Part shown: positions 1 to 40,245 of the stretch, piece by piece
Layout of the letters: every line of letters begins with the position of its first letter
Numbering within the stretch: position 1 is the first letter of the stretch
Virus record (IMG/VR): IMGVR_UViG_3300009156_000017
Length of the DNA: 40,245 nucleotides
Source of the DNA: a virus
Direction: 5' to 3' (one strand)
Position numbers and translations under genes: made by a program
Notes under the pieces: generated by a model
Told to the model about the DNA's origin: nothing
Database searches by the model: none
Seen by the model: only the letters and a program-made list of their open reading frames with translations

Positions 1-123
1 CGGATTTTTTTAACCAAACGAATTATTTTATGACGGATAAAGAGAAACATTTTCAGCTATACGATGAGATCATAAAGCTTCCCGACGGCCTTCAGTTTCT
101 ACGGGACGTCGATGAGCTGATAA
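1..123. repeat. Left copy of the exact 123-bp terminal direct repeat
   Basis: cggatttttttaaccaaacgaattattttatgacgg...gatgagctgataa is identical base for base to 40123-40245. Confidence 0.95.
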
Positions 124-302
124 AACAAAATGTAAAGTTCCGCAAGGCGTTCAACGGTCTGCTTATGCTGGCCACCTTTCATCGGGACTACATCAAAGCA
201 TACAGCATCTGCTTTCCGGAATTGCGCGACCAGCTGCTGGGAATAGAGGCGACAATATATTACGCAGAGCAGGCATTGAAAAGAGCTGAATTCAAGGTAT
301 GA
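30..302 (+). CDS. Hypothetical protein (90 aa)
   Basis: ATG ORF and first gene downstream of the G-rich non-coding region. Its end overlaps the start of the next ORF. No recognisable motif. Confidence 0.6.
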   Translation: MTDKEKHFQLYDEIIKLPDGLQFLRDVDELIKQNVKFRKAFNGLLMLATFHRDYIKAYSICFPELRDQLLGIEATIYYAEQALKRAEFKV

Positions 303-784
303 CACACCACTTCGAAATACCTGAGCGGATGAAACATTTGCCCCTGGACGATCGGGGCTATCCCATCCCGTACTTTGTGCCGATCGTAAACGGGCTGCCG
401 GACTTCCGCTTCCAGGACGCCAGGAAGAAAGAGGCCTGCCGCAAGTTTATGAAATGCTCGGTATGCGGGGGGCGGCTATTGGACAAAGACTTTTGGTTTA
501 TCCAGGGGCCAAACGGTTTGCAAAACTCCATCGGTAGCGACGAGGCGATGCACGAGGAGTGTGCAAAATTTTCCATAGCGCATTGCCCTCACCTCCTATA
601 CGAAAAATCCGATCGGAGGACCAGCGATGTACCGGGGCTAACCACTATGCTACGGAAAAAGCCTGAAAAAATATTCCTAATACAGGCCGACAAGGTTTAC
701 TTTATTGACGCCGTACACACCCGTTTTCGGGCCGTGGCGGTCTTCCCCTACAAATACGAGGCCAACAAACTTATTCCAGCTTAG
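299..784 (+). CDS. Hypothetical Cys/His-cluster (putative zinc-binding) protein, 161 aa
   Basis: ATGA overlap with the upstream ORF. Motifs CSVCGG, HEEC and HCPH are spaced like a zinc-binding site. Confidence 0.6.
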   Translation: MTHHFEIPERMKHLPLDDRGYPIPYFVPIVNGLPDFRFQDARKKEACRKFMKCSVCGGRLLDKDFWFIQGPNGLQNSIGSDEAMHEECAKFSIAHCPHLLYEKSDRRTSDVPGLTTMLRKKPEKIFLIQADKVYFIDAVHTRFRAVAVFPYKYEANKLIPA

Positions 785-788
785 GGGT

Positions 789-836
789 GTTTCCGTGGAA
801 ACATTTGGAATTTCGCCCACTGTTTTTTTAACTTGG
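789..836 (+). promoter_or_regulatory. Palindromic operator-like site plus candidate Bacteroidota-type promoter
   Basis: Palindrome GTTTCC-GT-GGAAAC at 789-802. TTTG at 804-807 and TAACTTGG at 829-836 lie 21 nt apart, one mismatch to TAnnTTTG. The site sits about 30 nt upstream of the ATG at 868. Confidence 0.35.
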
Positions 837-867
837 TACTAAATAATCGTTAAGTAAATATTAACCT

Positions 868-1398
868 ATGAACCAAAAAACGAAAAAAAAGAAAAACAGC
901 CCGCAGAAGTTGGTAGTAACTACAGGGCTAATGAACATCCCTCCGATACCCAAGGGCGAGATCTTTGCCTTTGATGAGGACATCGTTCCTATATCAGGGA
1001 TGTTCGGGCGTGGCGTGGAAGCAAAGTGGCCCAAGGAATATGCCCTCATCCAAAACATGAAGGTGAACCAAAGCGCGGTCTTCCACAGCGACAAAGTTAA
1101 AATGGTTGTCGGCATTAGGACTCGCCTTTCAAAAGTTCTGCCACGGCAAAAGTACGTGGTAAAGAAAATCGATTCCGCCTATCACCGGATTTGGCGCGTC
1201 GAGGACGGAGCCGTTATTTCCACCGGCGGCGGTTGGGGCGGCAAGCGAACGAGCAAAAAGAAACGATCCCCGGAATCGATAGCCAAGGCAATCGCGACCA
1301 GGCGAGCTCGGGGTTGGGGAAATAAATCCAGGGGCCCGAAGTTGACCCATAAGGATGGGACTCCAATCGTTCCCGAGTTAAATAATGTTACAACCTAA
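868..1398 (+). CDS. Hypothetical basic protein (176 aa)
   Basis: ATG ORF with Lys-rich N-terminus and Arg/Lys/Gly-rich C-terminus (GGGWGGKRTSKKKR, RRARGWGNKSRG). Follows the candidate promoter. Confidence 0.6.
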   Translation: MNQKTKKKKNSPQKLVVTTGLMNIPPIPKGEIFAFDEDIVPISGMFGRGVEAKWPKEYALIQNMKVNQSAVFHSDKVKMVVGIRTRLSKVLPRQKYVVKKIDSAYHRIWRVEDGAVISTGGGWGGKRTSKKKRSPESIAKAIATRRARGWGNKSRGPKLTHKDGTPIVPELNNVTT

Positions 1399-1409
1399 AT
1401 TTCAAACCT

Positions 1410-2291
1410 ATGGGAAAAAACAACGATCAAATCGTCGGCAATGTTTATGAGACCTACGATTACGAAAAATTTAAAATCATGCCCGAGAATCGTGGGCGCA
1501 AGGAAACCAAGGGCCTCAACGAACGAAAGCTTACAACGCTGCAGCACATGATCGACAACGGTACATGGATCGAGGATATGGAAAACGTCCGGGTTAACTC
1601 CGTTTTTGAAATAGTCGCCGGGACGCATACCTTCGAAGTCCTTAAACGCAACGGCAAGCCTATACGGTACCAGGTTACTACCGATCCCCATTTCAACGAG
1701 GTTACCAAGCGCGACCTTATCGGGGCGATGTACAACGTAAATACCGTTACCACCTCCTGGACCTCCTCAGAACTATTCAATGCGGCCATACAATGCAAGG
1801 CGCCGCTCGCCGTCCTCATGCAGGAAATAATCGAGGACCACGACAACTTTTTTCAATGGACCGATCTAATGGGTCTGCTCCAAAGGGACAGCAGCTATTT
1901 TATCGGGCGCTGGCGGAAAACGAACATGGGAACCTTCGAGGACAAGGCGCTGCTGGAACAGGCACGCGAGCCCGCCTTTGAGGCCGAGGTGAAATCGTTC
2001 GCCAAGCTAAACTTGAAGGTAAGGATCTCCGCCCGGCGGGGACTGATTATAAAGGCGGCCTACGATATTCTTTGGCACGCCAGGGAACATGTTAACCCAT
2101 CGCTATTCCGAAAGTCGCTCGCTATGATGCCCGAGCAGCTGGTTACCTCATCCAGGGCCAACGACAACGACGGATGCCGCAGGATGCTGATTCAGCACTA
2201 CAACAAATCGCAAGGCCAGGAAGTGGAAACGGCCTCCGTAATTTTTGCTTTGAAGAAGAAGGGAGTTGAAGAACCCGTTTTGGAACTGTAG
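1410..2291 (+). CDS. ParB N-terminal-domain-like protein (tentative), 293 aa
   Basis: N-terminal segment FEIVAGTHTFEVLKRNGKPIRY resembles the ParB/DGQHR-type nuclease-like fold region. Judged by eye only. Confidence 0.55.
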   Translation: MGKNNDQIVGNVYETYDYEKFKIMPENRGRKETKGLNERKLTTLQHMIDNGTWIEDMENVRVNSVFEIVAGTHTFEVLKRNGKPIRYQVTTDPHFNEVTKRDLIGAMYNVNTVTTSWTSSELFNAAIQCKAPLAVLMQEIIEDHDNFFQWTDLMGLLQRDSSYFIGRWRKTNMGTFEDKALLEQAREPAFEAEVKSFAKLNLKVRISARRGLIIKAAYDILWHAREHVNPSLFRKSLAMMPEQLVTSSRANDNDGCRRMLIQHYNKSQGQEVETASVIFALKKKGVEEPVLEL

Positions 2292-2301
2292 GTTATGAGC
2301 C

Positions 2302-2571
2302 ATGCAAGAAAAAAATTCCTTGGACTCCTGGACCTTTTGGCAAAAGCAGCCACATGGGGCAGCTCACCCGGAGCCGTCGATATTGATAGAGGCTTTCCAT
2401 GATGTTATTTCTATACGAGCGGAAGGCAAGCACGTAACATTGAATTACGAAAGCGTCGACGAATTTTGTAAACTGCTCAAGTTTATAAAGCGCAACGTCG
2501 ACTGGAAAGGTAAAACCCGGAAGGGGAAGAAAACGATCTACAAGGATGATGGGAAAGATAACGCAGTATGA
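2302..2571 (+). CDS. Hypothetical protein (89 aa)
   Basis: ATG ORF on the same strand as its neighbours. The antisense 200-aa ORF has junk-like composition. Confidence 0.5.
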   Translation: MQEKNSLDSWTFWQKQPHGAAHPEPSILIEAFHDVISIRAEGKHVTLNYESVDEFCKLLKFIKRNVDWKGKTRKGKKTIYKDDGKDNAV

Positions 2572-2869
2572 ATCTAACAGCCCCTGCCCGTATTGTGGAT
2601 GTATCATGGGAAGCGTCGGATGCCTTGGCCCAGGGCCGGAGCAGGCCCCTGGCCAGGAGGGCGTTACCATTTGCCTTGAGTGCTTAAATATGTTAAGCTT
2701 TACCCCCGAGGGGAAGCTGGAAAAAATGTCGGTTGAAACGTATAGTCGTATCGTTAACGACCAGGAAGTTATGTTCAGGATTGATGCGGCGCGAGTGCTG
2801 GCCCGGCTATACAAGGAATGGGTCCGCGCAGGACGCCCTGGCCATGATCCGACAAAAAAAAATTTGTAG
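2546..2869 (+). CDS. Hypothetical zinc-ribbon protein (107 aa)
   Basis: CPYCGC and CLEC pairs form a CxxC...CxxC arrangement. Overlaps the upstream ORF end. Confidence 0.5.
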   Translation: MMGKITQYESNSPCPYCGCIMGSVGCLGPGPEQAPGQEGVTICLECLNMLSFTPEGKLEKMSVETYSRIVNDQEVMFRIDAARVLARLYKEWVRAGRPGHDPTKKNL

Positions 2870-2890
2870 AGCCCATCTATAGATCCCGCT

Positions 2891-2927
2891 GGCATACCGG
2901 GGCCTAATCGTATGCCACCAATTTTTT
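2891..2927 (+). terminator. Hairpin plus T-run (intrinsic terminator-like)
   Basis: GGCATAC (2891-2897) pairs with GTATGCC (2910-2916) around a 12-nt loop. It is followed by accaaTTTTTT ending at 2927. Confidence 0.4.
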
Positions 2928-3086
2928 ATGAAACCGATCCCTTTTATCCTGATCATTCTTCTCTTCGCCGCCCAGGTGGTATTGATGTTGGTTGAACCCT
3001 ACGATGTACACGCTATGGTACACGTTATCCTTTCGGCCCTGATGATTATGATTATATCCACCCGAACAAATTATGGAACGCGATAA
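2928..3086 (+). CDS. Small membrane protein (52 aa), below the ORF-track cutoff
   Basis: Hand translation gives MKPIPFILIILLFAAQVVLMLVEPYDVHAMVHVILSALMIMIISTRTNYGTR with two hydrophobic segments. Its stop overlaps the ATG at 3073. Confidence 0.45.
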   Translation: MKPIPFILIILLFAAQVVLMLVEPYDVHAMVHVILSALMIMIISTRTNYGTR

Positions 3087-3351
3087 ACTTTACAGGCGCC
3101 ACGGCAGGCTGGCATTTTCCTTTACCATTTTAACGCTACTCATGAGTTTGACCCTGGCCGTTCTCTTCTTTGTAGCCCCGGAGAACCGGAAAGTATCGGC
3201 TTTGATTTACGGCGCGTGGGCTACCTTAGGGATAGTGGTCCTGAGCGTTGAAACTTACCTGTTCAACAAGATAAGGAAGTTGTATGAGCAGGACCGGGAG
3301 GAGCTACGGAGGAACATTGAAATGTTAAAGCGAGGTCCACAACAACCCTAA
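3073..3351 (+). CDS. Membrane protein (92 aa, two predicted TM segments)
   Basis: Hydrophobic stretches FSFTILTLLMSLTLAVLFFV and ALIYGAWATLGIVVLSV, followed by a charged C-terminal tail. Confidence 0.6.
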   Translation: MERDKLYRRHGRLAFSFTILTLLMSLTLAVLFFVAPENRKVSALIYGAWATLGIVVLSVETYLFNKIRKLYEQDREELRRNIEMLKRGPQQP

Positions 3352-3355
3352 GCCT

Positions 3356-3559
3356 ATGGGACACCAGGACATTTATGTTATAACCTACGGGCCCACGCGC
3401 TGGGGTTGGAAGTTTCAAACGGGGGTGGTACAAAAAACCTACCCTACCAAGGACGACGCTATATTTGAGGCCCGGCAATTAGCCCGGCGGTACGGGGCGG
3501 ATCTATACGTACAGCGCCCCGACGGCAGCTTCGCAAAGTTGCGGGAACCGTCGGAGTAA
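3356..3559 (+). CDS. DUF2188-like small protein (67 aa, tentative)
   Basis: Pattern W-G-W-K ... TKDDAIFEARQLARRYGADLYVQRPDGSF matches my recollection of DUF2188. Confidence 0.5.
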   Translation: MGHQDIYVITYGPTRWGWKFQTGVVQKTYPTKDDAIFEARQLARRYGADLYVQRPDGSFAKLREPSE

Positions 3560-3590
3560 ATATTACATAAGATTATCGTAAAAAATAAAG

Positions 3591-3640
3591 TTGGTTTCTG
3601 TTACGGATATCAAACTAAGTGCTACCTTTGGGTATACCAA
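3591..3640 (+). promoter_or_regulatory. Conserved promoter element, copy 1
   Basis: TTGGTTTCTGTTACGGATATCAAA, an 8-nt spacer, then TACCTTTG (3623-3630, an exact TAnnTTTG). The ATG at 3649 is 19 nt downstream. Confidence 0.6.
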
Positions 3641-3648
3641 ATACGAAT

Positions 3649-3846
3649 ATGAAAAACAAGAACGAAGAATCCCCCGCAACAATTTTAGCCGTAAAAAAGA
3701 AGGATATCCTGGCGCGTTTACAGGCCCTCAGCGCGACGATCGCTACCTATGGCGACGGGGAGAAGGTACATTACGGCCACGTAGGTAGCCTGGCCCACGT
3801 ACAGGACGAACTTCGCAATCTTGCGGAGATGTTCAACGTAAAATAA
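3649..3846 (+). CDS. Hypothetical small protein (65 aa)
   Basis: The internal ATG of ORF 3619..3846 was chosen because it follows the conserved promoter and has the aaATGaaaaac start context. Confidence 0.6.
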   Translation: MKNKNEESPATILAVKKKDILARLQALSATIATYGDGEKVHYGHVGSLAHVQDELRNLAEMFNVK

Positions 3847-3850
3847 ATAC

Positions 3851-3900
3851 TTGGTTTTTGTTACGTATATCAAATTAAAACGTACCTTAGACCTATAATT
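3851..3900 (+). promoter_or_regulatory. Conserved promoter element, copy 2
   Basis: TTGGTTTTTGTTACGTATATCAAA, an 8-nt spacer, then TACCTTAG (3883-3890). The ATG at 3910 is 20 nt downstream. Confidence 0.55.
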
Positions 3901-3909
3901 AAAACGCAA

Positions 3910-4152
3910 ATGAAAACGAAAAACTTGATCAAGGCCCTTACGAAAGCCGGTGTAGAATTTGAGAAGCTAGATTTCAACAACTCCCTGGGGGTATACAATA
4001 CCTCTACCGTTTGGGATTGGTTTGGGATCCAAGGCGAGGAGGTCGTATTTATTGAAACCTTCAACAAAAAAACCGGCGCCTCAAAGAAGGGTCCCGCTCA
4101 GGAGGCGAAGGTAATCGCCTCTATAGAAGAAAGAACTAACGTAAAATTTTAA
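3910..4152 (+). CDS. Hypothetical small protein (80 aa)
   Basis: ATG ORF directly behind promoter copy 2. Confidence 0.6.
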   Translation: MKTKNLIKALTKAGVEFEKLDFNNSLGVYNTSTVWDWFGIQGEEVVFIETFNKKTGASKKGPAQEAKVIASIEERTNVKF

Positions 4153-4164
4153 TCTAAAACGAAA

Positions 4165-4557
4165 ATGAAAAACGCAAACGTAGCCGTATCCCCCAAGAAG
4201 TATGATTTGAAGGAGGCCTTGGAATTCCAAATTGAGCAGCGCGATAAATTGATCGCCGACGCCCAGGCGGAATTGGCAAAGGACTTCGCCTACGCCCTGA
4301 AATATTACGGTAGGGATTTGATCAAATACCAAATGGCCCGCGCCCGGTACAACGATATCTATACACGCAAAACGGAAAAGGAAATGAAGGGCGCCATTGA
4401 ATACTACCTATCGGAAGCCAACCGCCAAACCGAAACGATGGCCCTCAATAATTCGACCTGTATTTTTGCCAACGCAACCAACCAGGCGGAATTTGAATTC
4501 TTCCGTAGCTACAAGGTCGAGCTCGCCCGCCTTTTAGAAAACTTCTACAGGCTATAA
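4165..4557 (+). CDS. Hypothetical protein (130 aa)
   Basis: ATG ORF with the aaaacgaaaATGaaaaac start context. Helical, charged composition. Confidence 0.6.
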   Translation: MKNANVAVSPKKYDLKEALEFQIEQRDKLIADAQAELAKDFAYALKYYGRDLIKYQMARARYNDIYTRKTEKEMKGAIEYYLSEANRQTETMALNNSTCIFANATNQAEFEFFRSYKVELARLLENFYRL

Positions 4558-4594
4558 CAACCCGACGGCTGGGGTGTTGGTATAGGTAGCCGGT

Positions 4595-4786
4595 ATGAAT
4601 AGCAAAAAAATTATAATAGCCTCCGGGGTTTGCCTGGGCCTGGAAATAGCAAGCATTACCTTGCTATTTTTGGGGCTTGTAGTTCCTACGCTACGGGCGG
4701 CAACGGGCGTTCTATTCGCAATCTTCGCAACTTCCGTTGCGGTTGGCATAGCCTTCCTTTTGGCTACCCTGCCCGAAAAAAAATAG
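4595..4786 (+). CDS. Small membrane protein (63 aa, two TM segments)
   Basis: IIIASGVCLGLEIASITLLFLGLVV and GVLFAIFATSVAVGIAFLLATL. Confidence 0.55.
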   Translation: MNSKKIIIASGVCLGLEIASITLLFLGLVVPTLRAATGVLFAIFATSVAVGIAFLLATLPEKK

Positions 4787-4800
4787 TTTGAAAATATTTC

Positions 4801-4850
4801 TTGGTTTATGTTACGGATATCAAAAAAAGGTTTACCTTTGGTCTACAATA
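4801..4850 (+). promoter_or_regulatory. Conserved promoter element, copy 3
   Basis: TTGGTTTATGTTACGGATATCAAA, an 8-nt spacer, then TACCTTTG (4833-4840). The ATG at 4866 is 26 nt downstream. Confidence 0.6.
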
Positions 4851-4865
4851 AAACGAAAACGAAAA

Positions 4866-5243
4866 ATGAAAACGAAAACGAAAACCGCCCCCGTAAGCGC
4901 CTTGAAAACTATTGAAGAAGTATATTTTAACGGTAGCCAATCCGTAGAGTTTAAAGGGATCTACAACATCGACGGCCTGAAATTGAAGGTAGAAATCGAC
5001 CGCGATTCTTACGACTCCCAAAGCCACGCCTACATTTCGGTTTGGCAAGCAGCCAACCTACAATGGAGCCAGGTAGCCAGCCTCCACCATAGCGAGATGG
5101 CCGTATGCGCAAGGCACCCCCAGCGCGATTTCGAATTGGTATTTTACCAAATGAAGGTCCGCGATATGGGTCTGGTAGAGCGCAACGCCTTCCAAGCCGA
5201 CAAGGACGCCCTGATCAAATTGGCAAAACAAATCCTTTTCTAA
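4866..5243 (+). CDS. Hypothetical protein (125 aa)
   Basis: The internal ATG of ORF 4788..5243 was chosen because the upstream part of that ORF is the promoter element itself. Confidence 0.6.
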   Translation: MKTKTKTAPVSALKTIEEVYFNGSQSVEFKGIYNIDGLKLKVEIDRDSYDSQSHAYISVWQAANLQWSQVASLHHSEMAVCARHPQRDFELVFYQMKVRDMGLVERNAFQADKDALIKLAKQILF

Positions 5244-5244
5244 T

Positions 5245-5508
5245 ATGGAAAAGCTATCGAAGGCCGAACTAAACTTCCTGATCAACGCGCACGACCAATT
5301 TGATCCCCGCCATATCTTCGGGGAAATGATGCGCGACCGCTGGGGTATAAACTATCCCGGTACGGAGATCTCCGAATACATCACCGGGCCTTCGCGCTCG
5401 ATGAGCAAGGCCGATTTCAAAAAGGCGTATCGGGAAATGCGCCGCTACCTTAGCGATGATAACGACTGCGATCCCGCTGGCGGCTACGGACTACATTCAC
5501 ACGAATAA
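5245..5508 (+). CDS. Hypothetical protein (87 aa)
   Basis: ATG ORF tightly packed after the previous stop. Confidence 0.55.
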   Translation: MEKLSKAELNFLINAHDQFDPRHIFGEMMRDRWGINYPGTEISEYITGPSRSMSKADFKKAYREMRRYLSDDNDCDPAGGYGLHSHE

Positions 5509-5519
5509 ACCAAACGAAA

Positions 5520-5759
5520 ATGGAAAACAAAAAACAAAAACCAACGCTGGACCGGGTCCGTATTACGCACCCCCACGATTTCTACAAGGGCCGGGTTGGC
5601 TACATCGTAGAGCGGATCGATCAGCATAGCCTTTGCACCTACGTAATCGCCTTCAAGGGCGGCCCACAACGGAGGGCCTACCAACGCGACGACTTTAGGT
5701 TTCTGAAAACCCTCTACAAATGGAATCGCCCTGTAAAAACTAAAACGGAACATTTATGA
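5520..5759 (+). CDS. Hypothetical protein (79 aa)
   Basis: ATG ORF with the aaacgaaaATGgaaaac start context. Confidence 0.55.
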   Translation: MENKKQKPTLDRVRITHPHDFYKGRVGYIVERIDQHSLCTYVIAFKGGPQRRAYQRDDFRFLKTLYKWNRPVKTKTEHL

Positions 5760-5893
5760 GCAAGAAGAAAAAGAAAAGCCAATGGGGCGGGCCGCGAGAA
5801 AACTCCGGTCGCCCCCCGGGGGAGCCGACGATTATTATTCGCGTGCCGGTTTCCAAATTGGAGGAGATCAAAAAGCTAATCGGGAAGGACTAA
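5756..5893 (+). CDS. Small basic protein (45 aa), possibly ribbon-helix-helix-like; below the ORF-track cutoff
   Basis: ATGA overlap with the upstream stop. Hand translation gives MSKKKKKSQWGGPRENSGRPPGEPTIIIRVPVSKLEEIKKLIGKD. The GGxRxxSGRP motif followed by a beta-strand then helix pattern is common in small phage DNA binders. Confidence 0.4.
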   Translation: MSKKKKKSQWGGPRENSGRPPGEPTIIIRVPVSKLEEIKKLIGKD

Positions 5894-6264
5894 AGGTTCA
5901 ATAGGACCTGGCCGGTCGCTAGGAATAAAATAACCCCGGCGGCGATCCGCCAGCCCGTAACCTTTTTTTTTAGCTTTTTGTTTTCGCCTACCAAGGCCGG
6001 GCAATCGACCTGCTGTACGATATTTATATACAAATGCAAGCTATCAGGGGCCCTTTCGAGGGCCTTTTTTATGGTTAGAATTTCGCGTTCTATTAGGGCC
6101 AGTTTCAACGAATCGGTCTGGGGGGCCAATATACCGGCCCTGGGGCCTGCGTCGATCCTGGGGGCTGTGGCGCTGGTTTTCGGCCTATTGGCCCGGCTGG
6201 CTTGGCAGGCGCCTAATAGGAACAGGAAAGCGGCCATAAAAAAAATGCCCAGGATCTTTTGCAT
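5890..6264 (-). CDS. Unimolecular-spanin-like lipoprotein (124 aa)
   Basis: The ATG at 6264 is preferred over the TTG at 6300. Signal peptide MQKILGIFFMAAFLFLLGAC carries an LGAC lipobox. A C-terminal TM segment WRIAAGVILFLATGQVLLNL is present. It is the last gene of the late operon, next to the holin-like gene. Confidence 0.5.
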   Translation of the reverse strand: MQKILGIFFMAAFLFLLGACQASRANRPKTSATAPRIDAGPRAGILAPQTDSLKLALIEREILTIKKALERAPDSLHLYINIVQQVDCPALVGENKKLKKKVTGWRIAAGVILFLATGQVLLNL

Positions 6265-6373
6265 TTGAACTTTTGATTGTTGATTGCGTTTTGCTTCCAA
6301 GCTTTATTTAGCCATAAAGCGGGGGTTGAAAGGGTCGCCTTTTCTTTTCGTTTGGGCGGCCCTTCACTATTTT

Positions 6374-6586
6374 CTACCGGCGGTCCCAATGCCAGCGCGG
6401 AAGGTAGCCAGGCTCCCCTCCGAATACCAGCAGCAGAATAAGTACCAGGAAAATTCCCATCATCGCCGCCTTGGCAATGTTACGCAAGCGAAGATCCGCT
6501 TCCAGGAATATCATCGCCGAGACCACGCAATAATAAATCAGCGAGAAGACGATGATGTAGATGAGCAATGAAATGAGTAGGTCCAT
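6374..6586 (-). CDS. Holin-like small membrane protein (70 aa)
   Basis: Two hydrophobic segments and a charged C-terminus RWHWDRR. Positioned in the lysis cassette. Confidence 0.5.
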   Translation of the reverse strand: MDLLISLLIYIIVFSLIYYCVVSAMIFLEADLRLRNIAKAAMMGIFLVLILLLVFGGEPGYLPRWHWDRR

Positions 6587-6588
6587 CT

Positions 6589-9081
6589 TTATTTGTAGTT
6601 TAAGTATCCATGAATAATATTGGTATCGGTCGCGACAGCTTCCTTCTGGCCCGTCATTCGAACTACGATCTTATGGCTGCCCTTAGGTAGGGTCCAGGTT
6701 TTTATGAGCTGGATGTTGTTGGTTGTTGTCGGTCCGTAGAGACTTAGTTTTTCTTCCTCGCCCTGGTCAATGGTCACCCCAGCATAACCGTGGTTGGCGG
6801 CCTTCTCAGAAAACCACTGCAGCGATGTACCCGTAAAGGAAAACTCAAAGTTGTTTCCCGTCGTGGTGGTAAAGGTCAGCGGCCCCGCCGAGGAGTTGAA
6901 CTTTGTCCACGCCCCTACATAACGCATCCTGCTGTCATCCAAGGGAACCGTTTCATAGTCTTCTTCTTGGTATACCAACTCCAAATTCTTGAATCGATAA
7001 CCTTCAAGGATGACGGCCTGAATTGTGGTGTCCTTTATTTTTGGAATCGAATCAACCGGCGGCACGTCGGGTATGGTATCCGTTGGGTCTGGTGGCACCG
7101 GGGGGGTTATGCCCGTAGGAACATAGCCGGGAACCCAGTCGTCGCCGGGTTGGTAGGCGCCCAGGTCTGGTCCTGTAGTTATGCCTGCAATTTGAAGGGC
7201 GCGACCCTTCGCCGGCGAGGTTGATTTTAACCTATATTTCAAACCGCCTTCGCCGGTCATGACAAATTGTGGATCCGTATTTTGTAAGCTGCTCTTCCCC
7301 GGCGGCGTTCCTTGCGAGGTTACCTGGCCTTTGAAGATGTTGTGCTGTTCGTCCGGTGGATTGCCATTGCCCCAATTAACATTTATAGGTTTCCACATGA
7401 TATTATTTCGCATCACGTCGTGCGGGGAATTTTCGTAAGTCGTATAGGTGTAGTGAGATTCGCTCGCGCAAGTATTGTTATAATAGTACGACGGACCTGC
7501 TATACGGTGCTCGAAGTGCATCTGGTTGTAAATATCCCCGACGTCCTGCGTCAAGCCCGTCCAATTGTTATAGAAAACATTGTGGTGTACCGTATAGGGA
7601 CCGGAGGCCTGGTCGAAATACGTTCCCCGTTGGCTGCCGTCGAGTTTGGCTCCTGTAGGATCCGCTTTGACCCCGTCGTCATGGAACCAGTTGTGATGTA
7701 TTACCGAGCCGGTAAGGTTACGGAAGCCCCAGGAATAAACCGCCCCCAGGTCGATGCTTAACATTCCCCAGCCGGAGCAGTCGTTGTATGAAACTATGAT
7801 ATTAAAGTTCTGGTGGGATCCCCCGCCGGTATAGCTGAATCCCATATCGATGGAGGAGCGGCCTGTGCGCCTGATGGTATTTCGCGTAAAGGTAACGTTG
7901 TCGTAATCGCCCCAGAAGGACATCGGTGCGCCCCAGGCGCCGTCGTAAGAAATATCTTCGAACAAATTATTTTCTACCCTTCCGTCCTGGCCTACCCAAA
8001 TGACGTGGGAGGCGCTCCAACGAAATTCAGAATTTTTTACAACGTTGTTTCTGCCAAGTAATTTTGTGCCGACCTCCTTGGCGTTACCGTAGCCAGGAAA
8101 AGCATCGGGATAGGTTAGCGAGTGGTTCATGAAACGGGCGCGGATGTTGTCGATGATCGTGCCGTCCGTATTGGTATCGCCGTGGGCAGGATCGCATCCG
8201 AAGAACTGCAGGCCTATGATTTTTATATTATCCTTTCCGCGAATATCGAAGCCCCAATTTCGGGCTTTATATTCCACGCCATGAGGAACGCCGCCGCCGG
8301 CCTGCCGAAAGTATAAAGTATTGTTTTCATAAAACCATTCCTTTTCAGCATCGAGCAGAACAAGTTTATCGCAGACATAATAGTACTTCCTGTAACGGTA
8401 GTTATCGCCCAGGTCATTATAGTTGAGCGTGTTGGTAGAAGGCTGGCTGTTAACGTTACGGGTATGGGGCCAGAACCAACCGTGGACGATCAACTTGGCG
8501 CCGCTCAATCCTGCTATCAGGCTATTGTCCTGCAGCGATGTTCTATCGAATCTTGACATTTGGGATACGTGGCGCATCTTAGAAATATTCATCAGGTCGG
8601 CTTCCGTTTGGATATTCGGATAGCGCGACAAAAACATCATGTTGCCGTCGTCAAAAATTTGATTTGCCAGTAGGGAAGTATTGCTGGTTATAACAGACTG
8701 CGGATTGGATAGCGTAACCGTTGTTTTATAGATCTGTCCGCTATGGACCGTCCAGGGGGTTGTTATTTGATTCAGTCCTCTGATTTCCACGGCAGCCCCT
8801 TCGGCAGCTTGGAAGGTTACGTCGTTGGATGCTGGCGTAGCCGTTTCCCTGTAGATGCCTTCACCTATGGTTATAACAGAACCGCTTGATGCTACGCTTG
8901 CTGCCTTGCTGATGGTAAGGAAAGGACTTGAAGCACTGCCGTTGTTTGAGTCGTTTCCTTCCTTGGCTACATACAAGGCCAGCCCGTATTGTGTCGGCTT
9001 TGTACATTGCCTGACGATGAATATCAGTAATACGATTAAAAGCACAACTCCGACGATGTAAAGAATTTTTCTTTTGGTCAT
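6589..9081 (-). CDS. Right-handed beta-helix (pectate-lyase-fold) glycanase/depolymerase with N-terminal membrane anchor or signal and C-terminal carbohydrate-binding-like domain (830 aa)
   Basis: The N-terminus MTKRKILYIVGVVLLIVLLIFIV is strongly hydrophobic. YVAKEGNDSNNGSASSPFLTISKAASVASSGSVITIGEGIYRE is the typical start of DUF1565/pectin-lyase-fold proteins. The C-terminal ~130 aa look like a beta-sandwich CBM. Confidence 0.65.
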   Translation of the reverse strand: MTKRKILYIVGVVLLIVLLIFIVRQCTKPTQYGLALYVAKEGNDSNNGSASSPFLTISKAASVASSGSVITIGEGIYRETATPASNDVTFQAAEGAAVEIRGLNQITTPWTVHSGQIYKTTVTLSNPQSVITSNTSLLANQIFDDGNMMFLSRYPNIQTEADLMNISKMRHVSQMSRFDRTSLQDNSLIAGLSGAKLIVHGWFWPHTRNVNSQPSTNTLNYNDLGDNYRYRKYYYVCDKLVLLDAEKEWFYENNTLYFRQAGGGVPHGVEYKARNWGFDIRGKDNIKIIGLQFFGCDPAHGDTNTDGTIIDNIRARFMNHSLTYPDAFPGYGNAKEVGTKLLGRNNVVKNSEFRWSASHVIWVGQDGRVENNLFEDISYDGAWGAPMSFWGDYDNVTFTRNTIRRTGRSSIDMGFSYTGGGSHQNFNIIVSYNDCSGWGMLSIDLGAVYSWGFRNLTGSVIHHNWFHDDGVKADPTGAKLDGSQRGTYFDQASGPYTVHHNVFYNNWTGLTQDVGDIYNQMHFEHRIAGPSYYYNNTCASESHYTYTTYENSPHDVMRNNIMWKPINVNWGNGNPPDEQHNIFKGQVTSQGTPPGKSSLQNTDPQFVMTGEGGLKYRLKSTSPAKGRALQIAGITTGPDLGAYQPGDDWVPGYVPTGITPPVPPDPTDTIPDVPPVDSIPKIKDTTIQAVILEGYRFKNLELVYQEEDYETVPLDDSRMRYVGAWTKFNSSAGPLTFTTTTGNNFEFSFTGTSLQWFSEKAANHGYAGVTIDQGEEEKLSLYGPTTTNNIQLIKTWTLPKGSHKIVVRMTGQKEAVATDTNIIHGYLNYK

Positions 9082-9099
9082 GGCCTTGGGTTTAGAATG

Positions 9100-9492
9100 T
9101 TAAACTGAGGTAGGGTCGTTAATAAAATCTACCGTTGACCCTCTTAACAGGTAGGTTTGTTTTGTTATCTGTTCAAATTTTCCTGACGATATTAAAAATG
9201 CAATGGTGGTTGCTACATCGGTATCCCAAACCGGCTGCCCTTTTAAAAACATTAACATTTGTGCCGACCAATCCGTATAGTTTTGATTGTTTGGAAAACT
9301 TAAAATTGCATAGGCTAAAAATACTTGCCTAGCCCACTGGTTGGGCGTTAGTCCGGCGGTATTTCCTGCCGTTCCGTTTTGACCTCCTAAATAGGTTGCT
9401 TCATCTTTGACAAATTGTTTAGCAAGGTTTTGATATTCCGGGCTTGCTTCCAATTGCAAAACCTGTTCCTGTGTGATTGGTGTTTGTGCCAT
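9100..9492 (-). CDS. Hypothetical tail-fiber-associated protein (130 aa)
   Basis: ATG ORF in the tail fiber cluster. No motif recognised. Confidence 0.55.
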   Translation of the reverse strand: MAQTPITQEQVLQLEASPEYQNLAKQFVKDEATYLGGQNGTAGNTAGLTPNQWARQVFLAYAILSFPNNQNYTDWSAQMLMFLKGQPVWDTDVATTIAFLISSGKFEQITKQTYLLRGSTVDFINDPTSV

Positions 9493-9523
9493 AGTTATAT
9501 TTTTTATTTGTTTAGTATAGTCA

Positions 9524-10129
9524 TTACGTTGCGCCTAAAATTTGTACTCTGGTTATGCGTGTATTTGCCGGAACGCCGCCGCCCCACGTTAAAGTAAATC
9601 CCTCCGTTATCGGTTCGAAGTATTGTTTATAAACCGATTGAAGATTAAATCCTGCATTAAGTGCAATGGTAAAATCGGAAGGCGTCAAAGTTCGCGAAGT
9701 GGCATTGATAGCGCCGACCGTTGTAAAGTAAATTAATATCACTGAATTTTTTTGTATTGCAATCGCTGGAAGCGGAGTTGGTGCCGTAGCATATTCGTAA
9801 AGGGTTGCGTCTATATATCCCAACGTACCGGCTACTACCATACATTGACAATTATGGTTTGAACCGCCTGGAATTGTGTATGTCCACGATGTTTCTCCCG
9901 GTTTTACAACCCTTGCCATAGATAAAAGCCCCGACACGTTACCAATAACAGTCCAACCGGTAGTACTTGAAGCCGTACCGGTAGATGACCTATGGTTCAA
10001 AAAAATAGTGTCTCCCGGCTCCGCTGTACCCGCAGAAAAAGTAATTGTTTGCACCCCGGCAACCGGCGAAAATTGCTGTGCAAATCTAAAAATACTTCCT
10101 TGCGTAACTCGTTTTCTTAATGCTAACAT
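9524..10129 (-). CDS. Hypothetical tail-fiber-associated protein (201 aa)
   Basis: ATG ORF starting immediately after the tail fiber stop. Ser/Thr/Gly-rich beta-type composition. Confidence 0.55.
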   Translation of the reverse strand: MLALRKRVTQGSIFRFAQQFSPVAGVQTITFSAGTAEPGDTIFLNHRSSTGTASSTTGWTVIGNVSGLLSMARVVKPGETSWTYTIPGGSNHNCQCMVVAGTLGYIDATLYEYATAPTPLPAIAIQKNSVILIYFTTVGAINATSRTLTPSDFTIALNAGFNLQSVYKQYFEPITEGFTLTWGGGVPANTRITRVQILGAT

Positions 10130-10131
10130 TT

Positions 10132-13100
10132 TTATACGTATTTAGAACTTATACAACGCCAAACGGAACCACGTTTTAAACCTTGTATTTCGTACTCGGT
10201 ATTTGTCGCCCCCGTTAACGTTAAAAGCTTTGTTGAAGAATTCCATCGGCCCAATGTAACTTCGCCAGTTTCAAAAACAAAAGTTGAAGGCATTGTAATT
10301 ACAACGGTCCCGGTAACTGCAAATTGAAGTACAAAAACTTTTGCTATTGTTTCCGTAACTGTTAAAGTACAGTTTGCACTTATCGTCGTTGAAACATTAA
10401 AAATAGCTTCGACTAGACCGGCAAAATTTAAATTTAAAGTTCCCGCCGATACTGCCGCACTAAGGGTTTGCGGTCGTCCTGTTAAACTTATTCGCGCATT
10501 GGGCGTAGTGAAAAATAAATCGCCGGTTGTAGAATCAAATTCTATAGCGCCGGTTTCCGTTGTAGACAGTAACGGCCCTTGTTCCATTTTCAACGGTGCC
10601 CCGTTCGGGGTACTTTGTCCAGCCGGTATATGTAGCCTTGCCGTTGGCGCTTTAACATATAAACCGATTCTCCCTGGCGAAATCGTTGTACCTGTTCCAT
10701 CATTAGCAACGCCGTAAATTGCGTTTTGTATTGATAGTTGGTTGTTATCTGTCGCAACGGCTACATAAGCCCAACGACCAATAACAACGTTATAGCTACC
10801 CGTTGTTATATTTGCGCCTGCGTTTAGACCTAACAAAGTATTACCGCCGCCAGTACTTACAAGGTTGCCAGCCCCTTTTCCTACGGCGGTATTTTCTGAC
10901 GCGCCGTTTTGTGTTTTTAAGGCTTCACCTCCGACGGCTGTATTTTCTGAACCGCTCACCTCGGACCATAGTGCGGTATCACCTAACGCAACGTTACGGA
11001 TAGTGTTAAGAGCATTAAATAAGGCCGCACCGCCGATTGCAAGGTTATAGATACCCGTAAGTTTATGCCCTGCCTCTCTTCCTATACCAATATTTCCAGA
11101 ACCGGCGTTAGCTTCGCGCATGGACCTGTAGCCTATACCGATACAAGTTGAACCGGTAATATTATTTAGTAATGCTTCATAACCTATTGCGATATTTTCC
11201 TGGCCTGTTGTGTTTTCTTGCAAGGCATTTGCACCGATAGCATTATTTGATCCTCCCGTTGTTACTTTACTTAATGCCTGCAGACCGATCCCAAGATTTA
11301 CCCCTCCCGTCGTTGTAAGATTACCGGCAAGCCTGCCAAGGAAAATACTTTCCAATGCATTCTTAACATAGAGTCTGGCGTTACCTATCAAAAACAGTTT
11401 ATCCGTTTTATCCCATTTCAATTCCGAATCGCCAGCAAAAAGACCGCCATCGTTAAATTGAATGGCCGTATCAGGTGAGCCCGGCGCAATGGGTACGCCT
11501 TGCATGACACGAATAATACATTTTTGACCGGTTAGCATTATCACACCGCTATTTTGGAAAACAGTTACCGGGATGGTCCAATAGCTGCCGTCATCGGTAG
11601 GCGTTGCACTCACTTTGGCACGTAGCCAGCGCGTTGCATCGTTTTGTTGTTGGATAAAAAATGAATCGCCAACGACTAAGGTACTAAAGAAATATCCGGC
11701 ATCAACGGATTCACTTGACGTCTGTGAAATATAAAGATTTGTAACGGCAGACATCGTTCCGTTGTTCATTCGAAACCGTCCGGTGATTGGCGGCGGTGCA
11801 GTGTTAGAATTATATTCCCAAATGCCTCGGGCTGTTCCGGCAATGCCTCCAAGCTGATTATCAACATAGGCCTTGTCAATTAATGACCGTTGCCCAAAGT
11901 TTGCCGAATAGTCATCGAAGTATTTTAATCCTTCTGCTGCCGACTTTACTATAAAATCCTTGTCGTCGGCATCTATTGTCGTTGCTTCTGTTAACGTGCC
12001 GCCAAGTTTTATTTTCCCAGTGCCAGGATCAATGGTCAAACCGTTTTCAACTTCGACCGGTTCACTGCCGCCGGAAGATATAACCCATACGCTATCCGTT
12101 GTATCCCAAATGTAACGGGCCGCCGGTTCTCCTACCACGTCAACGTCGGCATAGTCGCCGGGGTCGGCTGTTGGATATGCTGCAATCAATGCTGCTTCAT
12201 TTGGGTAAAGTCCTTTGAAATGTCCTGCCGAACTTGCTGCATTGTCGACATAAGCCTTGTCAACTAATGATCGCGCAACAAAATTTCCTGAATAGTCCGC
12301 GAAATATTTTGCACCTGCGAAGCCTGCGCCCAATCCTTTCAAAAGAATTTCCAACGGCGTTAACTGTATATCGGTTTCAGTCGGCCCGGCTGGATTGGTA
12401 TTTTGTGATTGTAACGTAACGGCATTTTTAGAATGTACTATAGCTGTACGCAAAAACTCGGCGGCATTTTCAACCACTAAGTTATTGCCCGATGCGTTTT
12501 GATAAATCATCGCATAAGCACCGCCGGCCTCATCGGTTAAAATCTTGAATGTGCCTACGCCGATAATTTCAAAATCAAGGGAATTTTTATCTATGGATGT
12601 TAAGGTATCTACCAACGGACCACCTAGATTTATCTTGCCGGTTACTACATCTACATGCAAACCGTTTTCTGCCGTCGAAGTTCCTGACGATGCAACCCAT
12701 AGGCTATCGTCGGTGTCCCAGATATAACGCAAGGCATTGGATCCAGGAACGTCAACGTCGGCATAATCCCCAGGCATCCCTACAGGAACAGAAACATTTA
12801 ACGCCGCTGCGTTGGGATAAAAGCCCCTGTAGTGCTGCTCAGAACTTAGCTTCGCATAGCTGTTTAGGTCGCTATGATCGGGGCCGAGGTAAATGTAGGA
12901 CGTCCCGGTATCGCCGACGTAAGCAATGTACCCTATCGGTAGGGTTGTATTTGCCAGCATCGCCGCCTGGTTGGGATAGCTTACAGAAGGAACAGTGCCG
13001 TTAAGAAGGGCAAGGGCCTCCTGTAGCTCCGCCGCCTTGGCTATACCCGTCACAGGGTCGGCATGAAAGATCAACCTTGTCAGCGTCGGCAGCTGTCGTG

Positions 13101-13140
13101 GAATGTTTTCTGATTGGTTTATTTTCGATGGACCTGGCAT
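10132..13140 (-). CDS. Tail fiber / receptor-binding protein with internal duplications and YadA-head-like repeats (1002 aa)
   Basis: Duplicated module HYRGFYPNAAAL..GDYADVDV..RYIWDT..ENGL..KINLGG..KAYVDN (aa ~103-300 and ~307-428). A run of GxxALxxNTTGxxNxAxG-type repeats lies at aa ~600-790. Confidence 0.8.
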   Translation of the reverse strand: MPGPSKINQSENIPRQLPTLTRLIFHADPVTGIAKAAELQEALALLNGTVPSVSYPNQAAMLANTTLPIGYIAYVGDTGTSYIYLGPDHSDLNSYAKLSSEQHYRGFYPNAAALNVSVPVGMPGDYADVDVPGSNALRYIWDTDDSLWVASSGTSTAENGLHVDVVTGKINLGGPLVDTLTSIDKNSLDFEIIGVGTFKILTDEAGGAYAMIYQNASGNNLVVENAAEFLRTAIVHSKNAVTLQSQNTNPAGPTETDIQLTPLEILLKGLGAGFAGAKYFADYSGNFVARSLVDKAYVDNAASSAGHFKGLYPNEAALIAAYPTADPGDYADVDVVGEPAARYIWDTTDSVWVISSGGSEPVEVENGLTIDPGTGKIKLGGTLTEATTIDADDKDFIVKSAAEGLKYFDDYSANFGQRSLIDKAYVDNQLGGIAGTARGIWEYNSNTAPPPITGRFRMNNGTMSAVTNLYISQTSSESVDAGYFFSTLVVGDSFFIQQQNDATRWLRAKVSATPTDDGSYWTIPVTVFQNSGVIMLTGQKCIIRVMQGVPIAPGSPDTAIQFNDGGLFAGDSELKWDKTDKLFLIGNARLYVKNALESIFLGRLAGNLTTTGGVNLGIGLQALSKVTTGGSNNAIGANALQENTTGQENIAIGYEALLNNITGSTCIGIGYRSMREANAGSGNIGIGREAGHKLTGIYNLAIGGAALFNALNTIRNVALGDTALWSEVSGSENTAVGGEALKTQNGASENTAVGKGAGNLVSTGGGNTLLGLNAGANITTGSYNVVIGRWAYVAVATDNNQLSIQNAIYGVANDGTGTTISPGRIGLYVKAPTARLHIPAGQSTPNGAPLKMEQGPLLSTTETGAIEFDSTTGDLFFTTPNARISLTGRPQTLSAAVSAGTLNLNFAGLVEAIFNVSTTISANCTLTVTETIAKVFVLQFAVTGTVVITMPSTFVFETGEVTLGRWNSSTKLLTLTGATNTEYEIQGLKRGSVWRCISSKYV

Positions 13141-13147
13141 ACCGTTT

Positions 13148-15157
13148 TTAGTTTTGTTCTACGTTTACAATGAGTGTATCGTCAGCATTAAAAATGTTTA
13201 CAAAGGTTACTACCCCATATCTAGGGAAGATCGTTTCCATAGATGCACCGTTGACGAAGATGTTAAAAGTCTTGCTGCCTGTTTGAATCGATCCGTTTAC
13301 TATGATCCAAGAATGCGACGGAACAGCCTGCCATTGGTCTGTAGGGTTTGCCGTTACTACGTTTACATTTCTGGACCCGCCGTGACCGGGAACAGCAATC
13401 CAGTCAGGAGAAACCGACAGCATAACGTCCGGCGGCGGTGGAGGTGGTGCCGATTGCGTTACATTTATATCCTTGAAAATTGCCGGATTACTTTGCAAGG
13501 TTAAACGAACGACGCCTACCCTAGCCGTTGGGCCTGGATTGGCGGACGGAGCCGTGATTCTAATTTTTGTGAATCCAGATTCCTTTGCCGCCGTGAAAGC
13601 AAAACCGGATGGCGTTGATATATTCCAATCACCGGATGAAGAAACATCCAACAATTGATTTGATCCCGATGGCTGTGGCAACGTTACTTCGTAAGAACTA
13701 ACATCCAGGTATTCCGCCGGCGGTGCTGCACCTAATTGGTTGATGGTGAACGTTGCCGTTAATCCGTCTAAGGAATCAGACACGGCCAAAAATGTGAATG
13801 ATCGTGGGATGGTGGATGGATTACCACTAACTGAAAAGCTCACCACCTCGCCATCAATAAAAGTTTCCTTATCAACACTTATCCCTGGCGGTATCGATAC
13901 GAAGTGAAAAACTCCCAGCGTGTTGGTTCTAAAGGTAGGACCTAACAATGCACCAACCGGCGAAACGCTACTAACTGCCGGCGGTTCGAAATAGGCCAGG
14001 AGGTCTATGGTAAAGCTATCGGTTTTTTTAGCGCGATCATTTTTCTGGCGGAGACTTACAACGTAGGTTCCAAGGTCGAGGCGATCGATCGTTTCAAAGT
14101 TTCCGAAGTTTTCAATCTCCCACTCGTAGCCGTTTATAATTTTAACATCATGGCTCAGGGCCATTTGAACTTTGTCAGCAAGCCAAGATGGCATGTTGTA
14201 GAATGAGATCTCCACCTGGCGGTACGGTATAGCGCGAAGCATGCGCGGGATCCCACGGTCGCTTATATCGACATCGACCTCGCCGGCGGGAGCGAACTTG
14301 TAGAAGTCTGCGGGGATACGGACAATATTTGTCCAATCAAAAAGATAAACGTAGTTCCAAAGGTCCTCCCTGTTGTAGGTACCGTTGTGCCGGTATTCCA
14401 AGGCGAGGGTTTCTTCATGCACTTCGGCAACAGCCAAGGGCTCGGAGGTAAAGGATACATCGTAGAGAGCGATCCCATGTTCGCGGCGGATAAAATATGT
14501 TCCTGGAACCAGGGCGGCCAGCGAGATAAGTTGGGTGTAAAGATTGGCTTCCTTCTCATCGTAGGCGATCTCCACCAGGCCCTGCACTGGATTTATCAGG
14601 GTAACATCCTGGTCGATAAGGTAGCCCTCCGCCTGCAAGGTCGGGTTCCAACGGATCTCCGTTATTTCGCCCGCCGCAAAGTTCACCCCGTCGTAACTAT
14701 ACCGCACAAGGTCGCCTGGCATAGCGTTGATATTTGGCAGGCGCCCCTCGTAGGAGATGAGCTCGCCTGGTACGGTGAAATCCTCGTCGGTATATTCCTG
14801 GGTGTCGCTGAAATAAATAAACAGTTTGTCCTCTATAGAGGAAAACATGCAGGTGGACCGATAGAATTTATTTCTGTAGTCAACGGCAACGCTAGGGAAC
14901 ATGTCAGGACCGTAGGGAGTATCGTGGCAGTCTACAATGCGCACCCGGTTCTGGGGGAAGTTGGAATAAAATTGTATCCGTATGGGATCGGTCTTTTCAA
15001 ACTTCTGCTTATAGGTTTTCCCATCGTCGACGGTGGCGTGTTTTGTCTGCGCATACCTCCGCTGATCAAAGTTTGCACGCACTCCGGTCGGCTCCGAGTC
15101 AAGGGTAAACTTGATCGGGTTTGCAACTGCGTCCTCTATGATAAACTCTAGTTCCAT
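13148..15157 (-). CDS. Tail/baseplate protein with two C-terminal BACON/Ig-like domains (669 aa)
   Basis: Position between tail proteins and the fiber. The C-terminal ~195 aa form two Ig-like units split by a PPPPPP linker (DVSSSGDWNIS...RVGVVRLTL and SVSPDWIAV...SHSWIIVNG...RYGVVTF). Confidence 0.65.
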   Translation of the reverse strand: MELEFIIEDAVANPIKFTLDSEPTGVRANFDQRRYAQTKHATVDDGKTYKQKFEKTDPIRIQFYSNFPQNRVRIVDCHDTPYGPDMFPSVAVDYRNKFYRSTCMFSSIEDKLFIYFSDTQEYTDEDFTVPGELISYEGRLPNINAMPGDLVRYSYDGVNFAAGEITEIRWNPTLQAEGYLIDQDVTLINPVQGLVEIAYDEKEANLYTQLISLAALVPGTYFIRREHGIALYDVSFTSEPLAVAEVHEETLALEYRHNGTYNREDLWNYVYLFDWTNIVRIPADFYKFAPAGEVDVDISDRGIPRMLRAIPYRQVEISFYNMPSWLADKVQMALSHDVKIINGYEWEIENFGNFETIDRLDLGTYVVSLRQKNDRAKKTDSFTIDLLAYFEPPAVSSVSPVGALLGPTFRTNTLGVFHFVSIPPGISVDKETFIDGEVVSFSVSGNPSTIPRSFTFLAVSDSLDGLTATFTINQLGAAPPAEYLDVSSYEVTLPQPSGSNQLLDVSSSGDWNISTPSGFAFTAAKESGFTKIRITAPSANPGPTARVGVVRLTLQSNPAIFKDINVTQSAPPPPPPDVMLSVSPDWIAVPGHGGSRNVNVVTANPTDQWQAVPSHSWIIVNGSIQTGSKTFNIFVNGASMETIFPRYGVVTFVNIFNADDTLIVNVEQN

Positions 15158-15160
15158 TTT

Positions 15161-17464
15161 TTATTGATACAGTAAATGATCGTCCGGGCCGTCGCCGTAT
15201 TTGATATAATCTGTGAGCCCATCGCCGTACTTGACAATGTTTCCTGCTTCCACCTCAGCAGGGATCTTTTTAATCGGGGTGTCCTTGGTTCCAAGCATGC
15301 GCCACTCGGCTCGGCCCTTCTCGGTTTCAGCGTCGACCTCAAAAATGAAATCGAAGAACTTCTCCTCCTCATAGGTATAGCTCACAATCCCCAGGGGATT
15401 TTCCAGGATGGCGAAAAATTGTGAGAGCGTGAAGGGGCATTTAAACTTCCGATCCTCCGGCAGGAAGAAAGCATTGCCGCCGGTATTTAAATCCTGGCCG
15501 TCGATGGTGGTACCCAGCGCGGTGACAAGATGTAGCCCCGCATTTTTTTCCTTGGATTGGAAATAGTAAACCTGATTTTTTTTTGCCAGTGGGATATTCA
15601 AGAACCTTCTGCCGCGCAGCATATTTTGGCCCACTGCAATGCGTAGGTTCATAGCTGTCTCAGGAGAAAAAATGCCATCGACAAATAAAATTCCTTCCTG
15701 CCGCCGAGAGATAATATCCTCGCCGACCTTGATCATATCGATAAAAAAAATCTTGCTGTCGTATTTGGAATCTTTGGATCCGGTATCAATGATGCTTTCC
15801 CGGCGGGCGAATTCTATTCCGTAGCCATCCCCGCAGTACTTGGAAACTAAATCCAGCTCCTTCTTGACGGCCTTTAAGGAGTTGGTGTATTGATAGATGG
15901 TGTTGAATTCATCGCGACCGTTTTGCTCCTCATATTCGTTGATGGGATAACCGGCTTTGACGGAATTGAAGAGAAATTCCTTCGTTGGGGAGATGGTGAG
16001 ATCGTTAACTTCTCCCAGCTCAACTGCTATGTTGCCATTGAACAAAAAGTCAAGTGGCTCGATGCGTATAGTCTTATCGGTAATGATAGCGCCCAAGAAG
16101 CAAATAGTGGAATAGCTTGAAAAGGCATCGCGCATCGAAGTTGAAACTTGCACCTCATCCAAGGGGATCCCCCGCAAGAGCAGGCCCGTAGTAATTGCCA
16201 GGTAAGCACCCTCGCCGTCCTGGGCATAGCCTAACTCCTCCCGACCAAAATATTCGGAGTAAAACTCGCCGTCGGTCATTTGAACAATGAGCGCCTCGAA
16301 CAACTCATGGGGAAGTAAAATCGGGTGAGTGGATTCTGGCACGCTACTATCGGAGTGGATGGTAAGGTGCATGCTGTTGTAAAGGACTTCCGTTTTTAAG
16401 TTGTTGGAAAGGTCGACGCCAGCCATGACGATCGGCATGTACCCCAGGTCGAAAGTTTCATCCAGGTCGCCGTCTTCATAAAAGAAAACCAGGCAATGGA
16501 ATTCGCAGGCAATAACAAGATACTGCGCGGGCAAAATCTCCAGGGTGGCCGCATAGTTGAAGTTGTAGTTGCCGGTGGTCATTTCGTAAGTAGCTTCGTG
16601 CTTTACCTCCGTGGTAATGCCGCCGCCGACGATGGGTGTTACCAGCATCACCCGGAAATAGATTTTGTAACCAGCATATTGGGCGATGTCCCCCACGGAC
16701 TGAATGAAAATAGGCAGGGGCAGTCCCTTGTAACTCAGGGTAAAATTTGTGTCGAACGCTATGTTTATCGTCTGCGGTGTTACCAGATTGTTTCGGTAGA
16801 TGGATGAGCTCGAGGTCCCGTATAGGTCGTTGATCAATCGCTCGGCCTCCTCCTCGTTGGTCCCCTCTTGTGGAACGGAGACTTCATAGGGATTTTTATT
16901 TACGCCAGGGTTGCCGCTTTCCTTATTGAGAAAGGGCAAGGTATGCGAAAAAGTTTGTGGCGCATCCTGGGAGGATCCCAAAAATTCTGAATAGAAAAAA
17001 ATGGACCGGCCTCTTATTATCCCGTTTTTAAATGATGCAGGTGCAACGGGTTTCCGGTCCAGGGAAAAAGTATTCCGAACATTGAGTTGAACATCCTCTC
17101 GGTTCTGGAATTTTTGCACGAAGGACGATTGAATAATATCGACTTTGTAACGGTGAAACTTCCGTTCCTCGATGTAGTTTTCCTGATTCACCTTGCCCTC
17201 AAAAAGAAACTTATTCGGATTCCGATAGTATTGCCGGATGGTTACGTCGGCATCAATGCCATAAAGTAACCTTTGCCGTTGCATAAACTCATACCCATCG
17301 CCCACGAAATCAAACTCCACCGAGATGCTTTTGAGGATCCCCAGGTAGGTTAGGTCGCGGATGATCCGAAACTTTGTGGCGTCCCACCCTTGCGGGGCGT
17401 CCTGCAGTTCCAGGCGTTCGCCCGAGTCGTTTGATAGCAATATGGTTCTGTAGGTAGGATCCAT
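15161..17464 (-). CDS. Large tail protein (Dit/Tal-like position), 767 aa
   Basis: The ATG at 17464 (MDPTYRTILL) overlaps the tape measure stop as TAATG. The longer track ORF starts at a GTG inside the tape measure gene. Confidence 0.65.
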   Translation of the reverse strand: MDPTYRTILLSNDSGERLELQDAPQGWDATKFRIIRDLTYLGILKSISVEFDFVGDGYEFMQRQRLLYGIDADVTIRQYYRNPNKFLFEGKVNQENYIEERKFHRYKVDIIQSSFVQKFQNREDVQLNVRNTFSLDRKPVAPASFKNGIIRGRSIFFYSEFLGSSQDAPQTFSHTLPFLNKESGNPGVNKNPYEVSVPQEGTNEEEAERLINDLYGTSSSSIYRNNLVTPQTINIAFDTNFTLSYKGLPLPIFIQSVGDIAQYAGYKIYFRVMLVTPIVGGGITTEVKHEATYEMTTGNYNFNYAATLEILPAQYLVIACEFHCLVFFYEDGDLDETFDLGYMPIVMAGVDLSNNLKTEVLYNSMHLTIHSDSSVPESTHPILLPHELFEALIVQMTDGEFYSEYFGREELGYAQDGEGAYLAITTGLLLRGIPLDEVQVSTSMRDAFSSYSTICFLGAIITDKTIRIEPLDFLFNGNIAVELGEVNDLTISPTKEFLFNSVKAGYPINEYEEQNGRDEFNTIYQYTNSLKAVKKELDLVSKYCGDGYGIEFARRESIIDTGSKDSKYDSKIFFIDMIKVGEDIISRRQEGILFVDGIFSPETAMNLRIAVGQNMLRGRRFLNIPLAKKNQVYYFQSKEKNAGLHLVTALGTTIDGQDLNTGGNAFFLPEDRKFKCPFTLSQFFAILENPLGIVSYTYEEEKFFDFIFEVDAETEKGRAEWRMLGTKDTPIKKIPAEVEAGNIVKYGDGLTDYIKYGDGPDDHLLYQ

Positions 17465-20346
17465 TACCTGGGTCGATTTCGTAAGGCCTCGATATATTTT
17501 GCTCTGGTACCTCCGTCCTGATAGCCGGTAACTTGGCCGGATAGGTGCCACTCCCTTTTATTTCTGATGGTGCTGTTGATTTTGTCCAGCTTCTTTTCTA
17601 TCCGCCCGTATGGCTCACCTGAGATCGGGCGCCGGTCAAGATGCAGCTGGTTGCTGGCAAGCATGCGCATGGTTTCCTCATGGGGGATGATCTCCGTTCC
17701 TCGCGGGAAGTTGTACACCGTGGCAACCTCATGGGTAAGCGCAAGCTGTCCCCCTGGCATGCGGACAAGTTCTTGGCCTTTTTCCCCGGCGATGATGGGT
17801 CCGCCCTGGTGGTCCTTGATACCTTTTTCTGCTGCTGGTATGGGCCGGGCGATGATCGTAGCGATTTGAAACGCTGCCAGCGCCCCGTAGAAAGCTGCAG
17901 CAATGGGACCGCCGTCCTTCAATCCCTTGATCGTAGCCGCCGCCCCTTGGATGATGGCTTGCGATAGGGCAATGGATTTATCGAAGATGGCCTGCCGACG
18001 GATGAGCTGCCGCCTCCGTTGTTCGAGGGCCGCTTGCCTTACCTCCTCGGCTTTTTCCAGGGCGATCTTCCGCTCTTCGCCAGATTCCTCTATGGATTTT
18101 TTTTGCTCGTCGCTCAAGATTTCGTTTGCCAGGCGTTGCTTCAAGGCGAAGTCCTCCTGTTCCAGCTGCTTGGCCAGGGCCTCCTCATTGGCGGCGCTTT
18201 CTTCGTCAAGGGCCTGCAGGCGCCTTTCGGTAAGGGCCTGGAACAGTCCGCCGATCGCGTTGGTGAATTCGGTATAGACAAAGGAAACCTGCTCGGCGAA
18301 GGTGGAGAGGTCTTCGAGATTTTTTTTCTGCCCCTTGTTGAGCTGCTCATAATAGGCGTTAGTCAAATCCCCTTTTAGCTTATAGAGTTGCTTTTCAACT
18401 AAGGCGCGTTCCTCGGCGGAAAGGTTTTCGATGTCCAGGATCTGCTTCATAGCATCGATTTGAACCTGGACATAATCGTCGGCATAACGTTTCCGTTTTT
18501 CAGCAATGATTTTTTCGGCCTCCTCCACCGACATACCACGGGCAATGGCGGCCTTCTTGGTTGCCTCAATATCCTTATCGATGGAGTTTGTCCTGGCCTC
18601 AGCTGCTTTTATGATCGCAGCTTTTTCCTTTTCCACTTGCGCCTTGATCTTCGTATTATAATCGCTGACGGCCTCGGCAGTAATTTTTTGCCGGTCCTTT
18701 ACGCCCTGAGCGGTGATGGCGGTTTTTGCGGCCTCATATTCTTTGTCGACCAGTAGCCGCGCCGAGGGGGAAAGGTTAGGATCCTTCAATGCCTCGTCGT
18801 GTATTTTTTTTGCCTGCTTCCGCCGGAGGTCATCAAATTCCTCGGAGGCAGTTATTCTCTCATCGATACCCTTCTGCTGGTTGTCGATGATCTCCCGCTG
18901 CGTTTGGATTTGTTCGTTAAGCAAGAAGCCACTCAGCGCCGCAGCATCCTTCCGCTCCTGGGTGCGGGCCTCCTCATTGATGACGGCTATTCTATTATTT
19001 GCATCGGCGATGATATCGACAAAATCTGCAAAGTCTTTTTCTTCTTCCTCATTCAGTTTTCTGCCGTAACGCCTGGCTGTGTCCAGGATGGCGATGTATC
19101 CTTTTTCCGCTTCCGCAATGACGGCTTCATTTTTTTTAATTTCTAAGTCCGTCGTTTTTTCTCCCTTGGCTTCAGCAACGGCAATTTCTCGGGCCGCCGA
19201 TTTTTCGATTGCATCAATCTGTTTCTTAGACGCATTTATGGTGGCTTCGTTTTGTTCATTCAGAGCAAAGGTTGTCAAGCCTATCGCATCGGTTAACTTC
19301 TTGAACCAATCGGTAACTACTTTCAAGGGACCCGTCATCGAATCCAGCGCCTTGCTGAGTCCGGGAGAATCATCCTTGAGTTTAATCATTGCAGCACCGG
19401 CGGCGGCGATCGCGGCGGCTGCCAGGATATAAGGATTCTTTAATAGCTTCAAACCTTCCTTTGTCATGGTGGCACCAAATGCCTTCATGCCGGCAGTGGC
19501 TTCCTTGAAAGTCATTCCCTTCATGGTCGTGAAAAATTGTGTAGCCGCAGCGTTGGCACCCCTGAAATCCAAGGCCTTGAGTTTGTCGCCCATGAGCCCG
19601 AAGGAGCCAGAGATATTCTCCATTTTGGAACCTGACAAAGCATTTATAGAGGCTTCAATATCGCCTATCTCATTTTTTAGTTCCCCCGCTCTAGCCGCAG
19701 CCGCGATGAATTCTGCCGACTGCGTTCCTAACGTGGAGGCTATACCAATCATTTCATCGTGTGCATCTTTCAATTTCGTTTTTAGATCCTTGAATGCCCC
19801 CGCATAATTTCCAACATTGTCGCGATGGTCGCCAATACTTGCGTTCAATCGCTTAACGTCTTTATCCTGCTGAACAATTATTTTATGAAGTTCCTGGCCT
19901 TCCTTACTCGTCCGTTGTTCTTCGGTGGCGAGTTGTTTGTATGCTAACCGGTTTTTGTTTAGCGCAGCCGTTAAGACTTCGATCGACGCATTTTGTGCGC
20001 TCACTGTTTTAGCGTCCTTTTCTCCCAGCTCCGTTTTTTCTTTTAGCTGTTGTTTGGCAACCTTCAGGGCGGCTGCTTCCTTCATATACTCCTCGGTGTT
20101 CCGCGCATTTATGGCGGCCATCTGCTTGGAAACCTTTTGCAGCTCCTTCTCCTCATCGGTTAGCTTTTTGGTTTCTTCCCTGGTTTTTTTTATGCCCTCC
20201 GCAGGGCCATCGCCAACATCCATCTGCTTGGTGGTCGCGGCGATCTTGAGCATGACCTTGTAGGCCTCCTCCATATTTTTTGCAAGGATCAACGGGGCCT
20301 CCAGGGCATCGTCGGAGATAATATCTTTACGGGTGAGCTCTGCCAT
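17464..20346 (-). CDS. Tail tape measure protein (960 aa)
   Basis: Very long Ala/Lys/Glu-rich coiled-coil protein with hydrophobic Gly/Ala segments (ILAAAAIAAAGAAMIKL, GALAAFQIATIIA). Canonical position after the chaperone ORFs. Confidence 0.85.
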   Translation of the reverse strand: MAELTRKDIISDDALEAPLILAKNMEEAYKVMLKIAATTKQMDVGDGPAEGIKKTREETKKLTDEEKELQKVSKQMAAINARNTEEYMKEAAALKVAKQQLKEKTELGEKDAKTVSAQNASIEVLTAALNKNRLAYKQLATEEQRTSKEGQELHKIIVQQDKDVKRLNASIGDHRDNVGNYAGAFKDLKTKLKDAHDEMIGIASTLGTQSAEFIAAAARAGELKNEIGDIEASINALSGSKMENISGSFGLMGDKLKALDFRGANAAATQFFTTMKGMTFKEATAGMKAFGATMTKEGLKLLKNPYILAAAAIAAAGAAMIKLKDDSPGLSKALDSMTGPLKVVTDWFKKLTDAIGLTTFALNEQNEATINASKKQIDAIEKSAAREIAVAEAKGEKTTDLEIKKNEAVIAEAEKGYIAILDTARRYGRKLNEEEEKDFADFVDIIADANNRIAVINEEARTQERKDAAALSGFLLNEQIQTQREIIDNQQKGIDERITASEEFDDLRRKQAKKIHDEALKDPNLSPSARLLVDKEYEAAKTAITAQGVKDRQKITAEAVSDYNTKIKAQVEKEKAAIIKAAEARTNSIDKDIEATKKAAIARGMSVEEAEKIIAEKRKRYADDYVQVQIDAMKQILDIENLSAEERALVEKQLYKLKGDLTNAYYEQLNKGQKKNLEDLSTFAEQVSFVYTEFTNAIGGLFQALTERRLQALDEESAANEEALAKQLEQEDFALKQRLANEILSDEQKKSIEESGEERKIALEKAEEVRQAALEQRRRQLIRRQAIFDKSIALSQAIIQGAAATIKGLKDGGPIAAAFYGALAAFQIATIIARPIPAAEKGIKDHQGGPIIAGEKGQELVRMPGGQLALTHEVATVYNFPRGTEIIPHEETMRMLASNQLHLDRRPISGEPYGRIEKKLDKINSTIRNKREWHLSGQVTGYQDGGTRAKYIEALRNRPR

Positions 20347-20890
20347 TTAGTTTTTCGCGTTGCGCCTTATAGGCATGATGTCTGCGTTCGATTAGTTTGG
20401 AATATTCATTGTACCGGGCAAGGGTAATCTCATCGGGTACGGTATAGCCCAGCTCCAAGGATAGCCCGGCCATCAGCGCCTCGAAGTTTTCCGATCGCCT
20501 GGGGGTGGTGGCCTGCGTTCGTTCCAGATCGTTTAGTTGCATGGCGATCTTGGTTTGTAGATTGTCGCATTTACGAATAGCCCGGTAAAGGGAATCCGCA
20601 TAAGTTTTTGAGTTGGTGGTGTCGATAAGGTATCCCTTGGAGCGGACGTATTTGATGGCCTCAAAGTCCAAGGCATAGCATAGGATGACCAGGTTGGGCC
20701 TTACCGAGATATGTTCGTGCAGCAGGCGGTTATAGTTGCGCCAGCTTTTTAAGTACGAGTTGTATTCCTGATTGCCAGTAACCTTGTTATTATCCTGGAC
20801 AATTTTCTCCCACATAGCAACGCATTGGCTATCCGTTGCAATGCCGGATTTGATCACCAACTTGAAGTTTCCGCTTTCACTTATCGCCAT
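20327..20890 (-). CDS. Tail assembly chaperone-like protein, distal ORF (187 aa from the ATG at 20890; frame open up to 21019)
   Basis: Lies between the major tail gene and the tape measure gene. Its frame overlaps the upstream ORF by about 107 nt. Confidence 0.5.
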   Translation of the reverse strand: MAISESGNFKLVIKSGIATDSQCVAMWEKIVQDNNKVTGNQEYNSYLKSWRNYNRLLHEHISVRPNLVILCYALDFEAIKYVRSKGYLIDTTNSKTYADSLYRAIRKCDNLQTKIAMQLNDLERTQATTPRRSENFEALMAGLSLELGYTVPDEITLARYNEYSKLIERRHHAYKAQREKLNGRAHP

Positions 20891-20912
20891 GAAGAGTTTT
20901 AAAGTGATATCC

Positions 20913-21422
20913 TCATAGCTGAAAAAGCTGGCGGTAATACTCGATGATGTCCTCCTTGAGATAGTCATGAGCCAAGATGGTTTTAGACTTTTCAGTAAGG
21001 CCAAAGATTTCTTCACCATAATTTGAAACTAGGTTTTCAGTTTTCCTGTCGCTGGCACTAAATATCACCGGCCATTTATCCGTTGCCGCCACCATGCTAG
21101 AGTGAAATGCCCCGGTAAGTTTTAGATCCGTTACGCCCCTTGGATTCATCCTAGCCTTCATCGCGGCATAGGACTCACTTCGATATTCTTTTAGCTTCAT
21201 GCTTTCCGCATCGACCCCGCTCATCAGCTGCTCGGCATTGAGATCCACCAGCAGCCACTCATTATCCGTTACGATATCAAGGATGGCCTCCTCCTGGTGG
21301 TGGGCTTCGCGTCTTAGCTTTGCGATTAAATCTTTCACTGCTCCCATAGCTTTTAGAAAAGTAAGGGTGCGCCCCAAGGGATTATGGCAAACGCTTAAAG
21401 GCACACCCAGACTAAACATCAC
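20913..21422 (-). CDS. Tail assembly chaperone-like protein, proximal ORF (169 aa)
   Basis: Position immediately downstream of the putative major tail protein. Confidence 0.5.
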   Translation of the reverse strand: MMFSLGVPLSVCHNPLGRTLTFLKAMGAVKDLIAKLRREAHHQEEAILDIVTDNEWLLVDLNAEQLMSGVDAESMKLKEYRSESYAAMKARMNPRGVTDLKLTGAFHSSMVAATDKWPVIFSASDRKTENLVSNYGEEIFGLTEKSKTILAHDYLKEDIIEYYRQLFQL

Positions 21423-21445
21423 GCTTCTTTTACTTCGTGGTCCCT

Positions 21446-22327
21446 TTAAGCGCCGGGGGTAATCTGTACCGGTGTAAGCGTTTCGTAACCAGGGACAGAC
21501 AACGTAGAGGCTGACACTAATGAAAGCTTGCTGGCTTCGAACGCTGTGCCGGTCAGGGTATATTGCCCGGCTATAGCAGGATCTTCAACCGCAGTGGTGA
21601 TGGCATGGCTCGCTCCGTCGTCATCATCTACCAATGAGAAATCGTCCTTTACCAAACCAACCAATGGCGTGGAGTCACATTCAGCAGCCACTTTAACCGT
21701 TATAGTGGTGGCACTTGCTGCCCCGACAGTAGTTAGTTTTGTATCGACTATTCTTACAATTTGGTTGAAGGCATCGAAGGGTACCAGGACACCGTTTTTG
21801 TCAATCTCTTTGTTGTTCTGCAAGGCCACCATTATCGGGGACTTACTCGCTACGGAGCCGTCGTTAAACATGAGCTTCTCCGTTTGCAGCAGTTGCAACG
21901 TAAGGGCTAAACCATCGCCGTTATCCTTTTCAGAAAGGATAAGCTGGTTTTCGGAGTCGAAGAATATTACTCCACCACTATTTGCCCGGTGGCTGTACAT
22001 CGCTTTATGTATGCACAGGTTTTCCCGGATCCCGAAACGGAAACGATAGTTACCATCCCGAACGGGTATGTAGGCCAGTGGAGTATCTTCATAGACAGCT
22101 TCCTGAGAAATGTTCTCGAAGCTTTTAAAATCTGGCCACCGATAAATTCTCTGACCCACGGGGGCCACGGCAGCATCATTCAAAAACGCCAAGAGCAAGA
22201 CAGGGTCTGCAAGGGTCGCAGCAGGGATGCTGAAACCAGGAGGGGTAGTGATCATTGAGATCAACATTTCAGGCATCTTATTGCACCGAGACAACCCCAG
22301 ATTCTTTTTTACGACATCACATTCCAT
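21446..22327 (-). CDS. Putative major tail protein with C-terminal Ig-like domain (293 aa)
   Basis: Gene order neck -> this ORF -> chaperones -> tape measure. The C-terminal ~90 aa are Ig-like (TTITVKVAAECDSTPLVGL...YTLTGTAFEASKLSL). Confidence 0.55.
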   Translation of the reverse strand: MECDVVKKNLGLSRCNKMPEMLISMITTPPGFSIPAATLADPVLLLAFLNDAAVAPVGQRIYRWPDFKSFENISQEAVYEDTPLAYIPVRDGNYRFRFGIRENLCIHKAMYSHRANSGGVIFFDSENQLILSEKDNGDGLALTLQLLQTEKLMFNDGSVASKSPIMVALQNNKEIDKNGVLVPFDAFNQIVRIVDTKLTTVGAASATTITVKVAAECDSTPLVGLVKDDFSLVDDDDGASHAITTAVEDPAIAGQYTLTGTAFEASKLSLVSASTLSVPGYETLTPVQITPGA

Positions 22328-22333
22328 AAAATA

Positions 22334-22879
22334 TTATTCACAGTTTTTAATTGTTTTCGATAGTCTCAAATCGGTGATCTCAATAGCATCTAAGCGATCA
22401 TTGAAGACATACTTTGCGTTGCCCTGCTCGTAGACCACACCCCAATAGGGCCGGTCAACTTTTGAATGAGGTGGATTTCCACGGTCGCCTGTCCAGACGA
22501 ACTTCCCAACCCGGATGAGGATGCTGATAAACTTCTCGTACAACGGTTGGAGTAATGGTCTGAAGTTTACCTCGTACCGTTGCTGGATGGTATAGTTTGC
22601 CTCGGTAAGATTCAGGATTACAATGTGGAAGTTGTATGTTATCAGTCCATTAAGGGGTTGCTCTGGGTAGTCCATCAGCAAGGCGATGAGCGGATATTTC
22701 TGCTCCTTGAAAATCTGGTCGACGTTTTGTTTGGTTAGCTCGGTGGAGATATAAAGCTTATGGCCAGGGATGTAGAAAGGCGCCAGGCCTTGTAGCCGCT
22801 CAGGAAAGAGGGCAACAACTTCTGGATCCGTCCGCATGGCGGTCACAACCTTTTCGATATACGCAACTCCATCGGTCAT
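22334..22879 (-). CDS. Neck / tail-completion protein (hypothetical, 181 aa)
   Basis: Position between the capsid and tail genes. Confidence 0.5.
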   Translation of the reverse strand: MTDGVAYIEKVVTAMRTDPEVVALFPERLQGLAPFYIPGHKLYISTELTKQNVDQIFKEQKYPLIALLMDYPEQPLNGLITYNFHIVILNLTEANYTIQQRYEVNFRPLLQPLYEKFISILIRVGKFVWTGDRGNPPHSKVDRPYWGVVYEQGNAKYVFNDRLDAIEITDLRLSKTIKNCE

Positions 22880-23541
22880 ATTCCAAACGTGTTAATAGAG
22901 TTAGGGTACCAGAAAGTCCAGTTAGCGTAGGCGGGAGGTATAGGAGGATCGGCATTGGGATCCGCATCAGAGTTGGCCTCGGAAATAAACCAACCAAGGG
23001 TGTCGGCCTTTTCAACAAACTCGTTGTAGGCGCGGACGATTCTTAGCGAGGGCGAGATAACCTCAGCGTTTTCCGCCTTGGGTTGCACCACGCCTATACC
23101 AGAATGGTTGTCGAAGGTATCGCGCAGCCAGTTGGAGAATATGTAGGGAACCAGCATATCGACCAGGCCCAGCCACTCATCGGCCCAATCGTCATCGTAA
23201 ACGAAAGGAGATCCTTTCTCTAGCATGAGCCATTTATTATCTTCTATCTTGGTCCATTCCGTTCCTTCAACCGGCGGGATCCCGGTATTGTCAGCCACCG
23301 CCTCCCAGATACTTATTCCGTCCACCACTTGCTGCCCTACCAGATAGGCCGTTGTAACAACCCACTGGCTGGGTAGCAAAGCGCGAGCAGAGATAAACTC
23401 ATTGTACAAAGGCACGCCCAGCGCCTTTTTCAATACCTCCTCTTCATGCTTATCGATGTAAGGCTGCAGGGTATTGACCACGCTGCTTACATTGGGTATG
23501 TTGTAGGGGATGAGATTAAAATCGTCGGGCGTGCAAAACAT
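22876..23541 (-). CDS. Head-tail connector-region protein (hypothetical, 221 aa)
   Basis: The ATG at 23541 (MFCTPDDFNLIPY) was chosen. The longer track ORF would overlap the capsid gene by 145 nt. Confidence 0.5.
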   Translation of the reverse strand: MFCTPDDFNLIPYNIPNVSSVVNTLQPYIDKHEEEVLKKALGVPLYNEFISARALLPSQWVVTTAYLVGQQVVDGISIWEAVADNTGIPPVEGTEWTKIEDNKWLMLEKGSPFVYDDDWADEWLGLVDMLVPYIFSNWLRDTFDNHSGIGVVQPKAENAEVISPSLRIVRAYNEFVEKADTLGWFISEANSDADPNADPPIPPAYANWTFWYPNSINTFGI

Positions 23542-23564
23542 GATCGTAAATGCTATTAAAAGCG

Positions 23565-24791
23565 TTAAGGGGTTTCCAGGTCTGCAAGTGCAGTGGTGAT
23601 GTTGGTAACCTTCCGGAAGGCGGCCTCGTCGAGGGTTCTGATCAACAGGGCAAGACGTTGTTCGGCAAGAATGGTAAAAGTGTTCTTGATAAACTGGTCG
23701 TTGATCCATCCCATCTCCACAGTGAAATCTTCCAGCTCGTAGATGGTACCGTAGTTAAAGTCGCCGATTACGAAAGTATTCACAACGACTTGGCTACTCG
23801 GTATTATTTGAATGCCTGCGAGGCTCGTACCGTCAGGTGAAAGCATAGGCGGCAGCAGGTAACGGCCTCCCGTGTCCTTGTACAGTCTAAGTTTCAGCAT
23901 ATCGGTAGGATTAAGCAGAACGGTGTTGACCGTATACTTACCACCCTTGTTGTTCATGATATCGGCAGCAGCCACCATGATGAGGTCGAAAAGATTTGCA
24001 GCCTCAACTGTATCCGCATAAGGAGTTGTAACCAACGCAGGGGCTGATGTGTAAACGCCTTTTATAATTGGAGTTACCCCGGTACCGGCATATAAATCTG
24101 CCTCGATCTTAAGGGAAAGGTTTACTTCCAACAGCCGGCGGATCTCGCTTTCAATAAAATAAACATCGTTCCAGGCTTCCTTGGTGACAGGAATGGAATC
24201 GGCAATCTTTTCGATAGGGAGCAACCGTTCAATCCATGAGATCGCGCTTTCCGGTTTCGCAGCGCCTTCAGCAACCCAGGCAGCACCGCGAGTAACGGCT
24301 GCCTGATCATAGTAGCGTATTACACCATTGGAAGAAGGACTCACCTGCGCGTGGCGAAATAGATCCCAGATGGGAGTATTGGGGTAGGCTAAATAACCGA
24401 CGTCGGGGAGGCGCATGGCCATCGTAGATCCAGACACCAGGGCTCGCGTTACTAAGGTTTTATCGACGGTGAGCTTTACGTTGGGTCCGCCCTGGCCGAT
24501 GCTCTTTATTTCTTTTGCCTTTTCAGAAACCAGATCCTTGATCGATTTCTTGGGGCCGGGGTTCGATTGGAATATCCTGCGCATCTCCTCACCTTGCTTT
24601 GTTACAGCATCGGTAAGGGTCTTGATAACGTCGGCCTTCAACCCGAGCGTTTCGAGTTTGCTTGTCAGTTCTTCTGACTTCATGAGTCCTGCGCATACCG
24701 CCTGGACTTCTGTTTTCACTGCTTCCCGTATAGCTATGCCGTTATCTTTTGCAACGCCTTCCAGGAGAGTTTTTAATTCTTTCTCATCCAT
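23565..24791 (-). CDS. Major capsid protein, HK97 fold (408 aa)
   Basis: N-terminal coiled delta-like region followed by AWVAEGAAKPESAISW...IPVTKEAWNDV...LSLKIEADLYAGTG, typical of HK97-family capsid proteins. Follows the prohead protease. Confidence 0.85.
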   Translation of the reverse strand: MDEKELKTLLEGVAKDNGIAIREAVKTEVQAVCAGLMKSEELTSKLETLGLKADVIKTLTDAVTKQGEEMRRIFQSNPGPKKSIKDLVSEKAKEIKSIGQGGPNVKLTVDKTLVTRALVSGSTMAMRLPDVGYLAYPNTPIWDLFRHAQVSPSSNGVIRYYDQAAVTRGAAWVAEGAAKPESAISWIERLLPIEKIADSIPVTKEAWNDVYFIESEIRRLLEVNLSLKIEADLYAGTGVTPIIKGVYTSAPALVTTPYADTVEAANLFDLIMVAAADIMNNKGGKYTVNTVLLNPTDMLKLRLYKDTGGRYLLPPMLSPDGTSLAGIQIIPSSQVVVNTFVIGDFNYGTIYELEDFTVEMGWINDQFIKNTFTILAEQRLALLIRTLDEAAFRKVTNITTALADLETP

Positions 24792-25602
24792 AAAGCAAAT
24801 GTTTTTTGTAGTGAGTAATTAGTTCGTGTACATCTACGGGAGTGCGTTGCGTCGCGGGCTCCTTTCGCTCAGTGCTTAAAGCGGGCTGAGATTTATTTCC
24901 CAGGGTTGGGGTAAGTTCATTTGATCCTACTAAGACGGCGGATACCTCATGAAGGCGGGCCTCGCGAACAGCCCAGAAGTATCCTTGCGACTCGGCAGCA
25001 TCCTTGTTGCCCAGGGTAGGAAATACCTCGCTCCATGTTTTGTATTCGCTCTGATAGTTTTCATCGTTGATGGCCAGGTCGACCTTAACATAGGTCATCT
25101 TAACGGAATGCTGATCAACATGGCCGCCCAGGTATTCCCGGTACATCATGGGATTCAGATCCTTCTCGATCTGGCTTTCCATTACCAGGACCGTTGTGTC
25201 GCCGTTCTTGGGATGGCCCAAGGCCCGCCACTTCATGCCCTTGTCATAGAATTGAATCGGGCGACCGATCTGGCCGCCATACTCAAACTTATGATCGTGC
25301 AAATGGCGGATGCGCCTGGCGGAGTTTTGAACGCTCTTGGTAAATAGGCCCGGAATATGAACGTCGTCATGGGCGTCGAGCCAGTTGTATGTGTTGGCAA
25401 CGATGGTCCGTTTCAATATGCCCGCAGCCTCGTCGTTGTCATAGAGAAAATTGTCCTTGGTAACGCTGTCGTCCGCTTCAATTACGACCGCCGCCGCCTC
25501 GGTATACTTCTGCTGATGCTTTGCTATCTCAAGAATTTCTGCTTTGTTTTTCATCAGAAACTCGATGTGAGATTTCCCGGTGAGGCCAGACTCGACTTTC
25601 AT
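24784..25602 (-). CDS. Prohead (maturation) serine protease, HK97/S78-like (272 aa)
   Basis: LDAHDDVHIPGLFTKSV...IRHLHDHKFEYGGQIG matches the D..D.i.pGaF...H....piG pattern. Located just upstream of the capsid gene. Confidence 0.7.
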   Translation of the reverse strand: MKVESGLTGKSHIEFLMKNKAEILEIAKHQQKYTEAAAVVIEADDSVTKDNFLYDNDEAAGILKRTIVANTYNWLDAHDDVHIPGLFTKSVQNSARRIRHLHDHKFEYGGQIGRPIQFYDKGMKWRALGHPKNGDTTVLVMESQIEKDLNPMMYREYLGGHVDQHSVKMTYVKVDLAINDENYQSEYKTWSEVFPTLGNKDAAESQGYFWAVREARLHEVSAVLVGSNELTPTLGNKSQPALSTERKEPATQRTPVDVHELITHYKKHLLYG

Positions 25603-25877
25603 TTTCTGATAGGTTTATTTTCCTTGATTATTTTTTCCTTTTCGACAATGGACTTCTCTAGCTTCTGCTTGTCCACCTTGCGCTCATCGAAATCCGTCTG
25701 CCGGGGATCAGGTTTTCCCTTTGGCTTTTTGCTTTTCTTGCTTTTCATAAATTCTTGGGTTTTCATTATACCCTGCACACCTTTTGGCGTTGTGACTTTC
25801 AACCACTTCAGGAAGGCATCAAAGGATTTCCTGAGTTGTAGCCGTTCACTTAGCACCCTTGGATTTTCCTTTTTCAT
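25599..25877 (-). CDS. Lys/Glu-rich small protein (92 aa)
   Basis: ATG ORF between portal and protease. Highly charged. Confidence 0.45.
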   Translation of the reverse strand: MKKENPRVLSERLQLRKSFDAFLKWLKVTTPKGVQGIMKTQEFMKSKKSKKPKGKPDPRQTDFDERKVDKQKLEKSIVEKEKIIKENKPIRK

Positions 25878-26121
25878 CTTTGTCGTCCTCCTCTTTTTCC
25901 TCTTTGCTCTTTCCCTTTTTCAGTTCTTCCTTGAGTTGGAGATTCCGTTCGCGTATACTTCCTCCGACAATACCGGAGGGAAATTCCCGCTCGCCCTTTT
26001 CGATCATCTCGGCTTTGACTTCGAGATTGCGATCGCGCTGGGTCTTCTTATTCCTGAGTTGTGAGCCGATACTTTTATTTTTTTCGGCCTCCTCTGCTGA
26101 GTCTTCTTTCTTCTTTGCCAT
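25846..26121 (-). CDS. Lys/Glu-rich small protein (91 aa)
   Basis: ATG ORF directly after the portal gene. Internal duplication RDRNLEVKAE / RERNLQLKEE. Confidence 0.45.
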   Translation of the reverse strand: MAKKKEDSAEEAEKNKSIGSQLRNKKTQRDRNLEVKAEMIEKGEREFPSGIVGGSIRERNLQLKEELKKGKSKEEKEEDDKDEKGKSKGAK

Positions 26122-26127
26122 AGGTTT

Positions 26128-27366
26128 TTAGTTTTGTTTTTGCGTATCGATTCCGTACTTCACCAGCTCGGCCTGGTATTGTTCAATGGTAATGGCCTCG
26201 TCCATGTATGCCTTCGACAACGCCTCGACTACTGTTTTAAGAGCGGTGCCATGCTGGTTCAAATCGTCTTGGAAAATGGGGAGGTGGGAAAAGTCCGCGA
26301 TGATACGGTCGGTGGTTCCTTCCAGAAGCCGGGCCGTCATCGCTGCAGCTCGCTCGTTGGCTTCCGGGATTATTGTTCTGAGGTACAATCCTTTTTCTGC
26401 CTGCTTCTGGTTTTCGAAAGTGGAGCCTTCCTTGGAGGCGAACATCTCAGGTGGTATACCGAAGGCATCCAGGATCCTATCGAAGTCCTTTTCGATTTCT
26501 TCGAATAGCCCCAGGCGATCCGGGTTGACACCCATCTGCTGCCATTTGAGATTCGAGTCCGAGATGATGATTTGATATTGATCATGGAGGCCGCCGTATT
26601 TCATGTATTCTCCCTGCAGTCGCTCGCGCTCACCCGGAGCAAGCGGCAAAGGCGATCCGGTGCCATCCCTCCCAGCGTTGCCAAGGATCCCCAGCGCCCC
26701 GCGATGTTTTAGAATGACGCCACGAGATTCATAGGCCATCTTTATGTTGTTGATAATGGGGGTCAGGGGTTTGAGCTTCGACTCCCCGGTAAGGATCTCC
26801 TTGTCGGAGGCGCTCTTGATGGTAACCCGGTTATCGTTGAGGTGAATGATTTGATCCGAGTCGATCTCTTTCTGCTGGTTGTTTTCGTATTTTAAAATGT
26901 ACTTGACCGATTCGGGGGCGTCCTTGTAAAAGAAGAAGGGGATCTTCTCGTTGTATTCGACGGTGACTAGATTGGGAGGCAGGGTAAAAATCCTGGTGAT
27001 TTTTTTAGCCATGCCCACGGGGAAAAACAAATACATGAATTCATTTCCGTAGATCTCGTGGAATAAAACCGACTGCCGGATCCATTCCTTCTGGGCCTGA
27101 AACCAGTTCGGACTTCGGAGCACCGGGGAGATCTCCGTTTCCTTATCGTTGCCATCCTTGTCAACGCATTTGTAGATTCCGTTTGAATGAGCGCGGGCCT
27201 TTAAGTTGATCGCCGCATTGACCTCGGGGACGCAGTTGAAGGCGTCGAGGTAATCGATTTCGTTCCAGGTATTATGGGTTGAAGCGAAGCGATAGAACCA
27301 CCCCGGCCCCCATTTTTTTGGACGCCATAAGTTTGTGAATATCCGCCCCCAACCTGATAAGTTCAC
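26128..27366 (-). CDS. Portal protein (412 aa), GTG start
   Basis: Size, position and HEIYGNEFMYLFFP...IFTLPPNLVTV resemble HK97-family portals. The only start in frame is a GTG preceded by aaaaaaatat. Confidence 0.75.
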   Translation of the reverse strand: MNLSGWGRIFTNLWRPKKWGPGWFYRFASTHNTWNEIDYLDAFNCVPEVNAAINLKARAHSNGIYKCVDKDGNDKETEISPVLRSPNWFQAQKEWIRQSVLFHEIYGNEFMYLFFPVGMAKKITRIFTLPPNLVTVEYNEKIPFFFYKDAPESVKYILKYENNQQKEIDSDQIIHLNDNRVTIKSASDKEILTGESKLKPLTPIINNIKMAYESRGVILKHRGALGILGNAGRDGTGSPLPLAPGERERLQGEYMKYGGLHDQYQIIISDSNLKWQQMGVNPDRLGLFEEIEKDFDRILDAFGIPPEMFASKEGSTFENQKQAEKGLYLRTIIPEANERAAAMTARLLEGTTDRIIADFSHLPIFQDDLNQHGTALKTVVEALSKAYMDEAITIEQYQAELVKYGIDTQKQN

Positions 27367-27481
27367 ATATTTTTTTAATCGCTTAGGCGATCAGTTGCAA
27401 AGCTTATTTTTTTTCATGACTCTACACGGTCATAAACTTGTCACTTTGCTGGTGGAACAGTAGCGTTATGGTTGTGTTTTG

Positions 27482-27522
27482 AAAAAAAGTTGTGCGCGGA
27501 GTGTCTTGGCGCACGTATTTTT
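27482..27522. terminator. Bidirectional intrinsic terminator in the terminase-portal gap
   Basis: GTGCGC (27492-27497) pairs with GCGCAC (27509-27514) around an 11-nt loop. A7 lies upstream (T7 on the minus strand) and T5 downstream. Confidence 0.55.
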
Positions 27523-27653
27523 GATTATGAAATTCATCGATTGGCTTGCAGAGCTCTACCAAGATCGCCCTACTTTGATGACGGCGCTGGCGATCGGATT
27601 TTATTGCGCCTGCATTGCGCTGTCGGTTTGGTTCCACGTTACCTTGATACGAT

Positions 27654-28811
27654 TTATCTGCAGTTGCTCATGACCGCATACCGGGCGGCATCCCAGAGGT
27701 GGTTAAACTCATCCACCGGCTCGTCGAGTTTGATGCCGTGGATCTCCCGGTATTTATAGTTGGCCTGTTCCTTCCGCCATTCGGGGCAATCGATAATATG
27801 GATTTTGTATTTTTTGAGCAGGGAGATCCCGTAGGTAATGGCCCCCGGAAACTTCCGAACGCCAAGGACCATGAGCCCCGCCCGTCGGCAGTCGGCAATA
27901 TAGCCCGGCTCGGCGCTGTCGGCCCAACACAGGCCCTGGGTTGGAACGGCGGCCCGGACCAGGGGAATATACTCGTTAGGGGAAGGCGTCGGCTCATAGG
28001 CCAGCTTTTGTAGGTATAGGTTATCCCCGTTAACGCCCACTTTTACTACCGTAGAAGGGCTGTTGGTTTTGCCAATATCGGAGCCGTAATAAATCCGCTC
28101 GATGCCCGTAGGAAATTCTTGCAGCCAGGTAACATGCTGAAAGATCAATCCTTCCGGGGCCGATCGTAAACCCAATCCGTAGACCGCCCACATGTAATCA
28201 TCGGCGGTACCCTGGTCGATATTTGCCTGCGTTGGCTGGTAGGATAAAATCTTTCTTCGCTCGGCTGCCGAGATGTATGGGTTGTCCAGGAAGGTTGTCT
28301 TCTTGAAGGCCATATCCTTGCGCGTGCAAAACTTATCGTAGACATAATGATCAGTAGTCTTAGGGTTGTAATCGCCCCACCAGAATTTACGACAGCGCAT
28401 TTCCGCCTGATCAACGACGGCCTGTGGTACGTCGAGCCACTCGTTTACAAAAAAGTAATCGCAGGATGAGCCGTGGAACTTACTCTCGTTGTCGGCTCCC
28501 AAAAGGTGGATGGTATTTCCGAAGATATAAAACTGCGAAATCTCCTGGCGGTTTTGGAATGGCGATCGGATCCCGTACATGGGCAGGCGCCTATTGAAGT
28601 CCTCGTATAGGGTGGTCTTAAAGGAGTTGTAGGTTTCCTTTATGATTTTGATGGTGGCGTTCGTTTCGCGTTTGGTACAAAGCCAAATGATAAAATCGAT
28701 ACTCCCCCAGGTCTTCGTGCTACGGGCGGATCCTTCAAGGATGGCCCCGCTATACCCCAGCTTAAACGCGTGGAGGAGGTGGAGAAAGTTCGGTGAGATT
28801 TTGCGTTTCAT
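27654..28811 (-). CDS. terL: Terminase large subunit (385 aa)
   Basis: Walker-A-like EGSARSTKTW near the N-terminus. PBSX-type TerL length and position upstream of the portal gene. Confidence 0.8.
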   Translation of the reverse strand: MKRKISPNFLHLLHAFKLGYSGAILEGSARSTKTWGSIDFIIWLCTKRETNATIKIIKETYNSFKTTLYEDFNRRLPMYGIRSPFQNRQEISQFYIFGNTIHLLGADNESKFHGSSCDYFFVNEWLDVPQAVVDQAEMRCRKFWWGDYNPKTTDHYVYDKFCTRKDMAFKKTTFLDNPYISAAERRKILSYQPTQANIDQGTADDYMWAVYGLGLRSAPEGLIFQHVTWLQEFPTGIERIYYGSDIGKTNSPSTVVKVGVNGDNLYLQKLAYEPTPSPNEYIPLVRAAVPTQGLCWADSAEPGYIADCRRAGLMVLGVRKFPGAITYGISLLKKYKIHIIDCPEWRKEQANYKYREIHGIKLDEPVDEFNHLWDAARYAVMSNCR

Positions 28812-29118
28812 CTTCGAGCTCGATAGGGAATAGATCGGCGACGGCCTGGCGGGAATCTGAAAGGTCGATTTCCTGTTTCACCTTTCCATAGCTACGATCC
28901 AAGAGTAGCTCGGCGGCCCGTACATCGCCACGCGCTGCCTTGGCACGAATGGCACGAAGGATTACTTCCATAGCCGTAACGCCGTCGCGCTGCTCGCCCA
29001 TGATTTTATCGATGAGCTCGTCCAGGCCTGGCAATTTTTTCTTCCGCCCGGCTGGGTTTCCAGACTCGCCTTTCTTCCAGCGATTCCCTTTTCCGATTAC
29101 ATTTTCAGGATGCGGCAT
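28762..29118 (-). CDS. Putative terminase small subunit (DUF5681-like, 118 aa)
   Basis: N-terminal KKGESGNPAGRKKK motif. Located immediately upstream of, and overlapping, terL. Confidence 0.55.
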   Translation of the reverse strand: MPHPENVIGKGNRWKKGESGNPAGRKKKLPGLDELIDKIMGEQRDGVTAMEVILRAIRAKAARGDVRAAELLLDRSYGKVKQEIDLSDSRQAVADLFPIELEDETQNLTELSPPPPRV

Positions 29119-30304
29119 AAGTGGTTTGTTTGTCGATTGCTTCTCCGTTGCGCTTTATTTCCAGCTCAGGAAAGAACTTTGAAACCCGGTCTACGATGAT
29201 CTGGCAGAACTTTGGGTCGATTTCCATAGCGTAAACCTTGCGGCCCAGCTGTTCGGCGGCGATGATAGTTGTACCGGATCCGCAGAAGGGTTCGTACACA
29301 TCCCCGTCGTGGTTTTGTATGGGGCGGGCCATGCACTCGACCGGCTTTTGGGTACCGTGGAGCTGCGCCTCATCCTCGGCTTTTGATCGCTGGGTAGTAT
29401 GGATGGAGTCAATATCCCAGATCGTTGTTTGCTTGCGATCGCCAGCCCAGTTTCCCTTTGACCCTTTCTTTACCGCATACCAGCAGGGCTCATGCTTCCA
29501 GTGGTAATCGCCTCGGGACATAACCATTTGATCCTTATTCCAAATGATCTGGCTGCGCATTTCGAAGTCGCATTTTTCCAGGGAGGTTTGAACGGCGGCG
29601 GCAAATTTTCCTGCGTGCCATACGTAAGCAACCTTTGAAGGAGCGAGGGCCCAGGCCTCCGTCCAATCGACCCGGTTGTCGTTGGTAACTTCCTGCACTC
29701 GCGGGCTATTATTTACTCCGGCTTCATGGCGCCAGGAGGGTTTGTAGTTTACGCCGTATGGAGGATCGGTAACCATAAGGTAAGGTTCCTTTCCCGCCAG
29801 GAGTTTGGCTACATCATCGGGCGAAGTTGAGTCGCCGCATAGCAAGCGGTGGTTGCCAATTTCCAGAAGGTCGCCAAGTATTATGTCGGTTTCAATGTCG
29901 GCTGGGATTTCGTATTCATCCTGGCGAACGGGGCCACGCATGAAAGCGGGAATATCCACGCCCCACTCGGCAAGCTTTCCAAGATCCCACTCGTCGGCTT
30001 TTATTATTTCCCAATCCCACTCGCCGTAACCGACGTTATCTTTTATGATAAACTCCTTTAGTTCTTCGGGGGTAAAGTTTTGAGCCTGATGAACCCAATG
30101 GTCCGGGAGCTCCTTGTATCCCAATTCCAGCAGGGCCCGGTAACGCATGTTTCCGCCGATGATAATATTTTGCTCATCCACGATGATAGGTCGGACGTCG
30201 AGCATCTTGGGGAATTTTTCTATTGATTGGACCAGGGCCTTGAACTTGGCGTCCTTGATGAGCCTGGGGTTGGCGGGGTTGATTTTGATATCCGTTGCTT
30301 TCAT
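29105..30304 (-). CDS. ParB-like nuclease domain fused to a beta-class N6A/N4C DNA methyltransferase (399 aa)
   Basis: The ATG at 30304 (MKATDIKINPANPRL) begins a ParB-N-like segment IIIGGNMRYRALLELG. It is followed by TDPPY (motif IV) and, later, FCGSGTT (motif I). Confidence 0.8.
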   Translation of the reverse strand: MKATDIKINPANPRLIKDAKFKALVQSIEKFPKMLDVRPIIVDEQNIIIGGNMRYRALLELGYKELPDHWVHQAQNFTPEELKEFIIKDNVGYGEWDWEIIKADEWDLGKLAEWGVDIPAFMRGPVRQDEYEIPADIETDIILGDLLEIGNHRLLCGDSTSPDDVAKLLAGKEPYLMVTDPPYGVNYKPSWRHEAGVNNSPRVQEVTNDNRVDWTEAWALAPSKVAYVWHAGKFAAAVQTSLEKCDFEMRSQIIWNKDQMVMSRGDYHWKHEPCWYAVKKGSKGNWAGDRKQTTIWDIDSIHTTQRSKAEDEAQLHGTQKPVECMARPIQNHDGDVYEPFCGSGTTIIAAEQLGRKVYAMEIDPKFCQIIVDRVSKFFPELEIKRNGEAIDKQTTYAAS

Positions 30305-30386
30305 AGTAGGTTGGTACAATGCGGCAACTTTGCTGGTACTATACGGGGGGAAACATGGCGCGGAAGGTTGAAAACCCGTTGCGCAC

Positions 30387-30415
30387 AAAAAAACCCGCCT
30401 GTGCACCGAGCGGGT
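30387..30415 (-). terminator. Intrinsic terminator on the minus strand in the leader of the late operon
   Basis: The minus strand reads ACCCGC-tcggtgcacag-GCGGGTTTTTTT, a 6-bp stem followed by T7. It lies about 85 nt upstream of the ATG at 30304. Confidence 0.55.
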
Positions 30416-30641
30416 TGAACCTTTTGAGACTTAGGAAGTTAGGCGTGAAAAATTCCTTTGAAAGTTTGAACCTACAACCGATTACTGATTGGTCAACCCA
30501 CTTTTTTTGCCGGTTTCGAAATCTAGCCAAATTCCCACTTTCTTCCTACTATCTTGCTAACACTCAAATCGTTCACGGTAACTTTACGGGTACTTTGTTG
30601 TTACTTAATAGGTGTTATATTGCTATTAAATGGGGGGTATT

Positions 30642-30661
30642 GGTTGCAAGACGGTTGCAAG
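30642..30661 (+). repeat. Tandem direct repeat GGTTGCAAG-ac-GGTTGCAAG upstream of int
   Basis: Exact 9-mers at 30642-30650 and 30653-30661, about 38 nt before the int ATG. Candidate arm-type or regulatory binding sites. Confidence 0.5.
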
Positions 30662-30698
30662 CGATCCGCCCCCAGCAAACGAAAACCATAAACGAAAA

Positions 30699-31994
30699 AT
30701 GTTAGTACTAAAAACCAAGCCGAGCATCTCGATCTTCCTGGACACCAGGCGGGCGCTCGCAAAGAAAGGCAAGTCCCTGCTTGCCGACAACGTGAAGGCT
30801 ACTATCTACCCGATACGGCTCAGGGCAAACTTCCAGCAAATGGAAAAGGGGGTTAAAAAATGGAAGCACGCGATCTTCTCCCTGGAGGAGTATTGTACGG
30901 AGGCCGACTACAAAGGGGCCAAGGCCTCCCGCGCCCGTACCGCCCGCCAGGAAGCTATACGGGAGAAGCTTATCGCCGCCGAGCAAAAGGCGGTTACTAT
31001 CCTGAAGGGCGCCGAGGTTATTACCAAGGAAGAATTCGCCTCGCTATTCAATACCTCGGGCAACTTGAAAACGGTCGACAGCGTTTTCGAAATCAAACTG
31101 GCCCAGCTGAAGAAAAACAAAAACCCCCCGACTACCCAGAAGTTTTATCGCGATACCCAGAAGGCCGTCAACGGGTTTGCCCCTGAGCTGCGCTTTGTAG
31201 AAATCACCGTTACCTGGCTGCAGGATTTCGAGGAGCATCTGAGGGCCAGCTGCAATTCCACAACGGTAGGGATGCACATGATTCACCTGCGGGCGATCTA
31301 TAACCTGGCCATGAAGAAGTTAAAAATTATCCACCGCGATCGGTATCCCTTCGGCATCGAGGGCGGCTATATCATCCCGGAAGGCGACTCGCGAAACTTT
31401 GCGCTCACCAGGGCGGAGAAGGAAAAGTTGGAGCAATTCAAAACGGAGGATCCTCATGTACGGTGGGCGGTGGATATGTGGCTGTTTTCTTTTTACTGCT
31501 ACGGACTGAACTTCGCCGATATCTACGGACTGAAGCGCGGGGAAATAGTCAACGATGAAATCCGGCGGAAGCGGGAGAAGGCAAAACGGGCCAAGGCCAA
31601 AAACTCCCACCTGGTAATACCGATCTCCAACCCCCGGATCCAGGCGATCATAAACAAGCATGGCGTTTTGAATTCGGATCCCGACGCATACGTTTTCCCT
31701 TTGTATACCAAGAGCATGAACGATGAGCAGAAGCGGGCGGCCCTGGACAAACTTTGCGGGGAAGTAAACGATGCTTTCTACGAGGTCGACGAGGCCATAG
31801 GGGTAAAGGAACATATTACCTGCTACGTTGCCCGGCATACCTTCGCGTGCGTATCGCGGGAGAATGGTAGGAGCATCGAGGAAATTTCAGAATGCCTTGG
31901 CCACGCTACCATTGAAATGACGCAGCGTTATTTGAACAGCTTTTCTACCAAGGTCAAACGCGAGCATAGCGATGAGCTGGTCGGGGTCGGATAA
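30699..31994 (+). CDS. int: Tyrosine recombinase / phage integrase (431 aa)
   Basis: The ATG at 30699 gives MLVLKTKPSISIFLDTRR...IYPIRLR, a Bacteroidota Arm-DNA-binding type N-terminus. The C-terminus carries ARHTFACVS ... LGHATIEMTQRYLN (the HxxR and catalytic Tyr region). Confidence 0.85.
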   Translation: MLVLKTKPSISIFLDTRRALAKKGKSLLADNVKATIYPIRLRANFQQMEKGVKKWKHAIFSLEEYCTEADYKGAKASRARTARQEAIREKLIAAEQKAVTILKGAEVITKEEFASLFNTSGNLKTVDSVFEIKLAQLKKNKNPPTTQKFYRDTQKAVNGFAPELRFVEITVTWLQDFEEHLRASCNSTTVGMHMIHLRAIYNLAMKKLKIIHRDRYPFGIEGGYIIPEGDSRNFALTRAEKEKLEQFKTEDPHVRWAVDMWLFSFYCYGLNFADIYGLKRGEIVNDEIRRKREKAKRAKAKNSHLVIPISNPRIQAIINKHGVLNSDPDAYVFPLYTKSMNDEQKRAALDKLCGEVNDAFYEVDEAIGVKEHITCYVARHTFACVSRENGRSIEEISECLGHATIEMTQRYLNSFSTKVKREHSDELVGVG

Positions 31995-32099
31995 AATGTT
32001 CCACGTGGAGTCAACCATAGTAACAGGAAAGTTACCGTGGAAAGGCGCAGGGATTTCCTACCTTTGCCGCTGCTAAAAGTGTTTCATGAATTTTCAAAG

Positions 32100-32130
32100 C
32101 CCCCAGGTTGGTGACTCGCCTGGGGGTTTT
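32100..32130. terminator. Intrinsic terminator between convergent int and the lysogeny operon
   Basis: CCCCCAGG (32100-32107) pairs with CCTGGGGG (32119-32126) around an 11-nt loop, followed by TTTT. It is weaker on the minus strand (CTTT). Confidence 0.7.
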
Positions 32131-32133
32131 CTA

Positions 32134-32301
32134 TTAGGTAAGCTTTATTATTTTGGCCCCTTCCTGCTGCAGCTGATCCTGGACCTCGGTCCATTTTTTT
32201 CCTAGCATCCAGACAACGTCCGGCGGGGCGGATATAACCTTTCCACCAGCGCAGATTATTGCGTAGGTCCGCTCCTGAAAAGTAACTCGGTACCAGACCA
32301 T
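32134..32301 (-). CDS. Small hypothetical protein (55 aa), below the ORF-track cutoff
   Basis: Hand translation gives MVWYRVTFQERTYAIICAGGKVISAPPDVVWMLGKKWTEVQDQLQQEGAKIIKLT. An in-frame TAG lies upstream, and the stop abuts the terminator hairpin. Confidence 0.5.
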   Translation of the reverse strand: MVWYRVTFQERTYAIICAGGKVISAPPDVVWMLGKKWTEVQDQLQQEGAKIIKLT

Positions 32302-32350
32302 TGTAGGGGAAATTCTTATAACAATATCCGACCCAATTTCGGGTTATTTC

Positions 32351-32614
32351 CTAATCGCAGGTGGCCTCCCTGGCCGTTGCCGCCTTCCGCATTGCTTCCT
32401 TGCGCGTGGCGGAGGAGGAAAGGATAATCGTTTTCTGTTCGCTAGTCAGCGACTCATGTTCGATGCGGTATTGAACGGCAGCATCTTCCGCCGCCAGATC
32501 CTTTTCCAACTGTTCCTGGATGGCCCGTTGGCATTCCATTTTATCGCCATCGGAATCCGAGCAGGAAAATAACAACAATGCCGCAAGGGCAACAGACAAC
32601 ATAGTGGTTTTCAT
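32351..32614 (-). CDS. Lipoprotein (87 aa), candidate moron / superinfection-exclusion factor
   Basis: Signal peptide MKTTMLSVALAALLLFSC with a lipobox. An acidic CSDSDGD follows the lipidated Cys. Sits between the repressor and int. Confidence 0.65.
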   Translation of the reverse strand: MKTTMLSVALAALLLFSCSDSDGDKMECQRAIQEQLEKDLAAEDAAVQYRIEHESLTSEQKTIILSSSATRKEAMRKAATAREATCD

Positions 32615-32649
32615 TTTTCGTTTTTGTTTATAGGAAGCAAATGTCGGGG

Positions 32650-33081
32650 CTACTTTCCCTCGCTACCTTGCTTAGTTAGATTTTTTATTACCTCCGACAG
32701 ATCTTGGAGCAGTTTGGCCTGGTCGGTCATTTGGGATTCAATTTTTTTAAAGGCGTCCTTGTGCATCAGAATGTAGTTCCCCAAATGGATGAGCCGGTGC
32801 AGCGCCTCGCTATCGGCCTCGCTATGGGAAACGAAAACTTTTCTCTCCGAGGGCAAGTTGTAGGATCCTCCATTTACGAATATTTCTCCCGAACCCTTCT
32901 CCCACCATTCTTCGCTTATAGCCATCTCCTGTATGAAGCGCCTGGTTGTTGTAGGGCGCATTTCCCGATTTTCGTTGTAGGCCTTCTCCAAGGTAGAGTT
33001 GAGCCCGGAAACCTCCCCCAATTTATAGAGGGCCAAGTTCCTGGCCCTTAGGATCTTATCTATTTTAGTTCGGAATTCCAT
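32650..33081 (-). CDS. CI-like HTH repressor (143 aa)
   Basis: N-terminal HTH-like RNLALYKLGEVSGLNSTLEKAYNENR. Divergent from the early operon. No S24 peptidase motif seen. Confidence 0.6.
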   Translation of the reverse strand: MEFRTKIDKILRARNLALYKLGEVSGLNSTLEKAYNENREMRPTTTRRFIQEMAISEEWWEKGSGEIFVNGGSYNLPSERKVFVSHSEADSEALHRLIHLGNYILMHKDAFKKIESQMTDQAKLLQDLSEVIKNLTKQGSEGK

Positions 33082-33164
33082 ACATTTTCTTACAAATTCG
33101 GTTGTTACTTTCCCGGAAAAGTACTTACTTTAGGCTATAATAAAATGCTATTTAGTAAATATTT
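33082..33164. promoter_or_regulatory. Divergent lysis-lysogeny switch region
   Basis: 83-bp gap between the divergent repressor and early genes. Near-palindrome TTTCC-c-GGAAA (33109-33119) is flanked by TTACTTT direct repeats (33105-33111 and 33125-33131). TACTTTAG is a -7-like box. Confidence 0.5.
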
Positions 33165-33413
33165 ATGGACGAAGTTATACAAAATTCCACGGACACAAAA
33201 CCCCCCCGGAAGAAAAGAACCTCCCGGCGGGATTCGGTCTTGGTATTATTTCGCGTTCCAAAGTTCGCTCACCGAAAAATGATTCTGTACCACCTCAAGC
33301 TACAGGCCGAGCGAAATAAGAAGGCCGTCCTCATGGACGCCTATACCGAAGGGATCATCGAATTTACCAGCACCCTAAAATTTGAAAACGATGCTCCGGC
33401 TGGACACCAGTAA
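33165..33413 (+). CDS. First early gene; possible ribbon-helix-helix Cro-like regulator (82 aa)
   Basis: Position opposite the repressor. Basic N-terminus followed by VLVLFRVPKFAHRKMILYHLKLQAE, a strand-helix pattern. Confidence 0.45.
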   Translation: MDEVIQNSTDTKPPRKKRTSRRDSVLVLFRVPKFAHRKMILYHLKLQAERNKKAVLMDAYTEGIIEFTSTLKFENDAPAGHQ

Positions 33414-33621
33414 TATCGATTACAAGCAGCTGAAGAAATGGCTCCGCCACGGGGACATAGCCCAGCTTGCTGAAAAGTTTCAGCTATCCCGATCGGCGGC
33501 CTACAAGGTTCTGAATGGCGAAACCAAAAACTTCGCTTTCCTACAGGCAGCCCTGGAGTTGGCGGGCGAAAATAAAGCCCGTACCGATGCGCTCATGAAT
33601 AAATTAAACCAAACTATATGA
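33382..33621 (+). CDS. HTH DNA-binding protein (79 aa), Cro/excisionase-like
   Basis: GDIAQLAEKFQLSRSAAYKVLNGE is a clear helix-turn-helix. Confidence 0.55.
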   Translation: MKTMLRLDTSNIDYKQLKKWLRHGDIAQLAEKFQLSRSAAYKVLNGETKNFAFLQAALELAGENKARTDALMNKLNQTI

Positions 33622-33875
33622 ACAAACAAGTGTTACCCATCCCCCTGATCAACCACGAAACTGAGGCGCTAAAACTTAGCGTAGCCGTGGAGTTGCTTTA
33701 CCGCCGGATATGTACTATGGAAGTAATCTTCCAGCAGGATCCTACCCAGCTATCCCCCGAAGATTGGGAGGACTACATTGAGTGCGAAAAGTTTTTAAAT
33801 ACCATCGGGGGAAAGAAGCTGGGGACCGGCGATGCCGTCCAGCGATACCTGGATCAATATTACGCAACAATTTAA
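33618..33875 (+). CDS. Hypothetical protein (85 aa)
   Basis: ATGA overlap with the upstream gene. Confidence 0.5.
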   Translation: MNKQVLPIPLINHETEALKLSVAVELLYRRICTMEVIFQQDPTQLSPEDWEDYIECEKFLNTIGGKKLGTGDAVQRYLDQYYATI

Positions 33876-33887
33876 ACCAAACTATAC

Positions 33888-34160
33888 ATGAGATACTTAG
33901 CAACAAAACTTGAACTTGAATGCCTGCAGGAACTTTGCCGTTCCCATAACCTTCGGTATTCCGCATGGCCAACCGACAGCGGCCTTTTCGAAATGAAGAT
34001 CCGCTATAAGGACGGGGACGAATTATCTGCCGACGTCGCCTTTATAATCGGCCAGAATTTTGAATCCAAAGTCCGCAGGAAAAGGGAGGTGGATTTTTTA
34101 TCCCGCCTGCAGCAGCCGCCCAGCAATGTATTCCAACCCTTGGAGGATCTGCTGCCATGA
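33888..34160 (+). CDS. Hypothetical protein (90 aa)
   Basis: ATG ORF in the early operon. Confidence 0.5.
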   Translation: MRYLATKLELECLQELCRSHNLRYSAWPTDSGLFEMKIRYKDGDELSADVAFIIGQNFESKVRRKREVDFLSRLQQPPSNVFQPLEDLLP

Positions 34161-34432
34161 CCAGAGTATATTTAATCGGCCATGAGGTCGTATGTATAAG
34201 CAACGACTGCTTCTACTTTCGCCCCTTCCCTAAGGTAGGGGATATCTGCCTGGTGCAGGATGTCAAGTTTGCTTTCGGTAGGCGGTGGCTCCGGCTGGCG
34301 GGATATAACTACTCGACGGGCATTGGCCCCGGAAAAGTTGTCGCCTTCTGCTCCACCAACTTTGTCCCCCTGGACCTGGTCGGGCGGGATAGCCAAGAAC
34401 GGATCCTCTTACTTCAAAAAATAAAAATCTAA
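34157..34432 (+). CDS. Hypothetical protein (91 aa)
   Basis: ATGA overlap with the upstream gene. Confidence 0.5.
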   Translation: MTRVYLIGHEVVCISNDCFYFRPFPKVGDICLVQDVKFAFGRRWLRLAGYNYSTGIGPGKVVAFCSTNFVPLDLVGRDSQERILLLQKIKI

Positions 34433-34444
34433 AACAAAACTTTT

Positions 34445-35203
34445 ATGGAACACCAAGTCACAAATACATTAGAAAGGATCCCGGTGGAGTCGGCCTTCGC
34501 TATCAATAGCTTTGAGCACGCCCAGCGCGTGGCAAAAATGCTCGCCTCCTCCGACCTTGTACCTAAGGAATTCAAGGGTAGCGTTCAAAACGTTATGATC
34601 GCCCTGGAAATCTCAAACCGGATCGGGGCCAGCCCCTTGATGGTAATGCAGAACTTATACATCGTCCACGGTAAGCCCTCCTGGTCGAGTAGCTTTATAA
34701 TCGCGGCGCTCAATGCTTGCAAGCGCTTTTCCCCCTTGCGCTTTGAACTAACCGGCGAGGGCGACAAGATGGAGTGCTACGCATGGGCCTTTGAAACTTC
34801 TACCAACGCCAAGATCGTCGGCCCTACCGTAACGATGGCGATGGCCAAGGCCGAAGGTTGGATCGACAAGAACGGCAGCAAGTGGAAAACCATGCCCCAG
34901 CTCATGATACGCTACAGGAGCGCGGCCTTCTTCGGTAGGCTATACGCCCCGGAGATCCTCATGGGTATGCACGCCCAGGATGAGGTCGTCGATATGACGG
35001 CCCAGGTTGTAGGGGAAGAAATACAGCCCGGCGCCGACCTTGAAAACGGAATCACGGTGGAGGCGCTGCAGGCCCTCTACAACGAAAAACTAAACCTTCT
35101 TACCAAGCCCGAAATGGAACGGGCAAAGAGGATCCTGGAAAACAAGGAGGTCGATAGCTATCAAAAATTATTCAAATTCTTAAACGAAAAACAAGCAGCA
35201 TGA
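34445..35203 (+). CDS. recT: RecT-family single-strand annealing protein (252 aa)
   Basis: LMVMQNLYIVHGKPSWSSSFIIAALNA ... KWKTMPQLMIRYRSAAFFGRLYAPE resembles RecT. Paired with a downstream exonuclease. Confidence 0.65.
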   Translation: MEHQVTNTLERIPVESAFAINSFEHAQRVAKMLASSDLVPKEFKGSVQNVMIALEISNRIGASPLMVMQNLYIVHGKPSWSSSFIIAALNACKRFSPLRFELTGEGDKMECYAWAFETSTNAKIVGPTVTMAMAKAEGWIDKNGSKWKTMPQLMIRYRSAAFFGRLYAPEILMGMHAQDEVVDMTAQVVGEEIQPGADLENGITVEALQALYNEKLNLLTKPEMERAKRILENKEVDSYQKLFKFLNEKQAA

Positions 35204-35922
35204 GGACGGGAAATTTTACCAGCAGCGAGATCGTTGCTTTGATGAAAAACGGAAAGAAGGCGGGCGAGCTCGGGGCCCCCGCTATTGAATATGTTAACGA
35301 GTGCAATATGGAGAGGAGGTTGGGTCGGCCCCTTGAAGGGGAGAGCAACGCCCGCGCAACGAGCTGGGGTACCGTAGGGGAAAAATATGTTTTCTCCCTG
35401 CTGGGCCTTGAGTATAGCGCGGTCTCCAAGGATTCAATCCTACACCCGGAGTTTGATTTCTGGGCCGGTACCCCCGACAGCGTTTGCTATGAGGAGGCAA
35501 CCCGAACGGTAGGCGACATCAAATGCCCCTTTACCTTGAAATCCTTCTGTCAACTTGTAGACGCCTGGGAGCGCGGTGGTATAGCCGGGATCCGGGACTA
35601 TCATAAGGATGGCGAGAAATTTTACTGGCAGCTGGTTTCCAACGCTATCCTTACCGGCTGCGACCACGGGGAGCTGATCGTATTTGCCCCCTACAAACAT
35701 GAGCTCGACGCCATCCGGGAAATCGCCCGGCACGACGATACGGGCTGGATCTTTTATGCCGACAACGAGGAGCTACCCTGGCTCCACGAAGGGGCCCACT
35801 ATAAGAACCTTAACAAGTTCCGCTTCCCTATACCGGAGGCCGACAAGCAGGCCCTACGCAAGCGCGTGGAGGAGTGCAGCAAATATTTGGTCCAACCATT
35901 TTTAATACCTCAAACTTTATGA
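35200..35922 (+). CDS. YqaJ/lambda-Exo-like PD-(D/E)xK exonuclease (240 aa)
   Basis: GTPDSVCYEE...VGDIKCP matches the D...E.K catalytic motif. ATGA coupled to recT. Confidence 0.7.
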   Translation: MRTGNFTSSEIVALMKNGKKAGELGAPAIEYVNECNMERRLGRPLEGESNARATSWGTVGEKYVFSLLGLEYSAVSKDSILHPEFDFWAGTPDSVCYEEATRTVGDIKCPFTLKSFCQLVDAWERGGIAGIRDYHKDGEKFYWQLVSNAILTGCDHGELIVFAPYKHELDAIREIARHDDTGWIFYADNEELPWLHEGAHYKNLNKFRFPIPEADKQALRKRVEECSKYLVQPFLIPQTL

Positions 35923-36019
35923 CAATTAAACCTAAACTTTGACCTATAAGAAATCCCTATGCGGCCCACTCGTGCGACTCGTAGTTTGGTGGTACCGTAG
36001 AGGATAACCGCCTGGGGAC

Positions 36020-36074
36020 GGGGGTGCTGTTTGCCGAGAGAGTTTTCAGCGCCCCCAAAATTTAAAAAAAAAAA
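36020..36074 (+). other. Strong hairpin followed by an A11 tract (function unknown)
   Basis: GGGGGTGCTG (36020-36029) pairs with CAGCGCCCCC (36047-36056), 10 bp with one G-T, around a 17-nt loop. It is followed by aaaattt and A11 (36064-36074). Confidence 0.5.
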
Positions 36075-36084
36075 TACCCTACTC

Positions 36085-36180
36085 ATGAAACAGAACAGCA
36101 TCTTGTATGTTCGCCTTGGCCTCGTTGGCCTATTTTGCGTCGCGCTCATTCTTGGACTTGTAGCCTTTTGGATGCGATGA
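36085..36180 (+). CDS. Mini membrane peptide (31 aa), below the ORF-track cutoff
   Basis: Hand translation gives MKQNSILYVRLGLVGLFCVALILGLVAFWMR. ATGA overlap with the next gene start at 36177. Confidence 0.35.
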   Translation: MKQNSILYVRLGLVGLFCVALILGLVAFWMR

Positions 36181-36446
36181 AAGCCAAGGAGGTAACATAC
36201 GAAACGATCTTCGGGGAAATGGTAACCGTTACCACCAAGCAGCAAAACCCAATGCTGCGGGCATACGGCCCAGGGCCCAGCGACAAACGCTGCAAGGAGT
36301 GCGTCTATTTTATCAGAAAGGAATTCTCGCACACGTATTTCAAATGCCAGTTTCGGGGGAATACCAACGGACCGGCTACTGACCATCGGGCCAACTGGCC
36401 GACCTGTAAACGCTTTATTGAACGCATCGCCAAGCTAATCACATAA
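36177..36446 (+). CDS. Hypothetical Cys-rich protein (89 aa)
   Basis: The internal ATG of ORF 36135..36446 (MKAKEVTYE) was chosen. CKEC ... KCQ ... CKRF suggests zinc binding. Confidence 0.5.
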   Translation: MKAKEVTYETIFGEMVTVTTKQQNPMLRAYGPGPSDKRCKECVYFIRKEFSHTYFKCQFRGNTNGPATDHRANWPTCKRFIERIAKLIT

Positions 36447-36447
36447 T

Positions 36448-36963
36448 ATGCAGCCGATCGATACGCTATACAATGGAAATTTTTTTCGTTCCCGACTTGA
36501 AGCACGCTGGGCATTCTTCTTCGACCAGGTAAATATCCGGTATGAGTATGAGCAGCAAGGCTTCCGCCACAACGGGGAGTGCTACCTGCCGGATTTCTTT
36601 TTGCCCGACGTATGGCTACGCCACAGCCACCGTGGGGTATACATCGAAATCAAACCGGAGAGCTACCCGACCAGCAACATACCGGCGGGCAAGTGGTTTA
36701 CCAAGCCCCTGGTACTATTCACAGGCACGCCAGATAAAATGATCTGGGGGGATCCCTCCTGTGACGGTAATGGATTCCAGCTATACCCTGGGTGGGACAA
36801 CTGTATGGCTATATGGAAATGCCCCAAATGTGGAACCTTTAAGATTGAATTTCTCGAGGGCAACTATGACTCCTGCCCCCTGGGACATCCGGCCAAGAAC
36901 GATTACGATTTCTTAAAGGCCGCCGCACAAAAAACTATTTTTAAACGCTTCGAACATGCCTGA
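36448..36963 (+). CDS. PD-(D/E)xK-type nuclease with C-terminal zinc ribbon (171 aa, tentative)
   Basis: FRSRLEARWAFFFDQVNIRYEYE...YLPDFFL...VYIEIKP is the TnsA/Hjc-like endonuclease pattern. CPKCG...CPLGH lies near the C-terminus. Confidence 0.55.
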   Translation: MQPIDTLYNGNFFRSRLEARWAFFFDQVNIRYEYEQQGFRHNGECYLPDFFLPDVWLRHSHRGVYIEIKPESYPTSNIPAGKWFTKPLVLFTGTPDKMIWGDPSCDGNGFQLYPGWDNCMAIWKCPKCGTFKIEFLEGNYDSCPLGHPAKNDYDFLKAAAQKTIFKRFEHA

Positions 36964-37729
36964 GGGACTGCCATATTTTAAGTTTTTTCCACGCACCTAT
37001 ACCAACGGAAGGATCACCCTTTTGGATGAGCATACCCAGGGTGTTTTTATCAACGTATGCTCCTATTATTGGATGAAAAATGGGCTGGTTTCTGAGGAAG
37101 AAATCCGACTTCGTTTTCGCAAAAAAAATAAATATTTGGAAAGGTTGTTTAAACAACGATTAATAAAAAAAATAAATTCGAAAATTTCCATCTCATTTCT
37201 GGACGAACAACTGGAAACGTTTGAGAATATCAGAAAAAAAAATAGTGAGAATGGAAAGCTGGGAGGCCGAAAACAGGAAGCGACCGCTTTAGGGTCGGTA
37301 AGCGAAACGGAAGCGACCGTTAACCCGTCGGTAAGCGAGCGCCAAGGCATTGGAGATAAAGAAGAAGATAAAGATAAAGATGAAGAGGGAGAGGAAAAAG
37401 AAAAAGAAAAAGGCGGGGGCGCTGACGCGCTTTTACCGGGCCCCCTTGGGGTGAAATTGAACGAGTGGGAACAGCACCTCCGGGAAAAGAAATGCCGCCT
37501 CACTCCATCCACCAAAAAATTGCAAATTGAAAAACTGAGGGCGATGTCGCCTAGCCTCGCCGTTGCTACGATAAATTTTTCTATCACCAACGGTTACACA
37601 GGACTTTTTGAAGAACGTCAAAAGCAGCAAAATGGAAAACGTACCCATTCCAAACAGCAGCAAGCCAGAGAAGGCCGTGACTATCTGGCGGAGCACTACG
37701 GCGATAAACTTGGGGGAAAGAAGATTTGA
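36956..37729 (+). CDS. Replication-initiation-type protein (DUF4373/DUF1376/DnaD-like N-terminus), 257 aa
   Basis: LPYFKFFPRTYTNGRITLLDEHTQGVFINVCSYYWMKNG resembles the Lin1244/DUF4373 N-domain. An acidic low-complexity linker follows. Confidence 0.5.
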   Translation: MPEGLPYFKFFPRTYTNGRITLLDEHTQGVFINVCSYYWMKNGLVSEEEIRLRFRKKNKYLERLFKQRLIKKINSKISISFLDEQLETFENIRKKNSENGKLGGRKQEATALGSVSETEATVNPSVSERQGIGDKEEDKDKDEEGEEKEKEKGGGADALLPGPLGVKLNEWEQHLREKKCRLTPSTKKLQIEKLRAMSPSLAVATINFSITNGYTGLFEERQKQQNGKRTHSKQQQAREGRDYLAEHYGDKLGGKKI

Positions 37730-38369
37730 TAAAATCGTCGCATCGGTAGGCCTATCGGTAAAAGAAATAATCGACGCAACCCCAATCGCCGTCCTGCAGT
37801 ATGAGCTACAAGACGACCGCGAGGTAATCGAAAGCTTTCTCGCCGTCCAGATCCAACTCCTAACCGAGTCGGTAAACGTACAGCAGAACATTCAACCATA
37901 CCAGATCCCGTCAATAGCCAAAACGTTGATCGATCTGTTCCCGGTTGAAAGCCTGGAAGATTTCGTCCTATGCTTCAAGCGTGGAGCCCTGGCGTTGTAC
38001 GGGCCTATCTACAACCGCCTCGACGCTTCAATCCTGGTGGAGTGGATGCAAAAGCATCTCGACGAGAAGTACATGCTCATCGAGGCCAAGGTTACCCAGG
38101 AGCAGGCCAAGCATACCAACGACAACCAAGTGAACTATGAGGCCTTCAAAGCCCGCGCCCCGGAGGTATTCGCCAAGGCCCAAAACAAAAACAACGCTAT
38201 GGATATGGGCTACGAGCGTTACAAGCTGGAAAACCCCTACAGGTATTACACCGTCGAGGGGGTTGAAGTCTACGCAAGAAGCCAGGAGCTGGCCGAGCGG
38301 CAAGTGGAAGCATTGATCCAATCGGGTGAACTTGAAAGGGTGCATCATGACAAGAAAGCAGATCATTGA
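37632..38369 (+). CDS. Hypothetical replication-module protein (245 aa)
   Basis: The ATG at 37632 with the aaaATGgaaaac context is preferred over the TTG at 37608. Overlaps the upstream gene by 98 nt. Confidence 0.5.
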   Translation: MENVPIPNSSKPEKAVTIWRSTTAINLGERRFDKIVASVGLSVKEIIDATPIAVLQYELQDDREVIESFLAVQIQLLTESVNVQQNIQPYQIPSIAKTLIDLFPVESLEDFVLCFKRGALALYGPIYNRLDASILVEWMQKHLDEKYMLIEAKVTQEQAKHTNDNQVNYEAFKARAPEVFAKAQNKNNAMDMGYERYKLENPYRYYTVEGVEVYARSQELAERQVEALIQSGELERVHHDKKADH

Positions 38370-38628
38370 TGAAAACCTGGAACTACGGTGCGCACTTGTT
38401 GACGCGAGGGAATTGCTCAACAAGGCGGAGAAAACTATTCAAGCGATGGTTCGCGAAAGGAAACAAACGCTGCAGGAGATTCAGGATCTCAAGGACGTTA
38501 TCAGATTTGCCAGCAACTTGGAGGCCGATAGGAAGTATCGATCGATGAGTGAGCAACGCAAGCACTGGAACGCGCAGCAGGTATTTATGAAAATCAATAG
38601 TGATGCAAACGATAAGCAAACGACTTAA
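38347..38628 (+). CDS. Coiled-coil hypothetical protein (93 aa)
   Basis: The ATG at 38347 is preferred over the GTG at 38326. Confidence 0.45.
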   Translation: MTRKQIIDENLELRCALVDARELLNKAEKTIQAMVRERKQTLQEIQDLKDVIRFASNLEADRKYRSMSEQRKHWNAQQVFMKINSDANDKQTT

Positions 38629-38647
38629 CTTTTAAACAATAAAAATC

Positions 38648-39295
38648 ATGAAAACAACAGCAACCAAGGAGTCAGCAAAAGAAGTCATCGAGCATGCCGA
38701 ACTTTTAAACGGTCTTGACAACCAGGGGAAGTTAGAAGTTCCCTACATCGTACAGGTAGAAATCGTCGGCTCATGCCCGCTCATTTTTCACAAGTGGAAC
38801 GTAGAGGAAGTCGCTATAAAAGCTGCAGCTAAGAAGGGCAGCAAGGAAAAGAAAACCGACAACATCGAGTCGTTTATTTATCGAGACAACGATGGGGATA
38901 TATGCTTACCGGGGGAATACCTACGGATGGCTATGTGCTATGCGGCGAAGTTCCGCCAGGATCCTCGCTCGCCTAAGAAGTCCGCCTTCGATTTATTCAA
39001 GGCCGGGTTGGTATCGATGACCGAGCTGGCAAAGGTAAACGGTGGATCCAAGACTTGGGATTTCATCGATCAGCGGCGCGTCGTTGTACAGCGAAACGCC
39101 ATCACACGAATGAGGCCAGCGTTCCTTGCTGGCTGGAGCGCCGAGATAGAAATAGCCGTGGGCGTGCCGGAGTATATCGATACCGTTGCGTTCAGGGAAG
39201 TTTTAGAAATGGCCGGTCGATTGATCGGCGTCGGCGACTTTAGACCATCATACGGCAGATTTCAAATCTCTCATTGCAAAGTAAAAAAATATTAA
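38648..39295 (+). CDS. Conserved-looking hypothetical protein (215 aa) with a Gly-rich C-terminal loop
   Basis: Clean ATG ORF and last gene before the G-rich region. The C-terminus RPAFLAGWSAEIEI...AGRLIGVGDFRPSYGRFQI is reminiscent of RAMP-type glycine-rich loops. Unverified. Confidence 0.6.
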   Translation: MKTTATKESAKEVIEHAELLNGLDNQGKLEVPYIVQVEIVGSCPLIFHKWNVEEVAIKAAAKKGSKEKKTDNIESFIYRDNDGDICLPGEYLRMAMCYAAKFRQDPRSPKKSAFDLFKAGLVSMTELAKVNGGSKTWDFIDQRRVVVQRNAITRMRPAFLAGWSAEIEIAVGVPEYIDTVAFREVLEMAGRLIGVGDFRPSYGRFQISHCKVKKY

Positions 39296-39714
39296 GGTCG
39301 GGACCGGTTAGCACTGGCGGGTTCGGGCAAGCTTCGGTCCGGTATTCGTCCGGTATGGTAGGATCTGGCATGGGCCCTACGGGGCGCCAGGAGGTATGGC
39401 GTATCGAGATGGGGATAGGCGGGGCTTGGCCCGGTATATTGCGAGGCAATCCGGGTTGGGGCCTTGGAGCGGTACGGTACGGAGTGGTGGGGTGGGCTAC
39501 GTTATGGCCGGGGCCGGTGGGGTTTGGTCTGGCAAGGATAGATCAGGCCCGGCGAGGTAAATGCGGGGTGGGCTTCGGTAAGGCGAGGGCCTGGCTCAGG
39601 CACAAAAGGGTTTGGCCTGGAAAGTATCGGCGAGCGATGGCGAGGTGAGTTTGGGAAGGGCGAGGTTTGGTCTGCCATAGTGTGGTCAAGGTGAGTCGCG
39701 GTCGGGTGCGCTTT

Positions 39715-39738
39715 GGTCTGGTGGGGGCCCTTCGGGGC
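39715..39738 (+). repeat. 24-nt exact repeat, copy 1 (contains a cUUCGg hairpin)
   Basis: ggtctggtgggggcccttcggggc. GCCC-TTCG-GGGC forms a 4-bp stem with a UUCG tetraloop. Confidence 0.9.
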
Positions 39739-39961
39739 GCGATCAGGTCTGGGTGGCGCGGCGCATAGCGGTTGGGCTGGGCGCGGTTCGGTTCTTCATG
39801 GTACGGTAAGGGTTGGCGCGGTGAGGAAAGGGAATGGATCGGTATTCATGGGCAAGGCTCGGTTATCTAGGGGCCCCGTTGTGGGGCGCGAAGTGTGGTG
39901 CGGAGTGGTACGGTTAGCAATGGCTGCGAGAGGTTGATCAAGGCATGGCGAGATCGGCTCG

Positions 39962-39985
39962 GGTCTGGTGGGGGCCCTTCGGGGC
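39962..39985 (+). repeat. 24-nt exact repeat, copy 2
   Basis: Identical to 39715-39738 and 247 nt downstream of it. Confidence 0.9.
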
Positions 39986-40000
39986 ACAAAGTTAAGGGCT

Positions 40001-40032
40001 TGGTCGGATGAGGTATGGCGTGGTCGGATGAG
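40001..40032 (+). repeat. Tandem 12-nt repeat TGGTCGGATGAG with a 20-nt period
   Basis: Exact copies at 40001-40012 and 40021-40032. Confidence 0.85.
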
Positions 40033-40122
40033 CTGAGGCATGGCAAGATCCGGCAGGGCTATTCCCGGTCTGGCTTTCGGTTGGCAACGGCGTGGTGCGG
40101 TTTGCTGGGGTGCTGTTCGGTT

Positions 40123-40245
40123 CGGATTTTTTTAACCAAACGAATTATTTTATGACGGATAAAGAGAAACATTTTCAGCTATACGATGAGATCATAAAGC
40201 TTCCCGACGGCCTTCAGTTTCTACGGGACGTCGATGAGCTGATAA
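40123..40245. repeat. Right copy of the exact 123-bp terminal direct repeat
   Basis: Identical to 1-123. It contains the first 94 nt (40152-40245) of the ORF annotated at 30..302. Confidence 0.95.

Follow-up and report, generated by a model that had tools for sequence, protein, structure and literature searches.

A G-rich pentamer-repeat island in a complete circular phage genome is very probably the guide array of a VIPR system

The G-rich island at positions 39296–40122 of IMG/VR virus record IMGVR_UViG_3300009156_000017 (the whole 40,245-nt stretch analysed here, called the window below) is very probably the vrRNA guide array of a VIPR (Viral Interference Programmable Repeat) system, with the 215-aa gene immediately upstream as its Vipr protein. 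VIPR is an RNA-guided silencing of phage by phage, first described in 2026 (10.64898/2026.04.26.720920). Because bases 1–123 of the window are the same as bases 40123–40245, the window represents a circular genome of 40,122 bp; the island thus stops at the overlap, and the next gene, of 90 aa, starts at 40152, which is window position 30.

The base content of the island was 44.3% G, 18.9% C, 22.2% T, and 14.6% A, as compared with about 25% of each base in the rest of the window, and its G skew ranged from 0.25 to 0.42. The G-skewed composition described in an earlier note on this DNA was thus borne out, and the base counts given there for two 60-nt segments were exact on recount (31 G, 14 C, 11 T, and 4 A in 39721–39780; 31 G, 8 C, 14 T, and 7 A in 39481–39540). 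All of the words and hairpins listed in that note were also found again: a 24-mer at 39715 and 39962, GGTCTGG five times, TTCGG nine times, TTTGGTCTG three times, GAGGTATGGCGT at 39391 and 40010, TGGTCGGATGAG at 40001 and 40021, and CGGAGTGGT at 39480 and 39901. The related (g/c)ATGGC(g/a) words were present as well, but their start positions, 39636, 39944, and 40039, had been given 2–3 nt off. The words are more than dispersed, contrary to the earlier description: a strong 5-nt period runs through the entire island. This pentamer period, and the partner gene immediately upstream, had been overlooked.

The island consists of a degenerate 5-nt repeat, GG-Y-N-N, on the + strand, with 123 G-runs, 87 of which are GG only. 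Its local period-5 signal was about six times the genome median, a level reached nowhere else in the genome, and the autocorrelation of G was about 0.3 at lags 5, 10, 15, and 20. Measured end to end, 80 of the 122 spacings between G-runs were 5, 10, or 15 nt; measured start to start, 48% were multiples of 5, as compared with 21 ± 4% in shuffled sequences. The base following GG was T in 56 runs, C in 52, and A in 15, that is, a pyrimidine in 108 of 123; the composition of both N positions was near-even. In published VIPR systems, tandem YNNGG/GGYNN repeats of four or more units, in which GGY is conserved and NN varies, flank vipr on its strand (10.64898/2026.04.26.720920). Division into pentamer units by a Viterbi parse gave an array of about 165 GG-Y-N-N units at 39291–40133 (+ strand), in roughly 8 (8–10) guide blocks, whose 5′ end lies on the vipr stop codon and whose 3′ end is GGA followed by seven Ts. 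With an in-phase tract of 631 nt, relative to a median of 196 nt, it ranks sixth in size among 143 Vipr loci.

The earlier call of the island as non-coding proved right, since no reading frame fits a period of 5 nt and no credible open reading frame lies within 39296–40122; none of those crossing the island exceeds 124 aa or has any support. Collagen-like and frameshifted coding readings were also considered and rejected. A blastn search of the island region against GenBank phages gave zero matches, as did a search of the whole window with the Rfam 15 covariance models, hammerhead ribozymes included, at gathering thresholds. When the Rfam cutoff was relaxed to E ≤ 10, the sole match was a chance snoRNA at 16 bits, with no hammerhead or other ribozyme in the array. 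Searches of the window for tRNA or tmRNA genes and with Tandem Repeats Finder found nothing. Four contigs that had been assembled independently, from JGI, ENA, and two Logan runs, carry the island with 100% identity, which counters the possibility of an assembly artefact raised earlier. These four contigs, which carry exactly the same protein, supply no variation for comparison.

The gene upstream of the array, vipr (38648–39295, + strand), encodes a 215-aa minimal RAMP protein, which we conclude is Vipr, a homolog in sequence and in predicted fold of the Vipr protein of Escherichia phage SUSP1. A single-sequence phmmer comparison with SUSP1 Vipr (PDB 36pp_D) matched residues 134–208 with E = 1.2e-6, and a profile built from 34 homologs matched the same chain with E = 7.2e-11, profile positions 30–204 aligning with chain residues 4–189. 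When the AF2 model of the protein (pLDDT 74, pTM 0.71) was compared with the PDB by Foldseek, the top matches were all RAMPs of the Cas7 type (type VII Cas7, Csm3, Cmr4, and gRAMP), with E values from 5e-5 and a probability of 1.0. In SUSP1 Vipr the residues H17, R138, D177, W178, R179, and E71 bind G1, G2, and Y3 of each repeat (10.64898/2026.04.26.720927). These residues align with H48, R156, D197, F198, R199, and E90 of the 215-aa protein, so that five of the six GGY-reading residues are identical and the sixth, F198, stays aromatic. The five identical residues are invariant in the alignment of 34 homologs; F198 lies outside the invariant and near-invariant columns. The sole match of the protein in the family libraries was PHROG 4652, of unknown function, and PADLOC, NCBIfam, and Pfam recognized neither it nor its neighbors. 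A vap accessory gene is typical, though not universal, beside vipr in published VIPR systems (10.64898/2026.04.26.720920); none was recognizable here, the flanking 100-aa and 90-aa open reading frames had no family match, and no neighbor in the window was kept beside vipr across 160 loci.

A first search of viral contigs with the single protein had yielded one distant locus, without an island. In the first four relatives, the island adjoined the gene in all four, each time in a different neighborhood. When a locus was scored as positive if it had at least 40 nt of in-phase GGNNN tract on the same strand within 1 kb of the Vipr homolog, 132 of 142 distinct loci were positive. Tract density near the gene was 121.5 nt/kb on the same strand versus 3.3 nt/kb on the opposite strand, and farther away it was 5.4 and 2.2 nt/kb. 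The genes around the homolog and its tract were otherwise unrelated between the approximately 140 loci: at L007 the repeat lies between convergent unrelated genes; at L008 it lies upstream of vipr, beside an integrase module, and consists of five separately terminated units; and at some loci having both homolog and repeat, replication genes are absent nearby. The closest genome match was a Chitinophagaceae MAG with 70% identity, a homolog is annotated in Chryseolinea, and the host of the phage is likely to be a soil Bacteroidota.

All five of the small GC hairpins reported previously were present where they had been listed, on the + strand. Hairpin 1 (39374–39385, GCCC-UACG-GGGC) is directly 3′ of the last unit of the first guide; hairpin 2 (39589–39601, GCCUG-GCU-CAGGC) is followed by ACAAAA; hairpins 3 (39727–39738) and 5 (39974–39985) are both GCCC-UUCG-GGGC, the latter followed by ACAAAG; and hairpin 4 (39873–39887) is GCCCC-GUUGU-GGGGC. 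The hairpin-plus-ACAA element seen at hairpin 2 recurs in the relatives L006, L007, L009, L085, and L086. In relatives the hairpin tail follows 10–16 units, the stems are 100% paired, and three of the five stem pairs show compensatory changes. The recurring hairpins are thus real conserved elements, and they are probably vrRNA tails, the guides having 10–16 units and most of them carrying such a tail. Published vrRNAs have 9–16 repeats and a conserved structured 3′ tail (10.64898/2026.04.26.720920; 10.64898/2026.04.26.720927).

Three blocks of the array gave a clean fit to 16 units plus a hairpin (39291–39385, 39506–39601, and 39892–39985), the others being longer or lacking a hairpin. In the first, the guide of vrRNA 1 (guide 1; 39291–39371, + strand) has 11 units, a 1-nt insertion at 39346, and then 5 units. 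The block before hairpin 2 (39506–39586, + strand) shares this layout, with 11 units, a 1-nt insertion at 39561, and 5 units. The 11+1+5 arrangement occurs twice in the window but is absent from L006, L009, L085, and L086, and it was rejected as a rule for the clade. The block before hairpin 5 (39892–39971, + strand) has 16 uninterrupted units, and a block with no hairpin on its 3′ side (39997–40076, + strand) also has 16. The blocks at 39386–39505, 39602–39724, and 39739–39870 are irregular or exceed 16 units, and in these the vrRNA cuts are not derivable from sequence alone. The last block (40079–40133, + strand) has 10 units to GGATT and then the T run (seven Ts in total), which is likely to be the 3′ end of the array transcript; a GGAT(T)n ending also closes the arrays of L006 and L009 and every unit of L008.

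As the start of the array coincides with the vipr stop codon and the + strand has no promoter-like site ahead of it, we infer, in line with the VIPR preprints, that it would be co-transcribed with vipr. If the system works as those preprints describe, the transcript would then be cut into vrRNAs of about 100 nt, and each pentamer would be bound by one Vipr protomer, with GGY hidden and the NN dinucleotide presented. The NN dinucleotides of the filament would pair with the first and second bases of successive triplets in double-stranded DNA, and binding would silence, at the level of transcription, the genes of competing phages or prophages. An earlier suggestion that the island gives rise to a long structured non-coding RNA made together with the upstream genes pointed in the right direction, in that + strand RNAs are most likely and the hairpins are conserved; the part of that suggestion which invoked G-quadruplexes did not hold.

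The first guide appears, from its decoded sequence, to be aimed at the vipr gene of rival phages. Under the published 1-nt-skip code it reads the G-loop motif, GRLIG(I/V)GDFRPSYGRF, the most conserved motif of Vipr. Its NN code is antisense to codons for xRLIG(I/M)GDFRPSYGRF, and its decoding recovers 15 of 16 consecutive codons of this conserved gene. The 11-unit block of guide 1 matched at 18 or more of 22 positions (80% or more) in 121 of 140 distinct rival vipr genes, and the G-loop sequence of L052, ATCGGCGACTTCCGACCGAGTTACGGCCGGTTC, matched at all 22, as compared with 17 of 22 (77%) for the phage's own vipr. The full 16-unit guide matched at 26 or more of 32 positions in 70 of 158 loci, with a maximum of 29; the best matches were in high-GC MAG and virus contigs, and the closest low-GC relatives scored 23–26. 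These matches depended on the spacing assumed: at a threshold of 18 of 22, a skip of 1 nt gave 138 sites, skips of 0 and 2 gave none, and a skip of 3 gave only the trivial self-match; guides with shuffled unit order reached at most 18. When windows of the island taken out of register were searched, they matched only low-complexity G-rich DNA (for example, L146 5930–6006), and we regard these matches as artefacts.

The phage's own G-loop coding segment (39215–39262, + strand; GRLIGVGDFRPSYGRF) matched guide 1 at 23 of 32 positions, which is below the 80% threshold, and no in-register match of 18 or more of 20 was found anywhere in the phage genome. Switches of codon family (Arg CGN to or from AGR, Leu CTN to or from TTR, and Ser AGY to or from TCN) are the only synonymous changes visible to a code that skips the wobble base. 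In the own gene the codons under guide 1 are CGA for R191, TTG for L192, AGA for R199, TCA for S201, and AGA for R204, and all five of these six-fold-degenerate codons belong to the family that the guide does not match. Of the 13 arginine codons of the gene, only those for R199 and R204 are AGA, and AGA makes up 9% of arginine codons genome-wide. We tentatively propose that vrRNA 1 is a broad-spectrum anti-VIPR guide which would pair with the sense strand of rival vipr genes across the G-loop codons, a possibility to which we give rather less than even weight. Its target would be the single part of vipr with little freedom to change, the G-loop, which reads the GG of every repeat, so that guide 1 could silence the guide-RNA machinery of many rivals at once. 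Because VIPR has no PAM, the own copy might then be protected purely by synonymous recoding, escaping through a choice of the alternative codon family wherever an Arg, Leu, or Ser codon lies under the guide. An AGR codon at R199 is common to the closest relatives, and the self-exemption may therefore be inherited, not selected in this phage. If the proposal is true, discrimination between self and non-self in conflicts of VIPR against VIPR would depend on which of the six-fold codon families a gene uses.

Target matches were found for this one of the approximately eight guides only. For five other guide blocks, scans of the sequence collections with exact seeds stayed at the level of chance. 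Exact xNN seeds of 9 units from the 39506 and 39892 guides had 0 matches in viral contigs, and a 9-unit seed had 10 matches in metagenome contigs, about the number expected by chance, none of them in a long open reading frame. Seeds of 8 units from the 39997, 39892, 39644, and 39785 blocks had 30, 1, 12, and 28 matches, respectively, none of which extended past the seed above chance except one at L233; this match, at 26 of 34 positions, is in frame in an open reading frame of 81–88 aa whose product looks HTH-like by eye, without Pfam support, and we keep it as a lead only.

A replication origin or R-loop priming zone had been suggested for the island, in which the G-rich non-template strand would favor a stable RNA-DNA hybrid that primes replication beside the RecT/exonuclease/O-like module. 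The strong G skew and the location directly after the recombination and replication genes fit such a role, and the island resembles the R-loop regions of mammalian class switching, which look like G-rich pentamer repeats. Yet the element travels with one protein gene, always on the vipr strand, in neighborhoods as unrelated as those of L007 and L008 and at loci where no replication genes are nearby; GGY at strict 5-nt spacing with free NN fits an RNA code read by a protein and not general G-richness; and neither iterons nor an AT-rich unwinding element was found. We therefore consider an origin very improbable. We hold it just as improbable that the transcript is a sponge or decoy, a long G/U-rich RNA that would soak up Vipr itself or an RNA-binding protein of the host and would target no DNA. 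Sponges of the CsrB/RsmZ type do carry short protein-binding motifs in many copies along a single transcript, as the island would, and the finding of targets for only one of the guides counts in favor; such a role nevertheless leaves unexplained why guide 1 decodes to consecutive codons only under the 1-nt-skip rule, and experiments on the homologous SUSP1 system have shown that it targets DNA (10.64898/2026.04.26.720920).

The remaining alternatives, to which we assign the least weight of all, are that the island is a decayed pentanucleotide microsatellite or neutral junk, or a set of Chi-like, G-quadruplex, or rut elements. Repeat tracts can grow by slippage, but slippage or neglect sits poorly with a GG phase that is kept while NN is free, with identity across the independent assemblies, and with an association with vipr that is conserved in most loci; no Rfam family matched. 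For Chi, TCTGGTGG is one mismatch away from the E. coli sequence, but the island has just two copies of it and the genome four. The predominance of GG-only runs and the finding of zero canonical (G3+N1-7)x4 motifs in the island count against G-quadruplexes. The minus-strand transcript would be C-rich, as a rut barrier would be, but nothing else was found in support of one. A CRISPR array, which would have identical direct repeats of 23–50 nt, unique spacers of similar length between them, and cas genes nearby, was also considered and rejected: Tandem Repeats Finder found none, the families of direct repeats are short and imperfect, with irregular spacing, and no cas genes were detected by PADLOC and NCBIfam among the three upstream neighbors tested, vipr included.

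With the VIPR reading, an island that looked like G-rich junk in a complete 40.1-kb genome of a soil phage can be annotated as an RNA-guided system. The reading extends VIPR, which has so far been characterized in elements of E. coli and Pseudomonas, to a probable phage of Bacteroidota whose array is among the largest in its Vipr clade. It also confirms the 1-nt-skip code independently, by computation alone, for a Vipr only distantly related to that of SUSP1 and, if guide 1 acts as proposed, provides a concrete example of VIPR-versus-VIPR conflict centered on the G-loop. When genomes are scanned, a GG signal of period 5 beside an open reading frame of about 200 aa with a C-terminal GDFRPxYGR motif is a reliable flag of the system.

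The predicted fold of the protein, RRM plus G-loop plus thumb, is like that of the Cas7/Csm3/Cmr4 backbone of class 1 CRISPR-Cas systems, as are the fixed number of guide nucleotides taken by each protomer and the periodic flipping of bases. In contrast to class 1 systems, VIPR has a period of 5 nt with 2 pairing bases instead of 6 nt with 5 pairing, and it has no repeat-spacer array, cas1, cas2, cas5, cas6, or large subunit, the guide itself being the repeat. Other published VIPR layouts include staggered arrays, hammerhead-interspersed arrays, and single-vrRNA loci (10.64898/2026.04.26.720920); the window array resembles other VIPR types in being a continuous multi-guide array and differs from the hammerhead-interspersed type in having no Rfam ribozyme; within its own Vipr clade, L008 is laid out differently. 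The type II exemplars are those of Escherichia phage SUSP1 and a Pseudomonas fulva prophage (10.64898/2026.04.26.720920; 10.64898/2026.04.26.720927). Judged by E values, the window Vipr is a distant match to SUSP1 Vipr, and the two loci differ in several respects: the window tail is a GC hairpin of 4–5 bp followed by ACAA or GCGA, whereas that of SUSP1 is a pseudoknot; the window array, about 830 nt long with 8–10 guide blocks, is much larger than that of SUSP1, which has 1 + 3 vrRNAs, and it starts on the vipr stop codon; and no vap gene is recognizable in the window. The window system resembles these exemplars in having a small (about 20 kDa), stand-alone, phage-borne RAMP with the GGY-reading residues, flanked on the same strand by YNNGG/GGYNN arrays, in the 1-nt-skip code, and, in the blocks that fit cleanly, in a guide length within 9–16 units and a structured element 3′ of the tract.

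The first and last 123 bp of the window are identical (1-123 = 40123-40245), so the contig is a complete phage genome, circular or terminally redundant, of 40,122 bp. The G-rich island at 39296-40122 adjoins the assembly junction and is followed by a 90-aa gene beginning at 40152. Four samples (JGI 3300009094, ENA ERZ27258587, Logan SRR5460694 and Logan SRR5583254) each yielded the 40.1-kb genome in independent assemblies, with an island 100% identical in all four, so the island is no assembly artefact. It contains 44% G, 19% C, 22% T and 15% A, relative to about 25% per base in the remaining genome. The details recorded in the earlier note held up: both 60-nt base counts were correct, and all five hairpins and all listed words were present in their places, with one word class off by 2-3 nt. 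Rfam, tRNA and tandem-repeat searches of the window gave no matches, and the proposed comparison by blastn found no DNA similar to the island among GenBank phages.

The repeats had been described as dispersed; the G's are not scattered, however, but follow a 5-nt period that this picture missed. The autocorrelation of G within the island was about 0.3 at lags 5, 10, 15 and 20 and negative at lags between. End-to-end spacings of the 123 runs of at least two G were most often 5 nt (55 cases), 10 nt (23) or 6 nt (18), and 48% of the start-to-start spacings were multiples of 5, relative to 21 ± 4% in shuffled sequences. The base 3' of GG was T in 56 cases, C in 52 and, rarely, A (15); the two positions after that were compositionally free. 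We concluded from the spacing and this consensus that the island consists of a degenerate GG-Y-N-N pentamer repeated about 165 times, its phase slipping now and then by 1 nt. The local period-5 signal was about 6 at the island relative to a genome median of 1.07, with nothing comparable elsewhere in the 40 kb. The 5-nt period rules out coding and, as ORFs crossing 39296-40122 do not exceed 124 aa, the earlier non-coding call stands.

The plus-strand gene directly upstream (38648-39295, 215 aa) ends where the island begins. Its product has no Pfam domain, a single family match (PHROG 4652, "unknown function") and 3,603 homologs in a large protein collection. It matched PDB entry 36pp, "SUSP1 Vipr protein", with E = 1.2e-6 as a single sequence and, over the full length, with E = 7.2e-11 as a 34-sequence profile. 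The top PDB structural matches of its AlphaFold model (pLDDT 74, pTM 0.71) were all Cas7-type RAMPs: type VII Cas7, Csm3, Cmr4 and gRAMP. VIPR (Viral Interference Programmable Repeat) systems were described by the Doudna laboratory in two preprints of 2026, in which Vipr is a minimal phage-borne RAMP protein that polymerises on vrRNAs, each made of 9-16 YNNGG repeats that lead into a structured tail conserved at the 3' end; every protomer hides GGY and exposes the NN dinucleotide, which base-pairs with double-stranded DNA in a register that skips each third base, and binding silences genes in competing phages, satellites and prophages (bioRxiv 10.64898/2026.04.26.720920; 10.64898/2026.04.26.720927). 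The repeat-reading residues H17, E71, R138, D177, W178 and R179 of SUSP1 correspond to H48, E90, R156, D197, F198 and R199 of the window protein; H48, E90, R156, D197 and R199 were invariant in the 34-sequence alignment, and F198 lay outside its invariant and near-invariant columns. As judged from alignment and model, the 215-aa protein fits the published description of Vipr.

Next to each of four homologs (70-78% identity), on the same strand and in contact with the gene, lay an island with a 5-nt period and 32-41% G, while the genes around them differed. The island lay downstream of vipr in loci L006, L007 and L009 and upstream in L008. Since the flanking genes in L007 are on the opposite strand, its gene and island form a self-contained module. 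When another 155 loci, drawn from genomes and IMG/VR, were added to the survey, an in-phase GGNNN tract of at least 40 nt and at least 5 units, within 1 kb and on the strand of the vipr homolog, was found in 132 of 142 distinct loci. Close to the gene, its own strand had 121.5 nt of tract per kb and the other strand 3.3; at greater distances the values were 5.4 and 2.2. Other than the array, no conserved neighbor of the window vipr was found among the surveyed loci. The in-phase tract of the window array (631 nt; median 196) was the sixth largest of 143 loci.

Several of these loci had features of their own. L008 (3570-3995; the same as L010; contig CAZCKF010000001.1 of a Chitinophagaceae MAG) has an integrase at 1-1012 and a Vipr homolog of 70% identity. 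Its five GGYNN tracts upstream of vipr, without hairpins, each end in GGAT(T)n and an AT-rich spacer, an arrangement that resembles vrRNAs transcribed and terminated one by one within a prophage-like element. The sole clear divergent array was in a Dormibacterota MAG (L063, ~2000-3000, minus strand), where a 544-nt GGNNN tract lies just upstream of vipr on the opposite strand. An archaeal locus (L078, Bathyarchaeia MAG contig CAYNQC010000002.1) encodes a longer Vipr homolog, the match spanning 928 nt, and its tracts are very long, with 656 nt in the first kb downstream and another 946 nt past it. Two Vipr matches about 100 kb apart on a cyanobacterial scaffold (L017 and L018, Stenomitos rutilans JAHHIE010000002.1), with the same identity (56%) and E-value, suggest duplicated or twin prophage-borne VIPR loci.

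The window array starts at the vipr stop codon (ATTAA followed by GGTCG) and ends in GGATT and a run of seven T's (40127-40133). A Viterbi parse of its plus strand gave 16 units and a hairpin at 39291-39385, with a 1-nt insertion at 39346 after unit 11; 11 units, one nucleotide (39561), 5 units and a hairpin at 39506-39601; 16 units and a hairpin at 39892-39985; 16 units at 39997-40076; 10 units and the T-run at 40079-40133; and longer or irregular stretches at 39386-39505, 39602-39738 and 39739-39887. About 8-10 mature vrRNAs are predicted. The hairpins listed in the earlier note are the separators of the array; relatives have 10-16 units, then GG, a GC hairpin of 4-5 bp and either ACAA or ACTAA. 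In ten such hairpins pairing was 100%, and three of the five stem pairs showed compensatory changes. The two guides with insertions share an unusual architecture, in which one extra nucleotide separates 11 units from 5 units that lead through a G into the hairpin; it was not seen in the relatives L006, L009, L085 and L086. A scan of the plus strand from 38200 to 40245, which does not model Bacteroidota promoters, scored no sigma-70-like promoter or intrinsic terminator, a result compatible with co-transcription of the array with vipr.

Using the published conversion of each GGY to one wildcard, we scanned the window and all fetched loci (0.96 Mb total) for targets, and guide 1, the guide of the first vrRNA (39291-39371), stood out. 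Its 11-unit 5' block reads, antisense, ATn GGn GAn TTn CGn CCn AGn TAn GGn CGn TT, which spells (I/M)GDFRPSYGRF, the Vipr G-loop. This block scored at least 18/22, the 80% threshold of the VIPR paper (10.64898/2026.04.26.720920), in 121 of 140 distinct rival vipr genes, with 22/22 in locus L052 and 17/22 in the window's own vipr. The remaining five units run on upstream through xRLIG; as the target codons continue gap-free across the insertion, a single unit of 6 nt is apparently accommodated. The full 16-unit guide scored at least 26/32 in 70 of 158 loci (maximum 29; own gene 23/32). A 1-nt skip gave 138 sites of at least 18/22; skips of 0 or 2 gave none and a skip of 3 the trivial self-match only, and shuffled unit orders scored at most 18. 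Because sequence duplication cannot produce a 5-nt-to-3-nt mapping, the match lends independent support to the 1-nt-skip code and to function of the window array. Guide 1 is, as read through this code, directed against the G-loop segment in the Vipr genes of rivals. Such anti-vipr guides were rare, occurring among 143 loci only in the window and L115. The L115 guide (3124-3190, plus-strand windows) scored 18-19/20 against up to eight distinct vipr genes, at residues ~151-163, the conserved thumb motif NAITRMRPAF.

The window's own vipr mismatches guide 1 at V195 and in each of the five six-fold-degenerate codons under the guide (R191 CGA, L192 TTG, R199 AGA, S201 TCA and R204 AGA); R199 and R204 are its only AGA codons among 13 for Arg, and genome-wide AGA accounts for 9% of Arg codons. 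A code that skips the wobble base sees no synonymous changes other than switches of codon family, and we tentatively raise the somewhat doubtful idea that such recoding exempts the own gene. AGR at R199 is common to the closest relatives too, so the pattern may be inherited or reflect the same pressure on the whole clade.

For five other guide blocks, eight collection scans with exact 8-9-unit seeds, a blunt tool compared with published searches allowing 20% mismatch (10.64898/2026.04.26.720920), gave nothing or chance-level matches without extension, and a single near-threshold case. There, in L233 (7536-7799; IMGVR_UViG_3300033463_004076), block 39785-39870 matched 26/34 NN positions in frame: an 8-unit seed, two mismatched units and four consecutive perfect units. 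The ORF (81-88 aa, …LRESELSITKFAEKCGMCKSTMVDF…), HTH-like by eye and without a Pfam match, is a possible diverged target class and a lead only. Apparent targets at 18-19/20 in L146 (5926-6010), which is G-rich, low-complexity and triplet-periodic, were spurious, arising from out-of-register island windows on low-complexity DNA; they are a caution for automated vrRNA target searches.

The earlier note had thus observed a genuine feature well without recognizing its nature, and most of the roles it proposed found no support. An origin or R-loop zone is not supported, as the element tracks vipr and its strand, not replication genes. Neither is a rut barrier against antisense transcription, a cluster of Chi-like sites, TCTGGTGG occurring just twice, or a G-quadruplex RNA, the canonical G4 motif being absent. 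Lambda-like phages have their origin within the O gene, so that 37340-37460, part of the O-like replication gene (36956-37729), is a stronger candidate for the origin than is the island; this region encodes a low-complexity Asp/Glu/Lys-rich linker (…GDKEEDKDKDEEGEEKEKEKG…) and is overlapped by long alternative minus-strand ORFs (37066-37590 and 37433-37891).

A pure sponge RNA would leave the codon-register match of guide 1 unexplained, and neutral microsatellite decay would explain neither the conserved GG phase nor the conserved association with vipr. We conclude that the island is very probably the vrRNA array of a VIPR system, accompanied by its Vipr gene.

The closest genome match is in a Chitinophagaceae MAG and a homolog is annotated in Chryseolinea, making the host of the window phage probably a member of the Bacteroidota. 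VIPR was first described in April-June 2026, and the window adds a further member of this kind. Particular to the window locus are its hairpin-type tail, its large array, the lack of a recognizable vap gene, its probable Bacteroidota host and a first guide directed against the G-loop of rivals.
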